Shown here: piece by piece, positions 1-32,000 of the stretch
How the letters are laid out: every line of letters begins with the position of its first letter
How positions within the stretch are numbered: the stretch's first letter is position 1
From: Candidatus Saccharimonadota bacterium
GTDB taxonomy: Bacteria; Bacteroidota; Bacteroidia; Flavobacteriales; Blattabacteriaceae
Direction: 5' to 3'
Length of the DNA stretch: 32,000 bases
Assembly: GCF_014251775.1 (NCBI RefSeq)
Contig: NZ_CP059199.1
Coordinates: forward strand, 330,001-362,000
Translations under genes and position numbers: made by a program
The notes under the pieces: generated by a model
The model's input: only the letters and a program-made list of their open reading frames with translations
What the model was told of the DNA's origin: nothing
Databases searched by the model: none

Positions 1-515
1 TTAATAATGCAATATCTAATACTGATATGATAAATCTTTCTATAAAAGAAATACTTAGAAGATCACATATTGAATCCCCTGTGATTCAAAATAATAGTGG
101 AGGAGTTTACAATCATAATTTTTTTTGGAAAATTTTGATTCCCTCATCAAAATTTGAATCACCTGGATTAACATTCAATAATATAATAAATAAAAACTTT
201 AATTCATTTAACTCTTTTAAAGAAAAATTTTCCAATATTGCATTAAATCATTTTGGATCTGGATGGATATGGTTATGTATAAATAATAAAAAAAAATTAA
301 ATATATGTAGTACATCTAATCAAGATAATCCTATTATGTACGGTACAAACTGTGAAGGAATTCCAATATTGGGATTAGACATTTGGGAACATGCATATTA
401 TCTTCAATACCAAAATAGAAGATCAGATTATATATCTTCTTTTTGGAAAATTATTAATTGGAAACAAGTTGAAAATAATTATCTACATGCAATCGAAACA
501 ATAGATGAATATTAA
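1..515 (+). CDS. sodA: Mn-type superoxide dismutase, 5' end truncated by the window edge (frame is open back to base 3)
   Basis: C-terminal Fe/Mn-SOD signature DIWEHAYYLQYQNRRSDYI, plus GSGWIWL and the Mn-type NQD motif (STSNQDNPIM). The reading frame has no stop upstream of the listed Met at 27, so the gene continues off-window. Confidence 0.9.
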   Translation, partial: NNAISNTDMINLSIKEILRRSHIESPVIQNNSGGVYNHNFFWKILIPSSKFESPGLTFNNIINKNFNSFNSFKEKFSNIALNHFGSGWIWLCINNKKKLNICSTSNQDNPIMYGTNCEGIPILGLDIWEHAYYLQYQNRRSDYISSFWKIINWKQVENNYLHAIETIDEY

Positions 516-524
516 ATCAATTAA

Positions 525-872
525 ATGGGAAAAATTATATTAGATGATATAAAAATTTTTGGATATCATGGATGTTTATCAGAAGAAAAAATTATTGGAT
601 CTAATTTTTCTATAAAATTAGAAATTGATTTAGATTTTACAAATGCTTGTATATATGATGATTTATCCGAAACTATTGACTACACATATTTATATAAAAT
701 AGTCAAAGAAGAAATGGAAATAGAATCTAAACTAATAGAACATTTAGCTAAAAGAATAATCACTAGAATACAAAAAATAGAAAAAATAAAAAAAGCAAAA
801 ATAAAAATTTGTAAAGAAAATCCACCTTTAGAAGGTAGAGTAAAACAAGTTTGTGTTATATTAGAAGATTAA
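525..872 (+). CDS. folB: Dihydroneopterin aldolase
   Basis: 115 aa. IKIFGYHGCLSEEKIIGSNFSIKLEIDLDF...DDLSETIDYTYLYKIV matches the FolB family pattern and size. Confidence 0.8.
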   Translation: MGKIILDDIKIFGYHGCLSEEKIIGSNFSIKLEIDLDFTNACIYDDLSETIDYTYLYKIVKEEMEIESKLIEHLAKRIITRIQKIEKIKKAKIKICKENPPLEGRVKQVCVILED

Positions 873-903
873 TATAATTTATTATTATAAATATCAATTA
901 TCA

Positions 904-975
904 GGCACTGTGGCCGAATGGATAAGGCGGAGGTCTGCAAAACCTTTTATAGTGGTTCGATTCCACTCTGTGCCT
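904..975 (+). tRNA. tRNA-Cys (anticodon GCA)
   Basis: Hand-folded cloverleaf. Acceptor GGCACTG/CTGTGCC has one T:T mismatch. D arm is GCC..GGC. Anticodon stem GAGGT/ACCTT carries loop CTGCAAA (GCA). T arm is AGTGG-TTCGATT-CCACT. Discriminator is U, and CCA is not encoded. This is the only G+C-rich patch in its surroundings. Confidence 0.85.
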
Positions 976-982
976 TTTTTAA

Positions 983-1694
983 AAAAAAATTATTAAAAAA
1001 CATATTAACATTTCTAATTATCCATATTTGAAACTTATTAAGGATAAAAATATAAGAATAGATTTTAAATCTTTTATAAAGATTATAGATGTCCCATATA
1101 GTGATATAAATAAACAAAAAATAAATTTTTCAGATTTTACTGTTATTCTATTGATTAGCAATAAATCTGTAGATTATTATTTTAATATAGCTAATTTTAT
1201 GAAATTTAAAGTTCCGACTTATATGAAGTATGAAGTTTGTTTGTCAAACAAAGTCTATTGCTAACTATTTACAAAAATATATAGTCTACAGAAAAAGAAA
1301 AATTTACATTGGAAAAAAATATTTTCAAGATATAATACCTTATATACAGAAAAATCATAAAGAAAAATTTTTATTACCTTCTTAAAATTCATTAAAATCT
1401 GAAATATTAATTATGTTAAATAAATTAAATATTTCTTGAAAAATAGCCATTTTATATAAAATAATAACCAATGATTTATCTGATTTAAAAAATATATATT
1501 ATGATATTTTAGTTTTCTTTAGTCCAGCTAGTATCAAATCTTTATTTGAAAATTTTCCTAATTGTAGTCAAAAAAATATTAAGATTGCTACTTTTGGAAA
1601 AAATACTTTTCAAGCAGGATTAAAAATAGATATTGAAGTACCAACTCCTCAGTTTATCTCTATGGCAATGGCTTTAGAAGAATATATAACATGA
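983..1694 (+). pseudogene. hemD: Uroporphyrinogen-III synthase (HemD-like) pseudogene: one frameshift, two in-frame stops, no usable ATG start
   Basis: Conceptual translation across two frames gives ...NIRIDFKSFIKIIDVPYSDINKQKINFSDFTVILLISNKSVDYYFNIANFMKFKVPTYMK / FVCQTKSIANYLQKYIVYRKRKIYIGKK...YYDILVFFSPASIKSLFENFPNCSQKNIKIATFGKNTFQAGLKIDIEVPTPQFISMAMALEEYIT*. This resembles flavobacterial HemD-like proteins as I recall them. Lesions are a 7-bp tandem duplication ATGAAGT/ATGAAGT at 1223-1236, TAA at 1383-1385 and TGA at 1437-1439. Confidence 0.75.
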
Positions 1695-1700
1695 TTTTAT

Positions 1701-3551
1701 TTATTCTACAGTAACTGATTTTGCTAAATTTCTAGGTTTATCAATATTCTCTCCACGTATATATGCCATTTGATAGGCTAATAATTGAAGTGGAATTACT
1801 GTTACTAGAGGACTTAATTCTTCAGAAATATTAGGAACTTTTATTACATGATCAGCTAACATATTAACCTCTACGTCGTTTTCGTTAATTATAGCAATAA
1901 TTTTTCCATTTCTTGCTTTAATTTCTTGAATGTTACCTACTATTTTAGGATAAGATTCATTTAATGGTGCTATAACTACTACAACTATTTTTTGATCTAT
2001 TAAAGCGATAGGGCCATGTTTCATTTCTGCTGCTGGAAATCCTTCTGCATGTATATAAGATATCTCCTTTAATTTTAAAGCGCCTTCTAAAGCTACTGGA
2101 AAATTAATACCTCTTCCTAAATAAAGAAAATTATTCATAGAATGAAAAATTTTCGATATTTTTTTAATCGAATCATGCACTTTTAAAGCAGTACTAATTT
2201 TTTCTGGAATAGATCCAAGTTCCTCACATAACTTATTATAAATATTATCATTTATAATAGATTTATATTTTCCTATTTTCAAAGCTAATAATATAAGCAT
2301 TGTAATTTGAGCCGTAAAAGCTTTTGTAGATGCTACCCCAATCTCTGGACCAGCATGAGTATATACTCCTGCATCTACAGATCTTGAAATAGTTGATCCC
2401 ACTACATTACAAATTCCAAATACAAAAGCCCCCTTACTTTTTGCTAATTTTAAAGCGGATATAGTATCAGCAGTTTCTCCTGATTGAGAGATTACAATAA
2501 TAATATTATTTTTATTTATAATTGGATCTCTATATCTAAATTCAGAAGCATATTCAACTTCTACAGGAATACGGGCTAATTTTTCTAATAAATATTCTCC
2601 AATTAAACTAGCATGCCAAGATGTACCACAAGCAACTATAGTGATACATTTTGTATTAATAAATTTTTCTTTATTAGATTCAATTCCATCAATATAAATT
2701 ACCTTACTTGATACCAGCAATCTACCTCTTAAAGTATTTAAAATAGTTTGAGGTTGTTCATATATTTCTTTTAACATGAAATATTTATATTTTCCTTTTT
2801 CAATTTCTTTTAAATCAATTTTTAATTTATTTATAACTGGATTCAGTTTGTAATTATTAATAATCTTTCTAAGATCTAGATCTTTATATTTATTAAGAAT
2901 AGCCATTTCTCCATCTTCTAAATAAATAACGTTTTTAGTATACTGAATAAATGAAATTGGATCAGAAGCTACAAAAAATTCTCCATCTCCAATTCCAATA
3001 GCAATAGGACTACCTAATTTAGCAATTATCATACTATCAGGATCATCTCGGTCTACTATAGCTATCGAGTATGCCCCCACTACTTCGGTTAACGAACATC
3101 GTATAGCTTCTTCTAATGAAAATTTATTTTCATTTTTAATATATTCTACTAAATTTACTAGTACCTCAGTATCTGTATTACTTCTAAGAGTAAAACCATT
3201 GTTTAATAAAATAATTTTAATGGAATTATAATTATCTACAATTCCATTATGAATCATAACTAAATTATTAGAATTAGAAATATGAGGATGAGCATTTATA
3301 TCATCAGCTACTCCATGGGTGGCCCATCTAGTGTGACCGATTCCAGTAGTTCCTTTTAACTGAATATTAGAGCGATTAATTTTTTTCTCTAATTCATAAA
3401 CCCTACCTTTAGTTTTATACAAATTATATCCATCTTTATGAAAGATAGATACTCCAGAACTATCGTATCCTCGATATTCTAATTTTTTTAATCCATTAAT
3501 AATAATAGGATATGCATCTCTATTACCTAAATATCCGATTATTCCACACAT
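1701..3551 (-). CDS. glmS: Glutamine--fructose-6-phosphate aminotransferase (isomerizing)
   Basis: 616 aa. Has the N-terminal MCGIIGY class-II amidotransferase nucleophile, two SIS domains and the canonical C-terminus KPRNLAKSVTVE. Confidence 0.95.
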   Translation of the reverse strand: MCGIIGYLGNRDAYPIIINGLKKLEYRGYDSSGVSIFHKDGYNLYKTKGRVYELEKKINRSNIQLKGTTGIGHTRWATHGVADDINAHPHISNSNNLVMIHNGIVDNYNSIKIILLNNGFTLRSNTDTEVLVNLVEYIKNENKFSLEEAIRCSLTEVVGAYSIAIVDRDDPDSMIIAKLGSPIAIGIGDGEFFVASDPISFIQYTKNVIYLEDGEMAILNKYKDLDLRKIINNYKLNPVINKLKIDLKEIEKGKYKYFMLKEIYEQPQTILNTLRGRLLVSSKVIYIDGIESNKEKFINTKCITIVACGTSWHASLIGEYLLEKLARIPVEVEYASEFRYRDPIINKNNIIIVISQSGETADTISALKLAKSKGAFVFGICNVVGSTISRSVDAGVYTHAGPEIGVASTKAFTAQITMLILLALKIGKYKSIINDNIYNKLCEELGSIPEKISTALKVHDSIKKISKIFHSMNNFLYLGRGINFPVALEGALKLKEISYIHAEGFPAAEMKHGPIALIDQKIVVVVIAPLNESYPKIVGNIQEIKARNGKIIAIINENDVEVNMLADHVIKVPNISEELSPLVTVIPLQLLAYQMAYIRGENIDKPRNLAKSVTVE

Positions 3552-3569
3552 TATTTTAAACAGTAAAAA

Positions 3570-4421
3570 TTATAAATTCTTATCATTTTTCCTAAATTGA
3601 TTGATCTTATTATTTAAAATTATTTTTTTATAAAACTGTTGATAAACAGTTTTAATCTCTTCTATTGGATAATATTTTAGCACTAATAATTTATTTATTT
3701 TTTTGATATAATTTTCTATTTTTTCAGGAAAAAAAACATCTCCTTTCATTACTGCATCTGAATAGTACAGACATAATTTTGTTAAATTAAAATAATCTGG
3801 ATTTTTCATTATTTCTAACTGATTAGATTTAACTCCATCTAATTTTATTTTTTTTATAACGTCTTTGTTTAACAATCCTTTGAAAGGATTATTATAAATT
3901 GATACGATTATTCTAGTTTTTTGATATAAAGCATCGTTTTTATACATTTTTTTTACATATAAAGGGATAAAAAAACTGATCCATCCATATAAATGGATAA
4001 TATCTGGTTTCCAATTTAATTTTTTAACTGCTTCTAAAACACCTTTCGTAAAAAATAATGCTCTTTCATCATTATCTACGAAAAAATTTCCCTTTTCATC
4101 TTTATCTATAGCTTTTCTTTTAAAATATTCTTCATTATCTATAAAATAAACCTGTAATCGAGCATCAGGAATAGATGCTACTTTTATTAATAAAGGTTGA
4201 TCTATATTATTAATTATTAAATTCATTCCAGATAAACGAATCACTTCATGCAATTGATGCCGTCTTTCATTTATTAATCCAAAACGTGGCATAAATATTC
4301 TAACATCATTACCTATGGATTGCATAAATTTAGATGCATTTAAAACTGATAAAGAAATTTTATTTTCTGAAGAAAAAGGAAATAAATCTGAAGAAACATA
4401 TAGTATACGTTTACCTGTCAT
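3570..4421 (-). CDS. Glycogen/starch-synthase-like protein (short form with a GT5-type N-terminal domain only)
   Basis: 283 aa. The N-terminus ILYVSSDLFPFSSE and overall pattern resemble the short 'glycogen synthase' proteins of Flavobacteriia. No full GT-B C-terminal domain is present. Confidence 0.55.
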   Translation of the reverse strand: MTGKRILYVSSDLFPFSSENKISLSVLNASKFMQSIGNDVRIFMPRFGLINERRHQLHEVIRLSGMNLIINNIDQPLLIKVASIPDARLQVYFIDNEEYFKRKAIDKDEKGNFFVDNDERALFFTKGVLEAVKKLNWKPDIIHLYGWISFFIPLYVKKMYKNDALYQKTRIIVSIYNNPFKGLLNKDVIKKIKLDGVKSNQLEIMKNPDYFNLTKLCLYYSDAVMKGDVFFPEKIENYIKKINKLLVLKYYPIEEIKTVYQQFYKKIILNNKINQFRKNDKNL

Positions 4422-4566
4422 TTTAAGGTTTTTTTTTCATTTTTGAAATATATAAAAACGGATAATAGCAAATATAAAAAATAATATACAATTATATATC
4501 TAAAAAATTAGATTTTATAAAAAAAAATATAAATAATAAAATTTATTAGATTAAAAATTTTTCTTT

Positions 4567-6540
4567 ATGAAAAATGGAAAAAAAAAAGAAAAAAAATATT
4601 TTTTTACTACTGGTACCATAAATATTACTAATTATGGATACGCTTTTGTACATGTAGAAGGAATTCAAAAAGACATTTTTATTCCAAAAGATAAAATAAA
4701 TAGATCACTAGAAGGAGATTTAGTAAAAATAAAATTTAAAAAGAATAAAGTTAAACCAAAAGGAGAAGTATTAAAAATAATAAAAAGAAATAAAAAAAAA
4801 TTTATTGGAATTTTAAAAATTAATCCTCAACATTATTATAATAACAGTACATTAGATATTTCTAATAAAATGCAGATTATATGTATTTGCAATAATGTTT
4901 CAATTTTAATTCCAAAAAATAAATCTAAAAAATATAAACATGATGATAAAGTATTAGTAGAAATAACACGATGGCCAAAAAAAAATAAAAATCCTATAGG
5001 TAGAATTATAAAAGTTTTTGGAAAAATTGGAATTTATAAAACAGAAATTCATTCTTTATTAGAAGAATATGAAATTTCTAATAAATTTTCTCATAAAATA
5101 AAAGATGAAGCTAAAAAAATTTTTTCAAAAGGATTTATAAATTTTAAAGAAAAACAAAATAGAAAAGATATGCGAAGTATCAATACTTTTACTATAGATC
5201 CTATAGATGCAAAAGATTTTGATGATGCTATTTCTATTAGAAAAATAGAAAAAAAAATTTGGGAAATAGGAATTCATATATCTGATGTTACCCATTATCT
5301 TAAAGAAAATAGTATAATAGATAAAGAAGCGTATATACGAACTTCATCTATATATTTAATGGGTAAAGTAATCCCAATGTTACCTAACATATTATCTGAT
5401 GAACTTTGTTCTTTACAACCAGAAATTGATAAATTAAGTTTTTCATTAATATTAAATATTAATGAAAGAGGAAATATTTTAAAAAGTTGGATTGGAAAAA
5501 CTATAATACGATCTAATAAAAAATTTACATACAATGAAGTACAAAAAATTATAGATAAAAAAAAAGGAAAATTTTATAAAGAAATCAATATATTATATTA
5601 TTTATCTAGAAAATTAATTAAAAAAAGATTAAAAAATGGATCTCTTTATTTAGATAGAATTGAAACAAAATTTCAATTAAATGAAAAAAATGATCCAATA
5701 TCTATTGATCTAGAAAAAAATAAAAGTGCTCATTCTTTAATAGAAGAATTTATGCTATTAACTAATCAAAAGATATCAGAATTTATTAGTAAAAAATCCA
5801 ACAATAATAATAAATATAATCAACCACCATCTATATATAGAATTCATGACAAACCAGATCATGAAAAAATATTGTATTTAAAACAAATAATAAAACCGTT
5901 AGGTTATTCCTTAGATTTAAAAAATATAAAAAGTTCTATTAATCATCTTTTATTACAAATAAAAGGAAAACCCGAACAACATATGATTGAAAATTTTGTA
6001 CTTCGTTCAATGAGTAAAGCGAAATATTCTACAAAAAATATTGGACACTATGGATTATCATTTATTCATTATACTCACTTTACTTCTCCAATAAGGAGAT
6101 ATTCTGATATAATAACTCATCGTTTATTGCAGAATTATTTAATGAATAATAAAAAAAAAATAAAATCAATAGATTTTTATGAAAAAAAATTACAACATTG
6201 CAGTAATCAAGAACGTATAATATTAGATATAGAAAGAGAATTTTTTAAATATATGCAAATAAAATTTGCAAAAATATTTTTACAAGAAAAAGAATTTGAT
6301 GGAGTTATAACAGGTTTTAATGAATGGTCTATTTATATTGATTTAATTCCATATCATATAGAAGGAATGATAAAATTACGCAATATCAAAGAAGATTGTT
6401 ATACTTTCAATTCAAATGGATTTAATATAATTGGAAAAGATTATAAAAATATATATTTTGTCGGTGACAAAATCAAAGTAAAAATAATAGATGTAGATCT
6501 AGAAAAAAAATATGTTATATTAGATTGGATTAATAAATAA
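4567..6540 (+). CDS. rnr: Ribonuclease R (RNB-family 3'-5' exoribonuclease)
   Basis: 657 aa. Has the RNB catalytic motifs TIDPIDAKDFDDAIS and HYGLS...YTHFTSPIRRYSDIITHR, and a C-terminal S1-like domain (GVITGFNEWSIYIDL). Confidence 0.9.
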   Translation: MKNGKKKEKKYFFTTGTINITNYGYAFVHVEGIQKDIFIPKDKINRSLEGDLVKIKFKKNKVKPKGEVLKIIKRNKKKFIGILKINPQHYYNNSTLDISNKMQIICICNNVSILIPKNKSKKYKHDDKVLVEITRWPKKNKNPIGRIIKVFGKIGIYKTEIHSLLEEYEISNKFSHKIKDEAKKIFSKGFINFKEKQNRKDMRSINTFTIDPIDAKDFDDAISIRKIEKKIWEIGIHISDVTHYLKENSIIDKEAYIRTSSIYLMGKVIPMLPNILSDELCSLQPEIDKLSFSLILNINERGNILKSWIGKTIIRSNKKFTYNEVQKIIDKKKGKFYKEINILYYLSRKLIKKRLKNGSLYLDRIETKFQLNEKNDPISIDLEKNKSAHSLIEEFMLLTNQKISEFISKKSNNNNKYNQPPSIYRIHDKPDHEKILYLKQIIKPLGYSLDLKNIKSSINHLLLQIKGKPEQHMIENFVLRSMSKAKYSTKNIGHYGLSFIHYTHFTSPIRRYSDIITHRLLQNYLMNNKKKIKSIDFYEKKLQHCSNQERIILDIEREFFKYMQIKFAKIFLQEKEFDGVITGFNEWSIYIDLIPYHIEGMIKLRNIKEDCYTFNSNGFNIIGKDYKNIYFVGDKIKVKIIDVDLEKKYVILDWINK

Positions 6541-6541
6541 T

Positions 6542-7015
6542 TTATTCTATTCTAACTGAAGAGGGTACAAATATAGTATAATCTCCTCCATTTTTTATAA
6601 TACTTCTTACAAGATAAGAACTAATAAATGATCTTTCGTAAGATGAAAATAAAAATATAGTTTCTATTTTATATTTTGTTTCTAAAAAATGATTAATATA
6701 TAATATATCTTTTTCAAATTCAAAATCTATTTGATTTCTTATTCCTCTTAGTAAAAAATTTACTTTTTTTTTCTTACAAAAAGATATAGTTAATCCATTA
6801 AAAGAATTTATTTCTATTTTATTAGATACCCTTAAAAAGGTTTCATATATCCATTTTTTTCTCTTTTTAATAGAAAACATATTTTTTTTATTTGAATTAT
6901 TTCCAATAGCTATAATTATTTTATCAAATAATCTTAAAGCTCTAATAACAATATCATAATGACCTAAAGTTATTGGATCAAAAGTTCCAGGAAATACAGC
7001 TATTCTTTTTGTCAT
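6542..7015 (-). CDS. coaD: Phosphopantetheine adenylyltransferase
   Basis: 157 aa. AVFPGTFDPITLGHYDI is the nucleotidyltransferase T/HxGH motif. Size and remaining sequence are typical of CoaD. Confidence 0.9.
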   Translation of the reverse strand: MTKRIAVFPGTFDPITLGHYDIVIRALRLFDKIIIAIGNNSNKKNMFSIKKRKKWIYETFLRVSNKIEINSFNGLTISFCKKKKVNFLLRGIRNQIDFEFEKDILYINHFLETKYKIETIFLFSSYERSFISSYLVRSIIKNGGDYTIFVPSSVRIE

Positions 7016-7484
7016 TATTTGGTAATGTAAATGTATTTATTCAATAAATAATGGAATAATAATTTAAAATTTATTAATAATATTAAAAAATTATATTAGA
7101 TTGCATCTCTATAACAATAGACTTTAAATTAACAATTTTATCATTATTTATCATTAAAAAATTTATAATAAAAATTATAACTTTATCAAAAAGTAACAAT
7201 CATAAACATCAACATAACATATTTATTTCCAATATTTATATTGGATTTTTTTTATTTAAGATATTTTAAATTTTTATATCGATAATATTTATCATAGATA
7301 TGATAAATTATAAATGAATGTATTTATAACATAACGCTTAATACTAAAAAAAATTTAAATATAAATCAACATTATTACTAAATTATTTTATTTTAATTTT
7401 AAAATATATAAAAAATCAATTATTTGTAGCCATAAAATTTTTTATTCTACTCATATGTAATAAATATAAATAATTATTGCATAC

Positions 7485-10400
7485 GTGAATAAAAAAAAAT
7501 CTTATATTAAAATTTTTATTATTTATTTTTTATCTTTATTACTAGTTTGCATAACTATTATATTTATAGTTATTTATGCAGGATATAAAGGATTTTTAGG
7601 AAAATTACCTAGTGATAAAGAAATAAGAAGTCCAAAAATGGAAATTGGATCAAAAGTATATGATTGTAAAGGCGTATTACTAGGAAAATTTTTTTATGAA
7701 AATAGAAATTTAATTACTTATAAACAACTTCCAAAGAATTTAGTAAATGCTTTATTAGCAAAAGAAGATATACGTTTTCGAAAACATTCAGGAATTGATA
7801 TAAAATCAATTATAAGAGCTATTTTATCTATGGGAAAAAAAGGAGGAGGTAGTACAATTTCCCAACAATTAGCTAAGTTGTTCTTTACTAAGAAATCAGC
7901 AAAAAACAAAATTGAAAGAATTAATCAAAAAATATTAGAATGGATAATCGCTTTAGAATTAGAAAAACGTTATTCTAAAGAAGAAATTATTACTATGTAT
8001 TATAATAAATTCGATTTTTTATACAATGCAAAAGGAATTGATACAGCTGCTCATACATATTTTGATAAAAAAGTTATTAATCTTAATTTAAATGAATGTG
8101 CTATATTGGTTGGAATGCTTGAAAATCCTTCTTTATATAATCCAATAGATTATCCCAATAGAGCAAAAAAACAAAGAAATTTAGTTTTATTTCAAATGAT
8201 GAAATATAACTTTTTAAAGAATAATCAATATAATAATGAGTCTAAAAAACCAATAAGAACTTATTTTAAAATGAAAGATAAGGATATTGAATTTGTTACT
8301 TATTATGGTGGTTTTCTTAAAAAAGAAATTCAAAATTTATTAAATGAATACGAAATAAAAAAAGGAATAAAATTAAATCTTTATACTAGCGGATTAAAAA
8401 TATATACATCTATTGATTCTAGAATGCAGAATTATGCAGAAAAATCTATAAAAATACATCTTAAAAAATTGCAATCAATATTCGATTCTATACAGAAAAA
8501 AAATAAAAAAGCTCCTTTTTCAAATATTTCTTATAAAAAAATAAATCGGATAATTTTATCGTCAATGCGACGAACTAATCTATATAATAGATTGAAAAAG
8601 AAAGGAATGGCTGAAAAAAATATTATAAAAATATTTAAAAAGAAAATTTTAGTTAAATTATTTACTTGGGATGGTAATAAAAAAGTTATGATGTCACCTT
8701 TGGATTTTATCCGTTATAAAAAAGGAATTATTCAAGCCGGATTATTATCAATGGAATCTTCTACAGGCCATATCAAAGCATGGGTTGGGGGTATAGATTT
8801 CAATAATTTTCAATATGATCATGTAGCACAAACAAAAAGACAAGTTGGATCAATATTTAAACCTATTTTATATGCTGCTGCAATTAAAAAATTACATTAT
8901 AATCCTTGTACAATTATTTCAAATGAAAAATTTAAACTAAAAAATTGGATTCCTAGAAATCATAATGGAAAATATGGAGGATTTATGACATTAAAAGATG
9001 GATTGGCACTATCAGTAAATACTGTATCCGCTCGTATAATGGAAAAAGTTACTCCAAAAACAGTAATTGAATTAGCAAAAAAAATGGGGGTAGAATCCAC
9101 TATTCCAGAAAATCAATCCATTGCATTAGGATCTGCAGATCTTACTTTATATGAAATGACAGGAGTATTTAATACTTTTTCAAATTTTGGAATTTATAAT
9201 AAACCTTCTATTTTATTAAAAATAGAAGATAGAAATGGAAATATTATTAAATATAATTATAATATTAAAAGAAAAGTTCTTAATAAAGACGTTGCATATA
9301 TTATGTTAAACTTAATGCAAGGAGTAGTAAAATATGGAACAGCTAAAAGATTAACCAATCTATATAATATTAAAGGAGATATCGCAGGAAAAACTGGTAC
9401 TACTAACGATAATTCAGATGGATGGTTTATAGGGATGATCCCTAATCTCACTACTGGTGTTTGGGTAGGATGGGAAAATAGATTTTCTCATTTTAATAGT
9501 CTAAAATTAGGACAAGGAGCTAATATGGCACTGCCTATATGGGCACATTATACAAACTATTTATATCACGATAAAAACTTTATTTATAATGAAAAAATGT
9601 TTTTTAAAAAACCTAAAAATTATCAATGGGATGAATGTGAAAACAAAATGGATCAAAAAGATGAAGATCAAATTAATCATAAAAAAGATAATAAGGAATT
9701 TATAGAAAATAAAACAGATAATCCAAATACTTTAGAAGATAATAAAGATAAAAATGAATTGAAATCTCCAGATAAAAAAGAAGATAAAGCGATTCAATCT
9801 GAAGAAAAACCCGAAACTAAATCTACCGGTAATAAACCCGAAACTAAATCTACCGGTAATAAATCCGAAACTAAATCTACCGGTAATAAACCCGAAACTA
9901 AATCTACTGGAAAGAAACCCGAAACTAAATCTACTGGGAAGAAACCCGAAACTAAATCTACTGGAAAGAAACCCGAAACTAAATCTACTGGGAAGAAACC
10001 CGAAACTAAATCTACTGGGAAGAAACCCGAAACTAAATCTACTGGAAAGAAACCCGAAACTAAATCTACTGGAAAGAAACCCGAAACTAAATCTACTGGG
10101 AAGAAACCTGAAACTAAATCTACTGGGAAGAAACCTGAAACTAAATCTACTGGTAAGAAACCTGAAACTAAATCTACCGGTAAGAAACCTGAAACTAAAT
10201 CTACTGGTAAGAAACCTGAAACTAAATCTACCGGTAAGAAACCTGAAACTAAATCTAAAGGAAAGAAACCTGAAACTAAATCTAAAGGAAAGAAACCTGA
10301 AACTAAATCTACCGGTAAGAAACCCGAAACTAAATCTACTGGTAAGAAACCTGAAACTAAATCTACCGGTAAGAAACCCGAAACTAAATCTACTGGTAAG

Positions 10401-10949
10401 AAACCTGAAACTAAATCTAAAGGAAAAAAACCTGAACTAAAATCTACTGGTAAGAAACCTGAAACTAAATCTAAAGGAAAAAAACCTGAACTAAAATCTA
10501 CTGGAAAAAAACCTGAAACTAAATCTAAAGGAAAAAAAACTGAACTAAAATCTACTGGAAAAAAACCTGAAACTAAATCTAAAGGAAAGAAAACCGAAAC
10601 TAAATCTACCGGTAAGAAACCTGAAACTAAATCTACCGGTAAGAAACCTGAAACTAAATCTAAAGGAAAAAAACCTGAACTAAAATCTACTGGGAAGAAA
10701 CCTGAAACTAAATCTAAAGGAAAAAAACCTGAACTAAAATCTACTGGAAAAAAACCTGAAACTAAATCTAAAGGAAAGAAACCCGAAACTAAATCTACCG
10801 GTAAGAAAACTGAAACTAAATCTAAAGGAAAAAAACCTGAACTAAAATCTACTGGAAAAAAACCTGAAACTAAATCTACCGGTAAGAAAACTGAAACTAA
10901 ATCTAAAGGAAAAAAACCTGAAACTAAATCTAAAGGAAAAAAACCCTAA
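7485..10949 (+). CDS. mrcA: Class A penicillin-binding protein 1A (transglycosylase/transpeptidase) with a ~380-aa repeat tail
   Basis: N-terminal TM helix. GT51 motifs EDIRFRKHSGID and GGSTISQQLAK. TP motifs SIFK (Ser456), SVN and KTGT (Lys636). GTG at 7485 is the only plausible start: there is a stop 18 nt upstream in frame, and the next in-frame ATG lies after the TM helix. The C-terminal third is the tandem-repeat array. Confidence 0.9.
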   Translation: MNKKKSYIKIFIIYFLSLLLVCITIIFIVIYAGYKGFLGKLPSDKEIRSPKMEIGSKVYDCKGVLLGKFFYENRNLITYKQLPKNLVNALLAKEDIRFRKHSGIDIKSIIRAILSMGKKGGGSTISQQLAKLFFTKKSAKNKIERINQKILEWIIALELEKRYSKEEIITMYYNKFDFLYNAKGIDTAAHTYFDKKVINLNLNECAILVGMLENPSLYNPIDYPNRAKKQRNLVLFQMMKYNFLKNNQYNNESKKPIRTYFKMKDKDIEFVTYYGGFLKKEIQNLLNEYEIKKGIKLNLYTSGLKIYTSIDSRMQNYAEKSIKIHLKKLQSIFDSIQKKNKKAPFSNISYKKINRIILSSMRRTNLYNRLKKKGMAEKNIIKIFKKKILVKLFTWDGNKKVMMSPLDFIRYKKGIIQAGLLSMESSTGHIKAWVGGIDFNNFQYDHVAQTKRQVGSIFKPILYAAAIKKLHYNPCTIISNEKFKLKNWIPRNHNGKYGGFMTLKDGLALSVNTVSARIMEKVTPKTVIELAKKMGVESTIPENQSIALGSADLTLYEMTGVFNTFSNFGIYNKPSILLKIEDRNGNIIKYNYNIKRKVLNKDVAYIMLNLMQGVVKYGTAKRLTNLYNIKGDIAGKTGTTNDNSDGWFIGMIPNLTTGVWVGWENRFSHFNSLKLGQGANMALPIWAHYTNYLYHDKNFIYNEKMFFKKPKNYQWDECENKMDQKDEDQINHKKDNKEFIENKTDNPNTLEDNKDKNELKSPDKKEDKAIQSEEKPETKSTGNKPETKSTGNKSETKSTGNKPETKSTGKKPETKSTGKKPETKSTGKKPETKSTGKKPETKSTGKKPETKSTGKKPETKSTGKKPETKSTGKKPETKSTGKKPETKSTGKKPETKSTGKKPETKSTGKKPETKSTGKKPETKSKGKKPETKSKGKKPETKSTGKKPETKSTGKKPETKSTGKKPETKSTGKKPETKSKGKKPELKSTGKKPETKSKGKKPELKSTGKKPETKSKGKKTELKSTGKKPETKSKGKKTETKSTGKKPETKSTGKKPETKSKGKKPELKSTGKKPETKSKGKKPELKSTGKKPETKSKGKKPETKSTGKKTETKSKGKKPELKSTGKKPETKSTGKKTETKSKGKKPETKSKGKKP
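9807..10946 (+). repeat. About 42 tandem in-frame copies of a 27-nt unit encoding KPETKSTGK and variants
   Basis: Direct reading: consensus aaa cc[c/t] gaa act aaa tct ac[c/t] ggn aa[g/a], uninterrupted from 9807 to the last codon before the stop. 1140 nt / 27 = 42.2 units. The 3' half is organised as 54-nt double units. Confidence 0.95.
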
Positions 10950-11160
10950 TTAAAATATCAAAAAAATATTTATATGATTATTAATAAATACTTTTCATAA
11001 AGTAATCAATATATTTAATTAATATATCCTACAAATAATGGATTAAAATTATAATTGTATAATAAGCATTAATATATGGAAAAATATCTGGAACAGCTGT
11101 TTAAATATTTTATATTAATTCCAAATATTTATGGATTAACAAAAAAATCAAATAAATAAT

Positions 11161-12786
11161 TCAATAAACGTCTTTTACATACTTTTTAATTTTTTTCATT
11201 TTGTTTATAAATAATATAGGGTCTTCTTTTCCTATTTCTTTTATAACCCGTAATATTGTATTTTCTACATCTACACTCATAGGATTTTTTTTTCCACATA
11301 TATATATATATGCTCCATTTTTTATCCAATGGAAAAATTTCTCTCTATTTTCCCATATTTTATCTTGAACATATATCTTTTTTTTTTGATCTCTAGAAAA
11401 AGAAATATTTAAACGATCTAAAACTCCATTTTTTATCCAATTTTTAATTTCAGATTTATATAAATAATCATATTTATAATACTGATCTCCAAAAAATAAC
11501 CAATTTTTTCCTGTTGATTTTGTTAATTCTCTTTCATATAAAAAAGATCTAAACGGAGCTATTCCTGTTCCAGGTCCTATCATAATTATATCTTCATTAC
11601 GATTAGGTAATTTGAAAAAATTATTTTTATAAATAAAAAAACGTAGTTGATCACCTTTTTTCAGATTAGATAAAAAATTAGAACAATAACCATATTTTAT
11701 TTTTCCATTTTTTTGAAATTTATTCAATAATACTGTGATATGTATTTCATTTAAATGTTTTTTTGGAGAAGAAGATATTGAATATAACCTAGGTTTTATA
11801 GGATCCATTATATTTATTATTTTTTTTAAAGAATAAATATTTTTTTGATCAATAGGATACCTATTAATTAAGTTAAAAATATCCCATTTTATTTCTTTAG
11901 AAATAATTATATTTTCATTATTACTTAATAGTAATGAATAATCTTTCAAAAATCTTTCAGATAAATTATATATACTTTTTTCTTTTTTTAAAGACAAAAA
12001 AATATCATAATTTTTTTTACAATCCTTTTCCCCAAAAATTTTCAATATTTTACAAACTTCATCATAAGTATTCTCAGGATAAATTCCTACAGAATCTCCT
12101 GGAAGATATTCTAAAGAAGATTTTATCTCAATATGATGAATTTTTCTATCAATATTTTTATTAATTATTATATTTTTAGATATGATTCCTATTGTTATTT
12201 TATTTTTTCTTAGAAAGAATTCTAATATATTTTTCAACCATTGTTTTGAATCTTCTATATACGAAACATCACATTTACATAATTTTAATATTCTAATACC
12301 TCCTATAATTTCTAATTGTTTATCTATATTTTCTCCAGCTTTACAAAAATTTTTATATGTTTTATCACCTAATGCTACAACACTATATTTCAAATTATTT
12401 AGATAAATATTTGTATGAATAAATTTAAAAAATTTTTTTCCTGAATTAGGGGGATCTCCATCGCCATGTGTACTAATGATGATCAGTAAATAATCTTCTT
12501 TATATAAGTTAGATAAACAATAATCATTTAAATCAAATAATTTTATGTTTAATTTTTTTTGTTTTATTTTGTTATAAATAGTAAAAGCTAAATCTTCTGC
12601 ATTTCCAGTTTCACTACTATAAACTATAGTAATTTTTTCTTTATTAAGGTTATTATTATCATTATTTTTTTTTCTATTGAAATCATATAAATATCCAGAT
12701 ATAAAACCCGACATCCATATAATTTCTTTTTTAGATGAATTTTTAATTAAATCAATAAATATTTTATTATTGGATTTTTGTAACAT
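11161..12786 (-). CDS. cysJ: Sulfite reductase [NADPH] flavoprotein alpha-component
   Basis: 541 aa. Has a flavodoxin-like FMN domain (TIVYSSETGNAEDLA), FAD motif RLYSISSS, NADPH motif GPGTGIAPFRSF and a C-terminal ...YVKDVY. Confidence 0.85.
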   Translation of the reverse strand: MLQKSNNKIFIDLIKNSSKKEIIWMSGFISGYLYDFNRKKNNDNNNLNKEKITIVYSSETGNAEDLAFTIYNKIKQKKLNIKLFDLNDYCLSNLYKEDYLLIIISTHGDGDPPNSGKKFFKFIHTNIYLNNLKYSVVALGDKTYKNFCKAGENIDKQLEIIGGIRILKLCKCDVSYIEDSKQWLKNILEFFLRKNKITIGIISKNIIINKNIDRKIHHIEIKSSLEYLPGDSVGIYPENTYDEVCKILKIFGEKDCKKNYDIFLSLKKEKSIYNLSERFLKDYSLLLSNNENIIISKEIKWDIFNLINRYPIDQKNIYSLKKIINIMDPIKPRLYSISSSPKKHLNEIHITVLLNKFQKNGKIKYGYCSNFLSNLKKGDQLRFFIYKNNFFKLPNRNEDIIMIGPGTGIAPFRSFLYERELTKSTGKNWLFFGDQYYKYDYLYKSEIKNWIKNGVLDRLNISFSRDQKKKIYVQDKIWENREKFFHWIKNGAYIYICGKKNPMSVDVENTILRVIKEIGKEDPILFINKMKKIKKYVKDVY

Positions 12787-12804
12787 TATTTATAAATTTT
12801 ATTT

Positions 12805-13713
12805 TTAAAATAAATCATTAACTGATAAATATCTTTCTCCATTATCATAATTTATTGTTAAAATAACTGAATTTTTAGAAAACTTATTAAGATTATCATT
12901 TATTGCTGATAAAGATGCACCAGTAGATATTCCTACTAATAGTCCTTCTTTTTTAGCTATTCTCCTAACAAAATCATAAGATTTTTCCTTGGAAACTAAA
13001 AAAGTTCCATCCAATATTTTTTTATTTAAAACAGGTGGAATAAAACCAGCACCTATTCCTTGTATAGAATGTGTATTAGGTAATCCTCCAAATATAACTG
13101 CAGATTCTATAGGTTCTACAGAAAAAATTTTTATTTTTGGAAACTTATTTTTTAAAATTTCTCCTATTCCGGTAATATGTCCACCCGTTCCAACTCCAGT
13201 AATGAAATAATCTATTCCATTAGGAAATGATTCTAAAATCTCCTTTCCGGTAGTTTTTTTATGAATCATAATATTAGACTCATTTTGAAATTGTTTAGGC
13301 ATCCAAGAATAAGGAATTGTATTGACTAATTCTTCAGCTTTTTCTATAGCCCCTTTCATACCTTTTTCTCCTGATGTAAGAACAAATTTTGCACCAAAAA
13401 TAGAAAACAACTTTCTTCTTTCAATACTCATAGAATCCGGCATTACTAAAATTATCCGATATCCTTTAACAGTAGCTACCATTGCTAATCCCACACCCGT
13501 ATTTCCAGATGTAGGTTCTACAATAATATACCCTTTTTTTAGGATACCCTTATCTTCTGCATCCTCTATCATAGATAAAGCAATTCTATCTTTAATACTT
13601 CCTCCAGGATTATTTCTTTCTAATTTCATCCAAACCTTATGATTTGGAAATAACCTACTTAAAAGTATATGAGGAGTTTTTCCTATAATTTCTAAAATAC
13701 TTCTTACTTTCAT
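12805..13713 (-). CDS. cysK: Cysteine synthase A (O-acetylserine sulfhydrylase)
   Basis: 302 aa. Has the PLP-lysine motif NPGGSIKDRIA, TSGNTG and GTGGHITG. Its start ATG shares one base with the cysE stop (TAATG). Confidence 0.9.
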   Translation of the reverse strand: MKVRSILEIIGKTPHILLSRLFPNHKVWMKLERNNPGGSIKDRIALSMIEDAEDKGILKKGYIIVEPTSGNTGVGLAMVATVKGYRIILVMPDSMSIERRKLFSIFGAKFVLTSGEKGMKGAIEKAEELVNTIPYSWMPKQFQNESNIMIHKKTTGKEILESFPNGIDYFITGVGTGGHITGIGEILKNKFPKIKIFSVEPIESAVIFGGLPNTHSIQGIGAGFIPPVLNKKILDGTFLVSKEKSYDFVRRIAKKEGLLVGISTGASLSAINDNLNKFSKNSVILTINYDNGERYLSVNDLF

Positions 13714-14546
13714 TATATTGTAAAATCAATGGATTTTTTCAAATAATTACTATTTTTCATCATGATTTCATTTTTTTGATAAACAATAGAATACGGTGGG
13801 ATGCTTTTGGTTACCCATACATTTCCCCCTAATATACTATGATGCCCTATTGTTGTATCCCCCCCTAAAACAGTAGCACCAGAATAAATAGTTACTTTAT
13901 CTTCTATAGTAGGATGACGTTTCATATTCGATAATTTTTTATCAACATAAATTGCTCCAAGAGTAACACCTTGATATATTTTTACTTCATTTCCTATTTT
14001 AGTACTAGAACCTATTACGACTCCAGTTCCATGATCAATTGAAAAATCACAACCTATTTCTGCTCCAGCATGAATATCTACCCCAGTTTTACTATGAGCA
14101 TATTCAGTAATTATTCTAGGAATAATTGGAATTTTTTGATTCCAAAATTGATGAGCTATTCTATATGAAGCAATAGCAAAAAAACCTGGATAAGTTAAAA
14201 ATATTTCTTCAATAGATGTTGCAGCGGGATCCGTTTTTAATATTGCATCAGCATCTCTCAACAATAAATAATAAATATCTGGAACTTTTTCAAAAAATTT
14301 TTCTGAATAATTTTTGGATTCTATGCTAGATAAATTTAATTCAATGAAAATTGAATATAAAATTTTATGCAATTTTTTATATTTTTCCTCAAAAATTCTA
14401 TTATTTTTCAATAATGAAAAATCAGGAGTAAATAAAATATGAAACAATCTTTCTAAAAAGAAATTAAACTTTTTTTTATTAGGAAAAAATTTTTTTTGTC
14501 TATTTTTTTCTTCAAAAAGATTTTTTAAAAAATCTGAATTAATCAT
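13713..14546 (-). CDS. cysE: Serine O-acetyltransferase
   Basis: 277 aa. Has left-handed beta-helix hexapeptide repeats (DIHAGAEIGCDFSIDHGTGVVIGSSTKIGNEVKIYQGVTLG) after a SAT N-terminal helical domain. Confidence 0.85.
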   Translation of the reverse strand: MINSDFLKNLFEEKNRQKKFFPNKKKFNFFLERLFHILFTPDFSLLKNNRIFEEKYKKLHKILYSIFIELNLSSIESKNYSEKFFEKVPDIYYLLLRDADAILKTDPAATSIEEIFLTYPGFFAIASYRIAHQFWNQKIPIIPRIITEYAHSKTGVDIHAGAEIGCDFSIDHGTGVVIGSSTKIGNEVKIYQGVTLGAIYVDKKLSNMKRHPTIEDKVTIYSGATVLGGDTTIGHHSILGGNVWVTKSIPPYSIVYQKNEIMMKNSNYLKKSIDFTI

Positions 14547-14675
14547 ATGATGTTAAAATTCCATACTTCATAAAAATAATAATAATAAATAATTCAATTT
14601 ATAAGAATATAAAAATCAAAAAATAAAAAATATAATTTATAATATTGTAAAATATATTATATTTTTAATATTTAA

Positions 14676-15905
14676 ATGAAAAAAATTAAAATAAAAAATC
14701 CAATTGTAGAAATAGATGGTGATGAAATGGCAAGAATAATATGGAAATATATAAAAGAATATTTTATTTTTCCATACCTTGATTTAAAAATAATTTATTT
14801 TGATTTAGGAATAAAAAATAGAGACTATACTAATGATCAAATAACAATAGATGCTGCTAATGCTATAAAAAAATATAATGTAGGAATAAAATGCGCCACA
14901 ATAACCCCTGATAAAAATCGAATGAAAGAGTTTGATTTAAAAAAAATGTGGAAATCCCCAAATGGAACTATCCGTAATATATTAAATGGAACAGTATTTA
15001 GAGAACCAATAATAACAAAAAATATTCCTAGAATTATTCCAAATTGGAAATACCCGATATCTATTGCTAGACATGCTTATGCCGATCAATATAATGCTGT
15101 AGATCTAAATATAGAAGAAAAAGGAAATTTATATATTACATTTATTCCTTCTGAAAAAAAGAAGAAAGATAATCTTAAAAAGATTAAAATTCATACCTTT
15201 CTAGGTACTGGAATAGCTATGGGCATGTATAATACGGATCATTCTATTTACGGATTTGCCCGTTCTTGTTTCAATTACTCTATTTATAAAAAATGTGATC
15301 TTTTCCTTTCTACAAAGAATACTATCTTAAAAAGATATGATGGAAAATATACTGATATTTTTAAAAAAATATACGAATCTGAATTTAAATCGAAATTTGA
15401 TAAACTTCATATAAAATATGAACACCGTTTAATAGACGATATGATAGCTAAAGTGATTAAGTCAAATGGAGGTTTTATATGGGCTTGTAAAAATTACGAT
15501 GGTGATGTACAATCTGATCTAATAGCTCAAGGATTTGGATCGTTAGGTATGATGACATCTATTTTACTTACTCCAGATGGAAAAACATTAGAAGCTGAAG
15601 CGGCTCATGGAACTATTACTAGACATTATAGACTTTATAAAAAAGGGATTACTACCTCTACTAATCCAATAGCATTATTATTTTCATGGACAATGGGGCT
15701 TAAACATAGAGCTTATTTAGATTCTAATGATAGTTTAATGATTTTTTCTAAAAAAATAGAACAAAAATGCATAGAATTTGTAGAAAAAGGTAATTTAACA
15801 AAAGACTTATATTTATTAATAGATAAAAAAAAAGAAAATAACAATCTAAAATGTTTAGATACTAAATCTTTTCTTAAAAATTTAAGCATTTATTTCAATA
15901 AATAA
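14676..15905 (+). CDS. icd: Isocitrate dehydrogenase (NADP), eukaryote-like subfamily II type
   Basis: 409 aa. The N-terminus [17 protein letters not shown] and IKCATITPD are typical of dimeric NADP-IDH. Confidence 0.9.
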
Positions 15906-15930
15906 ACATAATAATTTTTATCATTCAAAT

Positions 15931-16965
15931 TTATAAATTTGAATGATGAATAATTTTTTCCAAAATTAATTTTTTATTATATTTTCCTATAAAATTTTCA
16001 TCAAAATTTGAAATGAAATAAATTTTTTTTGGCTTAAAAAATTTATTTTTTCCTTGAAATAAATAATTTGGAATTTTTATTGAAAAAAATTTTCCTTCAA
16101 TAACTAATATTATTTTTTCCCCTAATATTTTATCAGGAATTGATGATATAAAAAATCTCCTATAAAAAGGAATTAAAAAATTAATTTTTCTTTCTATCAA
16201 TTCTGGAATAACTTTTATTCCTCCAGTATTAATTATATTATCATATCTTCCAATCCATTCAAATGTATTTTTCGATTGTAAAGAAACAATATCATTTGTT
16301 TGTATAGGAGAATGATTGGTATATTGAAAATATATATTTAAACAATTTCTATTATCTGTAGTAATAGATATATCATCTAATAATCTATAATAATTACTTT
16401 GATTATCTCCATTAATCTTTTTTAATGCTATATGACCATAAGTTTCTGTCATTCCATATGTTAAATAACAATCAGTCGAAATTTTTTGCAATTTATTTTT
16501 AATATATTTAGATATTTTACTGCCTCCTATTAAAAGAATTTTTATTTTATTTAAATTTTCTATACTAGAAATAACTTGCATAGGGACCATTGAGGAAATA
16601 TCGAAATTACACCCATAAATATTTTTTAATGGATTAGATGATGAAGGAATACATAAAATTTTCCATTTAAAAATTATAGCGCGAATTAAAAACATTTTTG
16701 TCGCTATGAAATCGGGAGATAAACATAATAATCCTTTAACATTTTTTTTATGATGTAATCCTAAAAAAATGACAGTTTTTATAGCTCTTTTATATAAATA
16801 TTTTTTTTTTAAAAAAATTTTTTTAGGTGGTCCAGTGCTCCCAGATGTAAATACTTTTATTACATCAATATCACTATACCATTCACATAAAAAATCATTG
16901 ATAGATTTATAATATTCTGATTTAGAATAATTAATTTTTTTTTCATAAGAAAAATCTATCCACAT
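15931..16965 (-). CDS. menE: O-succinylbenzoate--CoA ligase (short flavobacterial form)
   Basis: 344 aa. Has AMP-binding motifs TSGSTGPPKKI and YGMTET, and is adjacent to and co-oriented with menC/menA/menB. Confidence 0.7.
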   Translation of the reverse strand: MWIDFSYEKKINYSKSEYYKSINDFLCEWYSDIDVIKVFTSGSTGPPKKIFLKKKYLYKRAIKTVIFLGLHHKKNVKGLLCLSPDFIATKMFLIRAIIFKWKILCIPSSSNPLKNIYGCNFDISSMVPMQVISSIENLNKIKILLIGGSKISKYIKNKLQKISTDCYLTYGMTETYGHIALKKINGDNQSNYYRLLDDISITTDNRNCLNIYFQYTNHSPIQTNDIVSLQSKNTFEWIGRYDNIINTGGIKVIPELIERKINFLIPFYRRFFISSIPDKILGEKIILVIEGKFFSIKIPNYLFQGKNKFFKPKKIYFISNFDENFIGKYNKKLILEKIIHHSNL

Positions 16966-16970
16966 TTATT

Positions 16971-18125
16971 TTATAAATAATTATAGGGATAAGGATAAAA
17001 TTCATTTTTTTGATATTCAAAATTAATAAATTTATTCATCCAAATAGATCCTTTTTTAATTTTTAATTTTAATTTAGGTGAAATTTCATTTTTATAAATG
17101 TTTCCGGTATATAAACCATGAAAATAAGAATTATTTTCTTTGTATTTTTGACTCATAACAAAAGTCCATTGAGAAATAGCATTAATCCCAATATTACTAT
17201 CTAATGAAGAACTAACACACCATTTAATTTTTCTTTTATTAGCTTCTAAAATCCATTCCTCAGATTCAAAAAACCCCCCATTAACACTAGGTCTTATAAT
17301 TAAAAAATCTGGTTTAATAAAATTTAATAACTCTTTTTTTTTATATAATTTATTGATCCCTATCAATTCTTCATCTAAAGCTATAGGTAAAATAGAATTT
17401 CTGCAGATTAAGGCCATATCCCCCCAATTACCTGGAGCTATTGGTTGTTCTATATAATAAATTGACTTAAAGTTATTTAATTCTCTATTTATAAAATATA
17501 ATGTATCATTAACATTATTAAAACAACTATTAGCATCTAACTTTATTTGTATAAAGGGATATTTTTTTTCCAATTCTGTTAAAAAACAACATAAATTATC
17601 TAATAATTTTTTTTCTATTTTTATTTTAAATGATCTAAACCCAAAAATCATTTTTTTTTCTATAATTTTTAATAATTCTTTTTGACTTCTTTTTTTATAA
17701 AAATCTAACCATATTAAATTATTTAATGGAATTCCTCTTAACCCTTTTGTAAAAGGAGATGCATATAATATTGGAAATTTACTTTTTAGAGAGAAAATAG
17801 CCTGTTCTAAAGCAAATAGAATAGAAGGATTAGGTGAAGGAAATTTTCTATAATGACGTAATTTCAAATCATGAGGATAATTTAATTTTAATATATTATT
17901 AATTTCATATTCAATATTATTGTAGTTTTTCATGAATTTATCTTTCAACAATAATGGATTACATTCTCCTATTCCTATTTTATTATTTTCTCTTAATAAA
18001 ATTATCCATATAGTATTTTTTACAAATAATTTGTTAGAATTATAGATGCCTTCTCTAAAAAAAAGATTTTTCCTTACAAAAAAAAAATCTAACCCCCAAA
18101 AATTTTTTTTTATAAAAATATTCAT
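16971..18125 (-). CDS. menC: o-Succinylbenzoate synthase (enolase superfamily)
   Basis: 384 aa. Shows the enolase-superfamily metal ligand pattern (IKLDAN, YIEQP, ALDEE) in men operon context. Confidence 0.7.
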   Translation of the reverse strand: MNIFIKKNFWGLDFFFVRKNLFFREGIYNSNKLFVKNTIWIILLRENNKIGIGECNPLLLKDKFMKNYNNIEYEINNILKLNYPHDLKLRHYRKFPSPNPSILFALEQAIFSLKSKFPILYASPFTKGLRGIPLNNLIWLDFYKKRSQKELLKIIEKKMIFGFRSFKIKIEKKLLDNLCCFLTELEKKYPFIQIKLDANSCFNNVNDTLYFINRELNNFKSIYYIEQPIAPGNWGDMALICRNSILPIALDEELIGINKLYKKKELLNFIKPDFLIIRPSVNGGFFESEEWILEANKRKIKWCVSSSLDSNIGINAISQWTFVMSQKYKENNSYFHGLYTGNIYKNEISPKLKLKIKKGSIWMNKFINFEYQKNEFYPYPYNYL

Positions 18126-18138
18126 TATAATAATTATT

Positions 18139-18828
18139 TTAAATAATTAAACTTTCACCTTTTTTTAATAAAATTAATTGTTTTTCTTCATTAAGAAATT
18201 TTTTTACTGATTTTTTTTTATCAATTTTAATGTTATCAAAAGTATTATAATGTACCCCCAAAATTCTATTACATTTTAACAAATTTGAAGCAATAATTGC
18301 ATCATCTACATCCATAGTGTATACCCCACCTATAGGTAATACTGATAAATTTAATTTTCCTAAAACTGGAATAAATGACATTTCATGTGTAATGGATGTA
18401 TCTCCTGATAAATAAATATTTCCTTCATTAGTATGTAATAAAAAACCTCCAGGATTTCCACCATAAGTTCCGTCAATAAAAGAACTTGAATGTAATGCCA
18501 AAACATATTTTAATTTTCCAAATGAAAATTGAATAAATGATCCATAATTAATTGGATAAGTTCTTATTCCTTTTTTGCTAAAGAAATTAGATATTTCGTA
18601 ATTAGAAATAACTAAAACATTTGGATTTTTTTGATAAAAATATTCAACATCAGATACATGATCGTAATGAGCATGAGTTAATAATATATAATCTATCTTT
18701 TTATTAAGAAACTTTTTTAATAAAAAAAAAGCATTAGAATCATTTTTATCTAAGAATGGATCTATTAATAATGTTTTATTAGATATTTCTAATAAATAAC
18801 AACTGTGATTAATAAAAATTAAATTCAT
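18139..18828 (-). CDS. Metallo-beta-lactamase-fold metal-dependent hydrolase (UPF0173-like)
   Basis: 229 aa. Has the HxHxDH motif (THAHYDHVSD) and downstream His/Asp ligands. Length and layout resemble the UPF0173 family. Confidence 0.75.
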   Translation of the reverse strand: MNLIFINHSCYLLEISNKTLLIDPFLDKNDSNAFFLLKKFLNKKIDYILLTHAHYDHVSDVEYFYQKNPNVLVISNYEISNFFSKKGIRTYPINYGSFIQFSFGKLKYVLALHSSSFIDGTYGGNPGGFLLHTNEGNIYLSGDTSITHEMSFIPVLGKLNLSVLPIGGVYTMDVDDAIIASNLLKCNRILGVHYNTFDNIKIDKKKSVKKFLNEEKQLILLKKGESLII

Positions 18829-18856
18829 ATTTTTATAATTTAAATTTTAATATAAA

Positions 18857-19759
18857 TCAATATCCTATTATCAATCCATTAAAAAAAATAATCAGAACTA
18901 ATTTTTTTAATTCTTTTGTTAAATACAATTTTTCTTTTGATACAAAAATTTTAGCAATATGTTTAAATAATAAAAAATATATTATACTTAATAAAAACCA
19001 TTGATATACACTTTTATTGTTTATTAAAAATAATACAAAACTTAACAAAATAGATATTAATATTATACCTAAATGGTATATTTTTATATATCTAGGACCT
19101 AACCAAGTAGCCATTGTACGTTTTCCACTTGCTAAATCATTTTCTATGTCTCTCATATTATTAATATTTAATACAGAAACATTTAAAAATCCTATAGATA
19201 AAGATATTAAAACAATATCAATTGTTTTTGGAAAAAAAAATGTAAATAAAAAAAAACTTCCTAAGACTGATATAATTCCAAAAAAAATTAATACTGATAA
19301 ATCTCCACATCCCACTAACCAACCATACGATGGCCCTATGGAATAGCAAATTGATGCAAGAATACATAAAATTAATCCTATAAAAAAAATTAAGAAAAAA
19401 AGAATATTAAAAAAAAAAACGGTTTTATATATAAGTAAAAATCCTAATGAAAAAGATAAAATAGATAATAAATATATAGCTTTTTTTACTTGTTTTTTTA
19501 ATAGAAAACCATTAAAAATCATTTTTTTTTGAAAATTATTATTGCCATGATCTAATCCTTTTTCATAATCTCCATAATCATTAGCAATATTCGATAATAA
19601 TTGTAATGATATAGATGTAAGTATACACAACAAATATGTAATTATATTATTATTATTTGTCTTAATAAATCTAGCATGTAAATAACTTGCAGTTATTCCA
19701 GATAAAGCCAATGGTAAAGTATGAATACGAAATGCATAAATCCAATATTTTAATTTCAT
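18857..19759 (-). CDS. menA: 1,4-dihydroxy-2-naphthoate polyprenyltransferase
   Basis: 300 aa polytopic membrane protein with the UbiA-family motif NDYGDYEKG. Its start overlaps the menB stop (ATGA). Confidence 0.85.
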
Positions 19760-20586
19760 AAAAATTTTTTAAATTTTTTAAAATTAGGTTTTCTCTTTTC
19801 TAAAAATGCAATTTTTCCTTCTTGCGACTCCTCCATTAAATAAAACATTAAGGTAGCATCTCCAGCTAATTGCATTAATCCATGTTGTCCATCTAGTTCT
19901 GCATTTAAACAACGTTTTATTAATCTTATTGCCATAGGACTTCTTTCTTGAATAAGATTACACCATTTAATGGTTTCTTTTTCTAATTTATTCTGGCATA
20001 CTACCTTATTAATTAACCCCATTTTTAATGCTTCATTTGCAGTATATTTCTTACATAAGAACCACATTTCTCTTGTTTTTTTTTGACCAATATGACGTGC
20101 TAAATATGAACTTCCAAATCCTCCATCAAAAGATCCAACTTTTGGACCCACTTGACTAAAAATTGCATTTTTAGAAGCTATTGTTAAATCACAAACAACA
20201 TGTAATACATGTCCTCCACCTATAGAAAATCCATTTACCATAGCTATTACTGGTTTAGATGACTCACGAATTTTTTTATAAAAATTTAAAATATTTAATC
20301 TTGGAATTCCGTCTTTTCCTAAATATCCTCCTAATCCTCTTGTATTTTGATCACCACCGGAGCAAAAATATTTTTTACCAGTTCCAGTTATAATTATAAC
20401 ATCTATATCTATCCTATTTTCACATATATTTATAGCATCTATCATTTCATTTACTGTTTGTACTCGAAATGCATTACAAACTTTTTCTCTATTAATTTCT
20501 ATTTTGGAAATTCCATTCCAATAATAAAATAAAATATCTTTATATTTTTTTACTATTTTCCAATTTATTTCAGAATTCATAAACAC
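19756..20586 (-). CDS. menB: 1,4-dihydroxy-2-naphthoyl-CoA synthase
   Basis: 276 aa with a crotonase fold. FCSGGDQ, GGGHVLH and the C-terminal [14 protein letters not shown] are typical of MenB. Confidence 0.9.
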
Positions 20587-20650
20587 TAAAATATAATATT
20601 GCCAATTAACAACTGATATATAACAATAATATAATTGATTAGATAATTTT

Positions 20651-21910
20651 TTAAAGAATTAAATATATATATCCAAATATATATCCAATTAATGCTATCC
20701 AACTTATTTTTTTTAGATACCAAATGAAATCAATTTTTTCCATACCCATAGCCGTAACTCCAGAAGCTGATCCAATAATAAATAAACTCCCACCAGTACC
20801 AGATACATAAGCCATAAAATGCCATAAATCATTATCAATTTTAAAAGAAGAAAACATTGCTATAGTAGCTGCTACTAAAGGAACATTATCTATAATAGAT
20901 GAAATAAATCCAAATAATAACGCGGTTATCTTCCAAGTAGGAAAAGAATATTTTATCCAATTTGAAAATTTATATAAAATCCCTAAAGATTCTAAAGAAG
21001 AAATTGATAATAAAATTCCAAAAAAAAATAATATACTAGAAAAATCTATTTTTTTTAAAATATCATCAATACAATTTTTAAATTTTTTCTTATAAATAAT
21101 AGTGCAAATTAAAAGAAGTATACCAAAAGATAACATTATCCCCATATATGGAGGAATTCCTATTATATTTTTATATATTGGAACCAATAACATTAAAATT
21201 AATCCTAATTTTAACATAAAAAATCCTATTTTAATATTCTCTTTTGATAGGTTATTATTTTTCACATAATGTATATTTCCACGAAAAATAGGAATGTAAC
21301 TACCTATAAATGTTGATATTGCCATACATATAATAGATGGAATAAATAGTTTTTTTATGAGCAAAAAAGTGGTTACTTTTTTTGAAATCCATAACATTGT
21401 GGTAGTAATATCACCAATAGGAGACCAAACACCTCCCGCATTTGCGGCTATAATTATAATTCCTAAATAATATAAACGTTCTTTATAATTTGGAATTATT
21501 TTTCTTAAAAGAGAAATTAATACTATAGTAGTTGTTAGATTATCTATTATTGCAGATAAAAAAAAAGATATAATACTTAATTTCCATAATAATTTTCGTT
21601 TACTTTTGGTATATAAAAGTTCTTTAAGAGCTTCAAAAGCAAAAAAATTTTCTATAACTAAAATAATAGCCATAGCTCCAATAATAAAAAATATAATTTC
21701 AGATGCCTTTCCTAAATGAATTAATAATAAATCATATGATTTTTTTTTAATTAATAAATTATTGACTAATTCATAAACAGGAATATTAAAATATATTATT
21801 AACGACCAAGTTATAATAGCCATTAAAATAGATGGAATTATTTTATTCAAGAAAATAATATTTCCAAATGCAATAAGTAAATATCCAATAATAAAAATTA
21901 GGATTACCAT
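20651..21910 (-). CDS. NhaD/ArsB-superfamily ion transporter (putative Na+/H+ antiporter)
   Basis: 419 aa with about 11-12 predicted TM helices. DNLTTT and [10 protein letters not shown] resemble NhaD-type antiporters. Substrate cannot be assigned from sequence. Confidence 0.6.
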
Positions 21911-21937
21911 TAATTTATTTTCAATAAAAAATTTATG

Positions 21938-23224
21938 TTAAAAATCCCATTTTGAATAACATGAATTTTTTCCAATTTCTTCTTCGATACGTAATAACTC
22001 ATTATATTTAGAAGTTCTTTCAGAACGACAAATAGATCCAGTTTTTATTTGTTGTATATTAAATGCAACCGATAAATTTGATATGAAAGAATCTTCTGTA
22101 TCACCAGAACGATGAGATATAATATTTTGATATTTACTTTTTTTAGCGAAATTAATTGTTTCAATAGTCTCTGTTAATGTTCCAACTTGATTGAGTTTTA
22201 TTAAAATAGAATTAGCAATATTTCTTTCTACTCCATTTTTTAATTTATCTATTTGAGTTACAAATAAATCATCACCTACCAATTGAATTTGATCACCTAT
22301 TTCATTTGTTAATATTTTCCAACCTTTATAATCATTTTCTGCCATTCCATCTTCAATAGATATAATTGGATATTTATTAATCAAAAAAGATAAATATTCA
22401 GCATGTTCTTCCCTTGACTTTATATAGGATGTTTCAGTTTTTTTTTCAAAAATAGAATAATCGTACTTTCCATTAACGTAGAATTCACTAGCTGCACAAT
22501 CTATGGCAATAGATACATCATCATATGGTTCATAGCCAGATAAATGAATAGATTCTAATATCTGATCTAAAACCTCTTCTGCACCATTAAAATTTGGAGT
22601 GAATCCTCCTTCATCTCCTAAACTAGTTGAAATTTTTTTTTTATTTAATAAATTCTTTAATTGATAAAAAATATTATGACTAATTTTTAGAGAATCTAAG
22701 AAATTATTACATTTAATAGGAACAATCATAAATTCTTGAAAAGCTATAGAAGCATTGGAATGTTTTCCTCCATTAATAATATTTACTAATGGAATAGGCA
22801 AAAAATTAGTAAAAATTCCTCCAATATATTTATAAATAGGTAATCCTATCTCTATAGATGCTGCTTTTGCTGTTGCAATAGATACCGCTAAAATAGAATT
22901 CCCTCCTAATACTCTTTTATTATTAGTTCCATCTAAATTAATCATCAGCTTATCTATTTCAATCTGATCAAAAATTGATTTTCCAATTAATTCAGGAGCG
23001 ATCATATTTGTAACGTTATAAATAGCTTTTAATACACCATTTCCAGAAAATATATTTTTATCATTATCACGTAATTCAAATACTTCATTAGCTCCTTTAG
23101 ATGCTCCTGATGGTATAGATGCTCTTCCAATAATATTATTTGTTGTGATTAAATCTACTTCTAATGTAGGATTTCCTCTAGAATCTAATATTTGCCTAGC
23201 TTTAATATTTTTAATTCTACTCAT
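21938..23224 (-). CDS. eno: Enolase
   Basis: 428 aa. The N-terminus SRIKNIKARQILDSRGNPTLEVD, and IKLNQVGTLTETI and SHRSGDTEDSFISNLSV, are canonical. Confidence 0.95.
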   Translation of the reverse strand: MSRIKNIKARQILDSRGNPTLEVDLITTNNIIGRASIPSGASKGANEVFELRDNDKNIFSGNGVLKAIYNVTNMIAPELIGKSIFDQIEIDKLMINLDGTNNKRVLGGNSILAVSIATAKAASIEIGLPIYKYIGGIFTNFLPIPLVNIINGGKHSNASIAFQEFMIVPIKCNNFLDSLKISHNIFYQLKNLLNKKKISTSLGDEGGFTPNFNGAEEVLDQILESIHLSGYEPYDDVSIAIDCAASEFYVNGKYDYSIFEKKTETSYIKSREEHAEYLSFLINKYPIISIEDGMAENDYKGWKILTNEIGDQIQLVGDDLFVTQIDKLKNGVERNIANSILIKLNQVGTLTETIETINFAKKSKYQNIISHRSGDTEDSFISNLSVAFNIQQIKTGSICRSERTSKYNELLRIEEEIGKNSCYSKWDF

Positions 23225-23654
23225 TATTAATCTTTTTTTTCTTACTTCTTCTTGTTTTTTTAGATTTTATATTTTTTTTAGAATCATAAAAATTTTCATT
23301 AAAATCTACTAATTCTATGAAAGAAATTATTGATTTATCCCCCAAACGATATCCAACTTTCAATATTCTAGTATATCCTCCTGGACGTTCTCTGACTTTT
23401 TTAAAAGTATCCTTAAATAACTCTAAAACTGCTTTTTTATCTCTTAAATAAGAAAAAATAATTCTTCTAGAATGATTAGAATCTATTTTAGATTTAGTAA
23501 TAATAGGTTCAATAAACTTTCTTAAAACTTTAGAAATAGTTAAAGTAGTAAATACTCTTTTTTTTTTAATTAAAGAAGAAGCTAAATTAGAAAGTAAAGA
23601 TTTCCTATGTCCATATTTCCTACCTATAGACTTATTTTTATTTCTATGATTCAT
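23217..23654 (-). CDS. rplQ: 50S ribosomal protein L17
   Basis: 145 aa. MNHRNKNKSIGRKYGHRKSLLSNLASSLI and RPGGYTRILK are L17 signatures. It overlaps the eno start by 8 nt. Confidence 0.9.
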   Translation of the reverse strand: MNHRNKNKSIGRKYGHRKSLLSNLASSLIKKKRVFTTLTISKVLRKFIEPIITKSKIDSNHSRRIIFSYLRDKKAVLELFKDTFKKVRERPGGYTRILKVGYRLGDKSIISFIELVDFNENFYDSKKNIKSKKTRRSKKKKINNE

Positions 23655-23677
23655 AATATAATACTACTTTGATTTAG

Positions 23678-24694
23678 TTATTTGTCTCCGTTTTTATTAT
23701 AATTCAATTTATATTCTAAAGTTTTCATTCCAAAATATAATTCTTTTTCCTTCATTTTTTTTTCTAATTCAAATAACGATTTTTTACCAAAATTTCTCAT
23801 TTTTAATAAACTATTTTTATTACAATTTACTAATTCTTCTACAGTATTTATCGAAGCCAATCTTAAACAATTTTTTGTACGAACAGATAAATCCATATCA
23901 CTTAATCGTGACTTCAATAAAGTCCTCATTTTCAAATATTCTTCGTTATATTTTCTTTTATTTTTACCGACTATATCTTTTTCTTTTTTATCAATTTTTT
24001 CATTTGAAAAAATTGATAAATATTTAATTAATATTCCTGAAGCCTCCATTAATGCTTGTTTAGGAGATATAGAACCATCAGTCTTTATTTCTAAAGATAA
24101 TTTTTCAAAATCAGTTTTTTGTCCTACTCTACAATTTTCTACTTTATATTTAACATTTTTAATAGGAGTATAAATAGAATCTATAGGAATTAAACCAATT
24201 ACTGAATCAAAATTTTTTTTATTTTCTTCTGCTGGGACGTATCCTCTACCAACTTCAATAGTGAAACTCATCTTTAAAATGACTGAATCTTCTTTATTAC
24301 AAATAATTAAATCATCATTTAAAATAATAAATCCAGAAATAAATTTATTTAAAATTTTACCTGTTATAATTTCTCCTTGATCAATAAAAATATTTACTAT
24401 TTCTTTTTCGACTCCTGAAACAATCTGTTTAAAACGAATTTTTTTTAAATTTAGAATTATTTCAGTTACATCTTCAGCTACTCCTTCTATAGTAGAAAAT
24501 TCATATTTTACTCCAGAAATTTTTAAAGAAGTAATAGCGTATCCTTTCAAAGATCCTAATAATATTCTTCTCAATGAATTACCTAAAGTAATTCCGTAAC
24601 CTGGTTCTAATGGTTTTAGATGAAAAATACTACTATTATCTGAATTTTCAGAAACTAAAATTTTATCAGGTTTAACAAAGTCTAAAATTGCCAT
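23678..24694 (-). CDS. rpoA: DNA-directed RNA polymerase subunit alpha
   Basis: 338 aa. Has the N-terminal domain LEPGYGITLGNSLRRILL and a C-terminal domain (DLSVRTKNCLRLASINTVEELV). Confidence 0.95.
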   Translation of the reverse strand: MAILDFVKPDKILVSENSDNSSIFHLKPLEPGYGITLGNSLRRILLGSLKGYAITSLKISGVKYEFSTIEGVAEDVTEIILNLKKIRFKQIVSGVEKEIVNIFIDQGEIITGKILNKFISGFIILNDDLIICNKEDSVILKMSFTIEVGRGYVPAEENKKNFDSVIGLIPIDSIYTPIKNVKYKVENCRVGQKTDFEKLSLEIKTDGSISPKQALMEASGILIKYLSIFSNEKIDKKEKDIVGKNKRKYNEEYLKMRTLLKSRLSDMDLSVRTKNCLRLASINTVEELVNCNKNSLLKMRNFGKKSLFELEKKMKEKELYFGMKTLEYKLNYNKNGDK

Positions 24695-24703
24695 TTTTAT
24701 ACT

Positions 24704-25315
24704 TTATTTTGAATATAATTCTACTATTAGTTGTTCTTTGATATTTTCTGGAATTTGATTTCTACTTGGTAAAAAGACCAATGTTCCAATCATATTTTTT
24801 TCATCAAAAGATAACCATTCTACCAAAATATTTTTATTTTGATTAATAGAATCAACTATAACAGGATGTTTTTTTGAACCTTTTTTTATTCCAATTTTAT
24901 CGCCTTTTTTTAATCTAAAAGATGGAATATTCACCACTTTTTCATTAACAGTAATATGTTTATGACTGACTATTTGACGAGCAGAGCATCTAGATGGTGA
25001 AAATCTCAACCTAAATACTACGTTATCTAAACGACTTTCACAAAATTGTAAAAGTAATTCTCCAGTAATCCCCTTTTTCTTTGAAGCTTCTAAGTATAAT
25101 CTTTCAAACTGACGTTCTAAAATACCATAAGTGTATTTAGCTTTTTGTTTTTCTAATAATTGAATTAAATATTCTGAACGTTTTCCTTTCCTTCTAAAAG
25201 GACTACTATGTTCACTTGTTATATATTTTCGTCTATTAAAATATTTATCTTCTCCAAAAATAGATTCTCCTAATCTTCTAGAAATTTTAGTCTTAGGTCC
25301 AATATATCTTGCCAT
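24704..25315 (-). CDS. rpsD: 30S ribosomal protein S4
   Basis: The canonical N-terminus MARYIGPKTKISRRLG begins at the ATG at 25315. The 16-codon upstream extension in the ORF track (to 25363) overlaps rpsK and is not homologous to S4. Confidence 0.9.
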   Translation of the reverse strand: MARYIGPKTKISRRLGESIFGEDKYFNRRKYITSEHSSPFRRKGKRSEYLIQLLEKQKAKYTYGILERQFERLYLEASKKKGITGELLLQFCESRLDNVVFRLRFSPSRCSARQIVSHKHITVNEKVVNIPSFRLKKGDKIGIKKGSKKHPVIVDSINQNKNILVEWLSFDEKNMIGTLVFLPSRNQIPENIKEQLIVELYSK

Positions 25316-25328
25316 AATAAAAATTTTT

Positions 25329-25736
25329 TTATACTCTTCTTCTTTTAGGTGGTCTACATCCATTATGAGGTAATGGTGTAATATCTTTAATCATAGTTAC
25401 TGCAATTCCAGCATTACTTAATGCTCTTATCGCAGCATCTCTACCAGCTCCAGGTCCTTTTACTTTTACTTCCACTTTTTTTAATCCAGCATTTAATCCT
25501 TTTTTTGCTACATTTTCTGCAGTTTTTTGTGCGGCATAAGGTGTATTTTTTTTAGATCCTTTAAAATTCATTTTACCAGCAGAACCCCAAGCTATAACAT
25601 CACCATTTTTATTTGTTAAAGTAATAATGATATTATTAAAACTAGACTGTATATGAGCTATCCCTACTGAGTCTACTACAATTGAATTTTTTTTCTTTTT
25701 TTTTTCTCTATTACTTCCAATAGATAATTTTCCCAT
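25329..25736 (-). CDS. rpsK: 30S ribosomal protein S11
   Basis: 135 aa. [30 protein letters not shown] and the C-terminal [16 protein letters not shown] are canonical. Confidence 0.95.
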
Positions 25737-25753
25737 ATATTTCTATTTTATAT

Positions 25754-26134
25754 TTATTTGATAACTTTTCTTTTATTTGCTACAGTCTTTTTTTTACCTT
25801 TTCTTGTTCTACAATTATTTTTAGTTTTTTGCCCTCTTAAAGGTAGACCTTTCCTATGCCTAATTCCTACATAACAACCAATATCTATAAGTTGTTTAAT
25901 ATTAAACTGAATTTCAGATCTCAATTCACCTTCAATTTTTATATTATTTGAAATATATTGACGTATTTTGCTAGTTTCTTCATCAGTCCAATCTTTTACC
26001 TTTTTATTCACATCTATTTTGACATAATTTAATATCTCTTTTGATATATTTTTTCCAATACCATAAAGGTAAGTAAGACCAATTATTCCTCTTTTATTTA
26101 AAGGAATTTCTACACCTGAAATCCTAACTGCCAT
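25754..26134 (-). CDS. rpsM: 30S ribosomal protein S13
   Basis: 126 aa. [15 protein letters not shown]...GIGK and [19 protein letters not shown] are canonical. Confidence 0.95.
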
Positions 26135-26156
26135 AAAAATTCTTAATTATTAAAAA

Positions 26157-26273
26157 TTATCCCTGTTTTTGTTTGAATTTAGGATTTTTTTTATTAATAA
26201 TTCTTAAACAACCTTTCCTGCTAACAATTATGCAATTATTAGTTCTTTTTTTTAGAGATGCTTTTATTTTCAT
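26157..26273 (-). CDS. rpmJ: 50S ribosomal protein L36 (not in the supplied ORF track)
   Basis: Hand translation of the minus strand gives MKIKASLKKRTNNCIIVSRKGCLRIINKKNPKFKQKQG*, 38 aa. This is the Bacteroidota-type L36 pattern, in the canonical infA-rpmJ-rpsM slot. Confidence 0.85.
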   Translation of the reverse strand: MKIKASLKKRTNNCIIVSRKGCLRIINKKNPKFKQKQG

Positions 26274-26301
26274 ACATAAAATATTTTTACAATAATATCA
26301 A

Positions 26302-26517
26302 TTAATATCTATAAGTTATTCTCCCTCTCTCTAAATCATAAGATGACATTTCTAATCTTACTTTATCTCCAGGTAAAATTTTTATATAATGCATTCTCAT
26401 CTTACCAGAGATATGAGCTTTTATTATACAACCATTTTCTAATTTCACTCTAAACATAGCATTTGGAGATGAATCTATAATAGTTCCATCTATCTCTATA
26501 TGTTTTTGCTTTGTCAT
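26302..26517 (-). CDS. infA: Translation initiation factor IF-1
   Basis: [71 protein letters not shown] is a typical 71-aa IF-1. The 19-codon hydrophobic extension upstream in the ORF track is rejected. Confidence 0.9.
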
Positions 26518-26591
26518 TAATAACGTATTTTTAATAATTAATTGATATATTAATAATACACTTAAAAAGTGCAATTAATATACATAAAAAA

Positions 26592-28001
26592 TTACAATTT
26601 ATTATAATAATTAAAATTACTATTATTCATCATTATTTCATCATAATGATGATTTAATAAATAAATATTAATTTGTTGATACATATCTAATATCACCCCG
26701 ACTACTATTAATAGTGATGTACCACCATAAAATAAAGAAAAATTATGAGTTACTCCCATTTTAAAAACCATAGATGGTAATATAGCTATAATAGCTAATA
26801 AAATAGAACCAGGTAAAGTAATATATGATAATACATGATCTATATATTTAACAGTATCTATTCCAGGTTTTATCCTAGGTATATATCCACCATTTCTTTT
26901 TAAATCATTAGCTATTTGATTTACTGGAATTGTAATTGCTGTATAAAAAAAAGTAAAAATTATTACCAATATAGTTATAGTTAAATTATACCATAACCCA
27001 TAAATATCTTGAAATATACGAAAAATTTTTTTTATATTTTCATTTTCTAGATAATCGTAAAAAGTCATAGGTAATAACATAATAGCTTGAGAAAATATTA
27101 ATGGCATCACTCCTACCGCAATAATTTTTAATGGAATAAATTGATATTTTTTATTTATAAGATAATGATTATGATTATTGCTATTACTATCTAATGATTT
27201 ATAATAATGAGATACATATTGAACAGGAATTTTTCTAACTGCTTTTATAATTATTATAGATAATAAAATAACTAATAACCATAAAAAAAATTCTAAAAAT
27301 AATATTATCCAACCTCTACTACCTAAATTTAATTTAAAAATTATTTCTTTAGTAATAGCGTTTGGAAAACGTGATATAATTCCAGAAACTATAATTAAAG
27401 ATACCCCATTACCTATTCCTTTATCAGTAATTTGATCACCTAACCATATAGTAAATATAGTTCCTGAAGTTAAAATAATTATTCCTAATATAAAAAATAT
27501 AAATTGACCATAAACAGAATTTATATTTATTAAATAAATAGAATGATAAAAAGAAGAAAAAGGAATTAATCCCCTAGTTAATGAAATTAGATAAATAGGA
27601 GATTGTATTAAACAAACAATTAAAGTCAACCATCTTGTAATAAAAGAAATTTTTCTTTTTCCAACCTCTCCTTCTTTTTGAATTCTATATAATCTTGGAA
27701 AAATTATGCACATTAATTGCATCATTATAGAAGAGGATATATATGGCATAATTCCTAAGGCTAAAATTGATGCACGATTAAAAGCACCTCCAGTGAAAGA
27801 AGATAAAATCTGCATCAATCCTTTTGACCTAAAAAAATAAAATTTTTCTAACAAATTATTAATTTCTAAAGGATTAATACCAGGAATAGGAACATATGAA
27901 CCAAAACGATATGCTAATAATAATATTAATGTTGTTATTATTTTGATTCTTAGTTCTTTAATATACCAAATATTACAAATTTTTTTAAAAAAATTCTTCA
28001 C
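26592..28001 (-). CDS. secY: Preprotein translocase subunit SecY
   Basis: 469 aa, 10-TM topology. ALGIMPYISSSIMMQL and GGYIPRIKPG are conserved SecY motifs. It sits in the operon position after rplO. Confidence 0.95.
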   Translation of the reverse strand: MKNFFKKICNIWYIKELRIKIITTLILLLAYRFGSYVPIPGINPLEINNLLEKFYFFRSKGLMQILSSFTGGAFNRASILALGIMPYISSSIMMQLMCIIFPRLYRIQKEGEVGKRKISFITRWLTLIVCLIQSPIYLISLTRGLIPFSSFYHSIYLININSVYGQFIFFILGIIILTSGTIFTIWLGDQITDKGIGNGVSLIIVSGIISRFPNAITKEIIFKLNLGSRGWIILFLEFFLWLLVILLSIIIIKAVRKIPVQYVSHYYKSLDSNSNNHNHYLINKKYQFIPLKIIAVGVMPLIFSQAIMLLPMTFYDYLENENIKKIFRIFQDIYGLWYNLTITILVIIFTFFYTAITIPVNQIANDLKRNGGYIPRIKPGIDTVKYIDHVLSYITLPGSILLAIIAILPSMVFKMGVTHNFSLFYGGTSLLIVVGVILDMYQQINIYLLNHHYDEIMMNNSNFNYYNKL

Positions 28002-28056
28002 TAATTTTATAATTATTTATTCTTAATTTTTTTATTTAAAAATTAGAAAATAAACA

Positions 28057-28497
28057 TTAGGATAAATGTATTTCACCACCTGAATCTTTAATTTTTTTTA
28101 AAGCACTTTTAGTACATTTTTTAACAAAAAAAATTATTGATCTATTTAGATTTCCTCTTCCTAAAATTTTAATAGACATATTTTTTTTTATCAATCTTTT
28201 TTTGATTAAAGTTTCTTTACAAACGATTTCTCTTTCTTTAAAATATCCTTTATCAATGAATTTTTGTATAAAATCTAAATTAATCTCAATAAATTTTTTT
28301 CTAAAAGATCTTTTGAATCCAAATTTTGGAATTCTTCTATGTAAAGGCATTTGTCCACCTTCAAATCCTATTTTTTTAGAAAATCCTGATCTTGATTTAT
28401 CTCCTTTATTTCCTCTTCCACATGTTCCTCCTTTTCCGGAACCTTGACCTCTTCCTAATCTAATTTTTTTTCTTGAATTAAAATCCATTATGTACAT
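28057..28497 (-). CDS. rplO: 50S ribosomal protein L15
   Basis: GRGQGSGKGGTCGRGNKGDKSRSG is the glycine-rich L15 N-terminal motif. The start could be the ATG at 28497 or at 28488, and both overlap the rpsE 3' end. Confidence 0.9.
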   Translation of the reverse strand: MYIMDFNSRKKIRLGRGQGSGKGGTCGRGNKGDKSRSGFSKKIGFEGGQMPLHRRIPKFGFKRSFRKKFIEINLDFIQKFIDKGYFKEREIVCKETLIKKRLIKKNMSIKILGRGNLNRSIIFFVKKCTKSALKKIKDSGGEIHLS

Positions 28498-29023
28498 TTT
28501 TGATACTAATTCCTCTTTCTTTAGCTACAAAATTTGAATCTCTTATTTTACTAAGTGCTTTAATAGTAGCTTTAATAATATTATGGTGATTGGACGATCC
28601 TTTAGATTTTGATAAAACATTTCTTAATCCTGATGCTTTTAAAACTGATCTTAAAGTTCCACCTGCTATAATTCCAGTTCCATCTGAAGCAGGAATTATA
28701 AGAACTTTAGCTCCACCATATTTAGCTTCTTGTTTATGTGGAACTGTTCCATTTAAAATACAAATTTTTCGTATACTTCTTTTAGCTTGTTCTCCGGCTT
28801 TTCTAATTGCATCTGGAGCATCTTTTGATTTACCAAATCCATATCCTACATATCCACTTTCATTTCCTTTAATCACTACAGCACTAAAACTAAAATATCT
28901 TCTACCTTTAGTTACTTTACATACTCTTGTTACCCCAATTAATTTTTCTTTTAATTCTAAACCTAAATATTTTGTTTTCTTTTCTCTATTTTTATTTATA
29001 AAAAAATTTTTTTGTGCTATCAT
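28478..29023 (-). CDS. rpsE: 30S ribosomal protein S5
   Basis: 181 aa. VTRVCKVTKGRRYFSFSAVVIKGNESGYVGYGFGKSKDAPDAIRKA and GTGIIAGGTLRSVLKASG are canonical. Confidence 0.95.
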   Translation of the reverse strand: MIAQKNFFINKNREKKTKYLGLELKEKLIGVTRVCKVTKGRRYFSFSAVVIKGNESGYVGYGFGKSKDAPDAIRKAGEQAKRSIRKICILNGTVPHKQEAKYGGAKVLIIPASDGTGIIAGGTLRSVLKASGLRNVLSKSKGSSNHHNIIKATIKALSKIRDSNFVAKERGISIKNVHNGF

Positions 29024-29028
29024 GATAT

Positions 29029-29346
29029 TTAAATTTTTATTCCGGTATGTCTAATGCCATCAACTAACGATTTTACTCTACCATGATATAAATATTTACC
29101 TTTATCGAAAACTAATTTATCTAAATTTAATTTTTTAGCTTTAAATCCTAATAATTTCCCCACTTCATAAGATTGTTTTACTTTATTATTTTTTTTTACT
29201 TCTTTTTCAAGAGAAGAAGAAGAAATTAAAGTTTTACTAGAAATATCATCTATTATTTGAGCATAAATTTGTTTATTACTTCTAAAAACTGATATTCTAA
29301 GTCTATTTTTTTTACCTAAAATTTTTTTTCTAAATTTTTTTTTCAT
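29029..29346 (-). CDS. rplR: 50S ribosomal protein L18
   Basis: 105 aa. RLRISVFRSNKQIYAQIIDD and YHGRVKSLVDGIRHTG are canonical. Confidence 0.9.
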   Translation of the reverse strand: MKKKFRKKILGKKNRLRISVFRSNKQIYAQIIDDISSKTLISSSSLEKEVKKNNKVKQSYEVGKLLGFKAKKLNLDKLVFDKGKYLYHGRVKSLVDGIRHTGIKI

Positions 29347-29382
29347 CTATTTTTATAAAAATTAGATATAAAGTTAAAAAAC

Positions 29383-29934
29383 TTAAGCTGATTTTCCAGC
29401 TTTTCTTCTAATTTCTTCTCCTAAATATCTAATTCCTTTTCCTTTATACGGTTCAGGAACTCTAAATGATCTTATTTTAGCTGAAAAAATACCTAATAAT
29501 TGTTTATTATAAGATTTTAAAATTAAAATAGTATTTTTACCTTTTTTTGATTTTATATTTAATTCTATTTCTTGAGGGACTTGAATCATTATATCGTGAG
29601 AGAAACCCAAATTCATATTTAAAATTCTATTTGATAAAAAATATTCTGCTCTATACCCCACTCCAACTAATTCTAATTCTTTTATAAATCCTAAAGTAAC
29701 TCCAATAATCATATTATTTATCAAAACACGATATAAACCATGTATAGATTTGGATATTTTATCATTATTTTTTCTAGATATATATAAATAATTATCTTTT
29801 ATTATTAAATTTAATTTTTCATCAATTTCTTCTTTTATAACTCCTAATTTTCCTTTTATTACAATAATATTATTATTTTTTTCTAAATTAATTTCATCAG
29901 GAATTAATATAGGTTTATTACCTATTCTTGACAT
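29383..29934 (-). CDS. rplF: 50S ribosomal protein L6
   Basis: 183 aa. MSRIGNKPILIP, GVGYRA and PEPYKGKGIRYLGEEIRRKAGK are canonical. Confidence 0.95.
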   Translation of the reverse strand: MSRIGNKPILIPDEINLEKNNNIIVIKGKLGVIKEEIDEKLNLIIKDNYLYISRKNNDKISKSIHGLYRVLINNMIIGVTLGFIKELELVGVGYRAEYFLSNRILNMNLGFSHDIMIQVPQEIELNIKSKKGKNTILILKSYNKQLLGIFSAKIRSFRVPEPYKGKGIRYLGEEIRRKAGKSA

Positions 29935-29964
29935 GATTATTATTAATTAACAAAATAAACATTT

Positions 29965-30345
29965 TCAATAAACATAACATAATATTTCTCCTCCTATTTT
30001 ATTTTTTTTTGCACTTTTATCTGACATTATTCCATGAGAAGTAGAAACAATAGCAATTCCTAATCCATTTAAAACCCTAGGTAATTTTTTATATTTACAA
30101 TATATTCTTAATCCTGGTTTGCTAATTCTAATTAAATTTTTAATAACTGGTTTATTTTTATAATATTTTAATGCTAGTTTAATTAGATTTTTTTCTTTTT
30201 CTATTTTATATCCTAATATATAACCGTTTTTCAATAAGACTATGGAAATATTTTCTTTAATTTTAGATAATTCTGTTACCAAAATTTTATGTCCAACATT
30301 AGAGGCATTTCTAATCATAGTTAAAAAATTAGCAATTGAATCCAT
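29965..30345 (-). CDS. rpsH: 30S ribosomal protein S8
   Basis: 126 aa. DSIANFLTMIRNA, GLGIAIVSTSHGIMSDKSAKKNKIGGEILCYVY. Confidence 0.95.
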   Translation of the reverse strand: MDSIANFLTMIRNASNVGHKILVTELSKIKENISIVLLKNGYILGYKIEKEKNLIKLALKYYKNKPVIKNLIRISKPGLRIYCKYKKLPRVLNGLGIAIVSTSHGIMSDKSAKKNKIGGEILCYVY

Positions 30346-30414
30346 TTATTATTTTTAATTTATTTTTTTATAATATATATAAATTATATAAATAATCTAA
30401 TAATATTATTAAAT

Positions 30415-30684
30415 CTACCAACTAGCTTTTTTTATCCCTGGAATTAATCCTTGAGATACTAAACTTCTAAAAACTATCCTAGATACTCCAAACTTTCTAA
30501 TATATCCTCTACATCTTCCAGATATAGTACATCTATTTCTTAAACGTACTGGAGATGCATTTCTAGGCAATCTTTGTAATAATTCATAATTTTTACTTTT
30601 TTTTAAAAATTTTCTTTTTTCATAAAATTTTAATACCATTTTTTCTCTCTTTTTTTGTCTTGCTTTTACAGATTCTTTAGCCAT
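30415..30684 (-). CDS. rpsN: 30S ribosomal protein S14 (long, non-zinc type)
   Basis: 89 aa. [14 protein letters not shown]... [25 protein letters not shown]...KASW. Confidence 0.95.
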
Positions 30685-30687
30685 ATA

Positions 30688-31263
30688 TTAATTTTTTTTT
30701 TTAAATGGAATTCCTAATAAAGATAAAAGACCTTTAGATTCCAAATATTTTGTTGTAGAAATTACAAATGTAATATTCATTCCCATATTTTTTCTAATTT
30801 CATCTATATTTATTTCTGGAAAAATTATTTGTTCTTTAATTCCAATATTATAATTTCCACAATTATCAAATCCACTATTGGATAATCCATTAAAATCTCT
30901 TACTCTAGGTAAATAAACTACAATAAGTCTTTCCAGGAATTCATACATTTTATCTCTTCTTAATGTTACTTTTACACCTATAGGGGTCCCTTTTCTTAAT
31001 TTAAATCCAGATTCGTCATGTTTAGAATAACAAATAATTGCTTTTTGTCCACTTATATTTGTTAATTCTTTTAAAGAAGAGTCTAATATTTTTTTATCAT
31101 TTAAATAAGTACTACCTATTCCCTGATGAATTACAATTTTTAATAATTTAGGAACTTCCATAATAGAATTATACCCAAATTTTTTCATTAATTTTTTAGT
31201 TACATTTTTTTTATAAAAATTATATAATTGAGGGGTGTAATCAGAAAAATTATTTAGATTCAT
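30688..31263 (-). CDS. rplE: 50S ribosomal protein L5
   Basis: 191 aa. YTPQLYNFYKKNVTKKLMKKFGYNSIMEVPKLLKIVIHQGIG and MYEFLERLI are canonical. The start overlaps the rplX 3' end by 14 nt. Confidence 0.9.
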   Translation of the reverse strand: MNLNNFSDYTPQLYNFYKKNVTKKLMKKFGYNSIMEVPKLLKIVIHQGIGSTYLNDKKILDSSLKELTNISGQKAIICYSKHDESGFKLRKGTPIGVKVTLRRDKMYEFLERLIVVYLPRVRDFNGLSNSGFDNCGNYNIGIKEQIIFPEINIDEIRKNMGMNITFVISTTKYLESKGLLSLLGIPFKKKN

Positions 31264-31927
31264 TTTTATTAATCTTTTTTAGATTAGATAAATGTATATA
31301 ATATCTATTTTTTGATTCTTTATTAAAACTTTTTTTCAAATTATTATTAAAATTCTTTTTCAAATTTTTATTAAAATAATTTTTCAAATTATTATTAAAA
31401 TTTTTTTTCAAATTTTTATTAAGATAATTTTTTAAATTTTTATCAAAATAGTTTTTCAAATCTTTATCAAGATCATTTTTCAAATCTTTATCAAGATCAT
31501 TTTTTGAATCTTTATCAAGATCATTTTTCAAATCTTTATCAAGATCATTTTTTGAATCTTTATCAAGATCATTTTTTGAATCTTTATCAAGATCATTTTT
31601 TGAATCTTTATCAAGATCATTTTTCAAATCTTTATCAAGATCATTTTTTGAATCTTTATCAAGATCATTTTTTGAATCTTTATCAAGATCATTTTTTGAA
31701 TCTTTATCAGAATTATTTATATTTACATTTGTGATATCATTGTTTATATTGATATCACTGTTTACATTAGTGATATCACTAAACTTAGTGATATCACTAT
31801 TAATAATATCACTAAAAATAGCTTTATTTTTTTTTGTTAAAATTTTTAATACAATTCCTTTTTTCCCTTTGTGATTTCCAGATAATACAATTACTTTATC
31901 CCCTTTTTTTATCTTAAATTTTTTCAT
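31250..31927 (-). CDS. rplX: 50S ribosomal protein L24, highly aberrant: KOW domain + ~165-aa repeat insertion + short conserved strand, C-terminus missing
   Basis: Canonical position between rplN and rplE. The N-terminal KOW motif KKGDKVIVLSGNHKGKKGIVLKILTKKNKAI is present. Residues ~38-201 are low-complexity repeats. YYIHLSNL resembles the conserved (P)IHxSNV strand. Total length is 225 aa versus about 100-110 aa for normal bacterial L24. Confidence 0.75.
   Translation of the reverse strand: MKKFKIKKGDKVIVLSGNHKGKKGIVLKILTKKNKAIFSDIINSDITKFSDITNVNSDININNDITNVNINNSDKDSKNDLDKDSKNDLDKDSKNDLDKDLKNDLDKDSKNDLDKDSKNDLDKDSKNDLDKDLKNDLDKDSKNDLDKDLKNDLDKDLKNYFDKNLKNYLNKNLKKNFNNNLKNYFNKNLKKNFNNNLKKSFNKESKNRYYIHLSNLKKINKNESK
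31325..31708 (-). repeat. 16 tandem in-frame copies of a 24-nt unit (gat aaa gat tca/ttg aaa aat gat ctt = DKD[S/L]KNDL): 10 near-perfect copies, then 6 decayed
   Basis: Direct reading. The plus strand shows aagatcatttttt(g/c)a(a)atctttatc iterated. Near-perfect units occupy 31469-31708. Decayed units (DKDLKNYF, DKNLKNYL, NKNLKKNF, NNNLKNYF, NKNLKKNF, NNNLKKSF) occupy 31325-31468. Confidence 0.95.
31731..31815 (-). repeat. Degenerate 18-21-nt tandem repeat carrying the palindrome GATATC (encodes SDITN[V/F]N-like units)
   Basis: gtgatatcac(t) recurs at about 31731, 31750, 31770 and 31788, with a degenerate copy (aatatcact) at about 31806. It lies immediately N-terminal to the 24-nt array in the L24 reading frame. 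Confidence 0.8.
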
Positions 31928-31940
31928 ATTTTTTATTATA

Positions 31941-32000
31941 TTATAACACCTCTTGTGCTAAAGATATAATTTTCATATATTCTTTTTCTCTTAATTCTCT
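31941..32000 (-). CDS. rplN: 50S ribosomal protein L14, 3' end only (gene continues off-window)
   Basis: Minus-strand translation from base 32000 gives RELREKEYMKIISLAQEVL*, the conserved L14 C-terminus. The stop codon is at 31941-31943. Confidence 0.85.
   Translation of the reverse strand, partial: RELREKEYMKIISLAQEVL

Follow-up and report, generated by a model that had tools for sequence, protein, structure and literature searches.

The PBP1A gene analysed here ends in a lineage-specific coding minisatellite, which occupies its extreme 3' end in a fast-evolving, small-genome strain of Blattabacterium cuenoti. We consider it probable that this array is a tolerated expansion, by DNA slippage or unequal recombination, of a disordered and weakly constrained tail, in which selection would only keep the reading frame and the polarity; the "neutral slippage product" that the earlier note on this DNA had listed as an alternative is in our analysis the best-supported reading.

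The PBP1A gene and its 3' array

Within the window, i.e. the whole stretch of 32,000 nucleotides that was analysed, the gene and its segments preceding the array are the following.

7485..10949, plus strand: PBP1A (class A PBP) ORF, complete, starting with GTG and encoding 1154 aa before the stop (ORF listing)
7494..7586, plus strand: N-terminal membrane-anchor helix, aa 4-34 (AlphaFold2 (AF2) helix; hydrophobic sequence IKIFIIYFLSLLLVCITIIFIVIYAG)
7677..8198, plus strand: glycosyltransferase (transglycosylase) domain, aa 65-238 (Pfam PF00912, E = 8.8e-52)
8751..9461, plus strand: transpeptidase domain, aa 423-659 (Pfam PF00905, E = 2.6e-23)
9627..9806, plus strand: acidic low-complexity linker, aa 715-774 (composition: net charge -8, pI 4.6; AF2 pLDDT <50 from residue 720)

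The predicted product (130.6 kDa, pI 10.0) is 100% identical to RefSeq WP_238785117.1, encoded on a 561,716-bp contig of B. cuenoti, and its orthologues carry the RefSeq name PBP1A. Blattabacterium is a cockroach endosymbiont, a diderm belonging to the Bacteroidota. Judged from its sequence, the ORF is an intact bifunctional class A PBP, whose two catalytic domains are complete, as are their motifs. Indeed, the hydrophobic helix 4-34 is the single N-terminal membrane anchor of such enzymes, the GT51 catalytic Glu motif is found at E94, which opens EDIRFRKHSG, with GGSTISQQ at 121, and the transpeptidase motifs comprise SxxK at S456 (SIFK), SxN at S510 (VN) and KTG from K636; both the length of 1154 aa and the KTG at Lys636 are as the earlier note had read them. 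The NCBIfam model PBP_1a_fam (TIGR02074) is covered at positions 2-533 of 535 with a score of 483.5 bits, the cutoff being 508.75, and a value slightly under the cutoff is expected of a divergent, A+T-rich symbiont.

The array (9807-10946) forms the in-frame 3' end of this ORF, up to the stop codon, and is divided as follows.

9807..9887, plus strand: units 1-3, ending in AAT (Asn), KPETKSTGN twice and KSETKSTGN (unit table)
9888..10400, plus strand: units 4-22, nearly all KPETKSTGK, units 17-18 being SKG (unit table)
10401..10940, plus strand: units 23-42, alternating SKG and EL/STG as a 54-nt higher-order unit, plus duplicated blocks of 7-9 units (self-identity, unit table)
10941..10949, plus strand: terminal partial unit AAACCC and the stop codon TAA (sequence)

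Tandem Repeats Finder places the array at 9807-10945, with a period of 27, 42.2 copies, 89% matches and a score of 1538. When the region is cut into 27-mers, 42 full units are obtained, followed by AAACCC and directly by TAA, in agreement with the roughly 42 head-to-tail units over 1140 nt noted previously, and no in-frame stop codon occurs across these 1140 nt. A search of the window for the 27-mer, allowing up to 3 mismatches, gave 23 matches, every one of them within the array, and 0 of 100 shuffles gave any. The array thus presents the attributes of a coding minisatellite: head-to-tail units, a unit length that is a multiple of 3, high identity between units and segmental duplications. Since TAA stands in the position of the unit's GAA, the array is bounded by a 6-nt direct repeat, AAACCC, a boundary that would fit slippage involving the gene's final 9 codons.

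The 42 units comprise 17 distinct types, whose arrangement is structured and non-random and includes higher-order blocks, and variation is limited to 9 of the 27 columns, of which 5 are third codon positions. At the peptide level KPETKSTGK occurs 20 times, KPETKSKGK 10 times, KPELKSTGK 5 times, KPETKSTGN and KTETKSKGK twice each, and KSETKSTGN, KTELKSTGK and KTETKSTGK once each, so that the exact consensus peptide is present in just 20 of 42 units. Counted by replacement, SKG is found in 12 units, EL in 6, KT in 4, KS in 1 and a terminal N in 3, which bears out the claim of a few recurrent variants with Asn confined to the first three units. These first units may be the closest to the seed sequence, and units 4-22 differ chiefly at third codon positions (CCC/CCT, ACC/ACT, GGA/GGG/GGT). 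The EL variant was confirmed at the DNA level as the change from GAAACTAAA to GAACTAAAA, as had been proposed for a pair of compensating 1-nt indels. Units 23-42 hold twelve A7-A8 runs.

The internal order differs along the array, as inferred from its self-identity at increasing offsets. In the first 22 units the identity at a 27-nt offset is 0.952, and in the last 20 it is 0.879 at 54 nt versus 0.803 at 27 nt. The 54-nt higher-order unit of the 3' half is therefore real, but it is a partial description, as the 189- and 243-nt offsets score higher still (0.90-0.906), which indicates that blocks of 7-9 units were duplicated. Exact internal repeats reach 83 nt at most. With respect to base composition, G+C amounts to 33% in the array, 24% in the catalytic part of the gene and about 19% in the flanks; units are indeed richer in G+C than the flanks, but the value of 11 of 27 given in the earlier note holds for only 5 units, the range being 6-11 and the mean 33%. 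The third-position G+C (GC3) falls along the array, from 0.26 in units 1-11 to 0.18 in units 12-22 and 0.08 in units 23-42. ACT to AAA and AAT/AAG to AAA changes predominate among units, and this drift toward lysine, together with the fall in GC3 from 0.26 to 0.08, fits A+T mutation pressure.

The encoded tail and its counterparts in related strains

The acidic character of the linker between the transpeptidase domain and the array agrees with what had been noted from the sequence. This 60-aa linker corresponds to the short ancestral tail of Flavobacteriales PBP1A, which is acidic, 45-75 aa long and ends in [IVL]-[DNS]-[FY]-[DNSE]-[DEKQ]. The two are of the same acidic kind, rich in N, D, E and K, and both directly follow, on the 3' side, a conserved Cys-containing stretch (W..C) after the transpeptidase domain; they differ in that the terminal motif is gone here and 380 aa of basic repeats stand in its place. 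A comparison of orthologue tails shows that the conserved C-terminal motif of the family (...KDYDK, ...INYDD, ...ISFE) is missing in this protein and in most long-branch strains, which suggests that the ancestral tail was already unconstrained here.

The array encodes 380 aa (40.8 kDa) with a net charge of +94, and this segment is predicted to be intrinsically disordered. The last helix of the AF2 model stops at residue 695, followed from about 720 to 1154 by the tail; residues 720-1154 have a pLDDT of 27-36 and no DSSP secondary structure. In agreement, the mean hydropathy of the tail is 0.258 against a boundary of 0.502 at its net charge, which places it on the disordered side, so that both predictors favour the cationic and disordered tail presumed earlier. 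From the topology of class A PBPs the tail would lie in the periplasm, outside the cytoplasm. A Flory-type estimate puts the radius of gyration (Rg) at about 5.6-6.7 nm and the contour length at 144 nm; a chain of that size is enough to span the periplasm. Ser, Thr and Gly make up 33% of the unit. No homologue of the repeat unit was found among the billions of proteins searched, the best matches being unrelated period-9 repeats with no PBP among them.

Most of the approximately 35 other Blattabacterium orthologues have 750-825 aa. The nearest sampled one, P0002 (CP059216, 806 aa, about 70% identical), is the sister in a rough NJ tree and bears no array. An array of the KPETKSTGK type is missing from P0002 and from about 30 other orthologues, and the unit is found in none of the 29 loci fetched; its absence in relatives indicates a derived state, a recent lineage-specific addition. 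The unit is without homologue, yet the phenomenon is not unique, as the PBP1A tail is expanded in other Blattabacterium strains too. At least 5 of them bear in-frame arrays in this same tail, with unit sequences unrelated to KPETKSTGK.

CP059183: 30-nt unit, 22.4 copies, 100% match, 672 nt
AMAZOsp (CP059220): 27-nt unit, 5.7 copies, 98% match
CP059217: 27-nt unit, 11.3 copies, 96% match
CP059218: 27-nt unit, 4.3 copies, 87% match
CHORISOsp (CP059214): 54-nt unit, 5 + 2.1 copies, 98% / 93% match

CP059217 and CP059218 pair as sisters in the NJ tree. Their 27-nt units, compared by eye and not by alignment, look related, so these two arrays may share one origin; if they are counted once, the unit sequences suggest four independent origins. 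The 11.3 and 4.3 copies in these two sisters would indirectly support a variable copy number between related strains. All the arrays have in common the gene and the tail, frame-keeping unit lengths (27, 27, 27, 30 and 54 nt) and a high unit identity. The array described here is the longest (42 units), the most diverged internally (89%) and the sole strongly cationic one, whereas the others yield acidic or neutral tails of 4-22 units, rich in N, E and D rather than K; furthermore, it closes the tail, no C-terminal motif coming after it. Indeed, among the tails examined a net charge of +91 to +94 is seen here only, all others ranging from -20 to +2. The expansions are restricted to long-branch strains with genomes of 511-595 kb, and in some reduced relatives the tail is almost absent, e.g. 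P0061 (711 aa). The window holds a second in-frame coding array, inside ribosomal protein L24 (31307-31718), and 4.9 copies of a 21-nt unit lie within the cysJ coordinates of the nearest relative, which indicates that the expansion process is not specific to PBP1A. Gene loss in Blattabacterium scales with mutation rate (PMC8382890).

Origin of the array

Under the slippage reading, the expansion would have started when the final 27 nt of the coding sequence, flanked by AAACCC, underwent slipped-strand mispairing or unequal recombination, in a tail that would already have been disordered and would already have lost the family C-terminal motif before its nearly neutral lengthening. Growth would have proceeded by single units at first and later by 54-, 189- and 243-nt blocks, A+T-biased mutation would have reduced the third-position G+C of the units, and 6 units would have acquired copies of a single double indel that hit two A3 runs (ACT AAA to CTA AAA). 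The tail would give no new specific function and selection would act generically on frame and polarity, because a -1 shift would yield a leucine-rich NLKLNLLER tail. Counted in favour of this reading are the functional gene, the in-frame array, the predicted disorder, the loss of the family motif, the lack of an array in the nearest sampled orthologue, the expansions in other long-branch strains and beyond PBP1A, the lack of a unit homologue, a drift to lysine as A+T bias would give, and the precedent of Karelsulcia atpB, in which in-frame 6-bp repeat expansions sweep (PMC13345377). Counted against it, 1.1 kb of dispensable DNA would be unexpected in a reduced genome, repeats are otherwise rare in Blattabacterium, with none in 28 of 43 RefSeq assemblies (bioRxiv 10.64898/2026.08.14.744864), and the unit identity of 89%, the most diverged of these arrays, suggests that this is probably the oldest one and has persisted for some time.

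A possible but unlikely alternative is that the tail works as an extracytoplasmic disordered region that holds the synthase where wall material is needed, its expansion having been favoured by selection, e.g. after loss of the ancestral C-terminal motif or of its partner. The polycationic chain would penetrate pores or gaps of the sacculus or adhere to anionic components of the envelope, the model for this being the disordered region that PBP1 has in B. subtilis or, by analogy, the Gram-negative Lpo activators. By analogy this also counts against slippage, as the region in B. subtilis PBP1, 121 aa at the C-terminus, has a demonstrated function, which survives scrambling of the sequence, and guidance of the synthase to peptidoglycan gaps has been proposed for it (PMC9732909); since scrambling is tolerated, a region built of repeats could work as well. 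The present tail is predicted to be disordered and occupies the equivalent place in the topology of the enzyme, its estimated dimensions would suffice for the width of the periplasm, and the same tail has been lengthened in several lineages, which could reflect convergent tuning of length. Its charge reversal, seen in no other tail examined, could reflect selection, and the frame has been kept in spite of twelve A7-A8 runs and of one indel pair, which was compensated, both of which count against slippage too. The same applies to the synonymous differences among units, with a pairwise pN/pS of about 0.21 and 11 synonymous against 7 replacement codon changes in a minimum-spanning tree of unit types (binomial p = 0.0007). 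However, a count of distinct mutations (about 5 synonymous versus 6-7 replacement) is not significant (p about 0.09-0.13), so that selection on the peptide is only suggestive. Also against a function, independent arrays differ in composition, charge and length (4 to 42 units), the expansions are confined to fast-evolving strains and affect L24 and the cysJ coordinates as well, some reduced relatives do nearly without the tail, and lysine enrichment is the expected product of A+T mutation bias. A more specific proposal, which we regard as rather improbable, is that repeat expansion has been repeatedly selected in Blattabacterium lineages that had lost the motif or its partner, the PBP1A tail being a disordered "feeler", tunable in length and charge, that in a diderm would restore contact of the synthase with the sacculus or the outer membrane, the +94 version binding anionic envelope components. 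If so, the mechanism of the Firmicute PBP1 disordered region would extend to Gram-negative endosymbionts, and minisatellites would be a fast route to functional disordered regions.

That the array, or its copy number and internal order, is a short-read assembly artefact, the real gene having fewer or different units or a frameshift, seems to us very unlikely. In CHORISOsp (NZ_CP059214, from a sister project) the PBP1A array is followed by N and a re-started stretch of about 190 nt of upstream flank, an unresolved join exactly at the repeat; short reads would be unable to size an array such as that of CP059183, with 672 nt at 100% identity; and the exact protein is known from one contig, a scan of metagenome contigs having found no second copy. 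However, with a longest exact repeat of only 83 nt, reads or k-mers of at least 100 nt can tile the present array uniquely, the structured order of its 17 unit types would not be expected from collapse or over-expansion, and the frame is intact across 42 units. Finally, we give hardly any credence to a rigid proline-rich spacer of the TonB type that would keep the synthase at a fixed distance from the outer membrane, of which the repeat periodicity had seemed reminiscent. The TonB spacer consists of (Glu-Pro)n(Lys-Pro)m runs with Pro at about every second residue and behaves as a stiff rod. The tail resembles it as a K/E/P-rich periplasmic segment on a protein anchored in the inner membrane, every unit opening with KP-E, but Pro accounts for just 10% of its residues (38/380), with one KP per 9-residue unit and no run of X-Pro dipeptides, (EP)n or (KP)n, and on this ground the candidate was rejected. 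In addition, the AF2 model of the tail, of very low confidence, shows no extended regular structure, and the Ser/Thr/Gly content of the unit favours flexibility, so that the tail is predicted to be a flexible coil.

Comparison with known systems

The earlier note knew of no described PBP tail of this type, a statement that our analysis does not support, as disordered regions of Firmicute class A PBPs are described (PMC9732909, PMC12041528) and other Blattabacterium orthologues bear repeat tails of their own. Besides that of B. subtilis PBP1, Ser/Thr-rich C-terminal disordered regions are found in streptococcal PBP1a and PBP1b, glycosylation having been shown for the one in PBP1a (PMC12041528). 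As in these proteins, the present tail stands at the extreme C-terminus of a bifunctional synthase, after the last folded domain and outside the cytoplasm, and it is likewise of low complexity, contains Ser and Thr and is predicted to be disordered. Position and intrinsic disorder are two attributes of regions of the Brunet et al. 2022 type, a third being the promotion of synthase function, or of targeting to peptidoglycan gaps, whatever the order of residues. Function in the Firmicute regions depends on disorder and not on residue order (PMC9732909). In contrast to these regions, the present tail belongs to a diderm endosymbiont of the Bacteroidota; it is three times longer, is built of near-identical tandem DNA units, has a net charge of +94 and is not preceded by an FN3 domain.

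At the DNA level the closest parallels among insect endosymbionts are Karelsulcia and Portiera, the latter with a spread of microsatellites that followed the loss of genes for replication and repair (PMC3673631). Both share with the present case the expansion of tandem repeats in a reduced, A+T-rich genome, in connection with rapid evolution or diminished repair, and Karelsulcia also shares an in-frame expansion inside an essential gene. The repeats of Portiera are 7-bp units in intergenic DNA and those of Karelsulcia are 6-9 copies of a 6-bp unit, whereas the array described here has 42 copies of a 27-nt unit and is both coding and relatively G+C-rich.

Anatomy of the array and of the enzyme that carries it

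The open reading frame at 7485..10949(+) encodes a PBP1A of 1154 aa, and the array forms its 3' end. In the window, Tandem Repeats Finder places the array at 9807-10945 with a period of 27, 42.2 copies, 89% matches and a score of 1538. Cutting the region into 27-mers yields 42 full units followed by AAACCC and then directly by TAA, in agreement with the earlier note, which had described 27-nt units running in frame up to the stop codon. The other frames over the array, on both strands, contain no open reading frame of at least 60 aa, and a search for the unit allowing up to 3 mismatches resulted in 23 matches, every one within the array, and in 0 in 100 shuffles. The units fall into 17 distinct types, which vary at 9 of the 27 columns, five of these nine being third codon positions.

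Peptides encoded by the 42 units of the array
KPETKSTGK: 20 of 42 units
KPETKSKGK: 10 of 42 units
KPELKSTGK: 5 of 42 units
KPETKSTGN: 2 of 42 units
KTETKSKGK: 2 of 42 units
KSETKSTGN, KTELKSTGK and KTETKSTGK: 1 of 42 units each

The G+C content was initially taken as a uniform 11 of 27 per unit; it ranges in fact from 6 to 11 (mean 33%), but the array does exceed both the catalytic part (24%) and the flanks (~19%). Likewise, the 54-nt higher-order unit is real, as the last 20 units have a self-identity of 0.879 at an offset of 54 nt and of 0.803 at 27 nt, but it is a partial description, since offsets of 189 and 243 nt score above both (0.90-0.906), which indicates that blocks of 7-9 units were duplicated. 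The 3' half of the array (10424-10943) contains 12 A7-A8 runs, and an A9 run (7491-7499) is found directly 3' of the PBP1A GTG start, within KKK codons. In endosymbionts, A tracts of this kind are liable to slippage in both replication and transcription, and these runs could give rise to products with mixed tail lengths. An Rfam scan and a promoter/terminator scan evidenced neither an RNA family nor a terminator within or adjoining the array, and a single tRNA gene at 904-975(+) is all that Rfam matched in the window at its gathering threshold.

The enzyme comprises Pfam Transgly (aa 65-238) and Transpeptidase (aa 423-659) domains, an N-terminal hydrophobic helix (residues 4-34) and intact catalytic motifs (E94 in EDIRFRKHSG, GGSTISQQ at 121, S456-IFK, S510-VN and K636-TG), its best NCBIfam match being PBP_1a_fam with 483.5 bits (cutoff 508.75). 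It is 100% identical over its whole length to WP_238785117.1 (561,716-bp contig), recorded as 'transglycosylase domain-containing protein [Blattabacterium cuenoti]'. The gene order in the window (RNase R, a CTP_transf_like gene that is probably coaD, PBP1A, a cysJ-like gene, a PALP-domain gene and a hexapeptide-transferase gene) is the same around PBP1A in other Blattabacterium strains. The window thus derives from the cockroach endosymbiont, and its PBP1A is not a pseudogene. The adjoining cysJ-like gene (11161-12786, minus strand) encodes 541 aa with a flavodoxin domain, whereas in the PBP1A loci of three other strains (L001 6173-7264, L028 3888-4964 and L029 4093-5169) its product has 358-363 aa, with FAD_binding_1 and NAD_binding_1 as the only families recorded, which indicates a lineage-specific domain loss.

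Segments of the window PBP1A
aa 715-774: acidic linker, net charge -8, pI 4.6
aa 775-1154: repeat tail, 380 aa, 40.8 kDa, pI 10.3, 136 Lys, 42 Glu, net charge +94, Pro 10%, Ser+Thr 30%
aa 1-1154: full protein, 130.6 kDa

The mass of the tail amounts to ~45% on top of a roughly 90-kDa remainder. Two predictions agree with the disorder expected in the earlier note: AlphaFold2, with a 31-sequence alignment as input, assigns moderate to high confidence to the catalytic part and a pLDDT of 27-36, without secondary structure, to the protein from residue 720 to the end, and the tail is located well onto the disordered side of the charge-hydropathy boundary. The tail is thus predicted to be disordered, with a radius of gyration of ~5.6-6.7 nm and a contour length of 144 nm by our own Flory-type estimate, and would be periplasmic, judging from class A PBP topology. 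The defining feature of TonB spacers is their X-Pro runs; the proposed likeness of the tail to such a rigid spacer is rejected, as it has no X-Pro runs and proline accounts for only 10% of its residues. The interpretation given in the earlier note is supported in part.

PBP1A tails in other strains and repeats in other genes

A genome scan with six peptides specific to the window gave no confirmed relative; an alignment-based genome scan retrieved 25 loci, 7 of them from Blattabacterium. With an identity of only ~70% over the catalytic part for the nearest orthologues, no close sister strain is sampled; most orthologues have 749-825 aa. Orthologue tails are 45-75 aa long, acidic or neutral (net charge -20 to +2), and have a conserved C-terminal motif (...KDYDK, ...INYDD, ...ISFE or ...IDFNQ). 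Among Flavobacteriales PBP1A tails this motif can be written as [IVL]-[DNS]-[FY]-[DNSE]-[DEKQ] (C-termini of the orthologues P0003-P0060), and its conservation suggests a putative binding partner. The window strain and most of the fast-evolving, long-branch Blattabacterium strains, several of which have tail arrays of their own, have lost this motif.

Tail arrays in PBP1A genes of other strains
CP059183: NKELKTDDNI, 30 nt, 22.4 copies, 100% match
AMAZOsp (CP059220): NEKNNEENL, 27 nt, 5.7 copies, 98% match
CP059217: NHQSNQNDE, 27 nt, 11.3 copies, 96% match
CP059218: NNPNENDKS, 27 nt, 4.3 copies, 87% match
CHORISOsp (CP059214): KKGSETTQEKNQTVPSHP, 54 nt, 54% G+C, 5 + 2.1 copies, 98% and 93% match

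These units are unrelated to that of the window, whose array exceeds the others in length and in internal divergence and alone is strongly cationic. The comparison with orthologues proposed in the earlier note alters how the array is to be read, with the array absent in the nearest relative, CP059216, and unrelated arrays present in several other strains. A common origin of the CHORISOsp and window units was considered and rejected, as KKGSETTQEKNQTVPSHP and KKPETKSTG match by eye at ~4 of 18 positions. The tree places CP059217 and CP059218 as sister strains. Their units, unaligned, are alike by eye, and the two arrays may have one origin and differ in copy number. A period of nine codons recurs in the tail arrays (27, 27, 27, 30 and 54 nt; loci L001, L006, L007, L028 and L029), and the orthologue P0007 has small two-copy duplications also with a 9-residue period; this recurrence may reflect either a mechanistic preference or chance.

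In a neighbour-joining tree of the catalytic domains, which is a rough distance tree without support values, all extended tails fall on long branches, corresponding to genomes of 511-595 kb, and the window strain pairs with CP059216, whose 806-aa protein has no array. The basal grouping of the long branches may result from long-branch attraction. In Blattabacterium, gene loss increases with the substitution rate (PMC8382890).

The repeat-expansion process is not confined to PBP1A. A second in-frame array in the window (31307-31718, period 24/48/72) lies inside an open reading frame of 225 aa at 31250..31927(-), directly upstream of L5, whose product has a KOW motif spanning residues 8-37. The match to the bacterial L24 model (positions 2-40 of 104; 39 bits, cutoff 53.7) is confined to residues 4-42 of this product, and ~16 copies of DKDSKNDL follow, so that the C-terminal two-thirds of L24 appear to have been replaced or expanded by repeats. 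In CP059216 (locus L027), also a long-branch strain, a 21-nt array of 4.9 copies with 100% identity is found at 6724-6826, within the cysJ coordinates (5686-7383, minus strand); its period is divisible by three, and its placement in the gene is by coordinates. By the cutoffs of one survey, 28 of 43 Blattabacterium RefSeq assemblies are without any repeats (bioRxiv 10.64898/2026.08.14.744864).

Origin of the array and reliability of its assembly

AAACCC is present on both edges of the array and the TAA stop occupies the position of the unit's GAA, which fits an origin by slippage of the gene's last 9 codons between short direct repeats. Units 1-3, which end in AAT (Asn), would perhaps be closest to the seed; the seed itself was not located in an alignment of tail and 3' flank DNA with CP059216, the two being too diverged. 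Along the array GC3 decreases from 0.26 (units 1-11) to 0.18 and then to 0.08 (last 20 units), the value for the catalytic part being 0.116. The N to K and T to K (ACT to AAA) replacements increase A+T, and hence the drift towards lysine is as expected from the mutation bias of the genome. The EL variant (GAAACTAAA to GAACTAAAA) was at first read as a 1-nt deletion plus a 1-nt insertion; it requires either these two events, in two adjacent A3 runs, or three substitutions. Its presence in 6 units points to a probable single origin followed by copying. From the unit sequence it can be derived that a lone -1 shift would result in NLKLNLLER-type units to the end of the array, and a +1 shift at the A7 runs in ACC TGA, an immediate stop.

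The longest exact repeat within the array is 83 nt, so that reads of at least 100 nt could place every unit, and the array, with its 17 unit types in an ordered pattern, does not resemble an artefact of collapse. No independent assembly of the window array was found, an exact-pattern scan of metagenome contigs for the unit junction giving 0 matches. As for the other strains, the CP059183 array consists of 672 nt of perfect repeats. At the CHORISOsp locus (L007, 5219-5800), the 54-nt x 5 array (54% G+C in a locus of ~27% G+C) is followed by a single N at 5488, a re-started ~190-nt copy of upstream sequence and then 2.1 more units, which in this public record looks like a failed assembly join exactly at the repeat. 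Since in at least one case the assembly of a sister strain breaks at its own array, the lengths of these PBP1A genes in public records are best taken as provisional, and so is the copy number of the window array.

Constraint on the tail and comparison with known systems

Some observations speak for constraint on the tail. Unit variation is enriched for synonymous changes, with a pairwise pN/pS among units of 0.21 and a minimum-spanning tree of unit types that counts 11 synonymous and 7 replacement codon changes over 6.3 synonymous and 20.7 replacement sites (binomial p = 0.0007), and the reading frame is intact through the twelve A7-A8 runs. However, the units are copies of one another and so not independent samples, and if the variants were shuffled by recombination the minimal count is ~5 synonymous versus 6-7 replacement mutations (p ~0.09-0.13), so that the comparison of synonymous and replacement differences suggested in the earlier note is suggestive at most. 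Frame upkeep, in turn, would be sufficiently explained by the avoidance of a leucine-rich out-of-frame tail. Moreover, the independent arrays are alike in neither composition nor charge, the expansions follow long branches and affect L24 and cysJ coordinates too, and the conserved C-terminal motif of the family is already missing in the window lineage. For these reasons we favour a tolerated, near-neutral expansion under generic constraint as the probable reading, although not strongly so, and regard selection for a functional disordered tail as a less likely but real alternative; that selection made the tail a tunable, disordered 'feeler' of a Gram-negative synthase seems less likely still.

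If neutral, the array would be a clean natural case of disordered mass tolerated by an essential cell-wall synthase, and would show slippage building long in-frame arrays in otherwise shrinking 0.56-Mb genomes. The recurrent independent expansions of one tail form a natural series with which to ask whether disordered regions are of any importance to the class A PBPs of diderms, and whether control of repeat stability is lost in fast-evolving symbiont lineages.

The database searches proposed in the earlier note retrieved only unrelated period-9 or KKPETK-type repeats, none of them in a PBP. A word-indexed search of 5.8 billion protein clusters gave no homologue of the unit, the matches to the tail being KKPETK-type low-complexity proteins that have composition in common, not ancestry; this tail-only search missed the window protein itself, and HMMER composition filters limit such searches. 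An exhaustive comparison of the unit with 1.84 billion representatives resulted in 519 matches, the top ones unrelated period-9 repeats and none a PBP, and a PDB sequence search gave only chance-level matches (coagulation factor V repeat region, inulosucrase).

We found no paper describing repeat tails of Blattabacterium PBP1A, but the earlier statement that no PBP tail of this type had been described does not stand, since C-terminal disordered regions of class A PBPs are published. They occur in B. subtilis PBP1 and many Gram-positive homologues; the B. subtilis region has 121 aa and full function requires it, but it tolerates scrambling, and the proposal is that it keeps the synthase at meshwork gaps, in analogy with Lpo factors (PMC9732909). 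In streptococci, the C-terminal disordered regions of PBP1a and PBP1b are Ser/Thr-rich, and that of PBP1a, for which glycosylation was demonstrated, supports PBP1a protein levels (PMC12041528). Slippage-driven growth of repeats in endosymbionts is published as well: Portiera has microsatellites that followed the loss of genes for replication and repair (PMC3673631), and atpB of Karelsulcia has in-frame 6-bp expansions (PMC13345377). The feature described here combines two known kinds, the C-terminal disordered region of class A PBPs and the endosymbiont coding minisatellite, and stands out by its size and charge and as one of several independent expansions of the same tail.

Follow-up and report, generated by a model that had tools for sequence, protein, structure and literature searches.

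Bacterial uL24, the product of rplX, binds 23S rRNA domain I and is part of the 50S subunit. Located at the ribosome surface, it initiates assembly but is not essential: its knockout is viable, and tiny genomes have often lost it (Nikolaeva et al. 2020/2021, PMC7782861). In E. coli, a β-hairpin of uL24 partly obstructs the tunnel exit port, and this exit-port finger influences co-translational folding (PMC6298777). Loss of residues 43-57 is tolerated: the engineered E. coli uL24 delta-loop strain HDB144 of Peterson et al. (2010), which Kudva et al. (2018; PMC6298777) worked with, is viable. By our sequence check, the deleted residues are KKHQKPVPALNQPGG. Slippage-derived inserts rich in Asn and Lys are found within conserved folds in proteins of Plasmodium falciparum, which has an AT-rich genome.

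Here we describe an rplX gene in which the tunnel-exit hairpin is missing and its place is taken by tandem repeats. The window analysed is a stretch of 32,000 nt. It encodes an L5 with 100% identity to WP_185864851.1 of the cockroach endosymbiont Blattabacterium cuenoti (561,716-bp chromosome), which is thereby identified as the source; the next-nearest L5 shares only 73-74% identity. The rplX ORF (31250..31927, minus strand) starts with ATG and has 225 codons plus a stop in the ORF listing, with the KOW and TIGR01079 matches at its N-terminus. Upstream lies the 3' end of rplN (uL14; 31941..32000, minus strand), which is cut by the window edge and reads ...MKIISLAQEVL*, the same C-terminus as in relatives; its stop (31941-31943) is 13 nt upstream of the rplX start. 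Downstream is an intact rplE (uL5; 30688..31263, minus strand) of 191 aa, the same extent as in the NCBI L5 record. The rplX stop TAA (31250-31252) falls within rplE, whose start is at 31263, so that the two genes overlap by 14 nt (31250..31263). The first-pass annotation had placed a 225-aa rplX in the rplN-rplX-rplE slot with its stop inside the start of rplE, and these coordinates bear it out, the identity of the gene being supported by its position and its KOW N-terminus. The same gene order is found in ten relatives, and the ten other operon proteins that were scored all exceed their own NCBIfam cut-offs, unlike the rplX product. Over 225 codons there is no frameshift, premature stop or lost start. 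The open frame is not trivial: read in its two alternative frames, this strand has 19 and 67 stops, and the off-frame stop density in the neighbouring genes is 13% per codon.

The N-terminal part of the protein is that of a normal L24, as had been noticed from the sequence. Residues 1-37 (31817..31927, minus strand) correspond to strands 1-3 of the KOW/SH3-like barrel by Pfam KOW, alignment, AlphaFold2 and Foldseek. The Pfam KOW match covers residues 8-37 (E 1.3e-7, 31.5 bits vs a 22.3-bit cut-off), and the bacterial L24 model (TIGR01079, rplX_bact) aligns only residues 4-42 (profile 2-40 of 104). The genus-invariant KOW residues I6, D10, G17, K20 and G21 are all retained, and the KOW part averages 0.60 identity with the L24s of other Blattabacterium strains, inside the 0.47-0.72 spread seen for intact genes. 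It also keeps Gly, Asp and His codons that contain G/C, as well as Ala codons. AlphaFold2 predicts the N-terminal KOW strands with pLDDT of about 90, and Foldseek ranks the uL24 of F. johnsoniae first (7jil_U; 36 columns aligned at 56% identity). The Foldseek alignment spans the N-terminal 33-40 columns only and bears on those strands alone.

The opposite end of the protein also retains uL24 sequence. Residues 210-225 plus the stop (31250..31300, minus strand) comprise the last barrel strand, (Y)IHLSNLKK, followed by INKNESK, as identified by DNA alignment and AlphaFold2. The strand DNA, ATACATTTATCTAATCTAAAAAAG, is in frame and has 22/24 bases in common with strain ECTONUhan, and YYIHLSNLKK agrees with the (E)xPIHxSN pattern of the uL24 last strand. 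This homology is taken from a separate DNA alignment, as MAFFT fails to align the strand across the insert. The tail after the array, YYIHLSNLKKINKNESK, is as first described; the junction of array and last strand reads SKNRYYIHLSNLK, and that of KOW part and array KNKAIFSDIIN. Structural modelling, proposed in the first-pass annotation, returns strands at both ends, the C-terminal ones at 208-212 and 216-218 (pLDDT about 89); the insert that separates them is disordered or helical in the model, and the N-terminus alone recovers uL24 in Foldseek.

The sister-strain comparison was made with 24 other Blattabacterium L24s of 72-128 aa (15 database proteins and nine read from loci). The insert is found in none of them, and the conserved hairpin KKHxKP...P(K/Q)GG, missing here, is present in all. 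The loop residues K, H, K, P and G are invariant in nine other strains, and all five are gone from this protein. A tblastn search over all frames of the locus and over the rest of the window turned up no remnant of hairpin-coding sequence. The C-terminus had been regarded as a peculiarity of this gene, and that view has to be given up: all 24 other proteins cover only profile positions 1-75 of 104, ending shortly after PIH[ILVM]SN[LIV]. The last 30 or so residues, profile positions 75-104, which free-living Flavobacteriia have as a C-terminal extension, are absent from them as they are here. Nor is the C-terminal strand absent, since IHLSNLKK, the real last strand of the lineage, is kept in frame. 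The short C-terminus is therefore genus-wide, and what is unique to this gene is the loss of the hairpin. The claim that an rRNA-contacting loop is replaced holds insofar as the central hairpin is gone, but the segment is the tunnel-exit β-hairpin rather than simply an rRNA-contacting loop. In this respect the gene resembles HDB144, in which the KKHxKP...PGG finger is also missing and the KOW barrel strands are kept on either side. In HDB144, however, the loop is simply deleted and the exit widened, whereas here about 170 repeat residues stand in its place and the C-terminal 30 residues are also absent.

The tract between the two conserved ends consists of two arrays. That charged low-complexity sequence stands in place of the hairpin, as first proposed, is supported; it amounts to about 170 aa. 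The first, a degenerate SDITN-type array with an 18/39-bp period and a net charge of -4, covers residues 38-73 (31709..31816, minus strand), as had been recognized; Tandem Repeats Finder reports it at 31722-31798 as the poorer of two arrays. At its start, FSDIIN is probably the counterpart of VSG(I/L)NM, a native strand, judging from the DNA alignment of TTTAGTGAT with GTTAGTGGT. The second array has a 24-bp period at 31319-31718 (16.7 copies, 90% matches, 0% indels, score 303; a 72-bp reading of the same interval scores 518). Sixteen units of DKD[S/L]KNDL had been counted; the repeats are real, but the count resolves into ten perfect units and six to seven decayed ones. Units 1-10 (residues 74-153; 31469..31708, minus strand; net charge -10) fall into two types, DKDSKNDL and DKDLKNDL, within which every copy is exact; in the codon table these read GATAAAGATTCA... 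and GATAAAGATTTG..., and units 1-8 amount to two identical 96-bp blocks. Ten identical 24-mers are far above chance, and these units are the young part of the array. Units 11-17 (DKDLKNYF to NKESKNRY, residues 154-209; 31301..31468, minus strand; net charge +12) are increasingly degenerate, with 3-7 changes each. Together they differ from the unit consensus at 35 positions, 24/35 of the changes being GC>AT, and their GC content is 8.9% (codon position 3, 10.5%; intergenic, 14.8%). The old units have thus decayed to neutral base composition. Units arranged head to tail, a period that is a multiple of 3, near-identical young copies and mutation-biased decay are the marks of a slippage array, and we infer this origin for the tract.

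Charge is segregated along the insert, with -14 over residues 38-153 and +12 over 154-209, and the older units have Leu, Phe or Tyr at every fourth position. AlphaFold2 gives a pLDDT below 50 for residues 38-73 and predicts a helix at 140-205 (pLDDT 80-91), although such a helix in low-complexity K/N/L-rich repeats is not to be trusted. Like the P. falciparum inserts, these are N/K/D-rich in-frame repeats that lie in a surface loop of a conserved fold, belong to an AT-rich genome and appear to evolve neutrally. The present case differs in that the host is a bacterial endosymbiont, the protein is a core ribosomal one, and a conserved functional loop is replaced rather than a variable one extended.

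Two candidate origins of the arrays were rejected. Derivation of the 24-nt unit from native loop codons (such as ELKNPKGK or EKES) gives at best 15-16/24 matching bases in frame, which codon-shuffled controls equal (P 0.4-0.98). Residues 38-73 are not recognizable as a decayed native central region (P 0.2-0.8 for similarity to relatives), and no significant similarity to the central region of relatives is found for residues 38-75 either. An apparently significant match of residues 38-73 to B. subtilis L24 is held to be a compositional coincidence because it is absent with every close relative.

The openness of the frame had been attributed to a stop-free repeat unit. For the repeat tract this is largely right: only 3-4/72 single-base changes in the 24-nt unit yield a stop, and GC>AT changes, the majority of those observed, cannot make one. 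The open frame across the repeats is therefore weak evidence of function, and a shuffle-based probability of 0.0004 for the lack of stops in this region was dropped as evidence of selection, since the mutation spectrum shows stops to be hard to reach from the unit. The same idea leaves the conservation of the KOW part and the last strand unexplained.

Our preferred reading, to which we give slightly better than even chances, is that the gene still codes and that the tract arose by slippage in a dispensable loop, where it is tolerated and evolves neutrally. The first-pass annotation had offered either a remodelled protein or a decaying gene; both survive as alternatives, but a tolerated neutral insertion is favoured instead. 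The gene would be the single rplX of a small-genome B. cuenoti strain, and the two in-frame arrays (18/39 nt and 24 nt) would be products of replication slippage, the genome being very AT-rich and evolving fast. Both would occupy the former site of the tunnel-exit β-hairpin KKHxKP...PKGG, the hairpin's own codons having been lost or overwritten, and would leave in frame and conserved those parts of the SH3-like KOW barrel that correspond to strands 1-3 (residues 1-42) and IHLSNLKK. uL24 is then most likely still made, with a core able to dock on the 50S subunit and about 170 filler residues near the exit port, acidic first and then basic-helical. The filler would be unselected, with old units at neutral composition and young units still expanding. 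The insert may be tolerated because the hairpin and even the whole protein are dispensable in E. coli, and because uL24 is often lost from tiny genomes. The losses surveyed by Nikolaeva et al. (PMC7782861) share with this case a reduced endosymbiont genome and weak constraint; the gene here, however, is neither deleted nor interrupted but threefold larger, and it keeps its core strands. It is better regarded as an unusual case of ribosome erosion than as a proven new ribosome feature.

Several observations weigh against a tolerated insertion. None of the five invariant loop residues is left, which argues that the loop normally matters; the whole protein scores 39.1 bits on the L24 model, under the 53.7-bit NCBIfam cut-off, and other Blattabacterium L24s score 79-90 bits; and an insert of 170 residues at the exit port could be harmful. 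These same points, the lost invariant residues and the sub-threshold score, would be expected if rplX were a functionally dead relic, its function abolished by loss of the hairpin or by the expansion that followed, and the ribosome assembled without uL24 as it does in many bacteria with tiny genomes, the ORF being open owing to the recency of the change and to a unit that rarely mutates to a stop. We regard this main rival as possible but rather doubtful. The frequent loss of uL24 and its viable knockout (PMC7782861) agree with it, as do the lack of a protein record, the 3-4/72 single-step unit mutations that create stops with observed changes mostly GC>AT, and the size of the genome, which is among the smaller ones of a genus ranging from 511 to 641 kb (PMC8382890). 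A dead gene is harder to reconcile with 225 codons free of frameshifts and stops despite many A-runs and the 13% off-frame stop density, and with an intact start, operon spacing and rplE overlap. The KOW part and the last strand are no more diverged than in intact orthologs while the old units have reached neutral GC. This is suggestive of conserved rather than neutrally diverging ends, and suggests that the core stayed under selection after the insertion, as the preferred reading of a still-coding gene has it.

The neutral decay of the old units bears also on whether the insert could be a selected new appendage at the tunnel exit, in which the predicted basic amphipathic helix at about 140-205 might replace lost rRNA contacts, or nascent chains or host factors might be targets of the acidic tract. 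The regular Leu/Phe/Tyr spacing through the older units, the AlphaFold2 helix (pLDDT 80-91), the segregation of charge and the location at the exit-port finger, which affects co-translational folding (PMC6298777), are compatible with such a role. Yet mutation pressure by itself would be expected to drive the older units to neutral composition through the GC>AT changes seen (D>N, L>F, D>Y), exact copying among the young units is typical of ongoing slippage, the insert occurs in 0/24 other Blattabacterium L24s, and helix predictions for K/N/L-rich repeats are unreliable. Among the 150 matches listed from 1.84 billion representatives, moreover, are only unrelated low-complexity proteins and N-terminal L24 matches. 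A selected appendage thus has only a slim chance. The least probable alternative, a very improbable one, is a short-read mis-assembly over low-complexity DNA, the true rplX being normal and about 75 codons long. As units 1-8 are two identical 96-bp blocks, short reads cannot fix the copy number. The perfect block is nevertheless flanked by unique diverged sequence whose assembly is unambiguous, namely the SDITN array and seven different decayed units; copy-number errors would add or remove whole 24-nt units and could not bring back a hairpin for which tblastn finds no coding sequence in any frame of the locus or in the window; and the other repeat tracts described below make such arrays a real feature of these genomes.

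If the preferred reading holds and the protein is made and incorporated, nature would have provided an analogue of the engineered E. coli uL24 delta-loop ribosome, with a large disordered insert at the exit in addition, bearing on how much exit-port geometry matters in vivo and on the extent to which core ribosomal proteins erode ahead of their loss. If instead the gene is dead, uL24 loss would be caught in the act, every other examined strain of the genus keeping the gene, and a datable step would be added to the known loss of ribosomal proteins in tiny genomes. Should the appendage after all be selected, a long shot, it would re-shape the tunnel exit in a symbiont with a reduced set of chaperones, and no earlier bacterial ribosome would be known to carry a large structure built of repeats at that port. 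For annotation and for tallies of gene loss, an ORF that fails a family model is not necessarily a lost gene, and care is needed at this locus.

The exact rplX protein is absent from a collection of 15 billion sequences that does include the L5 of this genome, and public annotation therefore probably does not call the ORF a protein; the missing record reflects annotation practice only. A search with the full-length protein returned nothing at E<=0.001. That against 1.84 billion representatives was dominated by repeat proteins rich in D/K/N and unrelated to L24, with few L24 matches, all N-terminal; P0250 and P0341, whose matches start near the N-terminus, turned out to be unrelated proteins.

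In-frame repeats are a habit of rplX in the genus. The L24 of CHORISOsp has a (FEE)4(GTE)12 tail, that of B. punctulatus has (KKEAPIHISNL)x3, and P0122 has a partial duplicate. These concern the same gene and genus and are the same type of event, namely tandem duplications by multiples of 3 that keep the frame. They differ from the present arrays in that they trail the last strand, leave the hairpin intact and still pass the L24 model at 84-90 bits, whereas the repeats here are internal and the hairpin is gone. Such repeats are also a habit of this genome, as the tail of PBP1A in the window carries an in-frame array of 42 x 27 bp.

The rplX ORF (31250-31927, minus strand; 225 aa in the ORF listing) starts 13 nt downstream of the stop codon of rplN, whose C-terminus reads ...MKIISLAQEVL*, and its 3' end reaches 14 nt into rplE. 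The translation begins with a KOW N-terminus (residues 1-37), followed by a poor SDITN-type array (residues 38-73), ten exact 24-nt units of two types, DKDSKNDL (GATAAAGATTCAAAAAATGATCTT) and DKDLKNDL (...TTG...) (residues 74-153), seven increasingly degenerate units running from DKDLKNYF to NKESKNRY (residues 154-209), and the C-terminal tail YIHLSNLKKINKNESK (residues 210-225). Tandem Repeats Finder assigns the main array a 24-bp period with 16.7 copies, 90% matches and 0 indels, and reports a separate 18/39-bp array at 31722-31798. The sole Pfam match is KOW at residues 8-37, and the NCBIfam equivalog model for bacterial L24 (TIGR01079) aligns with residues 4-42 only, its 39.1 bits falling below the 53.7-bit cut-off. 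The first-pass annotation, which had described a repeat-swollen L24 gene, is accurate on this anatomy. The insert is acidic over residues 38-153 (net -14) and basic over residues 154-209 (net +12), with Leu, Phe or Tyr at every fourth position of the older units; the pI of the full protein is 9.4.

The window has a GC content of ~22%, and its L5 is 100% identical to WP_185864851.1 (Blattabacterium cuenoti, 561,716-bp contig). The next-nearest L5 proteins are only 73-74% identical, and the strain is therefore a long, isolated branch without a close sister for comparison. Blattabacterium genomes span 511-641 kb, the smallest lacking some genes that affect mutation rate (PMC8382890). Our comparison set of 24 other L24s comes from fifteen Blattabacterium database proteins and from the rplX loci of ten further B. 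cuenoti strains (the protein at the ESCALves strain locus being the same as P0121). All 24 (72-128 aa) end just past the strand PIH[ILVM]SN[LIV] and match only positions 1-75 of the 104 in the L24 model, yet score 79-90 bits, above the cut-off. The whole genus thus lacks the last 30 residues of canonical L24, which free-living Flavobacteriia possess (e.g. P0192), and in this the window gene is no exception. The earlier claim of a missing C-terminus holds for these residues but not for the lineage's own last strand, which is kept in frame (ATACATTTATCTAATCTAAAAAAG, 22/24 bases shared with strain ECTONUhan in the DNA alignment).

The window gene differs from all 24 others in lacking the central hairpin, GxNxxKKHxKPxxKxxKGxI; when nine other L24s are aligned, the hairpin residues G, N, K, H, K, P, G and I never vary. 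Using tblastn, no hairpin remnant was found in any frame of the rplX locus, and no second rplX within the 32-kb window. In E. coli uL24 this hairpin corresponds to residues 43-57 (KKHQKPVPALNQPGG, verified against PDB chains), described by Kudva et al. as a finger partly obstructing the tunnel exit port; exactly these residues are deleted in strain HDB144, used in that study and shown earlier to be viable (PMC6298777). According to Nikolaeva et al., uL24 is one of the ribosomal proteins that genomes below 1 Mb lose most frequently, and E. coli survives its knockout (PMC7782861). Hence the missing segment is known to be non-essential, as is the whole protein under laboratory conditions. Ten other operon proteins (S4, S11, S13, IF-1, SecY, L15, S5, L18, L6 and S8) pass their family cut-offs at near full length, and among the operon proteins checked erosion is specific to L24.

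An AlphaFold2 model of the window L24, based on 25 aligned L24s, has strands at residues 11-14, 23-30 and 35-40 (pLDDT ~90), disorder from residue 44 to ~116, a helix at 140-205, and C-terminal strands at 208-212 and 216-218 (pLDDT ~89). The model would allow the distant C-terminal strand to complete an SH3-like barrel; the predicted helix, lying in low-complexity sequence, deserves little trust. Foldseek aligned only the N-terminal 36 columns, with F. johnsoniae uL24 (7jil_U) as best match.

In both rplX arrays the period is divisible by three and there are 0 indels; young units are exact copies and older units decay along the array, the mark that replication slippage with subsequent mutational decay would leave. 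In the proposed mechanism, slippage would have built in-frame arrays at the hairpin site, whose older units then decayed by mutation. TTTAGTGAT (FSD), with which the first array begins, aligns with GTTAGTGGT (VSG) of ESCALves, and therefore strand 3 seems to continue into this array. The similarity of residues 38-75 to the relatives' central region is not significant, and derivation of either unit from native loop codons is not supported, in-frame matches being no better than in shuffled controls.

Slippage appears to be a habit of rplX in the genus and of this genome. The gene of B. cuenoti strain CHORISOsp (locus L001 3818-3970, NZ_CP059214.1) contains a perfect 9-bp x 5 + 9-bp x 12.4 array, encoding an acidic (FEE)4(GTE)12 C-terminal tail that extends up to the rplE start; unlike the window L24, this protein retains an intact hairpin and still reaches 84.5 bits against the L24 model. 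In B. punctulatus L24 (P0135, 103 aa) the last strand is tandemly triplicated, (KKEAPIHISNL)x3, before a short tail, so its 'full-length' size does not reflect a retained C-terminal domain. Another Blattabacterium L24, P0122, contains a partial duplicate. A second large coding tandem array lies in the same 32 kb, where a PBP1A-family gene (ORF 7485-10949, plus strand; TIGR02074 at residues 74-694) ends with 42 in-frame 27-bp units, KPETKSTGK (9807-10945), encoding a basic tail of ~380 aa.

On balance, we lean towards a still-coding rplX, in which a tolerated, neutrally evolving slippage insertion replaces the dispensable exit-port hairpin. The frame runs through 225 codons without a stop, whereas the two alternative frames of this strand contain 19 and 67 stops and neighbouring genes have an off-frame stop density of 13% per codon. 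A stop arises from only 3-4 of the 72 single-base changes that the repeat unit can undergo, and 24 of the 35 differences in the decayed units are GC>AT changes, which cannot make stops here. The open frame across the repeat tract therefore carries little weight, and the first-pass caution that it may persist only through a stop-free unit was justified for this tract. Comparison gives the stronger argument. Most G/C has gone from the decayed units (8.9% GC, against 10.5% at codon position 3 and 14.8% in intergenic DNA); this near-neutral level means that this part of the array is old and unconstrained. In contrast, the KOW segment keeps all genus-invariant residues (I6, D10, G17, K20 and G21) at a mean identity to other strains of 0.60 (0.47-0.72 for strains with intact L24), and the last strand is nearly identical to that of ECTONUhan at the DNA level. 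Provided that the KOW segment and decayed units span the same period, as this comparison assumes, purifying selection on the barrel-forming parts after insertion would give such a pattern. It argues against a functionally dead relic whose frame has yet to break, a possibility we hold doubtful but substantial given the loss of otherwise invariant residues, the failure of the family model and the frequent loss of uL24 in such genomes. A protein record is also apparently lacking: the exact 225-aa sequence is absent from a 15-billion-sequence collection that does hold the same genome's L5, a full-length search gave no matches, and we infer that public annotation does not call the ORF a protein.

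The charge split and the regularly spaced Leu/Phe/Tyr would permit an adaptive story of a selected new appendage; we regard this as improbable, since the D>N, L>F and D>Y changes via GC>AT are the outcome predicted from mutation pressure alone. Units 1-8 form two identical 96-bp blocks, so that short reads cannot establish how many perfect units there are, but mis-assembly of the tract is very improbable as the source of its structure: copy-number errors shift the length in 24-nt steps only, and the unique, diverged array flanks lack hairpin codons by tblastn, so the structural conclusion is independent of copy number. No comparable L24 was found among the 24 other Blattabacterium L24s or the 150 matches listed in a search of 1.84 billion representatives. 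The case is not a new kind of system, the phenomena behind it being known: the erosion of ribosomal proteins in tiny genomes, and slippage-made inserts of low complexity in AT-rich ones.

Other oddities were seen in ribosomal proteins and elsewhere. P0301 (75 aa, L24-like) has a normal KOW N-terminus followed by a non-canonical VSDINNDLQLNVLDIVDIVNLILSGD... in place of the KKHxKP hairpin, and may be another eroded or frameshifted rplX. Many L5 homologs from marine Flavobacteriales metagenomes (P0047-P0120) are 230-300 aa long, compared with ~183, some with extensin-like or CTD-repeat Pfam matches (PF02095, PF12815), suggesting that a further ribosomal protein bears long low-complexity tails in free-living relatives. 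No rpmD (L30) gene separates rpsE from rplO, which abut or overlap, in either the window (28057-29023) or ESCALves (locus L002 6190-7159), so at least some members of the genus seem to lack L30; rpmJ (L36) occurs at 26157-26273. A 283-aa ORF (3570-4421, minus strand) matches only the N-terminal half of GlgA (profile positions ~7-224 of ~480-490), far below the glycogen/starch synthase family cut-offs, and may be a truncated or decaying gene.
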